A stretch of DNA of 64,000 nt. Source: Rhodosorus marinus CCMP1338. Lineage: Eukaryota > Plantae > Rhodophyta. The DNA lies in contig JAMWBK010000006.1 in the NCBI GenBank assembly GCA_029953675.1, positions 992,001-1,056,000 of the forward strand. Reading direction: 5' to 3'. Below are positions 1-64,000 of this stretch, piece after piece. Every line of letters starts with the position of its first letter. Positions within the stretch are counted from its first letter, which is position 1. Position numbers and translations under genes: made by a program. The notes below the pieces were generated by a model. The model saw nothing but the letters and a program-made list of their open reading frames with translations, made no database searches and was not told where the DNA came from.

Positions 1-41
1 TAGCGCCCTGACGAATTGGCGTCGTCTGTGCAACTGTTCAG

Positions 42-783
42 GTCCCTCATTGTTATTTTTGGTTGCGCCGCGAGCGCGGTGTTGTTTTTCATGCTGCCGA
101 AGGATGAAGCACCCGATCTAGGTCTCGCTGCGTACCTGATAGGGTTTGTCGCCTGCGTTTTTTGGTTGTTTGTTACCGCGAGAGAGGTTGTTCGGGTATT
201 GAAGGCAATCGGCACGTTGCTGCGGGTATGTCCGACGTTAATCATTCTGGAGATTTAATTACTCCGTCTCTTGATGCCACAGTTGCTGATATTTCTCTGC
301 CCATTCTGTGACTCAGATTTCATATTCGATTCTTGGAATGACCGTGCTTGCGTGGGGCAACTCTATAGGGGACGTGGTATCGAATTCGGCAATTGCCAAG
401 CAGGGGAGCCCGAAAACGGCTGTTGCTGCTTGTCTGAGCTCCCCGCTGTTCAACTTAGTCTTTTCGCTCGGGGCTGCGCTTACTATTCAATGCATCCAGC
501 AATACCCAGAGCCGTACATGTAAGCACTTCACGGCTCCAATGTGCGCTTGACAAACCTGGCCGCGTCGTGCACCATGTACTGACCAACGCGGCACTGGAT
601 TGTTTTAGGGTTAAGCACATGGGGGCTCCTTTTTTCAATACGGTAGCATTCCTGTGCTTCGGTTTGATCATGACTGCTGTCGTTGTGTCAAGAAACAACT
701 ATGTGGTTACGAGGGGCTACGCCAAGATTCTTCTAGGCCTGTACGTAACCTATGGGGTCGTCAATATAATGGTTGTTACGTAA
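42..783 (+). CDS. Cation/Ca2+ exchanger (CaCA superfamily, CCX/NCLX-like), 3' part only; gene begins left of the window
   Basis: Spliced exons (introns at about 224-314 and 518-609) encode hydrophobic helices and the alpha-2 repeat ILGMTVLAWGNSIGDVVSNSAIAKQGSPKTAVAACLSSPLFNL; stop TAA at 781-783. Confidence 0.85.
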
Positions 784-2647
784 GTGGACACACTATGTAG
801 GGGTACAATGAGTTGAGCGAGTTGCTAACATGCGATGCTTCGTTCTCTATTAGCTTGCATGTTAAGCTCCCTTGGTGAGACCGGACAGCGTGCTTTCGGC
901 TGCTAAACTTGTGTATTGGAAAGAATTGAGAAGAGCGTCCAACCTCGGTGGATGCGCGGTAGGCTTACTAATCCATTGAATCAAAACCAGGACGTCGCAG
1001 GGAGGCATTTAGAAAATGAATCATACTCAAACGCACTGGATGTGCAAGATCTATGATTTACATCCCAATCCCCCGAGTTCCAGATTCGTGCAAACTAACA
1101 CTATATAAATTGAAACCAAAAGCTCTTGACTAGCCCACTCGCTCCATATTGCGGCACTCGCGGAACGCGAGCCCCGATCGCTCGCTACAAGTTCCACCCC
1201 GCGGCTCACAGTTTAAGAAATGGGAAGCGAAAATGGGAAGGCGGCGTCCGTAGCCAACACCCAACCTCTACCTTTGAGATGGGTCGAACCAGGTCTGCTT
1301 TGGAAAGTGGCTTCGTCGTCGTGCGACACTACTATGCTAAACAAGCAGGCTCCTAAAACCCTAACTAAATCTCTTGCTCGAAGCGAAACCCCAAAAACCC
1401 CCTAGAGGATCTACCCAAGAACCGGGTTGACTGGTGACTAGAGCTTTGATCAAGCCCATCGCGACTGACTGACTGACATTCACCAGCAGACTAACAACCG
1501 ACCACTACCCTTCGACTATACTAGACATGATTACAGCCTTTACATCAGAAGAGAGAAAAAAAAAGAAACGCCATAGACAGCCCATTCACCACACCCTATA
1601 GGGCAACCAGCTCCTATGACAACCACCACATTCTTCCAAATCGAAGCTGTGGGACAGCAGATATCACCCAAGGGACAGGAAACACCCGTCTCTTTTTTTA
1701 CATTTCACAAACGTCCAAAAAACATCACATTTCCTTTTTTTTTCCTGCAAAAATATCCGGCACCACTCCCCCCCCCTCCCGCCACTAAAACATCTTTCTA
1801 TTAAAAAAACCAATATTCAATCCATTTGTATATTTTGACTGCATATTTATATTTTGAACAAAATTTCTACTCAAAAATCCTTATCGGAAAGAAACAAAAC
1901 TAGGGGTTACGAGATTTTCTTTTTTACTTCGACTGGAAATTAGTTCGATATTTTCTTTCCCTCCTAAGAAAAGCCCTACACCCACTCTCTCAACCTTTAT
2001 AGATGAATAATGGAATTATTATTGGCGATATCCTGTATCATCGAGAGATACCGGAGAGGAAGAACCGGGGGGGGGGCGGTGGAAGGCAAAGTTAGTAAAT
2101 GAATAGAGTTGTTGGAGGCAGGATCTTTATAGGGGTAGGTTGACTGGTGTGGTCATATATTTTAGTTTAATTATTGCCTGTTTTGGATTCCTGGTAGTGT
2201 GTTGCTGGCCCATGTTTTTCTTTTGTTTTATTGGAAATACCCGCAAATGTTACTGAGCAGCAGGCGACTTGGAGAGGAAAGAGATTGAACGCGAAAAAAA
2301 TCAACAGAATTTTTTTTTCGTTTTTTTTGTATGCGTTTCACGTCTTCAGTGCTTTGATGGACTACGCTATTTGTGTGCTGAAGAGGATAAATGTTTAGCT
2401 TTTTTGGGTGGGGGGGAATGTTCGCAGAGAGGTTGGGAGGTTGCAAAAGGCTTGAAGACAAGGTGTGGTTGGAGTTGTCGGACGTATAGTATTTCATGCT
2501 GGATTTTGATTGTTGTAGGACGAGCAACAGAGAGATAGAGAGAGCGGGGGAGGAGTGAGTGAGTGAAAGTGAGTGAATCGGTAGTTTTGTTGTGGTGTTT
2601 TTTTTGAAGAACTGCTTTTGTTTTGAGGGAGGGAGTTCTTGGCCGAG

Positions 2648-3678
2648 ATGGCTTTTGTGTATAGTGGATATGCCAGGAAGATGGTGAGGAGGGAAGTTCA
2701 GATGAGGGGGAGAAGGTCATCTCGATGGGTCCCGCGTGAGGTTGGCAAATATTCAGATCGAAATCAGCAGGAGGTTATGAATGAGGTTCGCGTGGAGTTG
2801 GAGAAGCTGCAGACCGTCTTGGAGCGGGAGAACGACAAGGGTCGAGCCTTTGCGACGTTTCTGGATTCTACGACCTTTGCAACGAAAATCGGCTTGGGAA
2901 TGCTTGCGACTGGATTAGGGCTTACCGTCGCCTCCGTTCTGGCTGTGTTTGCTGCGTCGATGGTTCCTGTGATTCTGATTCCAATGATCGGAGCGACGGC
3001 GATCTTCATGTTCGGAGTGACAGCGTTGGCTGGCGCGTCTGTGCTATTCTTCGCGCTTCCGATCCTTGCTCTGGCTAGCACAGTGAAGGCACTTGTAGGG
3101 ACTCTTGCCTTTGGAGGGATGGCTTTTTATGGCGTGCGATACTACAAACGCGTCATCTCTGAGTCGAAAGATTCGGAACCAGTTATCACAGTCGAGGCTG
3201 AGCCACGGTATTTCCTGCTTGATAGTTCTTCTCGTTTGAGGCCATTACTTCAGGGCATTAGTTGCTTAATTTATGCATATGGATTCTCTATTCATAGGGT
3301 GGACACTTTCAAGTCACAGTTTTCAGACCTGAAGAACTTTGATGACCGGCTTCGGTCCGAGTTCAGGAGCCAGGACCCACGGGACTGGAGCGCAACAGAC
3401 GTGGCGCATGAGATGCGCATGCGTGGCATTACATTCTATGCTGAAGTGTAAGGCTAATTTCCATAAAATCAGACCCACCCTCCTTTCCTCCCTGGTCCGC
3501 TGAAAATGGCTGAAAATTGCTTTCCTCAAATTCCCGCATTAGATTTAAATCGGAGGGCATCGATGGCTCGGTTCTTGTCGACCTCCACGAGAGGGATCTT
3601 CGGGAAGAGTTCCCGTCGATGCAGTTGTCGGATCGGAAACGTATACTCAAGCTGATTAGTGACCTGCGCGAGCTGTAG
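2648..3678 (+). CDS. Predicted plastid-targeted membrane protein with a long hydrophobic segment and a C-terminal SAM (sterile alpha motif) domain; 2 introns
   Basis: ATG 2648 starts MAFVYSG with an Arg-rich transit-like leader, followed by a ~80-aa hydrophobic stretch. Splicing GAAGT|gtaagg...ttag|ATTTAAA gives DWSATDVAHEMRMRGITFYAEVFKSEGIDGSVLVDLHERDLREEFPSMQLSDRKRILKLISDLREL*, matching the SAM pattern W..DV.....Y...F....IDG..L..L...DL.......RK.IL. Confidence 0.7.
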
Positions 3679-4249
3679 ACTCTGTCCTGCTCAGGTGTCA
3701 ATACCTCTTGACGAGATGCAGGTTTGAGTCACTGCTTGTATCACACATAATTTTCGCTTGTTGGTGTTTTCCGACCCCTCTACATTATAATGGTTGGTCT
3801 TGTACAAAGAGCCAACAATGCAAGGAACGTAAAAAGATTTGTATAGCAGCATTGTCGTTTGTTGTCCAATGGGACGTTTGAGTACTGACGACTAAAGCAG
3901 GACAAAGAATATTGATCACCTGCACTATCTACAATGCTGTTATTCACGGATCCAAGAAAAAAGACGATGAGGATGAAGTCATAGACAGAGTTGATCTTGA
4001 ACAGAGCTAAGCGCTGCACTGAGTAGCGGCCGGAGTGTTGAAAGGTTGCGAAAGTCATCGCAGACTATCCCTCTCCTCAACAAGAGACGGCTGCAGTTTT
4101 TTCTTGAAAGCGGGGCCACCAGTTTCCCTTCAAAACCAAAGAATAATTGTTTATTTAAAGACCGCAGAAAACAAGTCAGTCGCCAGTGCCTACATTTCGA
4201 GCGAGAGCACGTTGTTCAAGTCAAGGTCCATTTTCCAAGCCCACTGCTT

Positions 4250-4784
4250 TCATTGCCTGAGGATACCCAGAACGCGCAAGAACGTCTCGACCTGCTGTGG
4301 AATTGTCTCTCCAGTAATGAGTTCCGTCGTATAGCCGGTGAAGAGACCGAACATAGCCACCTGAGAAATACACAAGACCTCCAATGAGATTCTACATCGG
4401 TCGGGTTAAGATTCGAAAAAGTAGGATGTCGAACTTGGAACTCACTCTGCAGTTCAGATCCTCCGCTCGATCGGTCCATCCAAACAGTTTGGATTGCTCG
4501 AACTCCTTGCGTAACCTTTCTTTCTTCCACTGCTCTGACAACGCGTTCAGCGCCTGCTTTTGATCGGAAAGTTCCTTCCCTTCAATTTTCATCATCCCCG
4601 GAGGAGGTCCTTCATAAACCTCATCCTTCCTTTCTACAATCTCATCCAACTTTGCCAACTCTGCGTCTCCAAAGCCTAACCTCGCCACAGAACGAGCAGA
4701 CTTATGGCGACAAACAGACTCGTCGCATCTGTCCAGATTTCTCACCCCACCAGCTACCCCTCCGCTCACGAAGCACAAAGTCAT
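4250..4784 (-). CDS. OHP2: One-helix protein OHP2-like (LHC/HLIP superfamily), plastid-targeted; 1 intron (4445-4361)
   Basis: Spliced product ends KLFGWTDRAEDLNCRVAMFGLFTGYTTELITGETIPQQVETFLRVLGILRQ*, containing the LHC ExxNxRxAMxG motif and an OHP2-like tail; N-terminal MTLCFV transit-like peptide. Confidence 0.75.
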
Positions 4785-6933
4785 CGTATACTTTCCTTTT
4801 CCAACGCCAAAAACAAACAAACAGCCTGGGCAACTTTCGGAACGCAGCTCTCTCTCACCAGTTTCGCTACCCCTGATTCCCTGGTGTTCTCCTCACAGGG
4901 CCATCTTCCCGTTTCTATTTTACTTAGTGCACAGAATTCGCCAACCCACCTTAGAACACCGTTCCATCACTACCCTTAACATCAACATTCACCAATGAAG
5001 CCGATCGATTGCGGCCACGGATTGCCTTCCAGGGACCAGTCCTGAAATTCTTGTGGAAGCCATTCAATGTTCTTGGTACCACCCCCAAAGATCCATCCTA
5101 AATTCTAGTATGAAGAAATGCACTATAATTTGCTGATTCTTGTAATTTGTACTTAGGGGGGGTTGATTTATTTTTTTGATTGATTGGAACTTCGTCCGTG
5201 GGGGGTGGGTGGGTGAAGCAAGCTTAGGGTTTGGTTTCCTCTATTATGTATGTGGCGAACTCAGTTATGGTTGGTTTGACAGAGTTGACATTGCTTGTGC
5301 AACACGAAAACCATGCATCCGATGGCGTGCCTGCGTGCCCTTCCTCTGTGCGCCGTCAGAGGAGCCGCATCGCCGATGATGATCGGGTGTTTCTTCGTTT
5401 CACATCCCTCAAGCAAAGGCGCCCGGCTGAAAGGTTGCCGTAGTAGTAGAGGGACACAATCTGCATTACAATGTTCAAGTTGTTCTGATGTCAACTACTC
5501 TGGGGAGAAAAGAAAAAATCCACTGTGTGGGAAGGAGAGGAAACAACGAGAGATTCCCGAACCCAAATTCTCGTGGGCAGACTCACACACGCAGGGATTA
5601 GTCTATGGTGGATATACTTTCAACTATACATATCTAAAGATAACCAACTTTGTGGAAACATCTTCAGATATGTAGTCAGACTTGCTCTCGGATTATACAG
5701 AACCCTAAATCCCACACGCCTTTCATCAATTCCGCCAAAACCAATGACTACCCAAACAACCCCTCGCAAAAGAAGTCCCGAAAAAGTACTCTACCTTATA
5801 AAACTTAATAAAAGTAACATCTGAAACAAAATATATACATAATTCTAGTATGCAGACGGGTTGCTAATTCTCATCGTGCGGAACGTCAAAAGGAGATGGG
5901 GGGGGGGAGGCGTTCCAACAGAGCAAGACCCAGATGAAAGAAAATAAGAAGTTTTAGAAGCTGCCTGTCGATTTTAATCAATTCCCTCACCCCCCGTGGA
6001 CAGTTTTGTATCGCAGTTTTTCCCCGAAACTAGTTCCTTATTTTTATTTTTTTCTGAGGGCAATGAAAAAATACCAACGCCAAACTGCAAATGATGCAGG
6101 GGGTGTTTCCCGTTGTAATTCTAGATCACTCAAAAATATAAGAAAAACAAAACACCCCCTTTTAAAGCTCCCCCCCCCAATTTTTTATTTTTTATTTGGC
6201 TATTTTGATCCCTTTCATCTCTGGCCGTCCAGAGGAATACAAAACAAAAACAAAAAAAATAGCTCCTCAGATGCAAAAAAATGCGTCACCCTGCACCGCC
6301 TAATTCAATCTATTTAACTGATAGAATCATTTGAATTATATACATAATAAAGATTTATTTTCCCATTGATTGAATCTTCCGGTGGCGTACCACTTTCTGA
6401 TTGAAAATCCAGATGGGAGATGCCTACGTTTTTTGGGACCAATTTATGTATCCTAAATATCCAAAATAAGGATAAGCTGGAATATAATACTGGTATTTTG
6501 GTAATATGTTATGTCGTGAGGACATTATTTTGAACGTGTATGGAGTTGCTTTAGCAGTGGACAACATTTGACGGGTGGGTGGGTTGGGAAGGGGTGAGAG
6601 GGGGGAGGTGGGCGGGGGCAGGGGGAAGGAGGTTGGACTGTGTGGGTGGCTTAGCACGAGGGAGTTTTTGTTTTTTTTGGGGGGGGGGAGGGGCGAAGGG
6701 AGGGGGACTGAGGTGAGAGGGAGTGAGAAGGGTTAACAGTGAATGTACAGGGGAGACAAAGCCGATAAAGTTATATTTTGTGTGTGTGTGTTTTTTGGTT
6801 GGTTTTTGGGAGAGGGATCTGATGAGGGTGAATTGAGAACTTTTGTTTTGGGCCGGGTGAGGGGGTAGTTCTCGAAAAGCTGGAAAGGTGGAGTTTTGTT
6901 GGGGAGTTATTTGCGTGTTCGAGAGAGGTTGAT

Positions 6934-9028
6934 ATGTCGCGTGCGGGGTTTCCTACGAGTCGGTCAAACCCTGGCGTGGTTCAGGTTAGGGATGACTCGT
7001 ACACGGACAGTGGGGATGCCAAGAACGCAAATCCGGGCGATGTCAAGGCTCTGTCTTTGCTCAGCCGGATCAGGCCGTTTGGCCAGGCCAAAGTTTTTTT
7101 GAGGCAACGGGTAAGTTGATCGCGTCTGTCTCTGGATGGATCGATGGGATGGGTTTCGGGATTGACAAGAAACGCCTATGTGCTTTTGTTCAATGCGAAG
7201 ATGGCGAGCTTCCACATGGAGTGGGTTGCTTACCAAGCTGAGATCAGGGGGTGCTTCATCCTATTCTACAACAGTGGGAAGACTTTTGACCCGGAAACTT
7301 GCGAGTACTTGACGCAACTGGATTCCGTGCTGTCTGTACGAGAATGTGAAGTTCATGGGCTCGTGATTCAGGGGCGTGGCGAAGTGTTGCAATTGAAGAA
7401 CGGCTCCCAGTCCGTATTTATAAGCTTTGAGAAGTCAGAGACATTGGAGAAGTGGAAATCCCCGATAAGCAGAATCGCGAAGCAACCACGCGTCACAGTA
7501 GACGATTTCGAAGTCCTAGCACCAATCGGTATTGGAGCGGGCGGCAAGGTAACATTTCTCTCCTAGGACCTCGATCCGGTTTCGCCAGCGTTGCTGACGT
7601 GATCAATATCAATTTGTCCTTTTTCAACCAGGTTTTCCTCGTTAGAAGAAAAGGCTTCACCGAGAAACTAGCCATGAAAGTCATCGACAAGCGAAAAGCA
7701 GTGTACATAGATCATTATCACTTCCATCACGCCATGGATGAGCGGTTCTTGTTGGAGCTAGCCAACAGTAACCCTTTCTGTGTGCAGATGAAGTATGGAC
7801 GTTCGCACGGCTAAATTCGTTTCGATACTAGCACAGAATCTCACCGAATCCGAGCGGGTTGGTTTATATTTCCACAGGTATTGCTTTCAATCGTCGTCCA
7901 AATTCTACTACGTGATGGAGTTTTGCGAGGGAGGTGATATTTTTGGGTACATGTGGAAGCAGAAGAAGGCTGTCGGCGAACCACGCTCAAAGCTTGTCGC
8001 TGCTCAGGTGTTACTTGCTCTCGAACACATTCATTCTGTTGGTAAGCACAGAAGGTCCTCGTAGCGATTCTTCATTTCAGGCGCGAGGTGACAGGAAGCT
8101 GAGCCACTCGCTTGTCCCTCGTCCAGGCTATATCTACAGAGACCTGAAACCGGAAAATGTACTGATCGATGGCCGAGGATTCGTTAGACTGACAGATTTC
8201 GGGTTGTCGAAAAGATTGAAGCCTGACGTTCGGCTCTCGAGGACGAACACCATTTGCGGGACCTTCTCCTACTTGGCACCTGAAATGCTCCAGGGCAGAT
8301 ACAACTCTTCTGTGGACGTTTGGACGTTTGGTATTCTGTTGTACCAGCTGATTACAGGCGAAACGCCATGTAATGCACGGTAAGCCCCGCCCCCGTAGCC
8401 CTGAAAATGGTGGAGGGAACCAATTTTGCCTGAACAGTCGAAATCTCTGTGACACTCAACAGATCTGTGGAGGATGCCCGAAGATATTTCCGTAGAGGCA
8501 ATCCAGTGGAGTACTTTCCCGAGCTGATGTCTGAGGAATGCGTTTCCTTCCTGAAGTCCGTCATAACGCCGACCGTCGAGGAACGTGTCGGCGCTGGAAA
8601 AGATGGTATCTCAGAGCTTAAGTCTCACAGCTTTTTCTCGGACGTGGACTGGGATAGCTTACTGGCGAGAAAGGATGGGATGGAGTCTACTCTGGATGTG
8701 CGTCGCATATAATGGAAGCTAATTTCGTCTGCGAACGACGTTCGTGCTTGTGCTCTGCTCTCCCTGCTTGAGCTGACACAATTTGTTACCGCTTCTCCAG
8801 GTATCATTTATCAACCGAACTGTATCCAGTCACGACGATGACGAAGTGCAACTAGTTAGGAATTTCGACATGGAAGAGCTGAGGGGAGTCCGCTTCGAGG
8901 GTGAATTCAGCAACTCATTTGATAGCGATTGGACAATCTTTCCCGTTTTGAAATGGAACGAGACTGGTGGAGATTTGAGCCCTTATTTCTTGCTTGGCTT
9001 CGACTATTTTTCCGAGGAAGCTAACTAA
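6934..9028 (+). CDS. AGC-family Ser/Thr protein kinase with an N-terminal PH-like region; multi-exon
   Basis: Motifs across exons: GIGAGGKV, LAMKVIDK, YYVMEFCEGG, YRDLKPEN, TDFGLSK, CGTFSYLAPE, DVWTFG, HSFFSDVDW (AGC C-tail) and the terminal hydrophobic motif FLLGFDYF. The PH assignment is tentative. Confidence 0.9.
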
Positions 9029-9986
9029 GATGAGGCGAAAAAAGCGCAAACGGGTTTTAGTGAAAGACATGACCCTCTGCGGACGGCATTGAAGCGTGGG
9101 TTTTCCCGGGTTCTTATATTATTACGGTGTGGGCGAAAGCATACTTGAGTTGGGAGAATATTACCCCAGTCAAGGTACTCAGTGTTGAATACCCGGCGCA
9201 CGGGGCCACTGCATATTTGAGGTTTTCTTACACCCCCTTTTTAACACTCCAATTGCGAGATTGCATGAATTATATCAAAGCTAACCATTGACATGAACCC
9301 CCTGCCAAAGCTCGAATGTCTCGTCCCCTCCACATATATTCCGGGATACCCTGGCTGGTTACGGATAGCAGCTCTTTCTTTTCCTGGCAAACTCGATATC
9401 CCCGGTTGCAAGCTCGTTGAACTGTCGGTAGAGTTCATCAGGCTCAGGTCCAAGCTTGCAACAGATCCAAATTTCATACAAGTACAGTATCGAATCTCTA
9501 CTGAAGTGTCTTTAGCCAAGGTTCAGTGCTGCCAGTCTTTCCTCGGGGGAAGGAAAGACTCCGTTGTTAGAAGTCCTAGAACTTGAAGCGCGGACTCGCC
9601 AGCAGACTCTGCCTCCTCGCCGTGATTGGTTCCCTCTGTTCTTGCAGAAACCTATCAGTTACCGTGAGACAAGGTCTCGGTACGATCCATCCTTGGGACC
9701 AGTCAACGCGTTTCGCATGCCTACAGCAATTCAATTCTGTTTTACTCATTTCATAGCAGGCATAGTCAGTTTGTTTTTCTGGTTTGCCGAGGCGCGACCC
9801 ACAGTTCAGAGGACGTGCGGTAAGCCAACAACCTGGCGAATCTGACGAAAAAGTTACGTAGGCACGAGTGTGGATCACACGTACAAGCCGACCTGCACTA
9901 GCACGTACAAGTGAAACGAGAACAGATATATAGCAAATTCAAGACTATAGACAGCAGAGCGACGAATCAGTCTTGTCAGTTTCGCG

Positions 9987-11471
9987 CTACTGTTCCTCCT
10001 CCTTCTGATCATCCAAGCAGGCCACTGCACGGGGGTTTCCAAACTGATCAATGTCGTGGCAGACAAGTGGCCCCTGTGCCATAAGACTCTTGTAGTTGCA
10101 CAGAACAGGATCGGGTTCGCGACTCTTATCGTTACACACGCAGTCGTGCTCCTCATCTTCCAAGTACGGTCGCAATTCCTCACAACCCCACAGATTAGCG
10201 CAGACCTCCTGATAGTTCTTCAGCACAACACATGGGCTGTCCGAAAGCGCCTTTTCGAAGCGAGGCGTGTTGTCCTCAGCCTCCAAACCAAGGAACTCGT
10301 AGATTTTGTTCATCACCCCAGCATTGTCTCGCACGTAGTCTTCGTACGTAATGTGAAGTATACACGGCCATTGGACAGAGTCTCTCAGGGCGAGGACCTG
10401 ATTCATCCCGTGCTTGGATATGTGCATAAGGTAAGCAAAGAATCGCAGGTTTGTGACGTCATAGTAGCACGATTCCGGGTTTGCCTTGCAGTGAGTTTCG
10501 GCTTCCTTCGCTGACAAGCCCTGCTGAGCGGAAAGATCGAATCTCGCGCGGATAGTATAAAGACCAATCGCAGCCTTGAAGCAGTTGTCACGTGTGAGCA
10601 CAATCAACCGCGTCTTGTAGCTGCTTACGAGCTGGTTCCAGAGGTCTGCAGCACCGAGAACATGCCCTGGACGCAGCTTGAAGCCAGGTTTGAGTCCTTT
10701 TTCAATGGATGCGTCGAATTTCACCCTAGTCATTTGCGCGGCCATTGCCGAACTTCGAGCCTTCTGCAGTGGCTCCATGGGCCACGGTATTTCAATCATT
10801 GAGTGCCTCCACAGCGTGGACATGATCGCCGATGAGCCAGAATGCCCGACAAAGCCCATTAGGAAAGATTCGCAAGGCCCGCTACAAACGTCTGCCTGAT
10901 CTCCGGAGCTAGTCTCGACTTGGGGAACCGTCGAAGCCGGCTCAGGCGCAAATTGTGCTCCCGGTTCCATGTTGGTAAGCGTTGGAACTTCACCAGCAAC
11001 TGCGGTGTTGTCACCTAGCAGAGTATTTGTTGGCGGAGCAGTCCCCATCGGTTCACTTGTTGCGGGAGCGTTCGTCATCGCCTGAGTTTCAGGAACTAAC
11101 AGATTCTGCGCGGGAGGAGCCATATCATCGATCGTTGTAGTTGACAATAATCCTGGTTCCTGCGGGACAACCTGCTCACCAACTGCCCACTGATCGGTTG
11201 CGTCAGTCTCCTCATGAGGATCCTCTCCATAGTAGCTCAGATCCTGATCCGTTGCGACAGTCTCCTCACGAGGATCCTCTCCATAGTAGCTCAGATCCTG
11301 ATCGGATGCAACTGTCTCCTCACGAGTTTCCTCTCCATAGTAGCTAAGATCCTGATCCGTTGCGACAGTCTCCCCACCAGCTCCCTCTCCATAGTAGCTC
11401 AGGCCCTCTCCCCTACCAAGCGCCACAAGCACGCAAAACAATACCACCAAATGAAGCCACGTCGAGTCCAT
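9987..11471 (-). CDS. Secretory-pathway sulfotransferase-fold protein (Stf0/NodH-like), copy 1; intronless, 494 aa
   Basis: Signal/anchor MDSTWLHLVVLFCVLVALGRG; 5'-PSB-like FVGHSGSSAIMSTL; GFK motif (KPGFKLRP); 3'-PB-like LTRDNCFKAAIG; HITYEDY; KIYEFLG; Cys-rich C-terminus. Confidence 0.7.
   Translation of the reverse strand: MDSTWLHLVVLFCVLVALGRGEGLSYYGEGAGGETVATDQDLSYYGEETREETVASDQDLSYYGEDPREETVATDQDLSYYGEDPHEETDATDQWAVGEQVVPQEPGLLSTTTIDDMAPPAQNLLVPETQAMTNAPATSEPMGTAPPTNTLLGDNTAVAGEVPTLTNMEPGAQFAPEPASTVPQVETSSGDQADVCSGPCESFLMGFVGHSGSSAIMSTLWRHSMIEIPWPMEPLQKARSSAMAAQMTRVKFDASIEKGLKPGFKLRPGHVLGAADLWNQLVSSYKTRLIVLTRDNCFKAAIGLYTIRARFDLSAQQGLSAKEAETHCKANPESCYYDVTNLRFFAYLMHISKHGMNQVLALRDSVQWPCILHITYEDYVRDNAGVMNKIYEFLGLEAEDNTPRFEKALSDSPCVVLKNYQEVCANLWGCEELRPYLEDEEHDCVCNDKSREPDPVLCNYKSLMAQGPLVCHDIDQFGNPRAVACLDDQKEEEQ
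11187..11402 (-). repeat. Intragenic 54-bp (18-aa) tandem repeat x4: LSYYGE-x4-ETVA(T/S)DQD
   Basis: Directly visible in DNA (ctccatagtagct(c/a)agatcctgatc recurring every 54 nt) and in the translation. Confidence 0.95.
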
Positions 11472-13492
11472 TTTTTCCTAACAACTTACTTTCCGGTAGA
11501 TCCGAATACCTTCCGAATATCCACCCTCCCCTTTCAAGCAAACCTAAAAACCCAGATCCGTCCGCATTTGCCCCCCTAATCCACACCCTACCACCTGATT
11601 TCCCTAACTCACTGCCTTCACAGCCGCATTTTCCAACCTAAAAATTCCCTACGTTAAACCTCTCTCCCCCTCCCCCACTAAAAATCAATCAGCTTGTCCT
11701 ACCTCCCTGCTTACCACCCAACATACATACCACCCACCCCCCTCTACCCCCTCCCCGCCCCCCCTCAAAAGGCCCGTCAAACCTCTTCCATTACACTCTG
11801 AATCCCCCAACCACCCCCCGTCCCCACTCTCCCCATCCGTTCTCCCTCCTCACCACCCCAAAAGCCACATGTATCGACAACGCCAAACACTCCCAAAAAA
11901 AAAATATACAAGAAAATCCTCATCGAAAAAAGAAGATAAAAAAGAGAAAGGAGGAAAAACCTTCGTTTCCATGACGAAGCGGGCAGTCAGCTTTACTGGT
12001 CAATCTCTGACAGCAAAAAAAAAGAAAACCCGTTTTTTTTTCAATTGGCATGAAAAGCTCCCTGTCTGCGTCTCTTTCCCCAATTTTTCGCGCCTCTTAA
12101 CTACTATTTTTCATTTAAAAAACATCACACCAACAGTACAGGAGAGAGTTTTTGCTTCTTTTTTGGTACACCTGTCCATTTTCCTCTTTTGACAGTAAAA
12201 AAAAAGAGAGCGTCCGTTGATGACGTGAAAGCTCTCTCTCTCTCTCCCTCACTCTCTCTCTTTCTCAGAAAGGGCGAGAAAGTGTGTGTGTGCGTGTTAC
12301 CTGTCCATCACTGACAAGGAATCAAATAGAAGACCGGCTATGCAAACACACTCCTTCCCAATGACGTGAAACGATAGTCGGCGTTTGTTGTCCACCGTGG
12401 AAAGGAAACGTTCAGTCCCCTCTTTTTCACCCCGATCAAAAACAATAAAAATATTAATTTCTTGTAAAAACAGGGAAATTCTCCCTCCCCCGCCCTAAAT
12501 TGATGGAACTCGAATTCCAGAAGAAATAAAAGGGATCGTTTTGAGGGTATATTTTTTTTTTATAGGATGTAGGAATGGGACACGTTTCTTCCTTTTTTTT
12601 CCGCAAGATGCCTTTTTTTGCTCCAAAAAAAAAAAAGCTCAGAGTGAATGAAAGGTGGCTCTGTCACAACCCCACAAAACAAGAGAATAGGGGGTACCAA
12701 AAGGTAACTAACTCTTGAATATCATGATTAATATAACTTTTACAAAGGTATTTTCGTTGTCCAAATGATAATCATATATTTTGAACCCCTTATGGATGAT
12801 GATTCTAAGCAAACGCACATAGTCGTTTTTACCCTGCCTTCGATCGAAATACTAAAATATCTTTTATTGTAAATTTTATTCAATTTGTGGCTGTATTAGG
12901 GTGTTGAGGAGGGGGGGGAGAGGGGAGGTAAAATAGAATGGTCGTGGATGACTGGATGCGTTGTCAGAGTGGACACGAGGATATTCGATGTTTAAACTAT
13001 TATTCAACAACACGAAGAGTGCCGATTCACGATTAAGGGGTCCATGGGGTTTGGATCGAAGAGAAAGCTCCATTGGAAGGCCTTCTTGGTGAGCGGATTT
13101 TCTTTTTCGCAGGGAAGGGAAGCAGTAGTTTCGAGTTTCCGCTTTAGTAACCAGATCTATAGATTCAGATGATCAAGTTAATGACTTCTACGTTGGTTTC
13201 TGGAATAACCATGAGTACCAAAAAAAAAGAGACCATGTACAAACGGAAACGAGAATACGTACTAGCAAAGGCTCGGCCAGTGAGTCTCTCCTAATTGAAG
13301 GAGCAGAGACCCAGCGCAGCGCCGTAGGCAAGCTCCTTCGTATCTCTGCATTACCTCCTGTGGTCGCCTAGGATGGATTCAGAATCTTGCAACTTGCTAC
13401 TTGTTAGTATAGTCGGGGCCGTTCGATGTGCACTGCACGATATTTAATGCCTCGAAAACGCTCTGCCTGACCAAGCCACTGTTTGGAAAGGT

Positions 13493-14692
13493 TCAGTTGA
13501 ACTCTCGGGCCCATCCACCACCTCCAGTTCCTGCCTCGTTAATGTCTTTACCCTCTGCTTCCATCTTCTCCTTCATAGCCAAGTACTGAGCATTATCGCA
13601 GGAGACCACTTGCTTGGCCCCCTTTTCAGTATAGTACGTGCAGAGGCTCTTCTTTAGAGCGAAAACCTTGTCAGCATCACAAAGAGTCGTGTTGTATGGG
13701 GGCGGTGGTGGATTGTCGCAAAAGCAGTTGTTCACTGGATCCTGCAGGTGCTCCCTATACTGCTCGCATCCCCAGAACATTTGGCAGAGTTCCTGGTAGT
13801 TTGATACCAGTTCACATGGGTTGTCCGGCAATGCCTTGTTGTACTTAGCCTTCAGGTCCATTCGTTGAACTCCCAGGAAGTCGTAGATCTTCGACATTTC
13901 AGAGTCGGGGTCTAGCACAAAGTCCTCATAGCGGGTAGTCATAATGCAAGGCCAGTCCACCATTTTCGCGATTCCTTTTGTCGTCTCCCGCGTAATGTAC
14001 GACTTCGCGAGAACGTACGCGAACTGATCGAATTGGGTTACCTCAAAACGGCAAAGCTCTGGATGCTTTTCGCAGTGCTCTTCGCTTGTCTCATCCCTCA
14101 TCCCTTGCTGAGATGAAAGGTCGCCTCGCACTCTGATCGAGTACAGCCCAATCGCACTCTTAACCACGTTGTCACGGTAGTTCAAAACCAGCCGAGTATG
14201 ATAATCGTCCACTAGCTCTTGCCAGAGCTCTTCCCCGTCTCGTATGTTTCCGGGTCTCACCTTGAAACCTTCTGCCATTGCTTCCGGAGCTAGCCTGTTC
14301 TGCTCGAAGAGGTACCGTGCAATTTCCTCCGATTGCTGAGGTTTTCCCACAGCGACGAGAAGTGGTTCATATGGGAAGGGTATGTTCAGCTCCGGGTGCT
14401 GCTCTAGAATAGACATGAGCGCAGTCGAACCAGAATGACCGATGAATCCAAGTATGAAAGACTCCGCCTTTCCAGTACACATTTTCGTCGGAATGATTTC
14501 CGATCCATCTAGACTCTGCTCTGCAGCAGAGGCCGGTTGTTCCTCATCCGTATTGATCGCCGACGGGAGACCAAAACCCACCTCACTCTCATCAATACCT
14601 TCCCCCCATGACTCCGTCACAGTGAGCTGACACATCGTAACACCCACGCACAAAACCGAAAACAAAACAAGCATCCAATCTTTCCCCCTCAT
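13493..14692 (-). CDS. Secretory-pathway sulfotransferase-fold protein, copy 2 (tandem paralog of 9987-11471); intronless, 399 aa
   Basis: Signal peptide; FIGHSGSTALMSIL; EGFKVRP; NYRDNVVKSAIGLY; TRYEDF; KIYDFLG; shares the cysteine pattern of copy 1. Confidence 0.7.
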   Translation of the reverse strand: MRGKDWMLVLFSVLCVGVTMCQLTVTESWGEGIDESEVGFGLPSAINTDEEQPASAAEQSLDGSEIIPTKMCTGKAESFILGFIGHSGSTALMSILEQHPELNIPFPYEPLLVAVGKPQQSEEIARYLFEQNRLAPEAMAEGFKVRPGNIRDGEELWQELVDDYHTRLVLNYRDNVVKSAIGLYSIRVRGDLSSQQGMRDETSEEHCEKHPELCRFEVTQFDQFAYVLAKSYITRETTKGIAKMVDWPCIMTTRYEDFVLDPDSEMSKIYDFLGVQRMDLKAKYNKALPDNPCELVSNYQELCQMFWGCEQYREHLQDPVNNCFCDNPPPPPYNTTLCDADKVFALKKSLCTYYTEKGAKQVVSCDNAQYLAMKEKMEAEGKDINEAGTGGGGWAREFN

Positions 14693-16330
14693 CTTTCCTC
14701 TGTCCTAAACACACCCTCTAACTTCAAAATCCACAACACCCTTCCCCACCAATAGCGAGAACCCAGATAACCCCCTCCCAGCCTTCCAGACAAAGATTTG
14801 TTAGAGCGCAAAACAGAAAAAAACAGAAAAACCTGCCTCCGTCCTCAGCTCCTCTCCAAAAGCAGCTTCTCTACCTACTTCAGTTCCAGACAGCACAGCA
14901 CTACCAAACCCCACCCTCCCTCCCGAAAGCCCCTAAAACACCCTCCCGCAACCCAACAAGAACAGTCGCTATCAAGGATCAATCCACAGCTCTCAAGGCT
15001 CACAGTCCCGTCCCAGAACAAAAACTCCCTTCACATGTATACGTAGACGCAGCGAGCAATCCTTACAAAACACATTTGAATGCAAAACACCCTTTCTGAT
15101 CCACAGCTTAGTACCTCTCCACGCCACGATCCCCCAAGACTGCCCTAGCCACCAGTAAATCCATCCAACCCTAAATACGACTACGTGTCCAAGAGAATCA
15201 TAATCTAGTAAGTTTAGGATATGTAGGCATATATTTAAAGGAGCAGCTGTCCTGCGATAAAAATATTTTTCAAAAATATTTTCCAGTTGAATGGAAACGG
15301 GTGACGCTTAAATGGGTGGATTAAATTTAAGATGATACGGTTTTTGGTTCTTTTTTGGGGGGTGTGTGATATGGCGATGGGTGGGTGTGGTTTGGATGTT
15401 TCGTGGGGTTTGAGGGGGCGTCCCGCTGCTTAAGACTGACTTGTAATGATCGCTCACCCCCCTTCCCCCCCCCCTTCGCGCAGAGGTGCTTTCCTTCTAG
15501 CCCTGTAGCTGATTGTTTGTTGGACGTAGACGAGTTGTTTTCGTGCGCTTGATTTGCCGTTCCCCGTCCGCATTGGCCCTGCGCTTGGCAACGTTGCTAG
15601 TCTATATTGGGGAGGGGGTGCTGGACGGTGACTGTGTTTCGAGTTCAAATTTTTTTCTGCTGATGGAGAGATATTTTCTACTGGACCTCACCCATGGGCT
15701 CAACGATGCCAACGCCAAAGGGTTGGGTTCACCCCCCGGACAAACCGCGGGGCAAGGTGGTTTAAAATTCCTTGAAGATGCAGGCATTTTGCTGCACTAG
15801 TGCACGTCCAGATCTATAACAGTTGGAAAAATAACCTTTGGGTTGACCTCACTCCATTCCCGACATCCGAACCCCGCACACCTTAAGCGACTACGAGCAT
15901 TCACGGTAAACACTATTCTGGGCTTCGACGCTTATATCTGAAAACCAAGATCATCACTTCATCAAACACATATCGATCTGAACCCACTTAGGCCCCTCAT
16001 AACCGAACCTCCTCTCTGGCGATGGGCTTTCCCCACCGCAGAAAGAACCTCGCACAGGTCATCCGCTCGCGAGATCAAACAAGTAGCTGAGAGTGGCATC
16101 GGTGCAGCCGCAGTACAAGCTGTAGAAAGTAAACTTTTATACCATTGAATTGACTGCCCACTCCTCTTTCCAAACAATGCTCCCCTTGCAAGTGGTGGGC
16201 TACTCTTACCCGCACACCGGACGCATCGATTTAGGAAGTCGATCTCCCGACGGCCGGGGAAGTTGGCTGAGAATCACAACCACAGGAAGCTTGAGGGTTG
16301 AGAGTCAGGGTTAGTATTGAGAAGATAATC

Positions 16331-18462
16331 ATGACGGACAACGACCAGCTTCGCGCTGGACAGAAGGCGCAGACGAAATCAGCGAGAGCGAGGACTCTTG
16401 TCGCACCAGTGATCGTCTCGTCAGATAACGTGCAGTACTCGGAGGATGAGATCATCTCCAAATACAGCTACACGGATACAAAGGTCACGATCGGTGAAGA
16501 TGGAACAGTGACCGCATTCCCGCAGAATTCTGTGTTTGAGTTCAAGACCAGACGTCGAGTTTCTCGACTGGGTCTGATGATGGTGAGCGAAACCGCACCA
16601 ACAGATTTCGCTGTGAGAAGAACATGCCTGGGAGAAGTTCCTCCCGGGCGTCGCACCAATGGAATTAAGCAATCCATCATCCAGATTCCCAGGCACTTAC
16701 TTGTGAGTGCATGTTCTCGTCTAGGTTGGCCTGGGAGGAAACAATGGAACTACAGTTGCTGCGGCAATGTACGCGAAGAAGCACTCGCTTGAATGGCAAA
16801 CACGGACTGGTACTCACGTCTCAAACTACAAGGGTTCACTTACACAGTGTGGAACATTCAGGGTAGGAACATCTTCTGAAGACGGGACCGATGTTTACAG
16901 TCCCCTGTCGAGCCTGGTTCCAATGGTCAACCCGGATGATATGCCGGTTTCCGGCTGGGACATCAGCGGACGCAACCTCGCGGATGCCATGGACTCTGCG
17001 CAAGTTTTGGAGCCAGATTTGAGGAATAAGCTGAGACCGTTTGTGGATAAGGTGGTACCACTGCCAGCGGCTTTTGATACTGACTTTATCGCGGACAATC
17101 AGCTTCCACGAGCTGACAATCTTATTCCCGGCCAGAAGCAAGAGCAGCTGGAGCAGCTCCGAAGAGACATTCGAAATTTCAAGGAGACCCAAGGCCTGGA
17201 TGAAGTAGTGGTGATCTGGACAGCAAATTCAGAACGGTATTCGAAGGAGATCGAAGGTGTCAATGACACGAGCGAGAATCTTCTTAAAGCAATTCAGGGC
17301 AATCATCCAGAGGTCAGTAGAGTTCAATGGTTGACCTCTGGCGGAAGTTTCACGCAGCAGCCAGGCAGGAACCGATAGCTTCTACTCTGACGAGAGAGCT
17401 TTGTACTTCCTTGTGCTGATTCGTTTCTTCCGTGAACAGGTTTCGCCGTCCACTCTGTATGCTGTAGCGTCGATTCTCGAAGGAGCTCCATACGTGAATG
17501 GGAGCCCTCAGAACACGCTTGTCCCAGGTTGCGTAAAACTGGCGGAAGAACTGCAGGTGTTTATATGCGGAGATGATTTTAAGTCAGGGCAAACGAAAAT
17601 GAAATCCGTCCTTGTTGACTACTTGATTGGCTGTGGAGTCAAGGTTTCGTTAGCACCAGGCTAAGAAGATGATTGAGGATTTCTTGGTTCCGTCTCCGTA
17701 TTGAGGTACTGATCTTAATTTCCCTTTTCTGGAATGCTCCAGGTGAAGACGATGGTCACCTACAATCACCTCGGCAACAATGACATGTACCAGCTTACGG
17801 ACCAAGTAATGTGGAAACCCAAGTCCGCCGCTAAAAGCAAGGTTATTGAGGATCTTGTGGAAGCGAACGAAGTACTTTATCCGAATAACGAAAAGCCGGA
17901 CCATGTTGTGGTAGTCAAGTGAGTGTTCCGCCAAGGACGGGTGCCTGTCATGTCCAAGCTTGATAATCTATCTGACCAATTGGTTCACCCTTGCAGGTAT
18001 GTGCCTTTCCTCGGCGATTCTAAACGTGATGTCTCTGAATACACCTCGGAGACTTTCCTTGACTCTCACTATACGATGATCATGCACAACGAATGCTTGG
18101 ATTCAGCGCTTTGCGCTCCACTGATCATCGATCTCGCCGTGCTCTGCGAGCTTTTTCAAAGGGTAAGCAGTGGTCTCAGGTCAGCCGAGTACAACTCCTG
18201 CGTACTGAACGACCACTGTTGTCCTGAAACCCCATGGTGTCGTTAGATCCGCGTGAAAGTGCAGGGGAGTGATGAGTTCAAGTCAATGCATCCAGTTCTC
18301 TCTGCACTAGGCTTCTTCATGAAGATTCCGAAAACCGCTGGTGAAGAGCCGATTGTGAATGCGTTGAATAGGCAGCGAGCTTGTATAGAAAACCTCGTCA
18401 AGGCACTGGTCGGACTTCCCGCGGAAAGCCATCTACTGCTTCCAACCAAATGCCAAGCATGA
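16331..18462 (+). CDS. INO1: Myo-inositol-1-phosphate synthase; multi-exon
   Basis: [109 protein letters not shown] are all MIPS hallmarks. Confidence 0.97.
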
Positions 18463-19699
18463 GAGATGCTTCAGACCTGAATACAACCTGATCGTAGTTA
18501 TCAGTAAAGACTATAAAACTCTTGCACGTTCAGCTTGATAAGAAAGAAAGAAAAAATAAACTGGAAAAACGATCCCAGAAACGATCAGTTTAGTAGTCAC
18601 ACACTTGTGGCTCCCCTTTCCCTCTCGTAGGAGACCCATCCGGGGTTGTTAGTTTTCCAGTAAGCCGGAAACGATCGTATCCCCCTCAACAGAGTGGTCA
18701 GCTCAATGTCCGATCCAGCGCGACGAGTCCATTGGCAAAAAAAGCAGGACCGCCAGCACCACATTTTCAGCCCAAACGTGAATTACCAAAACAATTCATA
18801 GCCAATCCGATAGAAAGTTCAATCAATATATCAATCTTATAAACTTTTGACTGAATAGAATCTTTTTATTCCAAATTTCTTGATCCCCCTCAATCCCAGC
18901 ATCACGCAATCAGCCCAGGGAAGGGGGGGTGTGGGGTGGGGTTGTATCTTCCACGCCAAACTTTATCAACGATGGAAAGGCCCTTCCCAGATTTCTTTCA
19001 AATCTATAGATAGGTTAATTAATTACTAAAATATAATATATGGGAATTGATATGCACTATGTCGGAGGGGTTAGAGGTTGAAAATACGTCCTCTCAGTAA
19101 CTCATCGAAGTAGAACGTGGGGGTAGCTTGCCCTTGGGAAAAAATAGGATATATTTTCAACTAACTAGGAGCCGATTTATTGTTTAGGGGGATTTTTTGA
19201 GATGGTAATATTGGCCTGCTGGCCTGCCCCCAAAACAATCTCAGAGATAAGCCTCTACGCCAAAAAGACGTCAAGTGTCAAAAGGGGAGTAGTTGGTCTC
19301 TGTTGGACGGGGAACACCATTGGAAAATAAAAACAAATCGTTTCTTTCGGTAGCGTTTTGGAGGGTTTGGTGGATTTTGTTACGAGATTTCGGTATTGGA
19401 AGGGGTTTCTTGGATATTGTTCCGGTGGAAGAGAAAGGGGTTGGGAGAGTTGGGAAAGGGGGGGTTAGGTTGAGGTTAGGACAGTTGGAAGCTAAATGTG
19501 GGGGGATGAGGAGGACGTGAAGGGAGGTAGGGGAGGGAAAGAGTATACAAAGCGTGTATGCGAGAAGGATTTGATACTTGTTGTTTGTTGGGAGTTGGAA
19601 TAGATTGTATGGAAGGTGGTTGAGAGGCGGGTTTGGTTTGGAAAAAGGTTGCAGAGGAGTGTGTGGGAGGGATGTGGAGGTTCGTGTTTGGAGGCGGTT

Positions 19700-19818
19700 G
19701 AGAGAGAGAGAGAAAGAGAGAGTCGGAGAGACGGAGAGACGGAGAGACAGAGAGACAGAGAGACGGAGAGACAGAGAGGCAGATAGACAGATAGACAGAT
19801 CGACAGACAGAGAGAGAG
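19700..19818 (+). repeat. Compound GA/GACA purine-rich microsatellite in the 5' leader of ORMDL
   Basis: (GA)n interspersed with GAGAC/GACA/GATA units. Confidence 0.9.
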
Positions 19819-19982
19819 GTGTGTTTGAGGTAGAGAGCAAAGAAGGGAGCACTTTCTTGTTGGTTAAGGTTCTGTTTTTGCTTCTTCTGGGGCTAAAAGG
19901 AGGAATCAGTCAGGTGGTGGGGAAGGTGGTTTAACAGGACCCCAAGGGTTCGTTTAGTTCCGTGTTTACTGAGGTTTTCGGG

Positions 19983-20444
19983 ATGCAAGCGGGTCACGGG
20001 TCGGTGACGTCGGATGTAGGAGTCGAATGGTTGGGTAAGAAAGGGTCGTGGAGCTTCTATGTAGCTCTTCTGCTTATTGGCAGGGTGCTTGTGTCAATTT
20101 TGGGGTTGGAGCCAAGTGCAGCGTGGACGCTGGTTAACATCGGACATTGCGTTGTAACTTTTATTACCTTCCATTGGTGCAAAGGAAGTCCTTTCCCTAC
20201 ATATTGGTTATACGTACCGGAGAACGAGGACACCTATACTTGGTGGGAGCAAATTGACCGTGGGTGGCAATTTACTCCTTCTCGAAAGTTTTGCATTGTC
20301 CTGGTAATTGTTCTTTATTTGTTCGCCGTCGGCGCAACACCATGGAGCAACGTGTGGATGCATATGCTCAACTTTGTTGCATTTCTAGTTTCCTTGACTC
20401 CTAAGCTCCCGTGTATGGACAAGGTGCGAATATTCCGGGATTAG
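19983..20444 (+). CDS. ORMDL: ORM1/ORMDL family ER membrane protein (serine palmitoyltransferase regulator); intronless, 153 aa
   Basis: KGSWSFY, AWTLVNIGHCVVTFITFHWCKGSPF, TWWEQIDRGWQFTPSRKF, PKLPCMDKVRIF are ORMDL signatures. Confidence 0.95.
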   Translation: MQAGHGSVTSDVGVEWLGKKGSWSFYVALLLIGRVLVSILGLEPSAAWTLVNIGHCVVTFITFHWCKGSPFPTYWLYVPENEDTYTWWEQIDRGWQFTPSRKFCIVLVIVLYLFAVGATPWSNVWMHMLNFVAFLVSLTPKLPCMDKVRIFRD

Positions 20445-20599
20445 CTGACAGGAAAAACCGTACATATTTCTCTTTCCTCTTTTTTTTAAGAAAAGTCTTC
20501 CAGCCCGTCGGCTTGTTACATTACAAAACGCAAAAAAAGGATCCCAACAAACAAGGAGCTATGATTAAGTAAAGGAGAAAACAAGCTTTTGTCTAAGTC

Positions 20600-22340
20600 T
20601 GGCGGGATCTTTGCGCTGTACCAGTTCAAGGAAAGAAATTTCTCCTTTATATTCCTTCTTGGAATTCTTTGACAGTGCTTCAGGAGCAGAAGTGGCGGTT
20701 GTCGGAGGGAGCGATTCCCATCGGCCTTTGGACAGCCAGAAACCTTGTGAACACGATCTCCTAAAGAACGTGGATTGGTACAGCTGGAGACAGATCGGAC
20801 AGACAGACGGTTTGGAGAACGTAAACCTTGAAAAAATTCTTGGCCCCTGGCGATGTTGATGGGTCATGTGTGCCTGTTTATGGAATTTAGTCTGCAAAGA
20901 TCCGATAACCACATACAAGCTTTCTCAGCAGGGAACGAAAATGGACTATACGCTGTATCCCTTCATGCCGTTGTAGATACAGACCTATGCCCCATCCAAT
21001 GATATCACTTTTTCTGGGTACGGAGTTTGCAGTCTTCAGAGCTGCTTCAATTTCGTAGCAGGCATACTGACCGGAACTAGCAGACGATCACCATCACAAG
21101 GTGTTGGCTATCTCAATTCTAGAGCGTCTCATAAACTTAAAACACATCACAGCTGCTGTATATCTTGAGCAGATCACGTATCAACCCACTGCGGGCTCGA
21201 AGAACGCGAGAAGGCGGACAGAAATCAGGACGCAGCCACTACCGCCTGAAGCAGGCGGGTCAAGTATGACATTGAGTTGAATGGTATCCACGTCCGCCTG
21301 ATCCACATCGCAGCCTCCGAACGCTTCAATCCCGTGCAGTTGCTCGCTACGCAGTTTCGTTCTCACACCAAGAGTTCACCCGCCAACTCCTTCCAGGTTG
21401 GCAGCGATATTCCTGGCCTACCGGCGTCCAATGCCCTTTGCAGCAAACTATGCTCAACAACTTCATAAGGTTGTTGAGCATAGTTCCATTCTCGTAGAAC
21501 CACACGCCAGCATCTCCTTAAACTTCTGCTGATCTTCTTTCGAAAGCAGAGGTCGCACATAGTCCCGGGTAACTCTGTTTCCGCTGGCTACAGACGCGAC
21601 TAGAGCAAAGCCAAGGAACCATCGTTGGACTCATCTAAGAATAATGAGTAAAACAGGATGAGAAAGTGCCCATCCTCACCTCTTGAAACTCCCATTCCGC
21701 AATACTTCGCCTTCTTCTCCAAGCGAAATCGGACGGGCGAGACTCTGGCTCAACGAGCTGCGTCTCCTCCCTGAAACTTGCGCAGTTTTTCAATTGCGCC
21801 ATCGACCTCTCGTAGTTCCTCCCGTACGTTACAATCTGTCCGTAATGTCTGCCCCGTGCAGACCACTTCCTAAACGGTTCAGGGGTTTCCGTGGGAAGGT
21901 CCACACATCCGATGGAGGGCTACCACCTTCCTAAGGGTAGCACCCTCCCCAGTCGTGCCCAGCTCCGACATTAAGCTGACGCTGTCTGCTCAGCAAAAGC
22001 TTTCCTCCACACCCCTTCCGTTCGCCTGCAGTTCCATGATGTTCTTAAGCAACACCAAAAATTCTTATAGCAAGTCCGGCAAGCCCCCTCCCCCCCTCTT
22101 AACAAAGCTGAGCTCAACCCTAGCCTGTCTCTAAACACACTTGGTCACTCTCATTCCGTTATACTCGGCCTTCTTCTCCAATGGAAACCAGGCCGCGCGT
22201 AGCTCTGACCCAATGGGCGACATTCACCCTGTGAACCTACTTGGTGGAACTTCCCAATGGATCTATCCAACTCCATGACAACTGTCCTTTGGAGGCCAAG
22301 AGACAGATAATGAAAAGAATCTTTCAAAATTAGGAACACT
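20600..22340 (-). pseudogene. Possible decayed coding relic of unknown identity
   Basis: A long minus-strand frame reads protein-like but is broken by scattered stops (LLKNIMELQANGRGVEESFC*ADSVSLMSELG...RRRSIAEWEFQE), followed by a splice-donor-like gtgagg. No family recognised. Confidence 0.2.
21446..21485. repeat. Perfect 16-bp inverted repeat with 8-nt spacer
   Basis: aactatgctcaacaac-ttcataag-gttgttgagcatagtt. Confidence 0.9.
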
Positions 22341-23299
22341 TTATGAAGTTTTAGAGGATATTCCGCTATATTTAAACTAAAATTTCTTATTGAACCTAAA
22401 AACCCATATTCGTCGAGTTCGTCCCGAAAACTATGCTCTAAGCGGAGACGCTGCGTGAGAACACAGAGAAAATGAAACCCACCTCAAAACCACCTTAAAA
22501 CAAAATCCTTGTATTCTAGAATTTGCTCGTAAACTATCCAAATCTGAGACTAGTACCTCAGGGATTCTTGTTGTAGACCTTCTCCCTCTCTATATTCAAA
22601 AAACTATGCAAATTTTTGGTATATCTTTCTGTCATGATTTAGAAACTTACATCGATCACCAGCAACATCTCGTGCCTGCTAAAACTATTCCGGACCCTGC
22701 TTAAGAAAGCGGTGCAATAATCCTTATAAGTCTATAAGTATCTCGACAATTCTTAGTTTAGAAATTCCGCTGAGCGCGGACTTGAATATTTTGAATAACG
22801 GAGATATCGCCTAGACATGATTTAGATCAAGAGTCCAAAATAGAGTTTTTATGGACTTCTGGTGTGAAAGTCGATCTGTTTCAATGTCTTTCAGTGGCGA
22901 GCTGGTTTCTTGCTCGTGTGTTGACTAGAAGAAACACAGCCCTTCGATTTCTGTTTCCTGTTAAGATGGTCTTCTGAAGGACTATAGCAGCTGGCTGAAG
23001 AAAGTTAAGTTCCCTGGGAGACGAAACTGGGGGAGTTAGTGTTTGTTGTGGGCTGTTGTCATCTTCACGAGGTCTTGGGCGTGTTCCATTTGGGGTGGAA
23101 GGGAAGAGGGTGGCTGGACAGGGTAGAGTTTTCGATTTCTGCTTTTTCTAGGCTGTTGGTTCTTGTCCATTTGGTTGTGGAAAGAGCAAGAGCGATTGTG
23201 TTTGTTCTTATTGTTCTGATTTGCTTGGAGTGAGATTCGGCTGTGGAAGGAGTGTGGATTCGCTTAGTGGAGTACTGGAATCTCTGAACAAGGATTTCG

Positions 23300-25077
23300 A
23301 TGGAAAAAGAGAAAGTTATGAAGTTTGGCGCGAGAAAGAAATTGATGCGGGGATGTATTTGGACGATTTCGGATGAACAGATGGTCTATCCGACGAAGTG
23401 GAACTCTGTGGATAAGGATGAGAAGTTGGAAGTTTCTGAAAACGGACTGCAGGTGTCATATACTGGTGATGGAAAGAGCGACAGGGACGCTGCTTCATTG
23501 AGAGCAGATAGTCCAATACCTCAATCTGGAGTTGCTCTATTCTATTGCGAGGTGCGTCTTCAGTCTTGATATCCCTATTCCGTGGAGATCGCCTTGACTG
23601 ACTCTGCCTCCTCATGGCTGGTGAATCGTCAGGTGAAAATCGTGTGCGAAGGAGACTCGAAATTCATTGGTTTTGGACTGAGTCAGAAAACTGTAGAACT
23701 GAACAGACTACCAGGCTGGGAGTCTCACTCACTGGGCTACCACATCGATGACGGATTCAAGTTCCCAGGTAGTGGAACTGGATGCACGTACGGCCCACAA
23801 TGCTCAACAGGGGATGTCATCGGGGTTTGCTGGAACCTCGAACAGAACAATATGTTTTTCACCAAGAACGGCAAATCCATTGGAGTTGCGTTCTCGAACG
23901 TAAGGCTAATTCGGGAGACCATCACCGCCTATGCCAGGAATCTCAAAATCCCCATGGCCATGGGTGTAAAACACAAGATCCGTCGAGCTGAGGCAGTTTG
24001 TCTCTCAAAACTCCAAACTAAAATCTAGGTACGGGGAAGCTACTACCCCAGCGTCGGGCTCCAGTCCCGTCGAGGAGTTGTACTCGGAAACTTTGGCGAT
24101 TCCCCATTCGTGTTTGATATTGAAGGCTATGCCTATGGTGAAAAGCAAGAAACCTTGTCCTCGGTGATGCAAGTCCGTGTACCAGGCAGTTTTGATACGT
24201 TCTCTGAGGTGGGTCCTCCCAGCCAAGCACATGAAGATGGCCTTTCTGATCCGTTTTGCCAGGATTCTTATCCCTCCCGTGGTGCGTTTATGAATCCTTT
24301 CCTTTCCCCTAGATCATCATTACATATCTTCTTCACAATGGATACATTGAAACGGCGAAGGCGTACGCTGCAGACGTGGGCAAGCTGGAGCAGATAAGAG
24401 ACGATCTGGAATTCGCCTCAAAGTGTAAGAAAATTTGCGACCTTGTAAGGCGTGGGGAGATTGATGGGGCAATGCAGGCCCTTCAGGTGGACTTCCCTAG
24501 CATGTTGACAGACCCAAAGGTCAAGATAGTATTCGATCTGAAGTGCCAACAGCTCGTGGAGCTGTCCAGAACAAAGCAAATTGAAGAGCGGCTTGCCTTC
24601 GCGCAGGAGCACCTACACGAGTATCAAGACATGGGAGAAGAGTACTCTAAGGGCCTTACTGATGTGATAGTCCTTGTGGCATACCCTGTACGTACTATCA
24701 CAGACTACCCCGACGAAGCTGGTAGTGGTATCCTAACTTTGGAAACAACGTATCGCTCCGCATTTCTCACGTTTGTCCAGGACCTAGAGCAGAGTCCATA
24801 CTCCGATCTTCTTCAGGAATCAAGGAGAGATAAAGTCGCGGCGGATCTCAACCAAGCTTTGCAGGGTGAGAAGCCGCACGTCCTTGCCTTTTCAAGAATT
24901 ACTCTAAGCCTCCATACTTTTGTTTTGGTTACTTGGACTTCAGTATCAAGAGGGAAACTAGGACGCTCAGCACTGGAGAGGCTCGTGTCACACTGTGAGG
25001 AATCCCTTCGAGACTTGAGAAGATACACCACTGGACACGGGTCAATCCTGTCCTTGCGAGATGTATTGAATGGGTAG
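23300..25077 (+). CDS. RANBP9: RanBP9/RanBP10 (RanBPM, GID1-like) SPRY-CTLH-CRA scaffold of the GID/CTLH E3 ligase; multi-exon
   Basis: SPRY domain (LQVSYTGDGKSDRDAASLRADSPIP, LFYCEVKIV, LPGWESHSLGYHIDDG, GPQCSTGDVIG, FFTKNGKSIG); CTLH (FDLKCQQLVEL); CRA (RRDKVAADLNQAL). Confidence 0.9.
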
Positions 25078-25263
25078 TTGCTGGATGGTCCGGCGATGCA
25101 TAGTTGGCGAGACCAAGAACGTCGTTCCCGCGACGAATTCAGCTAGGGAAGACAGGCAAAAACATTGTATAGATCGGCATGATTAAAAAACGGAAGAGAA
25201 ATCGTATATTACCACAAGGCAACCCGAGAACTACTTGCCCTTTTGAGGGGAGGGAGGGCCTTC

Positions 25264-25845
25264 TTAACCTCCGCTTATAGGAGGAATCAATGCGATTTCA
25301 TCACCATCGCTTAGCTCCCGCACATCCTAAGGAGGGAAGGCGATTGTCAGATATCCACCACAGCGTCGTTTCGGTGAGTGCTTCGTCGTACCTCTACGTA
25401 TTCCAAGTTCAGGGAGAGGACGCAGATGGGGATGATCGATTCAAGCTGAGGGAATCTCTTCAGAATCTGTTTAAGTTGTTTCCAGGCAAAGGAAAAAAAC
25501 AAGGACTCGATTTTAGATCCTTCTGACGGTTGGTGCAGTGGCCGATAGAATGCGACATCCAGGGAACCCAGCTCGTCGCTGCGCTGTGATGCTGAGGGAA
25601 GCGCGCTTACATGTTCGTTCACTAGAGCTTCCTTTGAAAACGCAGGGAAAAAAAGGGTAGCGCACTAGTAAAAAAGTCAAATAGACAAGTCCAACAAGCG
25701 AGAAAAGGGGTTGAGCGCAAAGAGATCATCGATCCGTCCGACTCACCGTCGTCGTAGGACCTGTCAATTCAAAGGACGAGCTCGTGACGCCACCGCAGAG
25801 TTCTTTCGCCTTGGCGAAGAAGAGGACCTTAACAATCATGGTCAT
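25264..25845 (-). CDS. MOCS2A: Molybdopterin synthase sulfur-carrier small subunit (MoaD/MOCS2A); 4 exons including a 21-nt microexon (25611-25631)
   Basis: Spliced product from ATG 25839 is MIVKVLFFAKAKELCGGVTSSSFELTGPTTT-EALVNEH-ILKRFPQLESIIPICVLSLNLEYVE-DVRELSDGDEIALIPPISGG* (83 aa); ubiquitin-like with terminal GG; all junctions GT-AG and in frame. Confidence 0.92.
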
Positions 25846-26843
25846 TTCATCTGACCTTTGTACACAAAACTCGATTTCGTCGTTGAAATACAGAAGCGAG
25901 TATCCCACTTCGTTTCCAAAACACTGCTTTACAATGAGGAGGATTTCGATATGGATACTCCTGGAGCAGATTGGGCTGGGGGTGATCATCTAAATTTCAC
26001 GAATGCTACCTTCCTTAAGAGACAGCGAGGAGAGAAAAAAAACATAAAGGGAAGAGCAACTCGTATAGGGACAGAGAGAGCACAACGTCCCACGAGTTCG
26101 ACAGAACGTCGAAAAGCTCAAGAGGAACAGAACCAAGCAGCCGAGCCAGAACTGTCGTCCAGTGTTCGTCCTTCCGTCGACGGGAACTGTTCGTAGTGGC
26201 TCTGGCTTCTTCCTGATTGGTACAGCCGGGGAGATTGTGACCTCCTCGTTCGCTAGCAGACAAGAAATCTTCCCTCTACCTCGATCGCGATCTGTGACCC
26301 AGCGGTTACTTAAAACAATGGACAAACGTCAGCCAGATCGCATGTCTTGTTCTGTCTGACTGCTGTGGAGCGTAGATGTGCACCGACGAAGTTGCTACTG
26401 TGAAATGTTTCCACTGACCAGCTCATTGAACATCATGTTGTTCGCCTACCCTCGACCCTTAAGTACTCGGTCGTCAATTGACAACAGATGGATTGTTAAC
26501 CAATCCTTGAAACAGGAGATATGAAGCAACGAGGTCAGATTTTGACCGAGCCATTCTTGGGTTTTAGTATTAAATAGAAGTTTTTTGTTCGACAAAAGGA
26601 GAAGGAAGAGTGGGGAGGAACATAGCAGGCTGCTACTCCTTCCCCCCGTGGCCTCCGGCTTCACCTCCGTCGTAAATCTATACAATATGTTTTCTTGCGG
26701 CTCGTTTTCTATCCGGAATGCCAAATAAATAGCGCAACGAAAAAGAAAATCGCGAAGAAGGAAAAAATTCACAAAGAAAAAAAACTATCTCTACAAATGT
26801 TATACCGCCGCGGTGATGTACCGAAACTCTGGAAAAAGTGCGC

Positions 26844-27647
26844 TTAGTCCGGAGAAAGTTTGGCCGCAGCGAGCTTCGCGGCAACTACAGATATGAACGC
26901 CTTCATGTACCTGTACTGCACTCCTTTAAACAATCCCATTGGGCCGTGTTTCTGGACGATTGTCGCTACGGTACTGCGCATACCGCTTCCGCCGCTGAAG
27001 GCAATTTTCTTTGACACCAGCTTCAACGGGTGCGCGAAGGATTCACCAGTCATCTTCGCGATGATGCTCATTGTCAGCAGGCTCGCAAAGTTCTTCTCAG
27101 AGTCCGGGAACATGTCCCTCATGATGTTGTACCCAATGAGCTCCACCGTCACCGCTGGAATTTGTGATAGTGCCAGAGGGCGAACACCTCTGAAGAATCC
27201 GTTACGGGCCAAAAAAGTCTGGAAGCTAATATTCTTCACGTAGCAGGCGTGGATAATGTGCAATGGGTAAGTAACCGCAATGGAAAATGCACCAGCGAAG
27301 GCGGACACAATAACCGTATCCACGATGCTGGGCAGTTTCGGAATCCCATATCTCGAATCCATGTTCCGAACCTGCTTCAAAAGCTTATTACTCCACTCAT
27401 ACGTCATCACACGAATAGCCTTCGCTGGAACTTTTCTCAGAAGCTGTACATGGTTCCCGTGAAACAGGCCGGCGACACCGCGCTCCTTAAACACGGTCCA
27501 GAGAGCCGCGGGGACGTTTCCGTCGCCCTTTTTCGCGACACGAACGGCCACATCTAGAGGCTGTGCCAACGACACAGAGACCACCGAGGACGTGGCCGCG
27601 ATCCCGACGGAATCGCGAACCCCATCCCACCACTCAAAATCCCCCAT
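26844..27647 (-). CDS. Mitochondrial carrier family (SLC25) protein, divergent; intronless, 267 aa
   Basis: Three ~90-aa repeats with carrier-like motifs AQPLDVAVRV, TYPLHII, AHPLKLVSKK, plus GVAGLFHG and GPMGLFKG. Confidence 0.8.
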   Translation of the reverse strand: MGDFEWWDGVRDSVGIAATSSVVSVSLAQPLDVAVRVAKKGDGNVPAALWTVFKERGVAGLFHGNHVQLLRKVPAKAIRVMTYEWSNKLLKQVRNMDSRYGIPKLPSIVDTVIVSAFAGAFSIAVTYPLHIIHACYVKNISFQTFLARNGFFRGVRPLALSQIPAVTVELIGYNIMRDMFPDSEKNFASLLTMSIIAKMTGESFAHPLKLVSKKIAFSGGSGMRSTVATIVQKHGPMGLFKGVQYRYMKAFISVVAAKLAAAKLSPD

Positions 27648-30048
27648 CCCTGTTCACAGAAACAACTGCGCAAAACCACATCCCACTGCCCATCTCCCAT
27701 ATAATATATACAGCATGCTCACGCCTTTTCGCCTCTCACCCAAGCTACCTCCCGCCTCGACCCGCAGCAGCATGCCACCGGCACTAAGACTCATTCTATA
27801 TATAAGTGCCCTCTCTGAAAACACGCCAAAACCCTCAAAAACGGAAAGAAAGGAAAATATGCCCAAAAGCCTTAAAACTCCAACCAAAAAAAGGAAAAAC
27901 ACATCCATTTTATTACAAAAACCCCTTTTTCCGGTAATTTTACTCTCCTTTCCCCTCCACAAAAATAGATACCACCGAAAGGAACGATTTTGCGGTTTTC
28001 TTTCGCACAGCAAATCCTCGTCGTACAAAACAATTCCTAGAAAAATCAAGGCTCCGGTAATATTCGGGTAAAACTCTACTGTAATTCAACGATATGGCAT
28101 CCGACATGGCACTCTAATTTCAGAAACTTTCAGCTCAAGGAACCCAAAAACAATCAATATTGTGGATTCTGTGAGTCAATAAGAGACCAATGAATATGCA
28201 AAATACAGATTCTAACCAATAAAAACTAACAATAAGAATCTTTGAGATACTTTAGGACGCGTGGATGTGTTTCATGAAAAAAAAGTAATATTAACGGTAA
28301 TGATTGGACTATTATTTATTAATTCTTTATTTTATTTTGAGTATTTATATCTTAGAATTACCAATCCCCTTTTAACCCCACTCCCTAAAACCCCCCACCC
28401 CCCCCTCCTCCTTTCACCTTCCCCCGTACCCGGTCTCCCACACCCTGAAAATGAGACCCACCGGCGGGTTAGTAGTTTGTATGATTTTCTTAGATGAATA
28501 ACGAGGAATGCAATTGAAAGGATTTGGTCCATTGCAATGGGTTCGGGAGGGAGGGGGGTTTTTGGGCTTGTTTTTAGCAATTTTTTTTGGACGAGAACAT
28601 GGGCACGGCTCTTTGGCGGCGGTTTTTAGAGACTTGAGGGTATGGGAAAGGGGGGGGGGGGAAGGGGTGGAGGGGAATAGGATCTGGAAAGGAGAGAATC
28701 TCTTGAGTTAATATGAATATATGTATATTTTTCCGCGTAAAGTTTCGGAATCTTTTGGGTCTCAATCAGTCTGTTGTATGAATGGATTCATGATAGATAC
28801 GTCCACTGGATCCTGGTGCTGCCAATGGCATTGAGTGAGAACCCTAGGGGGAAGTGGAATCGAAAAAGCCCTTCAAAAGAGTTCCTGCTGGTCGGATGGG
28901 AGTAGCGTCAAGGAGAATTGGATGATTCTCGCTCTCTCTGTCCCTCTCGCTCTTTCTTTCTTGGCTTGTTCGGCCGGCTGATTGACGAAGAATCTTTTTG
29001 GATCATTCGGTCTGTGTACGGATTCATCGACGGAATTTGTCGATGAGCATCCGAATTTGCTGACAGTGCCATTGGGAAGATTTGAATAGGGCTACGGCGG
29101 ATACGATTCTCAGATGCGTTTATTGCGTGGGCTAAGCTTTTGAGTTCTCCGACACTGGAGCAGAGAATGCGAGGGTGGGAATCCTGATCGGCGTGGTGGA
29201 GGGCTGATCAAAGCTTGAAATGCAGACAGAGTTCTGCGCAACGACGAAGCACACGGAGAGGATCGCAGAGACAGCATCTTTCGACCTCGCCCTACCTACA
29301 CACGAGTAGAGAGCGCAGCTTTTGGAATTCATTGCAATAGGATGAAAGCCTCAGACAGAGGCTTTTGACTACGCAACCCGTCTCGTAGGTGGAACTGTAG
29401 AGTACCCTAGGCATCCACCAGCAAATCGCTGCCCCAAGCACGTTCGTATTCAATAGACTGCACGCAACGGAAAAACTCAGTTCCAGAAAGTGCACGTTGT
29501 GCCGACAGCTGTGGTGCATCAACCAACGCCCGGAACCGTGCCGCTCTGAACTCCAAAGGCACATACCCATGTTTCGCTGGCTCTGGTCATAAAACTTATC
29601 CTACTTGTGCCACTCGGGGGCCAAGAACATTAAAAAGAACTCCTTGCGGAACAGGCTGCTTCTCAGTTCCTCTCGCTCTGGAGCGCTCTCTAGATAGTGC
29701 CCCACGAGAGACATCTTCTAGTACGCCACTATACTACCATATAATTGGATATTAGTGTGCGAATCGATGAGTTAAATATTGGCACGTGTCCTTATTAAGG
29801 AGTTAAGGATATCTACTAACCAATTAAGAGTTTTAGATATGGCAATAGTGGATGGCTCGTGGGGTTGAGTTTTGCGATCTTGAGGGAGGTGGACGATGCT
29901 GGTGGTGATGAGCCGAGTTGATGGTTAGCTCTGCTTGCTGTTCGAAGTACACTGTGCTGAGCGTTTTTCGGATAGTTGAGTGAAAGCTCTGCTGCTTGTG
30001 TTTCGTTTGAGTTTGTTAAGTTTTTGGGTACGAAAAGGTGCCAAAAAC

Positions 30049-31083
30049 ATGCTGAGGTTGGGTGCGATCCGTGGCCTGGGGAATTTCAGGGAGGCTGGAT
30101 TGCGGCTGCGGGGTTCGGAGATCGTGCGATCTTTCCATGCATCTGTGATTGTGGAGGGAAGGAACAAGAAGAAAAATCAAGTGGTGCGATTAAAGAAATG
30201 GAAGCCGCACATATTTAACCGTGAGAATGAGAACGCGAAGCGTCTTGAGCTGCGGGAGAAAATAGCTGGGTTGAACAGAAGCACCCCAAAGGTGAGCATC
30301 CGAGTTCATTTCAGAGGGGAGTTAGTTCCTCGAAACCTTTCTTTTTTTTCTTCAGATTCGATCAACCACTCCTAGACGACGGTGTTGAGGACGGAGTGAG
30401 TTTCTCGTCTGAATCGTTTACTTTCTGCTGCGTCCCACTCAGGTTTCCAAAACACTCACGAGGATTGCGTACAATGACACGTGGTTTTTGAGGAATCCCT
30501 TGATGTTTCTGTTCACTACCGGTAACGCAGGTTATTGGGGCTACTCAGCTTACTACATGTCTACACTTTCAGAATCAGACCTCATATTTTCCCCGGTGTG
30601 GACGTACGCCATGGCCGGGCTTTCGTCGGCGATGTTCTTCGTGTGTTTGTGGGTTAATTATAGAACCGTTTCCAGGTAGGTCTTGCACGTCCATAGGGGT
30701 GGTGTGTACTTTGACTGGGCCAACAACAACTTAGCATGCGATTCGCTTACTGCCGTTGCAGGATTACCATATCTGGAGTGGATGGAGGCAAGATGAAGTT
30801 TGAAACGCTCTACCCGTTTGGGGTTGGTATGCGTGTTCAAAATGTTAGCACAGGGATTCTAAAGAAGCGTGACGATAACGCGTGGATGATTTTCACAACC
30901 GCTTCGCCATACGGCTACTATTTGTTGAGGAGAAAGAAGGGCTACCCCGATGAGCAGCTAATGCAATTATTGAACAAGGGAGGTGCCCATGTCATGGCCC
31001 ATTCTCTACGGAGAGCTTTCCCCGAAGCGAATGGTCTGCTTCGCTCTCGCAAAGTCGACCAGTCGGCGCCGGTCAAGAGCTGA
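30049..31083 (+). CDS. Predicted mitochondrial membrane protein (TMEM70/186/223-like topology); 2 introns
   Basis: Arg/Leu-rich presequence MLRLGAIRGLGNFREAGLRLRGSEIVRSFHAS; two hydrophobic helices in exon 2; basic C-terminal domain. The family call is a topology-based guess. Confidence 0.5.
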
Positions 31084-31440
31084 GGAGCTGAGGAGCTGAG
31101 GATGCTGTAAACCTGTGCAGAGTCCCATGGAGACATGACTGCCTACACGGAGCCTCGCCTCATAGAGTTTGGTCGTGCGTAGCTAGAGCTTGAGGAGCCG
31201 ACGGCCAGCAGAAGTGAAGGGTGTTCTCAAGAGCCTGGCTGTTAGTGGAAAGTTCTTCTACTATGTGGCCTGCTTGACGATTAAGGGAACCGTTTCAATT
31301 AGCCAAGTTTATTAGATGCAAATATACATAACTTAATTATCTTCTAGAGGTCGTAGACAACCAGAGGTTCTATGCCACTGCCAACTCCCAGCCGATCTGA
31401 GGAAAGCATTGAATCCAGTGCCACTCGTCTGGGCAGGACT

Positions 31441-32310
31441 CTATTCAATCGTATCTTCAGGGTCCTGAAAGAAAACGTCTCCAGAGGGCCAGAACTTCTC
31501 TAAGATGGAGATTTCCTCCCCGCCTTCAGCTTCCCCCTTTGGCGTTCCATCGTCGGTGGTATTCTTTTCTACATTGTTTTCTCGCTGGTCTACTACACTT
31601 TGAGGCCATGACCGTACTTCAGTCCCCTGTTGTCCTTCTCCCGTCCTCCGCTTGGCCTCTTGCGGTGTGGGATTAGTTGCTGCCAAAATCTCTACTTCAA
31701 CTTTCGCTTTCGTCGTCTTGTCTGCAGTCATCGGTATATTAGTTAGTTGGGATTTTGTGGATGTTTCGTCCCCATTTTGTGAGTTTAAACGCTCTAGAGA
31801 CAGTGAGAATTCACCACCCTCAGAATCAGAGATTTTACGATGGAACTTCACGGGTCTCTTCGAGAGTGTGTTGCTCAGTTTCGAGTGGTTGTGGAAGTGC
31901 TCTGAGGCAGAGTTCTTCAGATCGGCATCGCATGATGCACAGATGACACCGCACAGACTATCGCAGAACATCTACACGTGAGGATTCGCATACGCGCAGC
32001 CATACGAAGGGGGTTATTCGCAGAAGCAGATCTTTAAGTCACAAAACCCTCCGGCGAAGCAAACCAAGCGAAGAAAATCGAAGCGTGCACTTACCCAGGC
32101 CGGAGGCTCACCACACCTCTGGCAGACCGCAAGCACGGTAACACTCGGATCAAGAGGACGTCTCATATGCCCTATCAATCCACCCATTCCAAAATGAACC
32201 CGTCCATCGCAAGACTGGCACTGGTTCTCTTTTTCGTTCTCGCAATACGAAACCGCCTCAGCGCTCTCACACCGGTCGCACACCGCGCGTACGTTTACCA
32301 ACCTAGGCAT
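31441..32310 (-). CDS. B-box zinc-finger protein (BBX-type, two B-boxes, no CCT domain); 1 intron
   Basis: CDRCESAEAVSYCENEKENQCQSCDGRVH...H and the spliced CQRCGEPPAW|MFCDSLCGVICASCDADL...H follow the plant B-box C-x2-C-x8-C-x7-C-x2-C-D pattern. Confidence 0.8.
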
Positions 32311-32785
32311 CGCCCCAACATCTCCCTAGAAACGAAACAAGGGGATGTAAAACGAGGAACTGACAAAACTTTTTCTTTAGGATCACAAAAACGTACAATT
32401 CACCAGAGTGCTCCCTGTTCCTACCGTCGACACTGCCCAAAACCAATCCGCCTTCGCTTCTCCTGTAGGAGCCTCAAACCTTCAAGTCATCAAACCGCCT
32501 CCCTTCCGAAAATTGTACATATTGTTCATAAAACTTCCTAAATATCAAACGAAGTACCAATCAATATATCGTGTACGTATTATGGGTTTTTGAGGATGAG
32601 CGTATATGAATTAGAGAAGAAAAATAGACGTAGGGATAGGAATACTGAATATACGATAGAAAGGTCTAAACAGGGTGAAAAAAGGCACTTTTTGGTGGTG
32701 ATCGAGCGGCGAACGAGAAAGAAAGCTAAGACGACTAGTAGGATACTCACTCGGACGAGGACTGCAAGGAATGAAAGCCGCATGC

Positions 32786-33037
32786 TATTCGAAATCTTGT
32801 AGAATAGCAACCCCAGAACAGCGCTCTGTCCACCTTTCTTTAGCTGATAACTGGATCACCTCTTTCCCATGCCGAGCGATAATGTGGAAGGACGCGGAAG
32901 TGGGTAAAAAAGTGACGACGAAGAGGACGATCGTCGCCTGGATGAAGACTCGAAGTATTCAATCGTCATTCTATCCGAAATCGTAGAGAATACTAACCCC
33001 AGAACAGCGCTCTGTCCTCCTCCATGAATGGATCACC
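32786..33037. repeat. Degenerate ~75-bp direct duplication with an identical 23-bp core (aaccccagaacagcgctctgtcc at 32809 and 32995)
   Basis: Core identical; flanks similar (ctat(t/c)cgaaatc..., tggatcacct); spacing 186 bp. Confidence 0.85.
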
Positions 33038-33189
33038 TGGAACGACTGCACGTACCAATGATCTATGGTCGTCGGTAAAGGAGAGGACGCGAAAGGGGGA
33101 GGAGGAAGAGAAGCTTTTGAAAGGTTGTTAGCGCAGAAATTGAGTTTGGAAAAAGCAGATTTTGTTGCGAGACAAGCAGTAAGAGCAAG

Positions 33190-33392
33190 ATGATTTCTAG
33201 GGAGATGCTGAAGCAAATCTACGACATTGAGTTTGGGGATCCGCAGCTTCGGCAGGTGAGTCGAGTCAGCGAGTACAGAGCTTTTGTTTGGGAAGACCCT
33301 TTCCATAGATTCTAACGCATTTCCTGTTTTATTTTCTTTTGTTGTCTTCGTTGGCGGCTGCGTTTATTACGTCCTTTGTTTTATTCCCTTAA
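33190..33392 (+). CDS. Candidate 49-aa tail-anchored microprotein (putative intron 33256-33308)
   Basis: ATG 33190; CAG|gtgagt donor; ccatag| acceptor; product MISREMLKQIYDIEFGDPQLRQILTHFLFYFLLLSSLAAAFITSFVLFP*. No clear branch point and no recognised homolog. Confidence 0.25.
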
Positions 33393-33868
33393 AGCTGAAT
33401 ATTAAGCTGCTTAAGACGGTGGCTTTCTTCGGTATCGCCGCGTGGTTTATTAGGAACAACGGGCAGTTATTGGAGTTCCCGATTGAGCTGAAGCGCGCGT
33501 AGGAGTCTTGGTTTTCCAAAATTGTCGGGCGAAAGTGCACTCCCGTTGTTGTCACTCTGCGCCTTATTCGGAAAAGTTATTCTCAGCCCTGTCAATGAGT
33601 TGCAGCCAGTCCTGCTGGCTTTGGTTACGAAGGTCAATGACGGTAATAACAACGGATTTTTACGATTCGCCCTTTGCTAGTCGAAACGTGTGTTTGTATA
33701 GTTTTGCCTAAAATGGGTTACTCAGTGGAGCAAAGCCGCGAACTATGTCATTCCACAGCCGTTTATCTTCACCTATGTACGATCTTCAAGAACAGGCGTA
33801 GAATCTAGTCTTCCCAACGCAAATACGGCACCTTCGGGAGTAGCCAAGCTGCATCGTCTAAAGAAACA

Positions 33869-34794
33869 CTAAGGGTCAAGAGAATTTCTTAGACTATCTA
33901 CTGACTTTCCCGTGGCGAAAACCCACTTCAGCTTGCCGTCGCGAATGTCTTCGAGCTCTTCCTCAGTTGGTGCAAAATATTTATTAGCTATTACAGCGTA
34001 GAAGGGGTCCCCACCGTATGAAAATCCAAGGCTGCCTAGCAGCGGTGCGATGGTGGTCAGGGGGCTTTCCTCAGTGACATCCTTCACTGGTGTGAAAGCT
34101 CCAACCTCTGCCATGTATCCTTTCACGAGCTTGACGCGCCCACGTCCTGATCGATCTTTCCATGCGTTGACCGCTTTCGTGAAGAACATCCTGTTGGAAA
34201 AGGAAATGATGACAACTCCCCTCGGCCTGAGCACACGTGCGATCTCGGAGAATATGATCTCCGGTTTCTGCAGGTACTGGACGGAAAGCGCGCAGACTAC
34301 GGCGTCAAAGCTCGCGTCTTCGAACGGTATTCTAGGGTCTGCGTTCAGGTCGTGGACGACGAACTCCGTTAGCTGTTTGTTCTGAGAGAGTTCTTCCCTG
34401 TTCATGCCAGTGGCGGCCACTCTGTCAAACTTCATGTCCTTCGGAAGGTGGGACCTATAAAACAAATCGAAAACACTAGCTACGGGTAAGCACGACATCA
34501 ATAGAAACAAAACAAATATTAGGGTAGCTGAACGCACACCCATGAGCTCATGAGATCTAGAACGCGTCCTCCATTCGGCAGCTCCTGATGGTACAGACTC
34601 GTCAGCCTCTTATGCCAGTCGTCGTCAGCATGTTTCACCAGCCGAGGGGTGTTGTAGAAGAACGAATCAGGGGACTTATCGATTTTCTGCCTCTCTCTAT
34701 CTTTCAGACCGCACGTCACAACTCCGCATCTCCTCCTGACCTGGGCATCGAACGTCGATGCCCTCGGAGCTAGACAAAAACAGCTCAAGAACAT
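33869..34794 (-). CDS. Plastid-targeted class I SAM-dependent methyltransferase (Methyltransf_11, cyanobacterial-type); 1 intron
   Basis: FYNTPRLVKHADD, VLDLMSSWVSHLP, GMNREEL, HDLNADPRIPFEDASFDAV, SVQYLQKPE, FSNRMFFTKAV. Confidence 0.88.
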
Positions 34795-35439
34795 CGATCG
34801 CCAAAGTTCACTTTGATGGCCGCCACCCCCTCACTACAGAAAAAAAAGAAAACTAAACAAATACACCAACAACCTTCCTCCTAGTCCTCCTTCACTCAAA
34901 ACAACAACAACACACAACACCAAAAAAACCAGGTACCCTCCAAGCCCAGGCTAATCTCTCAGAACTAGCAGAAAGAAAGCCAGTAGGCCCACACAAACTT
35001 CTTAAACGCAATACCTACAACCAAAACCAACACTCCAACCCGCCCCCTCCCACCCTACTCCCGAAGACAGTCACGGCGATACCCCAATGCAATCCAGACA
35101 AAACCAAACCCAAAAATCTCCAACGGAAGAACTAGACACGTGTCACCAAAATAATTAGTTTCAATAAACAAAAATGCAAGCCTTGCTCCCCCCCCCCCCG
35201 CAGTAACATCTTAAGTAAGTCACGCTAGTAGAGGGTAGATTAATAATGTTGGCAATAATAGAAGGTTTAAATATATTTATAAATATGACATAATTTTCTC
35301 ACAATAGGGGTTATGTGAAAACAAACTCATTCTCTGGGCCTGCCTCGTATTCTTTCCACACCCCCTCTCTTACTACTTAAGAAATATTTATAGATTTTTT
35401 AATCGTTTTGTGACATGCGTTTGGTGCACTTGAGAAGCC

Positions 35440-35700
35440 TGCTTCGGACTATAAATCCTAGTGCTCCTATCACGGGCATGGCATAGATCATTCCGAGCTT
35501 TTCGAAGATTGGACTGCTGCTATGAGTTGATATGATCTGGCTGATGATCCCGAATCCAGGTAGTATGAGTATATGAACTTCTGGGTCGCCGAAGAATCTG
35601 AAGAGAGGTTTTGGGACAGTAGTGGATCTCCGCTGGCATTGCTTTAATAGAAGCCTGTGCTGAAGCATCGGTCGCTGAGGCTGGGTAGCATCGTCATACC
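35440..35700 (-). pseudogene. cox1: Decayed cox1 fragment (NUMT-like) with a stop codon and a frameshift
   Basis: GMTML(PS)[24 protein letters not shown]/(+2 nt)/[53 protein letters not shown] aligns with cox1 [55 protein letters not shown]...GMxYAM..IG.LGFIVW. Confidence 0.85.
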
Positions 35701-36129
35701 CAATCTTCCGCTGATTCGCAGAGTCTAGTAGTGAACGTCGCAGAGACATGGATAAAAATTGAATGAAGAGCCGTGTATATCAAGTGGGATCTACTAGTGT
35801 CCGTTCACTCGTACATCTAAGAGAGTGAGTTGCAAGGCATATGCACTGTATAGCATGTTTAAGCAATGGACATTAAGATTCGAAGGAGTATGGAGATGTC
35901 AAGGATGGTAGAAAGAGGAAAATAACTTAAAAATAAAACTCCGGAAAAGTAATAGGGACGAGGTGGGAATGTACAAAGAGAAAACGTGTCATGGGACGCT
36001 AGGACAGCAGGTTCCCACTCAAGTGAGGGAAGGACTCGTTCCCTCGCTTAGAACCAGCCTCCGCCCCCCTTCTCATGAGCGAGAATCTCCTTGCGTTCCC
36101 TTCGCTCATTCCTTCATTCGTATCAATAG

Positions 36130-36790
36130 GGAACTAGTACGTTTCCAGCTATTGGTTCCACTCGTCAAGAAGCTTAGATAGAGGAAAGGAATCCCGAGAA
36201 AATTTTCCTTTGGGGCTGGTTGTTTTTGAGTTGTCGCACTCCTTCTCTGCCTAGAAATCCTCACTACCCGCGAACCCGTCTTGCCAATGGTTCCTTGCGG
36301 AGAGAACCAGTACCCTTCCGGCGAGTAGTTCCACTCGTAAACGAGCTTTGATGGAGGAAAGGAGTGACGAGAAAAATTTCGTTTGGGGCTGTCGGTTTCC
36401 TTTTGAGTAGTCGCATTCTTTCTCTCCCGAGAAATCCTCACTGCCCACGAACCTGTAAGCCAGCAACTCCGCTTTCCAATGGCTCCGTGCGGAGCCAACT
36501 AATATGTTTCCGGCGACTAGCTCTATTCGTCAAGGAGCTTTGATGGAGAGAAAGGAGTCCCGAGAAAAATTTCGTTTGGGGCTGTCCGTTTCCTTTTGAG
36601 TAGTCGCATTAGTTTTCTCCCGAGAAATCCTCACTGCCCACGAACCTATAAGCCAGCAACTCCGCTTTCCAATGGCTCCGCGCGGAGCCAACTAATATGC
36701 TTCCGGCGACTAGCTCCGCCGTCAAGGAGCTTTGATGGAGGAAAGGAGTCCGATGAAATTTTCGTTTGGGGCTGTCGATTGGTTTTGAGT
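36130..36790. repeat. Non-coding tandem array of ~173-193-bp units (about 3.5 copies)
   Basis: The anchor tggggctg recurs at 36211, 36384, 36577 and 36767. Other shared segments include gagaaatcctcact(a/g)ccc and gctttgatggag. Confidence 0.92.
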
Positions 36791-36999
36791 ATTTGGACTC
36801 AACTGGGAAGCGACGAAGGGACTTTGAAGATGGTGTAGGTACATGTGAGCTGGGTTGAAAGAGCTAGAGAAAGCTTTTGGAGTAGTGTGAATGTGTTTAA
36901 GCATGTTTGTATACAGACATTAGAGAATGTGCTTATTATGTTGTTTGTGGACCTTTGTGGGAGTAGGATTTTTGTTTTGGGGAGGGGTTGGAAGGAGTG

Positions 37000-38436
37000 A
37001 TGGAGGAGTACAGGGCGCTTGCGGCGGAACGGTACGGAAGGTGGAGGGAGGAAGGTGGAGGATGTGAAGTGGAAGATGTTTATGTTGGGGCACAGCTGAG
37101 CGAGAAGCTTTTGACGCAGTGGCGGGAGTATCTCGTCCGCGCTGCGTTGAAGGGAAGCGATCCAGTTTTGTACAAGTATCGGAGGGGCCCGACGGGACAG
37201 GCGCTGGGTCGGGGTGAAATTCCCGCGGGGAGTGTGCTGGATGTTTATGTTCGACAAGTAGCGAGGATTAGATATCAGACGTACAAGGAACATGGATATA
37301 GATTCATTGTAAAGCCGTGTACTACGAGGTTTGGGATAAGAGGTAACAGAGGCGCTAAATTGGTGGTCAAAAGCAGACAACCCCAACCTCTTTTCATGGT
37401 AGTTAACGAGAACTCCTTGTCCTTATACAGGTCTAGGCGATGTTCAGAGTGATAATAGCGAGGACGTTCTATCTGTTAATAGCACAAACTGGCTAGACTT
37501 GGCACTGTACAAAGAGGCTCAAGCCGCGAAGTGGAACCTTGCACGTTCAGTTAGAGCGCACAAGGGAGACAAGCATGTTGGCACTTCGGTCGAACCCCGC
37601 AAACCAAGAGTGTTGGGATCGGGCGAAGGTACGAAACCTCACCAAAGTTCGTTGCGTATGCGCAACAACTTGTGAATACTCATTACTGCCTGTTGCTTGA
37701 CTGGCTGCAGGATTGTTTATGTCAGAATTGCTTCAAACGTATGTAGAGATTGCTCGTTTGGGATATGCGCAGCGACCTTTGGGGAATGCGAGGGGAAATA
37801 AGACCCCGGCGTTAGGGCATCGCACACAGACTTTTGAGATTACCCATGATACATTTGAGATGGTTGCAAGGGAATATGAGTGCAAACCGGACGAGTTATA
37901 CAAGCGAAAAAGCTCGAAGAGATATGCTGCGTTCAAAAGAAAGGTATGAGTATCCAGCGACACTTCCACCGACGTGTGGGGTGTTGACCAAACATATCTT
38001 TAAACTGTGATCGTTCTCGTCAATCCACAGAGAGCCGAACTGGAGCAAAGAGAGATTAGGAAGTTCCGTCGTGCAGAAACTGAGATGCTCAGACGTCGTG
38101 TTAGGGACGGTGACCGGGTGCGGGCTGACGAAAATTCACTGAACCGCTTCTTTTTCTGCAACGAGAATAACACCTACGCGTACTGCACTAAAATCCCGGA
38201 GGCCGGCAGGTAATATAGCGCTCAGAGCTCTTGACTAGCGACTCATGTACGCCCACTGAAACTCTTTGTGAGCATATCTGACGCACTTCATGGCTATTAA
38301 CGTGTGCAGATACAAGGACAGCATGTTGGAGAAGTATTCTCAAGCGGAACCCAACGAAGAAGAAGCTCTGACGGCGCAGGAGATTCTGACTTCTAAGCCC
38401 TCGTTTAATATGCGCGTCATGAACCGCTTCGGCTAA
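37000..38436 (+). CDS. Hypothetical protein, 5 exons, ~360 aa; no family recognised
   Basis: Four GT-AG introns join ORF fragments into one open frame ending ...SKPSFNMRVMNRFG* (TAA 38434-38436); G/T-rich leader typical of genes in this window. Confidence 0.6.
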
Positions 38437-38921
38437 GCCCGAAAATCGAAACTTCGCCTGGAAGCTTACTGACGTGACTAACAGAAAAACATATTTAAGA
38501 GAGCGAAAAGGATACACAGAATGAAAAAAAAAAGTACATCTAGCAGTCCAGGGTCTAGAGTCCAGGGTCTAGCAGTTTAGGGTGTAACAGCTCCAGTGTC
38601 CCCGAGGAAGAGTAGTAGTACAAGACTCTTTGCCAACTAGCATCGAGTTTATAGATCATGCTGGTAGCTCCCTGATGAACCCATCAGCACCCCAGTCTAT
38701 CGACGGGACGGATCATCTGCTGCCTCGGAGCTTAGTTTTTCACAACCTTCCCAGGACATACTCGAGTCCTTCGATGCTCACCAAACTGAAAGGTTCGGGC
38801 CAAGCAGAAAGGCTAGAGTTCAATTGAAGAAACGTGGGCCACGCGCATGGCGTGCAGAGCTTGTTTCGGCGTTCCGGCTCTATTTGAACTCCGCTTGCCA
38901 CGCTTTTTCTAGAACTCTTCC

Positions 38922-40530
38922 TCAAGTTGCCCCAGGGTAGCAGCCTTCATCTTCGGAGTCGTCCACCTTGGTGAAGAAGGGGTGCTCCATTGCCTCCTGC
39001 GCCGTAAGTCTAGTTGCATGATCGTATCTAGGTTCAAAAGCCCCAAAATGAATTCAGATAATAGCAAGACCAAAACTCATGGAGCACAGGCTTCTACACT
39101 TCAGTCCGCCAGTGAAAGCGCCAGAACCTGAAAACGAGCTGGATTCGGACTGTGGATCACAAGATCCCAATGGTCGCACTCACCGTAACATCTTTGAGAG
39201 CAAGTCGAGCGAAGATGGGGTAACAAGATGAATGTTTTTCGACGTCACGAAATTCGACCAAGGCTGCTTCGGATGTTCTCCAATAAGATCCATAAACTCA
39301 TCGTCCAGAACAATTCCATACTTCTTCATGTACTGGAACAGCTCGTCGGTTCCCATCACCTTCGCAATCTGCCGCAACTGATCCTGGTTGTTTCTGCCTT
39401 TGAACATGGGTTCCTTCATGAATATGATTCCAGCTAGAACACAGCCAAGGCTCCAGATGTCTAGCGAGTAGTCGTAGTCTTGCAGGTCTATAAGCAGCTC
39501 CGGAGGCTGTTGTTGTGTTCAAAGCGGGGCCGAACAAAGTATAATGTCAGCAAAGAGTCCGGCGCTGACGCGATTGTCGACGGAGATTTTTCGTGCCTTG
39601 AAGTAAGTGGATGCGACACGAACGTTGAACTCCTTGTGAGGGAAATAGTACTCGGCGAGACCCCAATCTATAACTCGCAGCTTTCGCTTTGACAAGTCAA
39701 ACATGATATTGCCTGGTTTGAGGTCTCTGTGAATGACGCCATTGGCGTGCGCGTAGTCAACAGCTCGTAAAGACTGTGAGAGATAAGTAGGGAGATTTCT
39801 ATTGAGCGTCATAGACAATGAACCGCAAGTACTACTGACAGTTACAGTGACCTTGTTAGTAATATGAGCTGAACGTACCTCCTGGATATAGAAACGTACG
39901 TCGTCAATTGTGAAAGTGGAAAAAAACTGCTTGTGATCGGAATTGTTCACATGCTCAAAGATTAGTGATGGAACCTTTGAATCAGGATCAAGGCAGACGT
40001 CCAAAAGCTTCACAACGTTCGGCCCTCCGAAGAGCGTCGTAAGAATTGAAATCTCACGCCGAATTTTTCGGGGCTTCACAGGCTTCAAAACCTGTTTAGA
40101 GGAGAGACGCTTATAAGCAACAAAAAAAAGAAACCCACTCGCTTTGTTTAGGAGATAGGCTGGGTCTCACCTTGATGATACACTTCTTCCTATTCAGACA
40201 ATTTACCGCTTCGAAGACGTCACTGTACTTCCCTCTACCAACTTTCTGCACTGCGTCGTACTGATCTTGCCCACTGATGTTTTACAAATACCCAGAAAGC
40301 AAAAAAGAGGAAGCGGAGAAAGCTTTTAAGAAGAAGACCAAATACACATCGTCACAAAGACTTCAAAAGCCAAATCCTTCAAAGCCATGGAAAGCCGAGC
40401 AGAAGTCCACTTACCCCCATTTAATCTCGATCTTCTCATAATCCCAAAAAGTCGGCGGGCGTTCCACATTCACATCCCTATAGACCTTGGCTACACTCGT
40501 CATCCCACCTCTCCTCTTCCTCGCCTTCAT
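38922..40530 (-). CDS. CKA1: Casein kinase II catalytic alpha subunit; multi-exon (ATG at 40530 or 40503)
   Basis: [83 protein letters not shown]. Confidence 0.97.
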
Positions 40531-41939
40531 CTTCTCACTCTCGGGCCCAGCAGGGCCCGAAGTGGTCCCAGAACGCTTACGAGACTCCGTCTCGTCCTTT
40601 CTTCAAACTGCAATAAAACCCACGCTATGCAAACGACCTTCAACCAACCACCAATCCCACCTCTCTCTCTCTTTTCCGGACAAGAAGCTAAGGAAACCTT
40701 CTATCCACTCTATTATCCAGCTATCTCAATCCGAGCGTCTTCATCAGCCCAAAGCCGCTTCTCCTTTCCAGTGTCGTGTACGAACAGCTTGTTCTCCTAG
40801 CTCAACGTCCTTGTCCGCTCCGTGGGCGCAGGGTAAGATTCTAAGTGCAAGATTTCAGGAGGCACAAGACGATGCTAGTGGAGAAATATGTGAGTTCGTC
40901 TTTGACGGTTGCGAAAGCTCTGCTTGACCCCAAGACCGAAACCGAATCGCATCTGCGTTTTCACCTTCCACAAACGTTCGATGTAATGCATTGCCGTGAT
41001 CAACATGTTAAAACAACGATTCGGGAGATGTACGCATTTGAGACAGACGTCCAGGATGGTTGCTACTCAGCGGACTCGGGGAACCGGCTTCCGAGAAGTT
41101 GGAGCTTACCCAAGGGGGAGAGCACAACGCGACACCATGCGAAAAACCAGTAGTGGGAGGGGAGAGGTGGTTTTCTCCTAAATCTGACGATACCCGGCAA
41201 CCACTTCTTCAGCGAGAGAGCGCTCGCAGGTTTAGCGTTCGTCGGAGGAGGGCTGAGGCTCGCTACCACCGCCTTGCCATCTGCAAACCCATAGACTGCG
41301 GAGCTTTCGTCTCTTTCTCCAGTCCCAACCTATGCCTGTTATCGTGAAGGCCGGTCGATAACATAAACATTTAGCCTGCTTTCTTCTAGTCTCCCGCTTT
41401 CCAAATTTAGGGTCCGTAAAAACCCAAAGGAATGTCCAAGACGAATGATTACAGTTCTATTTCTTGGGCTGGGAGGAAGTCAAGCGGTCATATTTGGGGG
41501 AGATTTGAGAATATGATCTTTCGTGGTCATAAATTCTTATTTTTGTCCAACCTGTTTCTTGAATAATAGTATTAATGACTTTTTGGTATTTATCTGGGTG
41601 GTTTAGAAGGAATAGTGGCTTATTTTGGACTGATTAGATTTGAGAATCCATTGGTTAACGTGTGTGGATAGATTGCACTGAGATTTACCTTGCAAGGTGT
41701 TGTAGGCGACCAGATGCGCATCTTGCATCACCACTGCCACAACGTCTCCCAGGTGAACGCTCTGCGGCTGTTCCACATTTACATAAAAACCGCGGTCAAA
41801 GCTCAGCGGTTGGATCGCCTCATGCACTGCTGCGCTGCAAAGGTAATTGTACAGAACAGCTGGCCTGGCTTAGGATGGTAAACGAGCCAACTTAGGGTGC
41901 GCTGTTTTCCTCGTTGATTTTCAACTTTTTTTTTTTCCC

Positions 41940-42190
41940 ACACACTCGACTGGATCACAGACCGTCTCAAGCTGTTCCATACGTTGGTTACGTTGATACA
42001 AGATAGTTCACGACATGTTTCCATCGCTGACTGCGGTAGGTGGGGCTCAGTCCAAGAGTAGTAGCTCGACAATCGGTCTCTCTGGAATATTCTCTTGTCC
42101 GGTTAGTTTATTCACCACACTCGACCGGATCACAGACCATCTCAAACTGTTTCATGTACTGGATATTTGTTACAAGATAGTCTCGGAAAG
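41940..42190 (-). repeat. Degenerate tandem duplicate (175-bp offset) of the last ~70 bp of the LeuB-like CDS, lying in its 3' flank
   Basis: cacactcgac(t/c)ggatcacagacc at 41941 and 42116; the second copy is frameshifted and contains a stop. Confidence 0.85.
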
Positions 42191-43904
42191 TGTCGGCACT
42201 GACTATCTCCCTGCCATTCAGATCCTCCTCAGGGACGTAGGTCGCAATTCTCTCAGTTACGCAATCCTAGTGGTCCAAAGCGCCGTGAAAAACACTGATC
42301 AGCCGCCCTGTTACGTACGCAGGGCTGGCTTGCTTTTCGGCATTTCTGTAAAACTCACCTCGAATGTCTTCATCAGAGCCTTCTGCAAAAGGTCTGCAGC
42401 AGCTGGCTCATCCAGTCCGTAGCGAAGCATCATACTGACTGCACGGATGATTGAAATCGGCCCTCGGCTGTAGTCCTGAACACTTGATTCAACGTAAGCT
42501 GAGGCGTTGTAGAGGTCGGCTGGGCCATGTATAGACAGGCCATTCTCGCAAATCCAGGAGGCCGGATTGATCCTCGCGGGTCCATGTAGGCTTGCCAACA
42601 ACTAAGCACGTGAGCAAAACGTCCTCGTGCTTGAGTTCTTTTGTGAGCTTCATGCACTACTCTTTCGAGTACTCTCGTTCATCTGGCAGGGAGACGGAAA
42701 CGACAAACTTCTTCTTCTGCTTACCTCAGCAACAACGTCCCCGAACAAGTTGGAAGTGCAGACCACGTCGAACTGCTTGGGGTTGATCACCACTGCCCGA
42801 CAGAAATCATCAACGAACATATCCTCAACTGCGATGTCTGCTCGATCCATGAGCGTCTTCTTCATGGTACTGTGCAAATTGTTTCTCCAAAACCTGGAAA
42901 CCTTCAGCTGGTCCGCCTGGTTGGTTGTGGTGATTGCAGTGGGCTAAGGTTTGCTAGTTCGGGTTTGCTTCCTTGAGAGTTTTGGTGACGTTTGCTTACC
43001 CGATCCACATTGAGGACCCTCCCGCTTCTCCTCTCAGCAAGATCCAGGACCAGATTTGCAAATCGTTCGACTTGTTGTTTCTCGTATCGCATTAAAGAAT
43101 CAGCTTCGTCGGCGTCCTCGACCTATGGAGAATCACATATCAGCAGAGAGGCGTCGACTCCTCTTTAGTGTTCATGCCTATCGCGTCACTATAAGGTGCA
43201 TGGAGTGCGTCAGCTTTATCAACCATATACCTGCAATACTCCAGTCTCCCGTTTTCTCAACACGCCTCCAGAAATCTCGCGAACGAGAAGCAGGTCGACT
43301 CCATTTACTTTATCCTCCTTGAACACGGACATGCTTGACAGCGGTGAGTATACCCTCGTGGGAAGAAGCTGCGCGTAGACATCGAGCTCAGATCGAAGCA
43401 CAAGGTGAGCATTCTCATCTACGGGAGCATCCTTTGCAGTTCCTTTTTGGGGGTGAAAAACGGAAAGAAGGCTTTGTCAACGGAAGCACAGTTTCCTCTT
43501 GAACCCGCGCGGGGAAGGCACTCATCAACAACAAAAAGCTCTCCCTCACCTTGATACGACTTCAAAACTGAGTCTGCTTGTTTGCATTTCTCCACTGTTT
43601 CTTCAGGAACTAGTGAGCCACTCTCCTTCAACGCACCCTCTCCATATTCAGCCCAGTCAATCTTGAAGTGCAGATCCGTATAGTCCTGCAGCGCCTCCAC
43701 AACACTCACCGCAATCTCAGCCATCTCCGGGCCCCTACCATCTCCTTTCAGCACAGTTATCTTGTACGGGTTATCCACCTCACCAGTCCCAGAAACCTTG
43801 GCAGATAAACGCCCCACACCTCCCCTCGATCTCGCACAAGTCCCATCCCTCCTCCCAGATACCCGTAAACCCGCTGGCCCAACAAACCCACTCACCCCTC
43901 CCAT
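42108..43904 (-). CDS. Plastid-targeted 3-isopropylmalate dehydrogenase (LeuB/IDH-fold) paralog with degenerate active site; multi-exon
   Basis: YKITVLKGDGRGPE, LRSELDVYAQLLP, DLLLVREISGG, NVDRADQL, SRFWR, EDMFVDD, NPKQFDVVCTSNLFGD, MMLRYGL; transit peptide MGGVSGFVG. Confidence 0.85.
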
Positions 43905-45542
43905 TTTTTTTCCACTTTCTTCTTTTTCAAACCTTGACCGTTCCAAATTTACAATCCAGCTCTTCACTACCCTCCCCTTCTTCCTTCCGCCAAACTCCGG
44001 AAAACGGACCCCCACGAGTATACCACCCACCGACCCGGACCCCACTCCTAACCACCTCTCCTCCCCCCCGACCACATTGTCCAACAGAATAAACAAAGCA
44101 CATTGCCAAGACCCACCAAACAATTTAATGGATCGCCGAATCCCCCTATGTAAATATACCCTTTTTCTGCATTGTAATTAATTAAATTAATATTTTGAAG
44201 GATTAATCTGAAATGGATACAAATACGACGAGGGGTAAATAATTGCCGGACGCCCGGCCATCACTCTCGATCGGGAGAATGGGGTTTTTAGGTGATTTCT
44301 TGGACTGGGCTTTTGGGATCGATGATTGGATGTTTGGCAGGTGGGGATGGAAGACGAGTCACTCTGAGGACAATTGAAGAATCCTACAAGGAAGCTAGAT
44401 GCAGGTATAGTTTTTGGTCGCTTCGTTCTCAGGTACCTTCCTTCCCAACCTCCTCAGGAAAAGCAACCGTCTTCCCCCGCCCTCCCCCCCCCTCCACGGC
44501 CCCCCTTCCCTTGGGGAGATTTTTGATGAAACAGTAGGTGTGGGGGCGGTGGACAAGAGGTGAGTGGAGAAGCCGTGAAACTTTTTTCCCTTGCTAGGTT
44601 TTGTAGGAGGGAGAGAACGCGAAGAGAGAAGATTGGCCTGCTCTCTGAGTAGGAATGTCGGAGCTGTCCCCGCTCCTAAGAAGATATCTTGAATGAATAT
44701 GTTAGTTCGGAGACTAACAAAACCGCCTTGGGGTGAAATGCAAGGGAACTGAAGCCGTAAATCGCCCCGCCTCTAACATCAAAGCAGATTTCATATTGCG
44801 TCGAGCTTTGAGAAAGCAATAGTGTGCTCAACTGGACTGAGTGTCTCCAGAGGGATTGTTCCTTTCTTTCTGGTGCCTTTCTGAGATGAACTGCATTGGA
44901 CCCAAGTAGACATCGTAGGCGATGGCGTCAGCTGTGGACTCGGTCTCGTAACCTCGCAAGGATAGTTATGCCGTGTATGCATCTGAGAGCGTATTGCTGA
45001 TGTTTGCATGAATTTCTTTCGCAGCGTGGACTAGCATCCTCTTCTCCAAATGTGTTGTGCATTGTTGAGTCAGGTGTGCCTTTGTAGTACGAAACTGGGG
45101 GTTGCTGTGATAATGTGAGCGCGTGAAGCATAAATAGTGGACTGGCTTTCGTACGCCTACTAGCTCCTTCGTGCCCATTGTTGTGTTACTGCGGGCAACA
45201 TTGCGCGCGCCGGTGGGAGTGCGAGACGGTGAACAACGTCGGTTTATTGCTCTCAATTCAGCTACGGAGTCTGGTACACCTCCTCGCGTCAGCTGGTCTC
45301 TCCGCAAAATGCAGAACCAGAGCAACAACGACCCTGAAAGATATGGTGTTAGCTCTTTGTCGCCAGTGGAGGCCTCAAACTTCACTGCGTACAACGTCAG
45401 TCGACAATAGGCTTTTTGTTATTACCAAAACGATTCCCAGCAAATTCGCGCATAGAACAATCAGCAACAATCCCAGTTGATGGAAAATCAGTGTTGATCC
45501 GCTCGCGTTGCAAGAAATGCTCCTGTGCTGGTGTCGTCGGAG

Positions 45543-46978
45543 TTAAAGCCCACTGAGCTTATCAATGTTGGCACTAACAACGCCGAACACAACCAGGAAA
45601 GCGATGAGCCCGATCAGGGCAGCCACTTGCAATCTCTGCTCTCCCGCACTCTGAAGCTCAACAATGGTCTGTGAGAGGTCATTTTGCACACCGTTCTTGT
45701 CAATGTCCGAGACTCTGTAGATCCAGGTGCCCGGTTCAGGTGATTTATCCAGCCAAGAGTAGTCACCGCCTGGAATGAACGCAATTGAAGAAGGGTGAGA
45801 ACACGGTCAGTCCGGTCCAGCAGACGCAAGATTCCTCCAGATTCGAACACATTATCAAACGTTGCTTGGAACTCACCCTGAGCTCCCTTGGACGTGAGCT
45901 CCGCTGGGTGTGAGTCGTAGTCCGCAACTTTCACCCAGTCCTGAGTTTTCCCCTTCCTCTTACGGACGACAAAGCCCTGGTTTCTAGGCTCCGAACCTAA
46001 CGAAAGAAAAGAAAACGACAGGATAAGGGGAGCGGGGCATGCGTTTCAGCACGACTCTCAGAATTGGATCCGAAGTATAGTTCACCGATCCGAAGTATAG
46101 TTCACCCCTCCTCGTCTTGAATAAGTTGACTACGTACCGGTTGACCAAGTGAGCAAAAGCTCATCTCCGAGCGACTTGTACTTAAGCCCAACTCCCGCAA
46201 GTTCTTGCGCTTGCGGATCTGTCGCCAGATTCCCAACAGCATCACTCTGCAGCGCTCAGCGAAAACCAGCCAGGCTTAGTCTCACGTGTAAGATCTTTTG
46301 AACTATATGTGGACCATAATACCTTGCTCTTAATCCCCATTGATTCAACGTCTTCAATCACGGCTCCAACCATCCATGGTGCATAAGCAGTACCATCCGC
46401 ACGGTACATGCTCGCTTTCCCACCGACCTTCTTTTTCTTCTCCCCCTTCCCTTGTGCCCTGGCAGCCTTTTTCTTCATTTCCTCAACAGGATCGAGACCA
46501 CTGCGCTCCAGATCCTATAGAAGTGAGATTTTCTATCAGAGAAACATGGAGAATTGGTGGCAGATACCAAAGTGCCGGTACAGCTACAAACTTCATCAAA
46601 GTTTGACCTCGACCAGAAGATTTATCTCAGGGTACGTCTCACCGCGTAGTATCCCGGATACGGCTCTGGCGGAAGTACAAATTCCTCCTCTTCCGTCTTC
46701 TCTTCACTCATTCGGACAATGTGAGCCCTTCGAGCCTCAGAGCGCGATACAAACCCACCGCCATTACGCCTGAACTGCACGCCTCCACTGCGAGAGACAG
46801 TTCCTACTAGACCAAAAAAAACAACAAAAACCACTCAGGCGACGTGTTCAATTACAATCCAAACGTTAGAACAGCTACAAGAGGACTAGAACAGAGTGAG
46901 AATTATCCAGCCGGGCTGGTGTGAGTCCCTCCATCGCTCACCATTCGCTCCAATCGCGCCTCCGACGAATGCGAACAT
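45543..46978 (-). CDS. Plastid-targeted protein with an FN3/Ig-like beta module and a C-terminal transmembrane anchor; multi-exon
   Basis: MFAFVGG transit start; spliced module LLLTWSTGSEPRNQGFVVRKR...DYSWLDKSPEPGTWIYRVSDIDKNG; C-terminal VAALIGLIAFLVVFGVVSA helix; TAA at 45543-45545. Confidence 0.7.
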
Positions 46979-47178
46979 TTTCTTCTCCTTCAAGAGAAAC
47001 ACAAGAAAAGGAACCAACAGGAAGGACCTACGTTACCCTACTGATCTGCTGCCCTTGAACACAGACTCCAAGAACAACAGCAAATACAACTCTAGAATAA
47101 GAACTAGTCTTTCCTCCCTCCCACCCTTCCCAACCTAAGACAAAAGCCTCGCCATCCAAATCCAAACTGGGGGATTGA

Positions 47179-47204
47179 TCACCTCCACCAGTTGGTGGAG
47201 GTGA
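47179..47204. promoter_or_regulatory. Perfect palindrome (12-bp arms, 2-nt spacer) about 200 bp upstream of the ATG at 46978
   Basis: tcacctccacca-gt-tggtggaggtga. A regulatory role is inferred from position only. Confidence 0.4.
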
Positions 47205-49650
47205 ACTCTAAAAAACCGAATTGCCTAGCACTCAGTCAATTTGATATACCAAAAAAACATTATCTACGTACCTAATATAGCCTACACATATTTCAAAGCG
47301 GCCCTAATATACAAATATTCACCATTTTCTCTTTTCGTTCTCGATATATACAATCCAACCGTTCGTTTATTACAATATATTTTGACGACATAAATGATTG
47401 ATCGAATCCGGTCCAGGCCCTACGAGCCCCACGATAACGAGAATATTGAATTTATGATGATTTAGGGCTCGTTCGATGGGATTTTTCACCACTAGACGAC
47501 CGATCCTATGAATTGCCTGTTTGGTTTTTATTTTTGAACGTCTTCGGGTTTCGATGGATATTTTTGAGTGTCGCTAAGATTGATAGTATATTTGAGTACG
47601 AAAACATTGTCGATCCGGATTGAATGAATTGGTTTATGGATTGAGGTTACCTCAATGCAAAACGGCGGGGTCCGGAGTCTGGCATGTCCAGGCACGACAG
47701 GAATCTGAGGTATGGATTGAGAGACCACTTGGAGGCCGGTACATATATAATCAAAGCGTCCACAGAATGAAGGCTGATGAGGGCTCATTGATATGGGGTG
47801 GGGGAGGGTGGGGAGGTATTGCTTAAGAAGAGGCCGTTTCCCCTCTCCCCTTCTCTTCGCGTGTTCTTTCCTACAAGCTGAACTGTTGGTCTGTTGACCC
47901 GAGATATCACCCTACCCCTCCGCCAGTCTGAACCTCAACTTACGAGAATTTTCTAATGCGCGTACTCGTGCTCGTTTTCCTGGGTTCCTTGAGCCAACCT
48001 GGTCGTCAATTCTCGCGCTTTACGTTCCAAAAGGTAAAAAAACGCAGCGTCTGCCTAGACTTCAGAAATAATATCCTTTCGTGTCATAATATGAACTCCT
48101 TTTTATTCAGAAATACGAAATATTTATCTCCGATTTCTCTAATGACTACAAGCCCGGTGTCTGAATATGAATTTTGTGAACATTCTGGGTACACTGCTTG
48201 CAATCTTCCCAATACGATTTATTCCTAAACCCTCTTTTTTTGATTTAGCGGATTCCTGACGGTGGCGCAGAAATCCGACCGCGAGGATTCTATCCATTCT
48301 TCTTTCTCAACACCCTGGGGAACAATTCCGCCATGTGTAGGAGGCTTGCAGTTGAGGAATGAGATAAGCAACTGATCTCCAAAGCCTGTCGCGACATCTA
48401 CCAACCGCATGCTTCGGAACAGAACCAGAATGGTGTCTCCACCTTTTGTCCCCCACCGCCAGGGAGGACCGCGTTCAATCCCCCGCAGGATATCAACAAA
48501 ATTGATACCGCTAGGACGAAAAACCTGGCCAGAGAAAAGCCTTCCCCACTAAACTCAGCGTGAGGATCGAAAACGATAAATATCCCCACTGCTACCCCAC
48601 GGCATCCATCCCTCGCGTCTCACAACACTGGTTCAATACTAATCGTATTTGCACCCAGAATAAAACTAATCATGTCCCACTACAACCTAATTTAGACCAA
48701 CATTAACTCTCCATGTTTTATCAAAACTATATCCCATCAACTGCTTCACCTAACCTCCCTATTTCTACCTATTCTGATACACGATTATAAATCTTCCAAA
48801 ACAACGATCCAAAATAATGTTTAAATCATAATTCGTCACCTAAACGATAAAATTATCTCCAAATTGAATATCTTCTAAATCCAAAACGGCCAATATTATA
48901 ATAATCGAGAAAGAATATTATTAATAAAAGTAATTTTAGTCCATATGTATAGTACAAAATAAGCCTAAAAGTGGCCTTACGAAACTATTAATTTGGGACA
49001 TTTTTTCCCAGCGCATGAGGCCAAGAGATGATATATGCGGATTTTGGGATTCCCTGAGGGGTTCCAGCCTCTGAGGCGGAAGGGGGGTGCGGTGGGGTTT
49101 TCAATAAGCGAAAAGCACCATTTGGTACTTGTTTATAATGTGTTTGCGTGTGGTGAATGTGTGTGGCAGTTCCGGTTTTCTAGGAGTGGATTCTTAGGGA
49201 GGAAGAGAAGTATTGTGGTCTTAGGGGGAGCGGGTTGGGAGGAGTGTGTGTGTGTAGAGGAGAGCTGTTAGATTGTTGAGGAGGTGCAAGCTCTGGACTT
49301 GTTGGGAAGGGAGATTTGTCGTTGTGTGTGTGCGTGTTTGTTTTTTTTGGGGTTTTGGTTTTGGTTGTTTTCGGCCAGTGTTCGAATTTAACGAGGAATG
49401 GGTTAGGCACGGAGAACGGGGTATGGAGAACTGGGTTTGTATGATGTTTGCTTTTTGAAGAAGTTCTTGACGCCCGTGAAGACACGAAAGACTTGCGTTA
49501 CGAGAGCACGCAGTTCTGGTTTGTTTTACTGTGCTAGGGCTCTTTTTACTTTTTTTTCTTTCCGCTGGTGGCTGCGTTTTTGGGAGGAAGGTTCAACGCA
49601 TTATCCTTTGACTGCTTGTTTCGGTCACGTTGAGCTCGGTCTAGGGAGAA

Positions 49651-52649
49651 ATGGCCGCTAGCCGGTCGGAGTATGACCCTCCCCCGGATGCGCTTAGAGC
49701 CTCCCAATCAGTAGTCGTACAGGCTGTAGGCACTGATAGAGGTAAGCCATAAGCACGCAATAGGATGGTGTTTGGTTTCGCTTGTTCTGTCCCTTTGATG
49801 ATGTGCTAAATATAACCGTTTGTAATGCAATCACAAATCTAGAAAGTGTCTTCAAACCTATCGTATCCTTTAGCGGGTTCCCACGAAGGTTTCACCATGC
49901 GGATGTGTTGACGTCTGGAAGTCATGACTCGACCCATTCTCAAGAAGCCTCTGCTCATTCTAGTAGTGGAGATCGTCCAGCGAAAACTGATACGATGGCA
50001 GTGGATGGATTCTTTGAAAGGTTTTTTCCAACCACTGGGAACTTCGATATAACTGGACAAGTGGAGGCTTTGCTGCAGCGCCAAGGTTCTGACGTTAGAA
50101 CGTCTTCGTCGGGAGGTACTAACGACGTCCGACATGGGATCACGATACGACCAAAGGATTAGTTCAATTGCTTCTGTCTTTCTCGTTGTTATGATGAAAC
50201 TCATCAGGAGCGTTTCGTTAATTGTCTTAGCTACAGCGGATTCAGGATGCGAATCTACTTCGAGCGGACGACGGGTTCAGTCACTCGATGTGGCGGATTC
50301 GAGGAGCGCTGAAGCAAGATTTGTTGGCAAATCTTTGTGGAGAGAAGCATCATTTCATCCGGATGCGAAGATTCCCTTGAGGGCAGCTAGCCTCGCGACG
50401 TTTACAGTATTTAGGATTTGCCGGCTTTTTTCGCCTCTGGAATGTCTCGTCCAGTCTTTGTCGGGTTCGCTGAGAGAAAAAGTGCCGCTGGCTTTTGCGT
50501 TTGAGATCGCACGCTTGTCAAGAATTTGACTGAATGGCTAATCTTTCTGTTCCTGTGATATGCAGGTGCCCGAGTGAAGTACTGTACACTGGCCAACGCA
50601 AGGAAAATGGCTGTCGTCTGGATGAACAAGAATTTGAAGAGCTTAAGCTACAATGTTGATGGTGAAACCCACTCTGCATCGGTAGTTGAGATTGAGAGTT
50701 TGAAGACTCATGACAGAATGCTGAAAATCAAATGCCGAGATCCTTCTAACCCAGATGGAAGGAGGCTTGTCTTCATTTTCGCTACCCGTGATGCATGCGA
50801 GATCTTTGTCACGGCTTTGGCTCTCCTTGCTCCAATCGAGGCACTGGTGGGTGCTTCCTTGGCTATTACTACTTCTCTCTGGTCCTACGCTTGCCGTTGG
50901 TTTCGTAGTGGATTTCTGCACCACCGCTGCAAGCAAGAGAGAAGATGCTGATCTTCGCGCGGGGAAAGAAGGGGACTGAATATCAGGTTTTTAATATCCG
51001 CCTCCTTTTCTAGGTTAAGGACAACGGAGCCGAGATCAAGTATCGACAGTTCTACAATCCGATGAAAGACACATACAACCGTAAACCTGTAGCTGAGAAG
51101 AAGAAGTTTGGTCCTTATGTGCTACTGAAGGGGATCGGGCGTGGGGCGTTTGGCAAGGTGTATGTGGCTCTTCATGTCAAGGAGAGAAGAATCTACGCAG
51201 TCAAGGCCGTGAAGAAGATGGTTCGCCGTGCAACACAAAACTTTTCCAGCACTTGGAGGTGATCTGTTTTCTGGGACTTCTTTAGACTTAAGGCTTATGT
51301 TTGTCTGCCTGACACCTCTTGTGAACAGACAAAGCTTGACATGGCCGCCGCAGGACAAGCGTTCGGTGAGAGTTTTGTTTTGAAATCCAGCGGAACGTCT
51401 GATCGTGAGACGCGTATCATGTCGCGCATTCAGAACCACAAGAACATTGTTACAATGAAGGAAATTGTGGAAGATCCCATCCGCCGCCGAGTGTTACTCG
51501 TTGTAGAGTTGATGCCAAGTGGTGCGCTCATGAGCATGGAGAACCCTGTGCCGCTGCAATTGGACCTTGCAAAGAAGGTTTGGACATTTGTGTCATACGC
51601 AAAAGCTTACCCGTACAGGGTCTAAACAAAGAGGTGTACCGCTTTCTGCAGGTGTTCAAGGATTGTGTTTCTGGACTTCAGTTCTTGCATCAGCACAATA
51701 TAGTACACCGAGACATCAAACCGGAGAATATTCTCGCCCAGCCGGACGGCACGTGCAAACTGTCAGACTTTGGAACATCGAAGGTGTATGAAATGGACGA
51801 TCCGGATACTTTTATCGGACAAGAGTAAGGCAAAATTCACGCCTTCTGAAACGTGGTGGCCCGGGACTTGCGGGTTATATCCACAAACCAATTGCCCCGG
51901 ATGAGCGTACTTGTGACGCTTCTACTGTACTGCAGTTGCGATCGCGGCTTTTGCCCAGGTCTGTACGCTTTGCCGGCGCTAACCTCTTGTTTCCTACTCT
52001 CGACACCCCAGGACTGCTGTTGGTACTCCCGCTTTTTGCTCCCCTGAGCACTGCTTGTCACGTGCTGCCCCTAAGTATGAGGGAAATTCTTTTCCGTCTG
52101 ACATTTGGGCCCTTGGCGTGACCTTGTACTTTATGATCTACGGTGTGCTGCCGTTTGAAGCTCCGGGCGTGTTCGAGACATACGACGCTATTTGTACGAA
52201 TACGCTGAAGTTTCCTGACGTACCAGCGGTGAGTAGCTGAGCGACGCGAGTTGACGCTAGCGTGTGTGTTCTCACTTTTTTCGAACATTCTTAACTTGAG
52301 TGTGCAGATTCCGAACTCCATGAAGGAACTCCTCGTTGCTACGATGCAGAGAAATCCTCTGAAAAGGCCTACGGCCAAGGAGCTTGGAACTTCAACGTGG
52401 CTGCTCAGCGAAGATGCAGTGGTAGTAGGCGTATCGAGCCCAATGGAGCGATCACTGATCAGCAAGCGAGGTGCCGCAAAGCAGCTCTCCGCGTCGGCTG
52501 CCTCCCGCGGTGTGAAGGCTTCCCCCTCACCAGCTGGATCCTCAGTTACCTCCTCGTTATCCAGTGGAACGTTGGCCCATTCAAGGACTTCCAATTGGAA
52601 CGGCAAAGGGGAAGAGCGTTACCAATCGCGGTACGCAGAGTACATGTAG
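49651..52649 (+). CDS. CaMKK/GRIK/Sak1-like Ser/Thr kinase with an N-terminal PH-like region; multi-exon
   Basis: GIGRGAFGKV, YAVKAVKK, HKNIVTMKEIVED, HRDIKPEN, CKLSDFG, spliced QE|TAVGTPAFCSPE, SDIWALGVTLYFMIYGVLPF; Ser-rich tail. Confidence 0.9.
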
Positions 52650-53242
52650 CTGCACTCTAGAGGCTTAACGTAGCCTGAAGAAATCTGTACTTTATTTTTC
52701 ATCTGCATATTTATCCCAGTAGTGGTTTGAGATTGATATTAAACGAGCCAAAGCAAAGAACAAGAACATGGGGCCTTTCAAGCAGATCGGGTTGCCTTGA
52801 ATTCTAGATTCGAAGGGTATGGCCCGTGCGAATTGCGTTCCAACCGCAAGTGGTCCTCCATTGCTCCTACGTTGGTGTAAAAGTTGTCCACCCACCCTTA
52901 TTGGCCTCGCCAGGCCAGAAATCTGTTCCGCTATTTTGACGCTATGCCACTCCGAAGGTGGGTACAGCAACTCTCCTCGTGGCCGGGGTATTCCTACCCT
53001 GCTCCATGTCCTTTGCTCCTTCGAGGAGGAGAGGGGATGTGATTGATTGATGTCTTTCTCGTAGATAATCGCCATCCGATATGACCCGATGAATGCCAGC
53101 CCCCAACAACTCCTCACTGTATTCGAGCTGGTTCCTCTCGCTTAGAACATATCGAAAGCATCGCGAACAAGAATTCTCTTCAGTTCCTTGCGAATCTGAA
53201 TTCTCAGCACTGATCCTATGCTCCGCGAGTGTCTTCCAAAGT

Positions 53243-54208
53243 TCAAAGTACGATGAAGATTCTCGTTGAGTTTGTACTTCTAACTTCACGTATTCGTTTG
53301 CAGTGTCGAAGAAGGTTCAAGATGCTTTTCGCAGTCGCGGCGGGACGTATTTCCGGGCAGGCTTTTATATCATTTGACGAAATGAACGGAGAATTACCCA
53401 GCTCTGCAGAGAGTTCCTCGTCCTGGTACGCCTGAACTTGATTCAGCTGCTTGGAAGAAAGTTCCCGCATTGGGCGCCGGAGGAGCTGGTATTTGTCTCG
53501 AATAAGCCGATTCAGGACGTTGACTGTGTCATTCACTTTCTCAAGAGTGAGCCTCCCAACGACATACTGAGGCGCCGATTTGAGCTCCGATGCAGTTAAG
53601 TACTTGATCTCTGGATGCGACGGTGTTGCGGAACCGCGGGTTCCGGACCCTCGTTTGCACTGTGAGGAATCTGATTCTAGAGCATTGGTGAGGTTCTCGT
53701 CTAGATTATGAGCTTCTGTGTTCCAAGTACCGTCGTTTCCATCCGAGTTGGTTTCGTTTGACTGATGTGTTTTCGGAAGATGACGGGGAACGTTTTCATC
53801 GATGGCTGTCAACCTCCGCGATTGACCTTCGATTCTCGAGAACAGTTCCTGCATCAAATGAAAAGTCATATCCCTTAGTTTCCTCGTATTCGTCGCACTT
53901 CAAAAAGATTGAAAAAAGTCTCCGTTCGAAGCTAGGCATCTACTAACCTTCGTCCTTTCAAGGTCCGTACTTTCCTTGCTGCAGTAGGCCTTCAGCTTCT
54001 TCAGCAGCAGCTCCACTTCGTCAACTGCATTGGAAGCTCTGACCAACTTCTTCTGAATCTCCTCTTTAGCAGAGCTATTTTCTTCCACTCGAAGGAGCAT
54101 CAAGGACTGGAGCTCATCGATACGGTTCGATATGCTGTCTTCCACCTGCTGCAGAAGCTCGCTGGCCCTTGAGCAGGTTGCAACAGATTTTCCGTTTGAC
54201 TTCAACAT
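53243..54208 (-). CDS. SKA1: Spindle and kinetochore-associated protein 1; 1 intron
   Basis: N-terminal coiled coil; C-terminal microtubule-binding domain IKYLTASELKSAPQYVVGRLTLEKVN...KYQLL...ILNLLRHCKRIREVR. Confidence 0.88.
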
Positions 54209-56278
54209 CTCGTTCCTTCTCTATCTCTCATGTCCATTTCCGTTCAAAACTTTCCCGAGTGCCTGTTGCCGAGCTATTCCTACGTTGTCATCGTGCACGT
54301 GGGAAGCGAGTCTGTGCCTTGCGGCACCTGCTGGACTACAAAATTTTGCCGTTACCGCCGATCTCATCTTCAAGAATTTCAAATATTTAAAACAAACAAT
54401 GGATTGACTTCAATCCATATAAACGTTTTTTATTTTTCAATTCATGATCATGATTTTGTATTTGGATTCATCTATTTTGATTGCGAGGAAAGAGCGGATA
54501 AGACAGACTGTCCGTTTCGAGAAGAGTGCGGGAGGCTTCGTCGAAGTCCGCGGGTTCGATTTCCACTCAGAGAACCTACGAGCGCGAAAGAATGAGGTGG
54601 GGTCATGGATTTGTAATTTTCTCACTAAGTCCTCTAGGACTTTGCGGCGGTTCTACAAGCGCAGCTGATGCCTCCGCAGCCAAAAACTGACTAGTTTCAA
54701 AGAGGATGAACGACTGAACTAACTGCTTACACCCATGAGACGCTTTTTAGTTGTATAAACGTGTGGAACACGCCCAGTTCACCCATCATTGCAGATTACG
54801 GTGCTCAGCCTGGCGAACAACGTATCGGAAATCTTGCTTTTTACCTCGTTGTCCGAAGCGAATATAGAGACTGAGCCTTTTCTGGGACTGCCTTGGCGGA
54901 TCGAGCTTTGTTCATAAGCCAAAGACCAAGTTGGGGCTAGTTACGTCCTGCCCCATCTTCCGCTATAATCTGTCCAACCACGGCGTGAGTGCAGGTTTGG
55001 CTCATTGGTCAAACGCTGATAAGATGATAGAGCATCTTCACTAGCTGAGCTAAAAAATCCGTTTTCTCCCTCAAAGCCTCATCCGAAGTCACGAAAGTTC
55101 CTGAGAACGAGTTCAGTCACAAACGGATAACCCAGCCTTGCTTACAGGGATTTCCCCCGATAATCATCAACCCGCTTACACTAAGCTCGAATTCAGCAAG
55201 AGAGAAAATACCCCTTTGCAAGAGATCTCCAGAAAAGTTGTATTAATTGTATTACTTAATAAATATGATCTATTCGTATTTTGAACCTGCAGTTCACCGG
55301 CTGGGAGGGTTTCGCTTTTTCCTGGCTTTCGGAACAGTTGGATCCAGTTCGCTTTGAGAGGACAGTGGCCTAGGTGGGGTCCTATTCGCTTAGACCTAGT
55401 TTAGAGACCTTTCCATTATTCGCTCTTATTGATTTAAAGATTCGCATGGATCTCGATGGCAAGGAGAGGTGTACCAGGACGCCAGAACCGTCCGCCACGA
55501 TAGCGTGAAAAAACAATATGGGCAATGAAACGTTTGTCAGAGAAAAACAGAGCCCAAGCCTGCCCCGCGAGACAAAAAAGATTAAAGCGATATTAAGATA
55601 TGCGTTCTTTGTTGTCTCTTCCCGCCCTAAGGGGTTGAGGAAAAACGTCCTCACCCAGTTGCCGGAACCCCGTTCATTGGGCGGCCAGTCGGTCAAAATC
55701 TTGCTGGGTGAAAAGTGATCTTCTTCTTGTTCATAAAAGTGTTAATTTTTGAGCGTGAGTTGGAAGCAACGTTGACGCGTCGCTTTTGGAAGGCTTGCTG
55801 GCCCGCAGCGGACATAGCCTAGTCCTTGATTCGGGCTGAGTGACCGTCCTCTCACAACCTCTGCTAGGGGAGTCGCCTTTTTATATCCGTAGAGACCGAT
55901 ATTTTGCATCTTGAGATTCTTTCTAGCCCATTGGGGCAAAAGCTGTCGGCTGAGTAGGACCCTTGCATTGTACCCGGTTTTCCTCTGACTCGAAACTTCA
56001 ACCATTCTCCATTTAGATTGGATGATCGTCCTCTAGACAGAAAGCGGCTTCCCCGGGTCTTGTAGAGCGATAAGGCGATATTCGATACTGGTTCGCTCAA
56101 AATCCCAGCTCACCCCCCCCGGCACTAGCCACAGCTCGAGGGACAATAAAAACCTACTCCTCGCTTTCCTTCTCGATTAGGGTACACATAACTCATAGGG
56201 CACTAGAGCGTAACATTGACGGTGACCCAGAGAAGATCAGGAAGGAGATTGTTGGAGAGACGACGTTCCAGGAGCATC

Positions 56279-57079
56279 ATGAAGACTGCTGTGTCTATCG
56301 CGCTGGTTGTGGCATTGGTTGCCGTTCTCGGGGTATCGGAAGCTGCGCCCTTCGTATGCAAGAACCCCAACGTCGAGAAGCCGAACTTCAGGACCATCAC
56401 TCACGGTCAGAGCCATAACGCACGCGGTTTGACAACCGCCTTCGAGTACTTCAAGGATATTCTTGGAGGCGAAGATAACGGAAGCAACCCGGGACCACTC
56501 AGGAAAGGACACCGATCTATCAACTGGGATGCTCCAGTCGTTCCCTTTGAGTTCCCGAGGAAGTTCTTCGAAGAGACTGTCACTCGTGGACTCGCTGTCG
56601 CAAGCAAGAACAACAAGTTCCGTGTGAGCAACCCGGAACCCAACCACATCGGTGACGACAAGTTCTCCACCATCAACCGCCGTGAGTCCAAGAAGTTCCT
56701 GACCTTCAGCCCCAAGAGACTGTTCACACCGATCAAGGACAACGAGTTCTGGATCCGATTCACGGTCCCCGGCAAGAGGACCAAGGCTGTCGTAAGAGGA
56801 TTCGGAGCGGTATTCGTCGGAGTAGACTTTGAAAGAACTACCAAGATGACTGCCTACGACCTCGACGACTGTGTGATCGCGTCCGAGTACGTTGAGGCGA
56901 AGAGGAACGGACTGTCGTTCCTTGGAATCTACTTTGAGAAGCCGATCATTGCTCGTATTGTGATTGAGCTTGGCAATTTCGAAATCGATGCGAGGAATTA
57001 CTGCGGATACAGGTGCGATGAGGACGTCGTCGTTTTGGATGACTTCTTGTACGGCGAGCCACAGAGCATCTTCGCTTAA
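56279..57079 (+). CDS. Secreted protein of an uncharacterised bacterial-like family, tandem copy 1; intronless, 266 aa
   Basis: Signal peptide MKTAVSIALVVALVAVLGVSEA; motifs GHRSINWD, FSPKRLF, GFGAVF, GLSFLG, DDFLYGEP; strong C/G-ending codon bias. Confidence 0.9.
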   Translation: MKTAVSIALVVALVAVLGVSEAAPFVCKNPNVEKPNFRTITHGQSHNARGLTTAFEYFKDILGGEDNGSNPGPLRKGHRSINWDAPVVPFEFPRKFFEETVTRGLAVASKNNKFRVSNPEPNHIGDDKFSTINRRESKKFLTFSPKRLFTPIKDNEFWIRFTVPGKRTKAVVRGFGAVFVGVDFERTTKMTAYDLDDCVIASEYVEAKRNGLSFLGIYFEKPIIARIVIELGNFEIDARNYCGYRCDEDVVVLDDFLYGEPQSIFA

Positions 57080-58747
57080 GAAGGGTTTTGCTACAAAACA
57101 TCCGATATCCAATAAGGATCCACCGCCGGAGTGCACCCTTAGGCCCGCCGTTTCACTGGGCATATCAATAAATCGGAAATATCCCAAGTTGCTGTTGAAA
57201 ATTGAGATTCGAAGATTCGGCACTGTGTTTACTTCTACTCACAGAAATTTACTGTTTGAAGGCACCCGTAATTCCCTCTAGTTCGCTTTCTCTTCATCAA
57301 CCCAACTCTCTGGCGGTTTTACTGGCATGCCTTAAGCGCTACGCGAGGGCGTAAAAGGGAACGGCAAGCGCCACTCGATCCAACGAATTCAACACTAGTC
57401 AGCTTGCCTTCCGAATGCCCTACCCGCTAAACCTGCCTAGTCCAGCTGAGGCGGTGGTTTGAAGTGCGTCTGTTTCAGCCAGGTCTCATCTAGGTCTCGG
57501 CTAGGTATCCGTGAGGAAACGTTAGTGGTGGCCTCCACTCTACGAATACAAAACGATGAAAAAAGCGCTTCCAAATTGTTCACCAAGTCTAAGTCGCCTA
57601 TGAAAAAGGGGATATTCTATATGACACTATGGCACAACAACTCTCTCTTCAATATTTTAACCGATTCAAAACAAGATTTTGACAAACATCTGCATTTATC
57701 ATTGAAACTACGGAGACTCCCATTGGAGTACCTTCTTCACTACTAGATTGGCCAGCAAGTTTTCGTTTGTATTAGAAACTAAACACAAAATCCTGTTTCT
57801 GGAAGCTATTGGGTTCGCTTTTGACCAATCACATATACCTCGTTCCATTTCAGGGCCGAATTTTAGCCCCATTAATTCTCAGGCTTAATCAATACGCCAC
57901 GATAAAGACGTTCGATGCAAGGTGGAGGAGATCTACTAGGCCCGGTAAACGTCAGGAGCGGCGTGCTGGCCTGTTTTGATTCTTGCTTACATACGGTGAT
58001 TAGAAGGTGACACCGAAAAGATTCAATAGATCGTATTTTTCAGTGAGTGTATTTTTCCTTGATAATGAATGCCGGGGAATCGGTTATGTCAAAACTAATT
58101 GGAGATTCGGATTTTTATCTCTCTCGTCAGCGTTTTCATTGGGGATCGGATTTTTGGCAAGGTCTATACGATAACACCGCGGCGAGGGGCTCAAACGGGT
58201 GGGGGGAGATGGAGAGTGAGTCTGTCTCATGGATAACAGCTCGCGCGACGGAGCGAGTAGTCAGCTTGATGCCCGTAGCGAGGAGATTGCTGCCCCTGAT
58301 AAAAAGATGAGCCAGTTTTATTGGGAAAACAATCGGACAAATGAACTCACGGAAGATGTCGGGCTGTGCTCCTCAGGGTCGGCTCCGGCCAGCTAACTGT
58401 TGAAATTTTCCGGGGCCAATGTTTACTGGCCCCGAGCCCCTGGATTCCGGTGCTTGTAGGCAACCAGAACTTTGGGCGTATCTGCAAAACTTCAGGAGAC
58501 CCGGCGAGGGCTAAAAACTATGGGAACCTGTATGGGACAGACGTCTGCCGTTTAGTAACGGAAGTCTTTGGGTCCCCTCCTCGCAGGGAAAGAGGACGAA
58601 AATCAGTACATTCTGTGCTCCTTGTGGATGCAACAAATGGGGCGAACTATCTCAGAGTGCGACGGTGGCAATCTCGATTCCGTTTACCTTGCGGATGCCT
58701 TACTTGGCCCACCACTTTGTCATCCCTATTGTCATCCCTATACAGAC

Positions 58748-58755
58748 TATATATA
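58748..58755 (+). promoter_or_regulatory. TATA-like element (tatatata) about 135 bp upstream of copy 2; same element at 61144-61151 for copy 3
   Basis: Position conserved relative to the ATG in both duplicated units. Confidence 0.45.
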
Positions 58756-58884
58756 GCTGATCCTCCTGCTCCTTCTACATTCGGGTACTCGAAACTCATC
58801 AAGCACCAGAGACAGTAGCATTGACGGAGACCCAGAGAAGATCAGCAAAGAGACTGTTAGAGAAGACTACATTCAAGGAAGACC

Positions 58885-59685
58885 ATGAAGACTGCTGTGT
58901 ATATCGCACTTGTGGCGGCATTGGTTGCCGTTCTCGGTGTAGCAGAGGCGGCGCCGTTCGTCTGCAAGGACCCACACTTCCAGAAGCCCAACTTCAGGAC
59001 CATCACTCACGGCCAGAGCCACAACGCACACGGTTTGAAAACCGCCTTCGACTACTTCAAGGATATTCTTGGAGGCAAAGACAACGGAAGCAACCCGGGA
59101 CCACTCAGGAAAGGACACCGATCTATCAACTGGGATGCTCCAGTTGTTCCCTTTGAGTTCCCGAGGAAGTTCTTCGAGCAGACCGTCACTCGTGGACTCG
59201 CTGTCGCAAGCAAGAACAACAAGTTCCGTGTGAGCAACCCGGAACCCAACCACATCGGTGACGACAAGTTCTCCACCATCAACCACCGTGAGTCCAAGAA
59301 GTTCCAGACCTTCAGCCCCAAGAGACTGTTCACACCGATCAAGGACAACGAGTTCTGGATCCGATTCACGGTCCCTGGAAAGAAGACCAAGGCTGTGGTG
59401 AGAGGATTCGGAGCGGTGTTCGTGGGCGTTGACTTGGAGAGAGTGACCAAGATGACTGCCTACGACATCAACGACTGTGTGATCGCGACCGAGTACGTTG
59501 AGGCGAAGAGGAACGGACTGTCGTTCCTCGGATTCTACTTCGAGAAGCCGATCATTGCCCGTGTTGCGATTGAGCTTGGCAACTTCGAGATCGATGCGAG
59601 GAACTACTGTGGATACAGGTGCGATGAGGACATTGTCGTTTTGGATGACTTCTTGTACGCGGAGCCACAGAGCATCTTCGGTTAA
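58885..59685 (+). CDS. Secreted protein of an uncharacterised bacterial-like family, tandem copy 2; 266 aa
   Basis: Paralog of 56279-57079; ATG to TAA, intronless. Confidence 0.9.
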   Translation: MKTAVYIALVAALVAVLGVAEAAPFVCKDPHFQKPNFRTITHGQSHNAHGLKTAFDYFKDILGGKDNGSNPGPLRKGHRSINWDAPVVPFEFPRKFFEQTVTRGLAVASKNNKFRVSNPEPNHIGDDKFSTINHRESKKFQTFSPKRLFTPIKDNEFWIRFTVPGKKTKAVVRGFGAVFVGVDLERVTKMTAYDINDCVIATEYVEAKRNGLSFLGFYFEKPIIARVAIELGNFEIDARNYCGYRCDEDIVVLDDFLYAEPQSIFG

Positions 59686-61280
59686 GAAGGATTTTTGATA
59701 GAGAACATCCGATATCCTACAAGTATCTAGTAGGGACCCTTTCAGTGGGTTGTACATATCAATAAATCGGAAACATCCTACTTGCTACAGAAACTTAAGA
59801 CTCGGAAATTCAGAGCAGAATGAAACAAGAGCTCGGTTTCCCGTCCTTTGGTCATACACTTAACCCAATCGTAGCGCTGTATTCAACAGGAGTCAGTAGA
59901 GTCCTACACTACTAGAGAGCTCTCCACAGTATCGTGTGAATACCAGAAACTAGGAACTAGCATTTGTGGCAAGGCCTGTGCACTTGCACTTGAACTCATT
60001 GGAACGAGAATAATACTGCGCTACTGAGTGCTAGTAAAGTCCAGTAGAACGAAGAGTAGTCGACGCGCTTGGCGTGGTTTCTATTTTACACTGGTCGTTT
60101 TTTTTTTGTACCCCTGCTTAATTGGCCAACAGGTTATTGTTAAGCAGTCTAAACCTGATCCTTTTAAGCTGTTTGGTCTTCTTTTGGCCACGACTATACC
60201 TAGATTAGTGGGTCCTCCCACGTCCCTTCCGAATTTTAGCCCCATTAGATCTGAGCCTTATTCACTAGTCTCCCATTGAGATGCGGTCCGATGCAACCCA
60301 GAGGATCGCTCGGTGTAGCGTCAGGAGCGGCGTGCTGATCCGTTTGATTGTTGCTTACATACAGTTATTAGCAAAGGTGACAATGAGAGATGCAAGGGAT
60401 CGTATTTTTCGGTGAGTGTATCTTCCCTCAATGAAGAGTTGGCGGGAACAAAAAAGGGTTTTGATTTGTGGAGATTCGGATTTTATCGCTCTTGTTAAAA
60501 GCCGTTTTTTCATTATGGATTGGATTCGGCAGGGTCCATAAGATAAGACTGCGGCGAGGGGCTAAAACGCGTAGGGGAAGTGGAGAGTGAGAATCTGTCT
60601 CGTGATGACTCCTCGCCCAGCGCAGAGTGGGGTAGTTTTGATGTCTGTCGCAACGTGATTGGTGTCCCTGATAAACAATCAATCAATCAGTTTTATTCCT
60701 AAACAAAAAATCGGATAAAACGAAAAGTCACAGAAGTCGGGCTGTGCTCCTCAGGCCCGGTTCGGGGCTAGCTAACTTTTGAACATTTTCCAAGGGCCAA
60801 TGATGGTTTCAAAAATTTTTACTGGGCACGAGTCCCTGGATTCCGGTGCTTGTAGGCAACCAGAACTTTCGACAGATCTGAAAAAGTTCAAGAAATCCGG
60901 CGAGGGCTAAAAGCCGTGGGAACCTGTATGGGACAGACGTCTGCCGTTTAGTAACGGAAGTCTTTGGGTCCCCTCCTCGCAGGGAAAGGGGACGAAAATC
61001 AGTACATTCTGTGCTCCTTGTGGATGCAACAAATGGGGCGAACTATCGCAGAGTGCGACGGTGGCAATCTCGATTCCGTTTACCTTGCGGATGCCGTACT
61101 TGGCCGACCACTTTATCATCCCTATTGTCATCCCTATACAGACTATATATAGCTGATCCTCCTGCTCCTTCTACATTCGGGTACTCGAAACTCATCAAGC
61201 ACCAGAGACAGTAGCATTGACGGAGACCCAGAGAAGATCAGAAAAGAGACTGTTAGAGAAGACTACATTCAAGGAAGACC

Positions 61281-62081
61281 ATGAAGACTGCTGTGTATAT
61301 CGCACTTGTGGCGGCATTGGTTGCCGTTCTCGGTGTAGCAGAGGCGGCGCCGTTCGTCTGCAAGGACCCACACTTCCAGAAGCCCAACTTCAGGACCATC
61401 ACTCACGGCCAGAGCCACAACGCACACGGTTTGAAAACCGCCTTCGACTACTTCAAGGATATTCTTGGAGGCAAAGACAACGGAAGCAACCCGGGACCAC
61501 TCAGGAAAGGACACCGATCTATTAACTGGGATGCCCCAGTCGTTCCCTTTGAGTTCCCGAGGAAGTTCTTCGAAGAGACTGTCACCCGTGGACTCGCTGT
61601 CGCAAGCAAGAACAACAAGTTCCGTGTGAGCAACCCTGAACCCAACCACATCGGTGACGACAAGTTCTCCACCATCAACCACCGTGAGTCCAAGAAGTTC
61701 CAGACCTTCAGCCCCAAGAGACTGTTCACACCGATCAAGGACAACGAGTTCTGGATCCGGTTCACGGTCCCTGGAAAGAAGACCAAGGCTGTGGTGAGAG
61801 GATTCGGAGCGGTGTTCGTGGGCGTTGACTTGGAGAGAGTGACCAAGATGACTGCCTACGACATCAACGACTGTGTGATCGCGTCCGAGTACGTTGAGGC
61901 GAAGAGGAACGGACTGTCGTTCCTTGGATTCTACTTCGAGAAGCCGATCATTGCCCGTGTTGCGATTGAGCTTGGCAACTTCGAGATCGATGCGAGGAAC
62001 TACTGTGGATACAGGTGCGATGAGGACATTGTCGTTTTGGATGACTTCTTGTACGCGGAGCCACAGAGCATCTTCGGTTAA
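61281..62081 (+). CDS. Secreted protein of an uncharacterised bacterial-like family, tandem copy 3; 266 aa
   Basis: Differs from copy 2 at two residues (FFEQTV/FFEETV and IATEY/IASEY). Confidence 0.9.
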   Translation: MKTAVYIALVAALVAVLGVAEAAPFVCKDPHFQKPNFRTITHGQSHNAHGLKTAFDYFKDILGGKDNGSNPGPLRKGHRSINWDAPVVPFEFPRKFFEETVTRGLAVASKNNKFRVSNPEPNHIGDDKFSTINHRESKKFQTFSPKRLFTPIKDNEFWIRFTVPGKKTKAVVRGFGAVFVGVDLERVTKMTAYDINDCVIASEYVEAKRNGLSFLGFYFEKPIIARVAIELGNFEIDARNYCGYRCDEDIVVLDDFLYAEPQSIFG

Positions 62082-63654
62082 GAAGGATTTTTGATAGAGA
62101 ACATCCGATATCCTACAAGTATCTAGTAGGGACCCTTTCAGTGGGTTGTACATATCAATAAATCGGAAACATCCTACTTGCTACAGAAACTTAAGACTCG
62201 GAAATTCAGAGCAGAATGAAACAAGAGCTCGGTTTCTCGTCCTTTGGTCATACACTTAACCCAATCGTAGCGCTGTGTTCAATAGGAGTCAGTAGAGTCC
62301 TACACTACTGTAGAGCTCTCCACAGTATCGAGTAAATACCAGAAACTAGGAACTAGCATTTGTGGCAAGGCCTGTGCACTTGCACTTGAACTCATTGGAA
62401 CGAGAATAATACTGCGCTGCAGAGTAGAACGAAGAGTAAACGATGCCTTTGGCGTCGTTTTCTATTTCGACAGGCAGGCTCGAGAATAATACTGCGCTTG
62501 CAGAGATAAACGAAGTGAAGCCGACGGCGTTGATGAAGTTTTCTACCTCGATAACGAGGCTCTAGACACGTATTTTCTTCTCCTATTGATCTTACTTCCT
62601 GTTTTGGGTGGCGGTGGATCGGGTCTGTCGGTGGAGAAACGAAGTTGAGATTTCGTCGGCCGTTTGGAAATGGAAAGGGGAGAAGAGGGGCAGGGGCGTT
62701 CCGGTAGATAGACGAGTATGGGATTGAATTTCGCCCAACGGAGTGTTGAGATAATTTGCTGCGCGTTCAAGCGGATCACCTCACCTGTCATGCTAAACGG
62801 GGGATTTCCTTACATGCAAAAATTTCGCGAATCTACGGACTGTGTTCTTGGGGACGAGCTCCTTCGACCGAGAAACGTCGAAAACCTGCCAAGGGCCAAC
62901 GCTAATTCGAATAATGTTGACTCGAGCTAAACGAAGCTTTCAGTAAGATTTGCGCAGCATGAGCCCCATAAATTCTGATTCCCATATGCAACCTAAAACA
63001 TGAGCAGATCCGCTGAACAGGTTGGGGAATTGGCGAGGGCTAAAAGGAGTCGGAATCCATATGTGACGGATTCCCGTCGGATGCATTTCGCGAATACGAA
63101 CGGTTCCAATTTAATAATCGGCTTGTTCACATGCACACCTCGCTTATGGAAAGGGTAAATACTATTTCAGAACTACTCTCCAATTAATATTTTAAACAAT
63201 TCAAGACAAGGTTGACGAAAGGAGCTTTAGTTTTTGAGCCAATACACTGATTTTTCCGTTTGTATTTTATTCGCAACTGGATTGGCTAGCAGTTTTTTTG
63301 TTTTTCTTAAAACGTAGTCGGAATTCGCTCTTTTCGAAGCTAAATTTTTTCTTGTCGACCAATTGTTATACCGAGAAAGAGTAGGCCCCTTTCAAAACCA
63401 ATCCAAATTTTAGCCCCAATATTTTTATTAAACAAATTCATTCAATATATATTGCGCGCTTATGTACTGCTGTCGATGTTGGAGCGCGCGATCTTCACTC
63501 GCGTGGTCTTTTTTTCGCTTCGGGGGTTTTTTCTTCAGTTTCCGATTAAACAGATTCATTCAATATTTTTGCGATCAACTATTAAACACACACAAGGCTT
63601 GCGTAATTATTCCCTCTAACCTGTGTTTCAATGTTTTTTGAAGAATTACGAGCC

Positions 63655-64000
63655 CGGCTAAGCGTCAGGATCAGCGGGGGGATCTGTCTTTGATTACAGA
63701 TTACATATGCTGATTAGCAAAGGTGACACGGAAAGGTTGAATGCATCATTTTTTTTTGTTAGCGTATTTTATTTTCTATTTACGTGCGGGAGGTTAGGAT
63801 TTCACCCCTTTTGCTACGCGTTTTTTTCATTGAGGATTGGATTTTTTTTGTAGTCCGTTCTAACACAGAGGCGAGGGGATAAAACGGGTAAAGGCCGGGA
63901 AACACAGTGTAATTCTGTCCTGGGATGACACCTCGCCCACGAAGTATGCATTGATGTCCGCTGACAAGGCGAATGTTGCCCCTGGTAAACGGTCAATCAG
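63655..64000 (+). repeat. Diverged copy of the upstream module of the tandem secreted-protein genes (probable 4th unit continuing beyond the window)
   Basis: agcgtcagga..., gattagcaaaggtgac, gcgaggg..taaaacg and ccctg(g/a)taaac..tcaatcag match 60315-60690 and 57940-58316. Confidence 0.7.

What the first reader, a model, noticed from the sequence alone, without database searches (positions are those of the whole stretch)
56279..64000. Expanding tandem array of intronless, codon-biased secreted proteins resembling a bacterial extracellular domain
Seen: three 266-aa signal-peptide proteins in tandem, all intronless in an intron-rich neighbourhood. Codons are strongly C/G-ending, copies 2 and 3 differ by only 2 aa, and conserved Cys occur in FVCK, DCVIA and NYCGYRC. 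Recalled knowledge: the motif chain G-x-R-x-INWD / FF..RG / FSP.RLF / F.VPG / GFGAVF.xVD / GLSFLG / DDF.Y.EP resembles uncharacterised secreted proteins of bacteria (some PEP-CTERM-associated) and hypothetical red-algal proteins. Inference: a horizontally acquired extracellular-matrix or surface protein family under dosage amplification, with no described function.
Basis: partly seen in the sequence, partly recalled or inferred. Interest (0 to 1): 0.7.

Follow-up and report, generated by a model that had tools for sequence, protein, structure and literature searches.

The report
Tandem secreted-protein genes in Rhodosorus
A red alga (Rhodosorus) carries at least three side-by-side, actively maintained genes for a small secreted protein whose single domain is an undescribed bacterial cell-surface module, and in red algae this module has switched from acidic to basic, which suggests that it binds their sulfated cell-wall sugars.

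Summary
Three intact 266-aa ORFs lie at 56279-57079, 58885-59685 and 61281-62081 (+). Copies 2 and 3 differ by 2 aa, and copy 1 is 90% identical to them. A fourth repeat unit starts at about 63645 and runs off the window.

The contig is nuclear DNA of a Rhodosorus red alga: a neighbouring carrier protein is 94% identical to R. marinus, and neighbouring genes have spliceosomal introns.

The roughly 225-aa domain has no Pfam, NCBIfam or PDB relative. It occurs in at least 562 bacterial species, on proteins with varied surface anchors (PEP-CTERM and others), and in red algae of three classes. The AlphaFold model is a confident beta-sandwich, with only weak CBM/lectin-type matches.

Any transfer from bacteria is ancient, because the eukaryotic sequences form one clade (89.5% NJ bootstrap). 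The codon bias uses the host's own preferred codons, so it points to high expression rather than foreign origin. Intron-free genes are not unusual in this window.

New here:
- Copies 2 and 3 are homogenised by a sharply bounded 1.5-kb gene-conversion tract.
- All copies are under purifying selection (dN/dS 0.06-0.19).
- The red-algal clade has inverted its charge (median +12, against -14 in bacteria).

Best guess: an abundant secreted protein that binds the polyanionic matrix. The function is untested.

The parts
56279..57079 (+). Copy 1 coding sequence. 266 aa, intron-free, TAA stop. The first 22 codons (56279-56344) encode a signal-peptide-like segment.
   Evidence: It is 90% identical to copy 2. 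dN/dS against copy 2 is 0.19.
58885..59685 (+). Copy 2 coding sequence (266 aa). The signal-peptide-like segment is 58885-58950.
   Evidence: It was the query for the homology searches and for the AlphaFold model (pLDDT 89.5, pTM 0.86).
61281..62081 (+). Copy 3 coding sequence (266 aa). The signal-peptide-like segment is 61281-61346.
   Evidence: It differs from copy 2 at 11 nt and 2 aa. dN/dS is 0.06.
56142..56154 (+). TATA-like box of copy 1 (GACAATAAAAACC), about 135 nt upstream of the ATG.
   Evidence: It is conserved in position with the boxes of copies 2 and 3. Assigning it as a promoter element is inference.
58745..58757 (+). TATA-like box of copy 2 (GACTATATATAGC).
61141..61153 (+). 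TATA-like box of copy 3 (GACTATATATAGC).
56214..56240 (+). Conserved leader block CATTGACGG(A/T)GACCCAGAGAAGATCAG of copy 1. The same block lies at 58819-58845 and 61215-61241.
   Evidence: (D4). It is probably 5' UTR, which is inference.
57164..57179 (+). Conserved ATCAATAAATCGGAAA block with an AATAAA polyadenylation-type signal, about 75-90 nt after the stop of copy 1. The same block lies at 59758-59773 and 62154-62169.
57856..60086 (+). Repeat unit 2: distal upstream module, promoter, coding sequence and 3' region.
   Evidence: It matches 60229-62467 at 89% over 2279 columns.
60229..62467 (+). Repeat unit 3.
58500..60020 (+). High-identity tract of unit 2, about 98.5% identical to about 60900-62400 of unit 3. 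It is sharply bounded, and I interpret it as a gene-conversion tract.
   Evidence: In 100-nt windows, identity is 93-100% inside the tract, 58-85% upstream of it and 34-52% downstream.
56167..57218 (+). Extent of unit 1 that is still alignable with units 2 and 3 (87.5%).
63645..64000 (+). Start of a fourth repeat unit. It is the distal upstream module, homologous to 57950-58330 and 60300-60700. Its coding sequence would begin near 64.6 kb, outside the window.
   Evidence: Identity is 68-70% against 49% for controls.

Best explanation
This is a tandem array in the nuclear genome of a Rhodosorus red alga, with three complete genes and a fourth unit starting at the window's edge. Each gene is an independent, intron-free transcription unit.

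Each encodes a signal peptide followed by one beta-sandwich domain of about 225 aa and nothing else. There is no membrane anchor and no sorting tag, so the product should be a soluble protein of about 28 kDa released to the cell surface or mucilage.

The domain belongs to a large, uncurated family. In bacteria it sits on cell-surface proteins with interchangeable anchors: PEP-CTERM and related tags, the type IX secretion tail and CWB2. It also occurs next to adhesin-type modules.

Red algae hold an old, single-origin branch of this family, most likely acquired from a bacterium before the red-algal classes split. That branch lost the anchor, gained a conserved Cys pair and switched from strongly acidic to basic.

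I infer that the protein binds the alga's polyanionic (sulfated) extracellular polysaccharide as an abundant matrix or surface component. The array supplies dosage and is kept uniform by gene conversion and purifying selection.

Shown: the gene structure, the homology, the fold class, the selection, the conversion tract and the charge switch. Inferred: secretion, high expression, the ligand, and the direction and date of the transfer.
For: Array and integrity.

Organism: the neighbouring mitochondrial carrier is 94% identical to Rhodosorus marinus A0A7S2ZFB2, and the next hit is Purpureofilum at 53%. Neighbours include SKA1 with an intron and a multi-exon inositol-phosphate synthase gene.

Own eukaryotic signals: a TATA-like box at about -135 and an AATAAA signal at about +80, conserved in all three units.

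Selection: dN/dS is 0.17-0.19 for copy 1 against copies 2 and 3, and 0.06 for copy 2 against copy 3.

Conversion: a 1.5-kb tract at about 98.5% identity lies inside flanks of 58-85%.

Host-type optimal codons: NNC is used in 145 of 175 cases, against 288 of 486 in the neighbours (Fisher p = 6.5e-9). AAG reaches 90% and GGA is favoured for Gly.

Family:
- 338 word-indexed hits, and 1220 representatives of 50%-identity clusters at E <= 1e-3.
- At least 562 bacterial species loci across many phyla, the best being Acaryochloris at 45%.
- Only sorting tags are recognised by Pfam or NCBIfam.
- Partner domains are CHRD, FG-GAP, RTX, Big_7, Dockerin, HYR, Calx-beta, CWB2, DUF4394 and the T9SS tail. 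No CAZyme catalytic domain was seen.

Fold: AlphaFold pLDDT 89.5 and pTM 0.86, an all-beta sandwich. The best, though weak, Foldseek matches are CBM61, CBM4, CBM29, CBM32/47, the gingipain adhesin domain and the C-terminal domains of giant-virus collagen-like proteins.

Phylogeny: the split between eukaryote-type sequences (49) and named bacteria (37) has 89.5% support, and window plus Rhodosorus has 88.5%. In the extended tree the clade holding all named eukaryotes (78 of 143 sequences) contains no named bacterium.

Anchor loss and Cys pair.

Charge: the red-algal clade has median net charge +12 and 30 of 31 members are basic. The other eukaryote-type sequences have a median of -17.5 and bacteria -14.
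Against: - There is no direct evidence of transcription, secretion or binding.
- Foldseek TM-scores are at most 0.40 normalised to the query and at most 0.49 normalised to the target, so 'CBM/lectin-like' is a fold class and not a match.
- The window's own copies are the least basic of the red-algal clade (+2 to +5).
- That 31-member clade has only 11.5% NJ bootstrap support.
- Codon bias predicts high expression, yet the best R. marinus transcript is only 55-58% identical. Either an orthologue is not expressed in those cultures or the family evolves fast.
- The many invariant polar residues (R79, N82, W83, D84, R103, R147, D254, D255, E260), together with 45% identity between cyanobacteria and red algae, are more than most binding modules keep. 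This could indicate catalysis.
- Bacterial gene neighbourhoods gave no functional clue.
Confidence: 0.5

Rival explanations
1. The domain is an enzyme that acts on extracellular polysaccharide, for example a jelly-roll lyase, hydrolase or transglycosylase. The array provides large amounts of a matrix-remodelling activity.
For: There is an unusually high number of invariant polar and aromatic residues across bacteria and algae. Identity between cyanobacteria and red algae is 45%. In bacteria the domain is often the only globular part of the protein. It is never seen appended to a known CAZyme catalytic domain, as a mere CBM usually is. Beta-jelly-roll folds host several lyase and hydrolase families (established knowledge).
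Against: There is no sequence or structural match to any solved enzyme. No conserved His or Tyr appears among the invariant columns. Tandem repeats of the domain, 2-6 per protein, next to adhesin modules are more typical of binding or structural modules.
Confidence: 0.2
2. It is a secreted cationic defence or microbiome-interaction protein. It binds the negatively charged surfaces or EPS of bacteria living on the alga, and it descends from a bacterial surface domain that recognises the same matrices.
For: The basic charge is specific to the red-algal clade. The protein is secreted, small and disulfide-stabilised. The genes are tandemly amplified. The bacterial relatives are typical of EPS- and floc-forming, PEP-CTERM-bearing bacteria.
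Against: dN/dS of 0.06-0.19 and concerted evolution differ from the diversifying selection common in defence families. There is no similarity to known antimicrobial folds.
Confidence: 0.15
3. It is a recent horizontal transfer, bacterial contamination, or an assembly duplication artefact.
For: The genes are intron-free, have bacterial homologues at 45% identity, and copies 2 and 3 are nearly identical.
Against: The array is flanked on the same contig by intron-containing eukaryotic genes and by a carrier protein 94% identical to R. marinus. It has host-type codon preference and TATA and AATAAA signals. Its closest relatives are Rhodosorus paralogues inside a eukaryote-only clade. Units 2 and 3 differ by many substitutions and indels outside the conversion tract.
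Confidence: 0.03
4. It is a plastid lipid-associated (fibrillin) protein, as the UniRef name of the Chondrus homologue suggests.
For: Only the UniRef cluster name attached to P0020.
Against: None of the 108 family members, P0020 included, matches PAP_fibrillin or any other Pfam domain apart from sorting tags. The N-terminus is a hydrophobic ER-type signal peptide, not a transit peptide.
Confidence: 0.01

Closest known systems
Bacterial surface proteins with the same domain, for example the PEP-CTERM proteins of Lusitaniella coriacea (P0037), Nitrosomonas (P0053) and Kiloniellales (P0059), and the Acaryochloris marina locus L007
   Same: The domain of about 225 aa is homologous (42-45% identity over about 80% of the query, E 1e-42 to 1e-49) and carries the same invariant motifs (GxRxINWD, GFGAVF, GLSFLG, DDFxYxEP). 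An N-terminal export signal is present, and most are single-domain proteins.
   Different: The window's proteins end 5 residues after the domain and have no PEP-CTERM or other sorting tag. They are basic rather than strongly acidic. They carry the C27/C198 pair and a CGxxC pair. They are expressed from eukaryotic-type transcription units.
Hypothetical red-algal proteins: Rhodosorus marinus A0A7S3E8G5 and A0A7S3A265 plus the MMETSP transcripts of the P0001 group, Chondrus crispus XP_005710290 and XP_005716070, and Pyropia yezoensis KAK1859285 and KAK1860214
   Same: Same clade, same architecture (signal peptide plus one domain, no anchor), basic charge and the conserved C27/C198 pair. The genes are intron-free where genomic DNA is available.
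   Different: Identity is only 46-58%. Those genes are dispersed or single in the loci examined, whereas here they form a tandem array undergoing concerted evolution. None has been characterised.
Choice-of-Anchor-A domain (PF20597) and the diatom Trailins
   Same: The parallel is conceptual. Both are bacterial surface domains found with interchangeable anchors (LPXTG, PEP-CTERM, T9SS). Both were taken up by an alga, stripped of the anchor and used in secreted extracellular material (bioRxiv 10.1101/2023.03.06.531300).
   Different: There is no detectable sequence relationship. No Pfam or NCBIfam choice-of-anchor model matches any member. Trailins are large multi-domain adhesives, whereas these are single-domain proteins of 28 kDa.
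Carbohydrate-binding modules and lectin-type jelly rolls (CBM61, CBM4-2, CBM29, CBM32/47, CBM86; gingipain cleaved-adhesin domain)
   Same: All are all-beta sandwiches. These are the top Foldseek matches, with probabilities of 0.8-0.9.
   Different: TM-scores are at most 0.35 (query) and 0.49 (target), with RMSD of 6-10 A and 7-13% identity. The domain is about 80 residues larger than these modules and is not found attached to CAZyme catalytic domains.
[quoted passage not shown]
   Same: It is a protein that forms part of the sulfated cell-wall polysaccharide complex of a unicellular red alga (PMC3958852). This is the role proposed here.
   Different: The parallel is functional only and comes from the literature. 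The sizes differ, and I did not test any sequence relationship.

Membership tests
Uncurated 'GxRxINWD ... GFGAVF ... DDFxYxEP' extracellular domain family (bacteria plus red algae) | Significant similarity to family members across the full length of the domain | tested here: met
   One search gave 338 hits, with bacterial PEP-CTERM proteins at E 1e-40 to 1e-46 covering 77-85% of the query. One search gave 1220 cluster representatives at E <= 1e-3. One search gave 562 confirmed bacterial loci.
Uncurated 'GxRxINWD ... GFGAVF ... DDFxYxEP' extracellular domain family (bacteria plus red algae) | Invariant and near-invariant residues: N67, G77, R79, I81, N82, W83, D84, P89, P93, F97, G104, G174-F175-G176-A177, S213, D254, D255, E260, P261 | tested here: met
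   (108-sequence alignment). All of these residues are present in copies 1-3.
Uncurated 'GxRxINWD ... GFGAVF ... DDFxYxEP' extracellular domain family (bacteria plus red algae) | N-terminal export signal | tested here: met
   There is a hydrophobic N-terminus (Kyte-Doolittle 15-residue mean 2.8-3.0 at residues 5-19), an AEA|AP cleavage-type motif and no other hydrophobic segment. pLDDT is low for residues 1-20. No dedicated signal-peptide predictor was available.
PEP-CTERM / exosortase substrates (PF07589, TIGR02595) | C-terminal PEP motif, transmembrane helix and basic cluster | tested here: not met
   The window's proteins have no Pfam or NCBIfam hit. They end in QSIF(G/A), 5 residues after the domain, whereas tagged bacterial members have tails of 26-36 residues.
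Choice-of-anchor families of NCBIfam and Pfam (e.g. CAA, PF20597) | Match to a curated choice-of-anchor model | tested here: not met
   No such model matched any of the 108 members at E <= 0.01.
Choice-of-anchor families of NCBIfam and Pfam (e.g. CAA, PF20597) | The same domain found with several alternative C-terminal anchors (behaviour, not homology) | tested here: met
   Anchors seen are PEP-CTERM, VPLPA-CTERM, PTPA-CTERM, PEPxxWA-CTERM, VPDSG-CTERM, Por_Secre_tail and CW_binding_2.
CBM / galactose-binding-domain-like jelly rolls | Shared fold with a solved CBM or lectin (TM-score above 0.5) | tested here: inconclusive
   In one search the best matches had probabilities of 0.85-0.91, but TM-scores were at most 0.35 (query) and 0.49 (target). 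In one search the best viral match had a query TM-score of 0.40.
CBM / galactose-binding-domain-like jelly rolls | Demonstrated carbohydrate binding, or a conserved ligand-binding site | not testable with these tools
   This needs recombinant protein and glycan arrays or ITC.
PAP_fibrillin (the name carried by the Chondrus homologue in UniRef) | Match to Pfam PAP_fibrillin | tested here: not met
   apart from sorting tags, no Pfam family matched any member, P0020 included.

The most novel reading that the evidence does not exclude
An ancient, still unnamed bacterial cell-surface domain was captured by the ancestor of the non-cyanidiophycean red algae. There it lost its anchor and had its charge inverted, from about -14 to about +12. 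It became a major protein partner of the sulfated-galactan matrix. If so, this is the first sequence-defined family of matrix-organising proteins shared by unicellular and seaweed red algae. The Rhodosorus array would be its high-dosage, concertedly evolving form.
Probability: 0.25. Interest if true: 0.65.

Novelty: new variant of a known kind. Interest (0 to 1): 0.42.

Why it matters
The domain is widespread. It has 1220 clusters at 50% identity, occurs in at least 562 bacterial species and is found in three red-algal classes, yet no curated family, structure or function exists for it. It is therefore a clear candidate for a new domain entry.

Very few protein components of the red-algal extracellular matrix are known. 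That matrix is the source of agar, carrageenan and microalgal sulfated polysaccharides. A small, probably abundant, secreted protein family with a lineage-specific switch to positive charge gives a concrete and cheap hypothesis to test: binding to sulfated polysaccharide.

The locus is also a clean small example of concerted evolution in a red-algal nuclear genome, with a sharply bounded 1.5-kb conversion tract. Finally, it shows why an intron-free structure and codon bias should not be read as evidence of gene transfer.

Tried and rejected
- Pfam and NCBIfam scans of the window's proteins and of 108 family members returned only C-terminal sorting tags. The weak NCBIfam PEP-CTERM family hits lie at or near the tail and score 16-30 bits against cut-offs of 60-125.
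- PDB sequence searches with one protein and with the family profile found nothing meaningful.
- Foldseek against PDB and BFVD gave only generic beta-sandwich matches.
- Identifying the organism through the inositol-phosphate synthase exon failed: 15 unnamed hits, the best at 65%. The mitochondrial carrier then settled it.
- An exact look-up showed that the window's protein is not on record in the assembly collection.
- Bacterial gene neighbourhoods (Lusitaniella, Nitrosomonas, Ningiella) showed no conserved operon or partner.
- A literature search for the Chondrus accessions found no papers, and general HGT, PEP-CTERM and red-alga searches found nothing on this family.
- Rfam and tRNA scans of the window found nothing.
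- tblastn found no further copy or pseudogene elsewhere in the window.
- I considered a 5'-UTR intron because of a GTGAGT-like motif in the distal upstream module. I set it aside because a TATA-like box and a conserved leader lie directly upstream of each ATG. This is untested without RNA data.
- I considered endosymbiotic origin from the plastid ancestor, because cyanobacteria give the best bacterial identities. The NJ trees do not place the eukaryotes next to cyanobacteria, so this stays unresolved.
- Whether one relative with a gene-dense context (P0041, L006) is bacterial or eukaryotic also stays unresolved. Other acidic members of the eukaryote-type clade sit on intron-bearing, gene-sparse contigs.

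Full report
**1. What is in the sequence**

Three complete ORFs of 266 aa lie head to tail on the + strand at 56279-57079, 58885-59685 and 61281-62081. The start-to-start spacing is 2606 and 2396 nt.
- Copies 2 and 3 differ at 11 of 801 nt (9 synonymous, 2 replacements: Q99E and T202S).
- Copy 1 differs from copy 2 at 63 nt and 26 aa.
- No further copy or pseudogene is detectable in the window by tblastn.
- The last 356 bases (63645-64000) align along their whole length with the distal upstream part of units 2 and 3. Identity is 68-70%, against a mean of 49% and a maximum of 55% for 30 random control segments.

A fourth unit therefore starts there. Its coding sequence would begin near 64.6 kb, outside the window.

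**2. Whose DNA it is**

The window is eukaryotic nuclear DNA. It encodes SKA1, a CTLH protein, a mitochondrial carrier, a methyltransferase, an isocitrate/isopropylmalate dehydrogenase exon, an inositol-phosphate synthase and two sulfotransferases.
- SKA1, 2 kb upstream of copy 1, has a GT..AG intron of about 95 nt.
- The inositol-phosphate synthase gene has at least three exons.
- The carrier protein is 94% identical to Rhodosorus marinus A0A7S2ZFB2. The next hit, from Purpureofilum (also Stylonematophyceae), is at 53%.

The organism is therefore a Rhodosorus, close to but not identical with the MMETSP strains. This excludes bacterial contamination.

**3. Anatomy of each unit**

All three copies share four features:
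- a TATA-like box about 135 nt before the ATG (56142-56154, 58745-58757, 61141-61153);
- a conserved 27-nt leader block;
- an uninterrupted coding sequence;
- a conserved block with AATAAA 75-90 nt after the stop.

Each copy therefore looks like a self-contained eukaryotic transcription unit. This is inferred from sequence, because no RNA data were available.

The protein begins with a classical hydrophobic signal-type segment ending AEA|AP. It has no other hydrophobic stretch and ends 5 residues after the domain. The mature protein is about 27.8 kDa with a pI of 8.6-9.1.

**4. Evolution of the array**

dN/dS is 0.17-0.19 between copy 1 and copies 2 and 3, and 0.06 between copies 2 and 3. All copies are therefore under purifying selection.

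Units 2 and 3 align over about 2.3 kb, but identity is very uneven:
- about 98.5% in a sharply bounded tract from about 58,500 to 60,020, which covers the promoter, coding sequence and 3' region;
- 58-85% in the 650 nt upstream of that tract;
- no similarity downstream of it.

This is the signature of gene conversion inside an older duplication. It also rules out an assembly artefact. So the '2 aa difference' reflects concerted evolution, not a duplication that has only just happened.

**5. Codon bias**

GC3 is 0.68-0.72 and ENC 42-47, against GC3 0.51-0.64 and ENC 55-61 in seven neighbouring coding ORFs.

The bias is codon-specific and points the same way as the neighbours' weaker preference:
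- NNC over NNT in 83% of cases against 59% (Fisher p = 6.5e-9);
- AAG at 90% against 65%;
- GGA favoured for Gly, although it ends in A.

This is the pattern of translational selection on a highly expressed native gene, not foreign composition. Two sulfotransferase genes in the window are also uninterrupted. An intron-free structure is therefore not exceptional here. Relatives are also called as single uninterrupted genes in the Chondrus genome and on metagenomic contigs that look eukaryotic.

**6. The protein family**

Neither Pfam nor NCBIfam recognises the domain, in the window's proteins or in any of 108 relatives. Only C-terminal sorting tags are hit.

The family is nevertheless large:
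- 338 hits in the word-indexed search;
- 1220 representatives of 50%-identity clusters at E <= 1e-3, of which 740 are at E <= 1e-10;
- at least 562 confirmed loci among GTDB species genomes. These span Cyanobacteria, Alpha-, Beta- and Gammaproteobacteria, Actinomycetota, Nitrospirota, Planctomycetota, Bacteroidota, Acidobacteriota, Gemmatimonadota, Chloroflexota and others.

In bacteria the domain occurs in three settings:
- alone behind a signal peptide;
- with PEP-CTERM, VPLPA-, PTPA-, PEPxxWA- or VPDSG-CTERM tags, a type IX secretion tail or CWB2 repeats;
- in 2-6 tandem copies, next to CHRD, FG-GAP, RTX, Big_7, Dockerin, HYR, Calx-beta, LTD and DUF4394 modules.

No glycoside hydrolase or lyase catalytic domain was found among 17 multidomain proteins. 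Three bacterial gene neighbourhoods share nothing. The domain thus behaves like the 'choice-of-anchor' class of bacterial surface domains, without belonging to any curated member of that class.

**7. Structure**

AlphaFold2 with the 108-sequence alignment gives a confident all-beta sandwich with two short helices (pLDDT 89.5, pTM 0.86).

Foldseek finds no close solved or viral relative. The best matches are CBM61, CBM4-2, CBM29, CBM32/47, CBM86, the gingipain adhesin domain, a spirochaete flagellar sheath protein and the C-terminal domains of giant-virus collagen-like proteins. TM-scores are at most 0.40 normalised to the query and at most 0.49 normalised to the target.

**8. Phylogeny and the transfer question**

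Named eukaryotic homologues are:
- Rhodosorus marinus, with three paralogue groups at 50-58% identity to the window;
- Chondrus crispus, with two;
- Pyropia yezoensis, with two;
- one diatom transcriptome (Grammatophora);
- one unnamed EukProt entry.

No plant, animal or fungal protein appears among the best 120 hits, although nr and UniRef are in the database.

I built a neighbour-joining tree of 86 sequences over 197 columns.
- All named eukaryotes and 30-odd unnamed sequences form one side of a split. All 37 named bacterial sequences fall on the other side. Support is 89.5% of 200 bootstraps.
- The window's copies group with the Rhodosorus paralogues at 88.5%.

With 57 more representatives added, the smallest clade holding all named eukaryotes has 78 of 143 sequences and still contains no named bacterium. 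Several unnamed members sit on gene-sparse contigs with split eukaryote-type genes. One (L006) has a denser context, and I could not assign it.

The narrow eukaryotic distribution against the very broad bacterial one makes a bacterium-to-alga transfer the economical reading. It predates the split of Stylonematophyceae from Bangiophyceae and Florideophyceae. Its donor is unresolved: cyanobacteria give the best identities, but the trees do not place them as sister. These NJ trees cannot settle rooting.

**9. A lineage-specific change that bears on function**

In the eukaryote-type clade the anchor is absent. Cys27 and Cys198 are conserved in 39 and 41 of 44 sequences, against 13 and 12 of the other 64.

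The domain's net charge also differs by lineage:
- bacteria: median -14, with 33 of 38 acidic;
- non-red eukaryote-type sequences, including the diatom: median -17.5;
- the 31-member clade holding all named red algae: median +12, with 30 of 31 basic.

Red-algal matrices are polyanionic sulfated galactans. A protein integral to such a matrix is known from Porphyridium (PMC3958852).

This is why I favour a role as a secreted binder or organiser of the alga's own sulfated polysaccharide, produced in quantity from a homogenised gene array. There are three caveats:
- The red-algal clade itself has weak bootstrap support (11.5%).
- The window's copies are only mildly basic (+2 to +5).
- Nothing has been measured.

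An enzymatic role is the main rival, given the many invariant polar residues. A role in binding bacteria comes next.

**10. Verdict**

The arguments for recent horizontal origin do not hold, and any transfer is ancient.

The feature is an undescribed variant of a known theme, in which bacterial surface domains are reused as algal extracellular proteins, as with the diatom Trailins. Its interest is moderate. That would rise if the predicted binding to sulfated polysaccharide is confirmed.

Noticed in passing
window 9987-11471 (-) and 13493-14692 (-): Two paralogous sulfotransferase genes lie 2 kb apart. They share 37% identity over 341 aa and match Pfam Sulfotransfer_3. Both are uninterrupted ORFs with hydrophobic N-termini. 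They are plausible Golgi enzymes for sulfated polysaccharide, on the same contig as the secreted-protein array.
   Followed up: partly
window 16325-17919 (+): The myo-inositol-1-phosphate synthase gene has at least 3 exons. Its best database relatives are only 65% identical and short (270-350 aa, unnamed metagenomic or Logan contigs). That is unusually distant for this normally conserved enzyme.
   Followed up: partly
window 56237-57223, 58873-59757, 61269-62153 (- strand): Long antisense ORFs of 294-328 aa overlap each of the three genes. They have no homologues of their own in this analysis and are best explained as a by-product of the NNC/NNG codon bias, which removes stop codons from the opposite strand.
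   Followed up: partly
window 57950-58330, 60300-60700, 63645-64000: A distal upstream module of about 350-400 nt, 580-930 nt before each ATG, is kept at 68-74% identity in units 2, 3 and 4 but is absent upstream of copy 1. It contains a GTGAGT-like motif. It has no conserved ORF and no Rfam match. It could be a regulatory element or a remnant.
   Followed up: partly
P0001, P0121, P0123 (Rhodosorus marinus MMETSP transcripts): One R. marinus transcriptome contains three transcripts of the P0001 paralogue group that are 96-100% identical. This suggests recent duplication, or alleles, of another branch of the same family in that strain.
   Followed up: no
window 62401-62485 and 62481-62566: A short local tandem duplication (74% identity) lies in the spacer after copy 3. 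It is followed by an AT-rich stretch (63140-63640) with a repeated AAACA(A/G)ATTCATTCAATAT motif.
   Followed up: no
L004 3721-6876 and L090 1473-4696: Two metagenomic contigs that look eukaryotic carry an acidic homologue followed, on the same strand, by an NDH2-type (Pyr_redox_2) gene. The conserved gene order indicates a second, non-red eukaryotic lineage that holds the family.
   Followed up: partly
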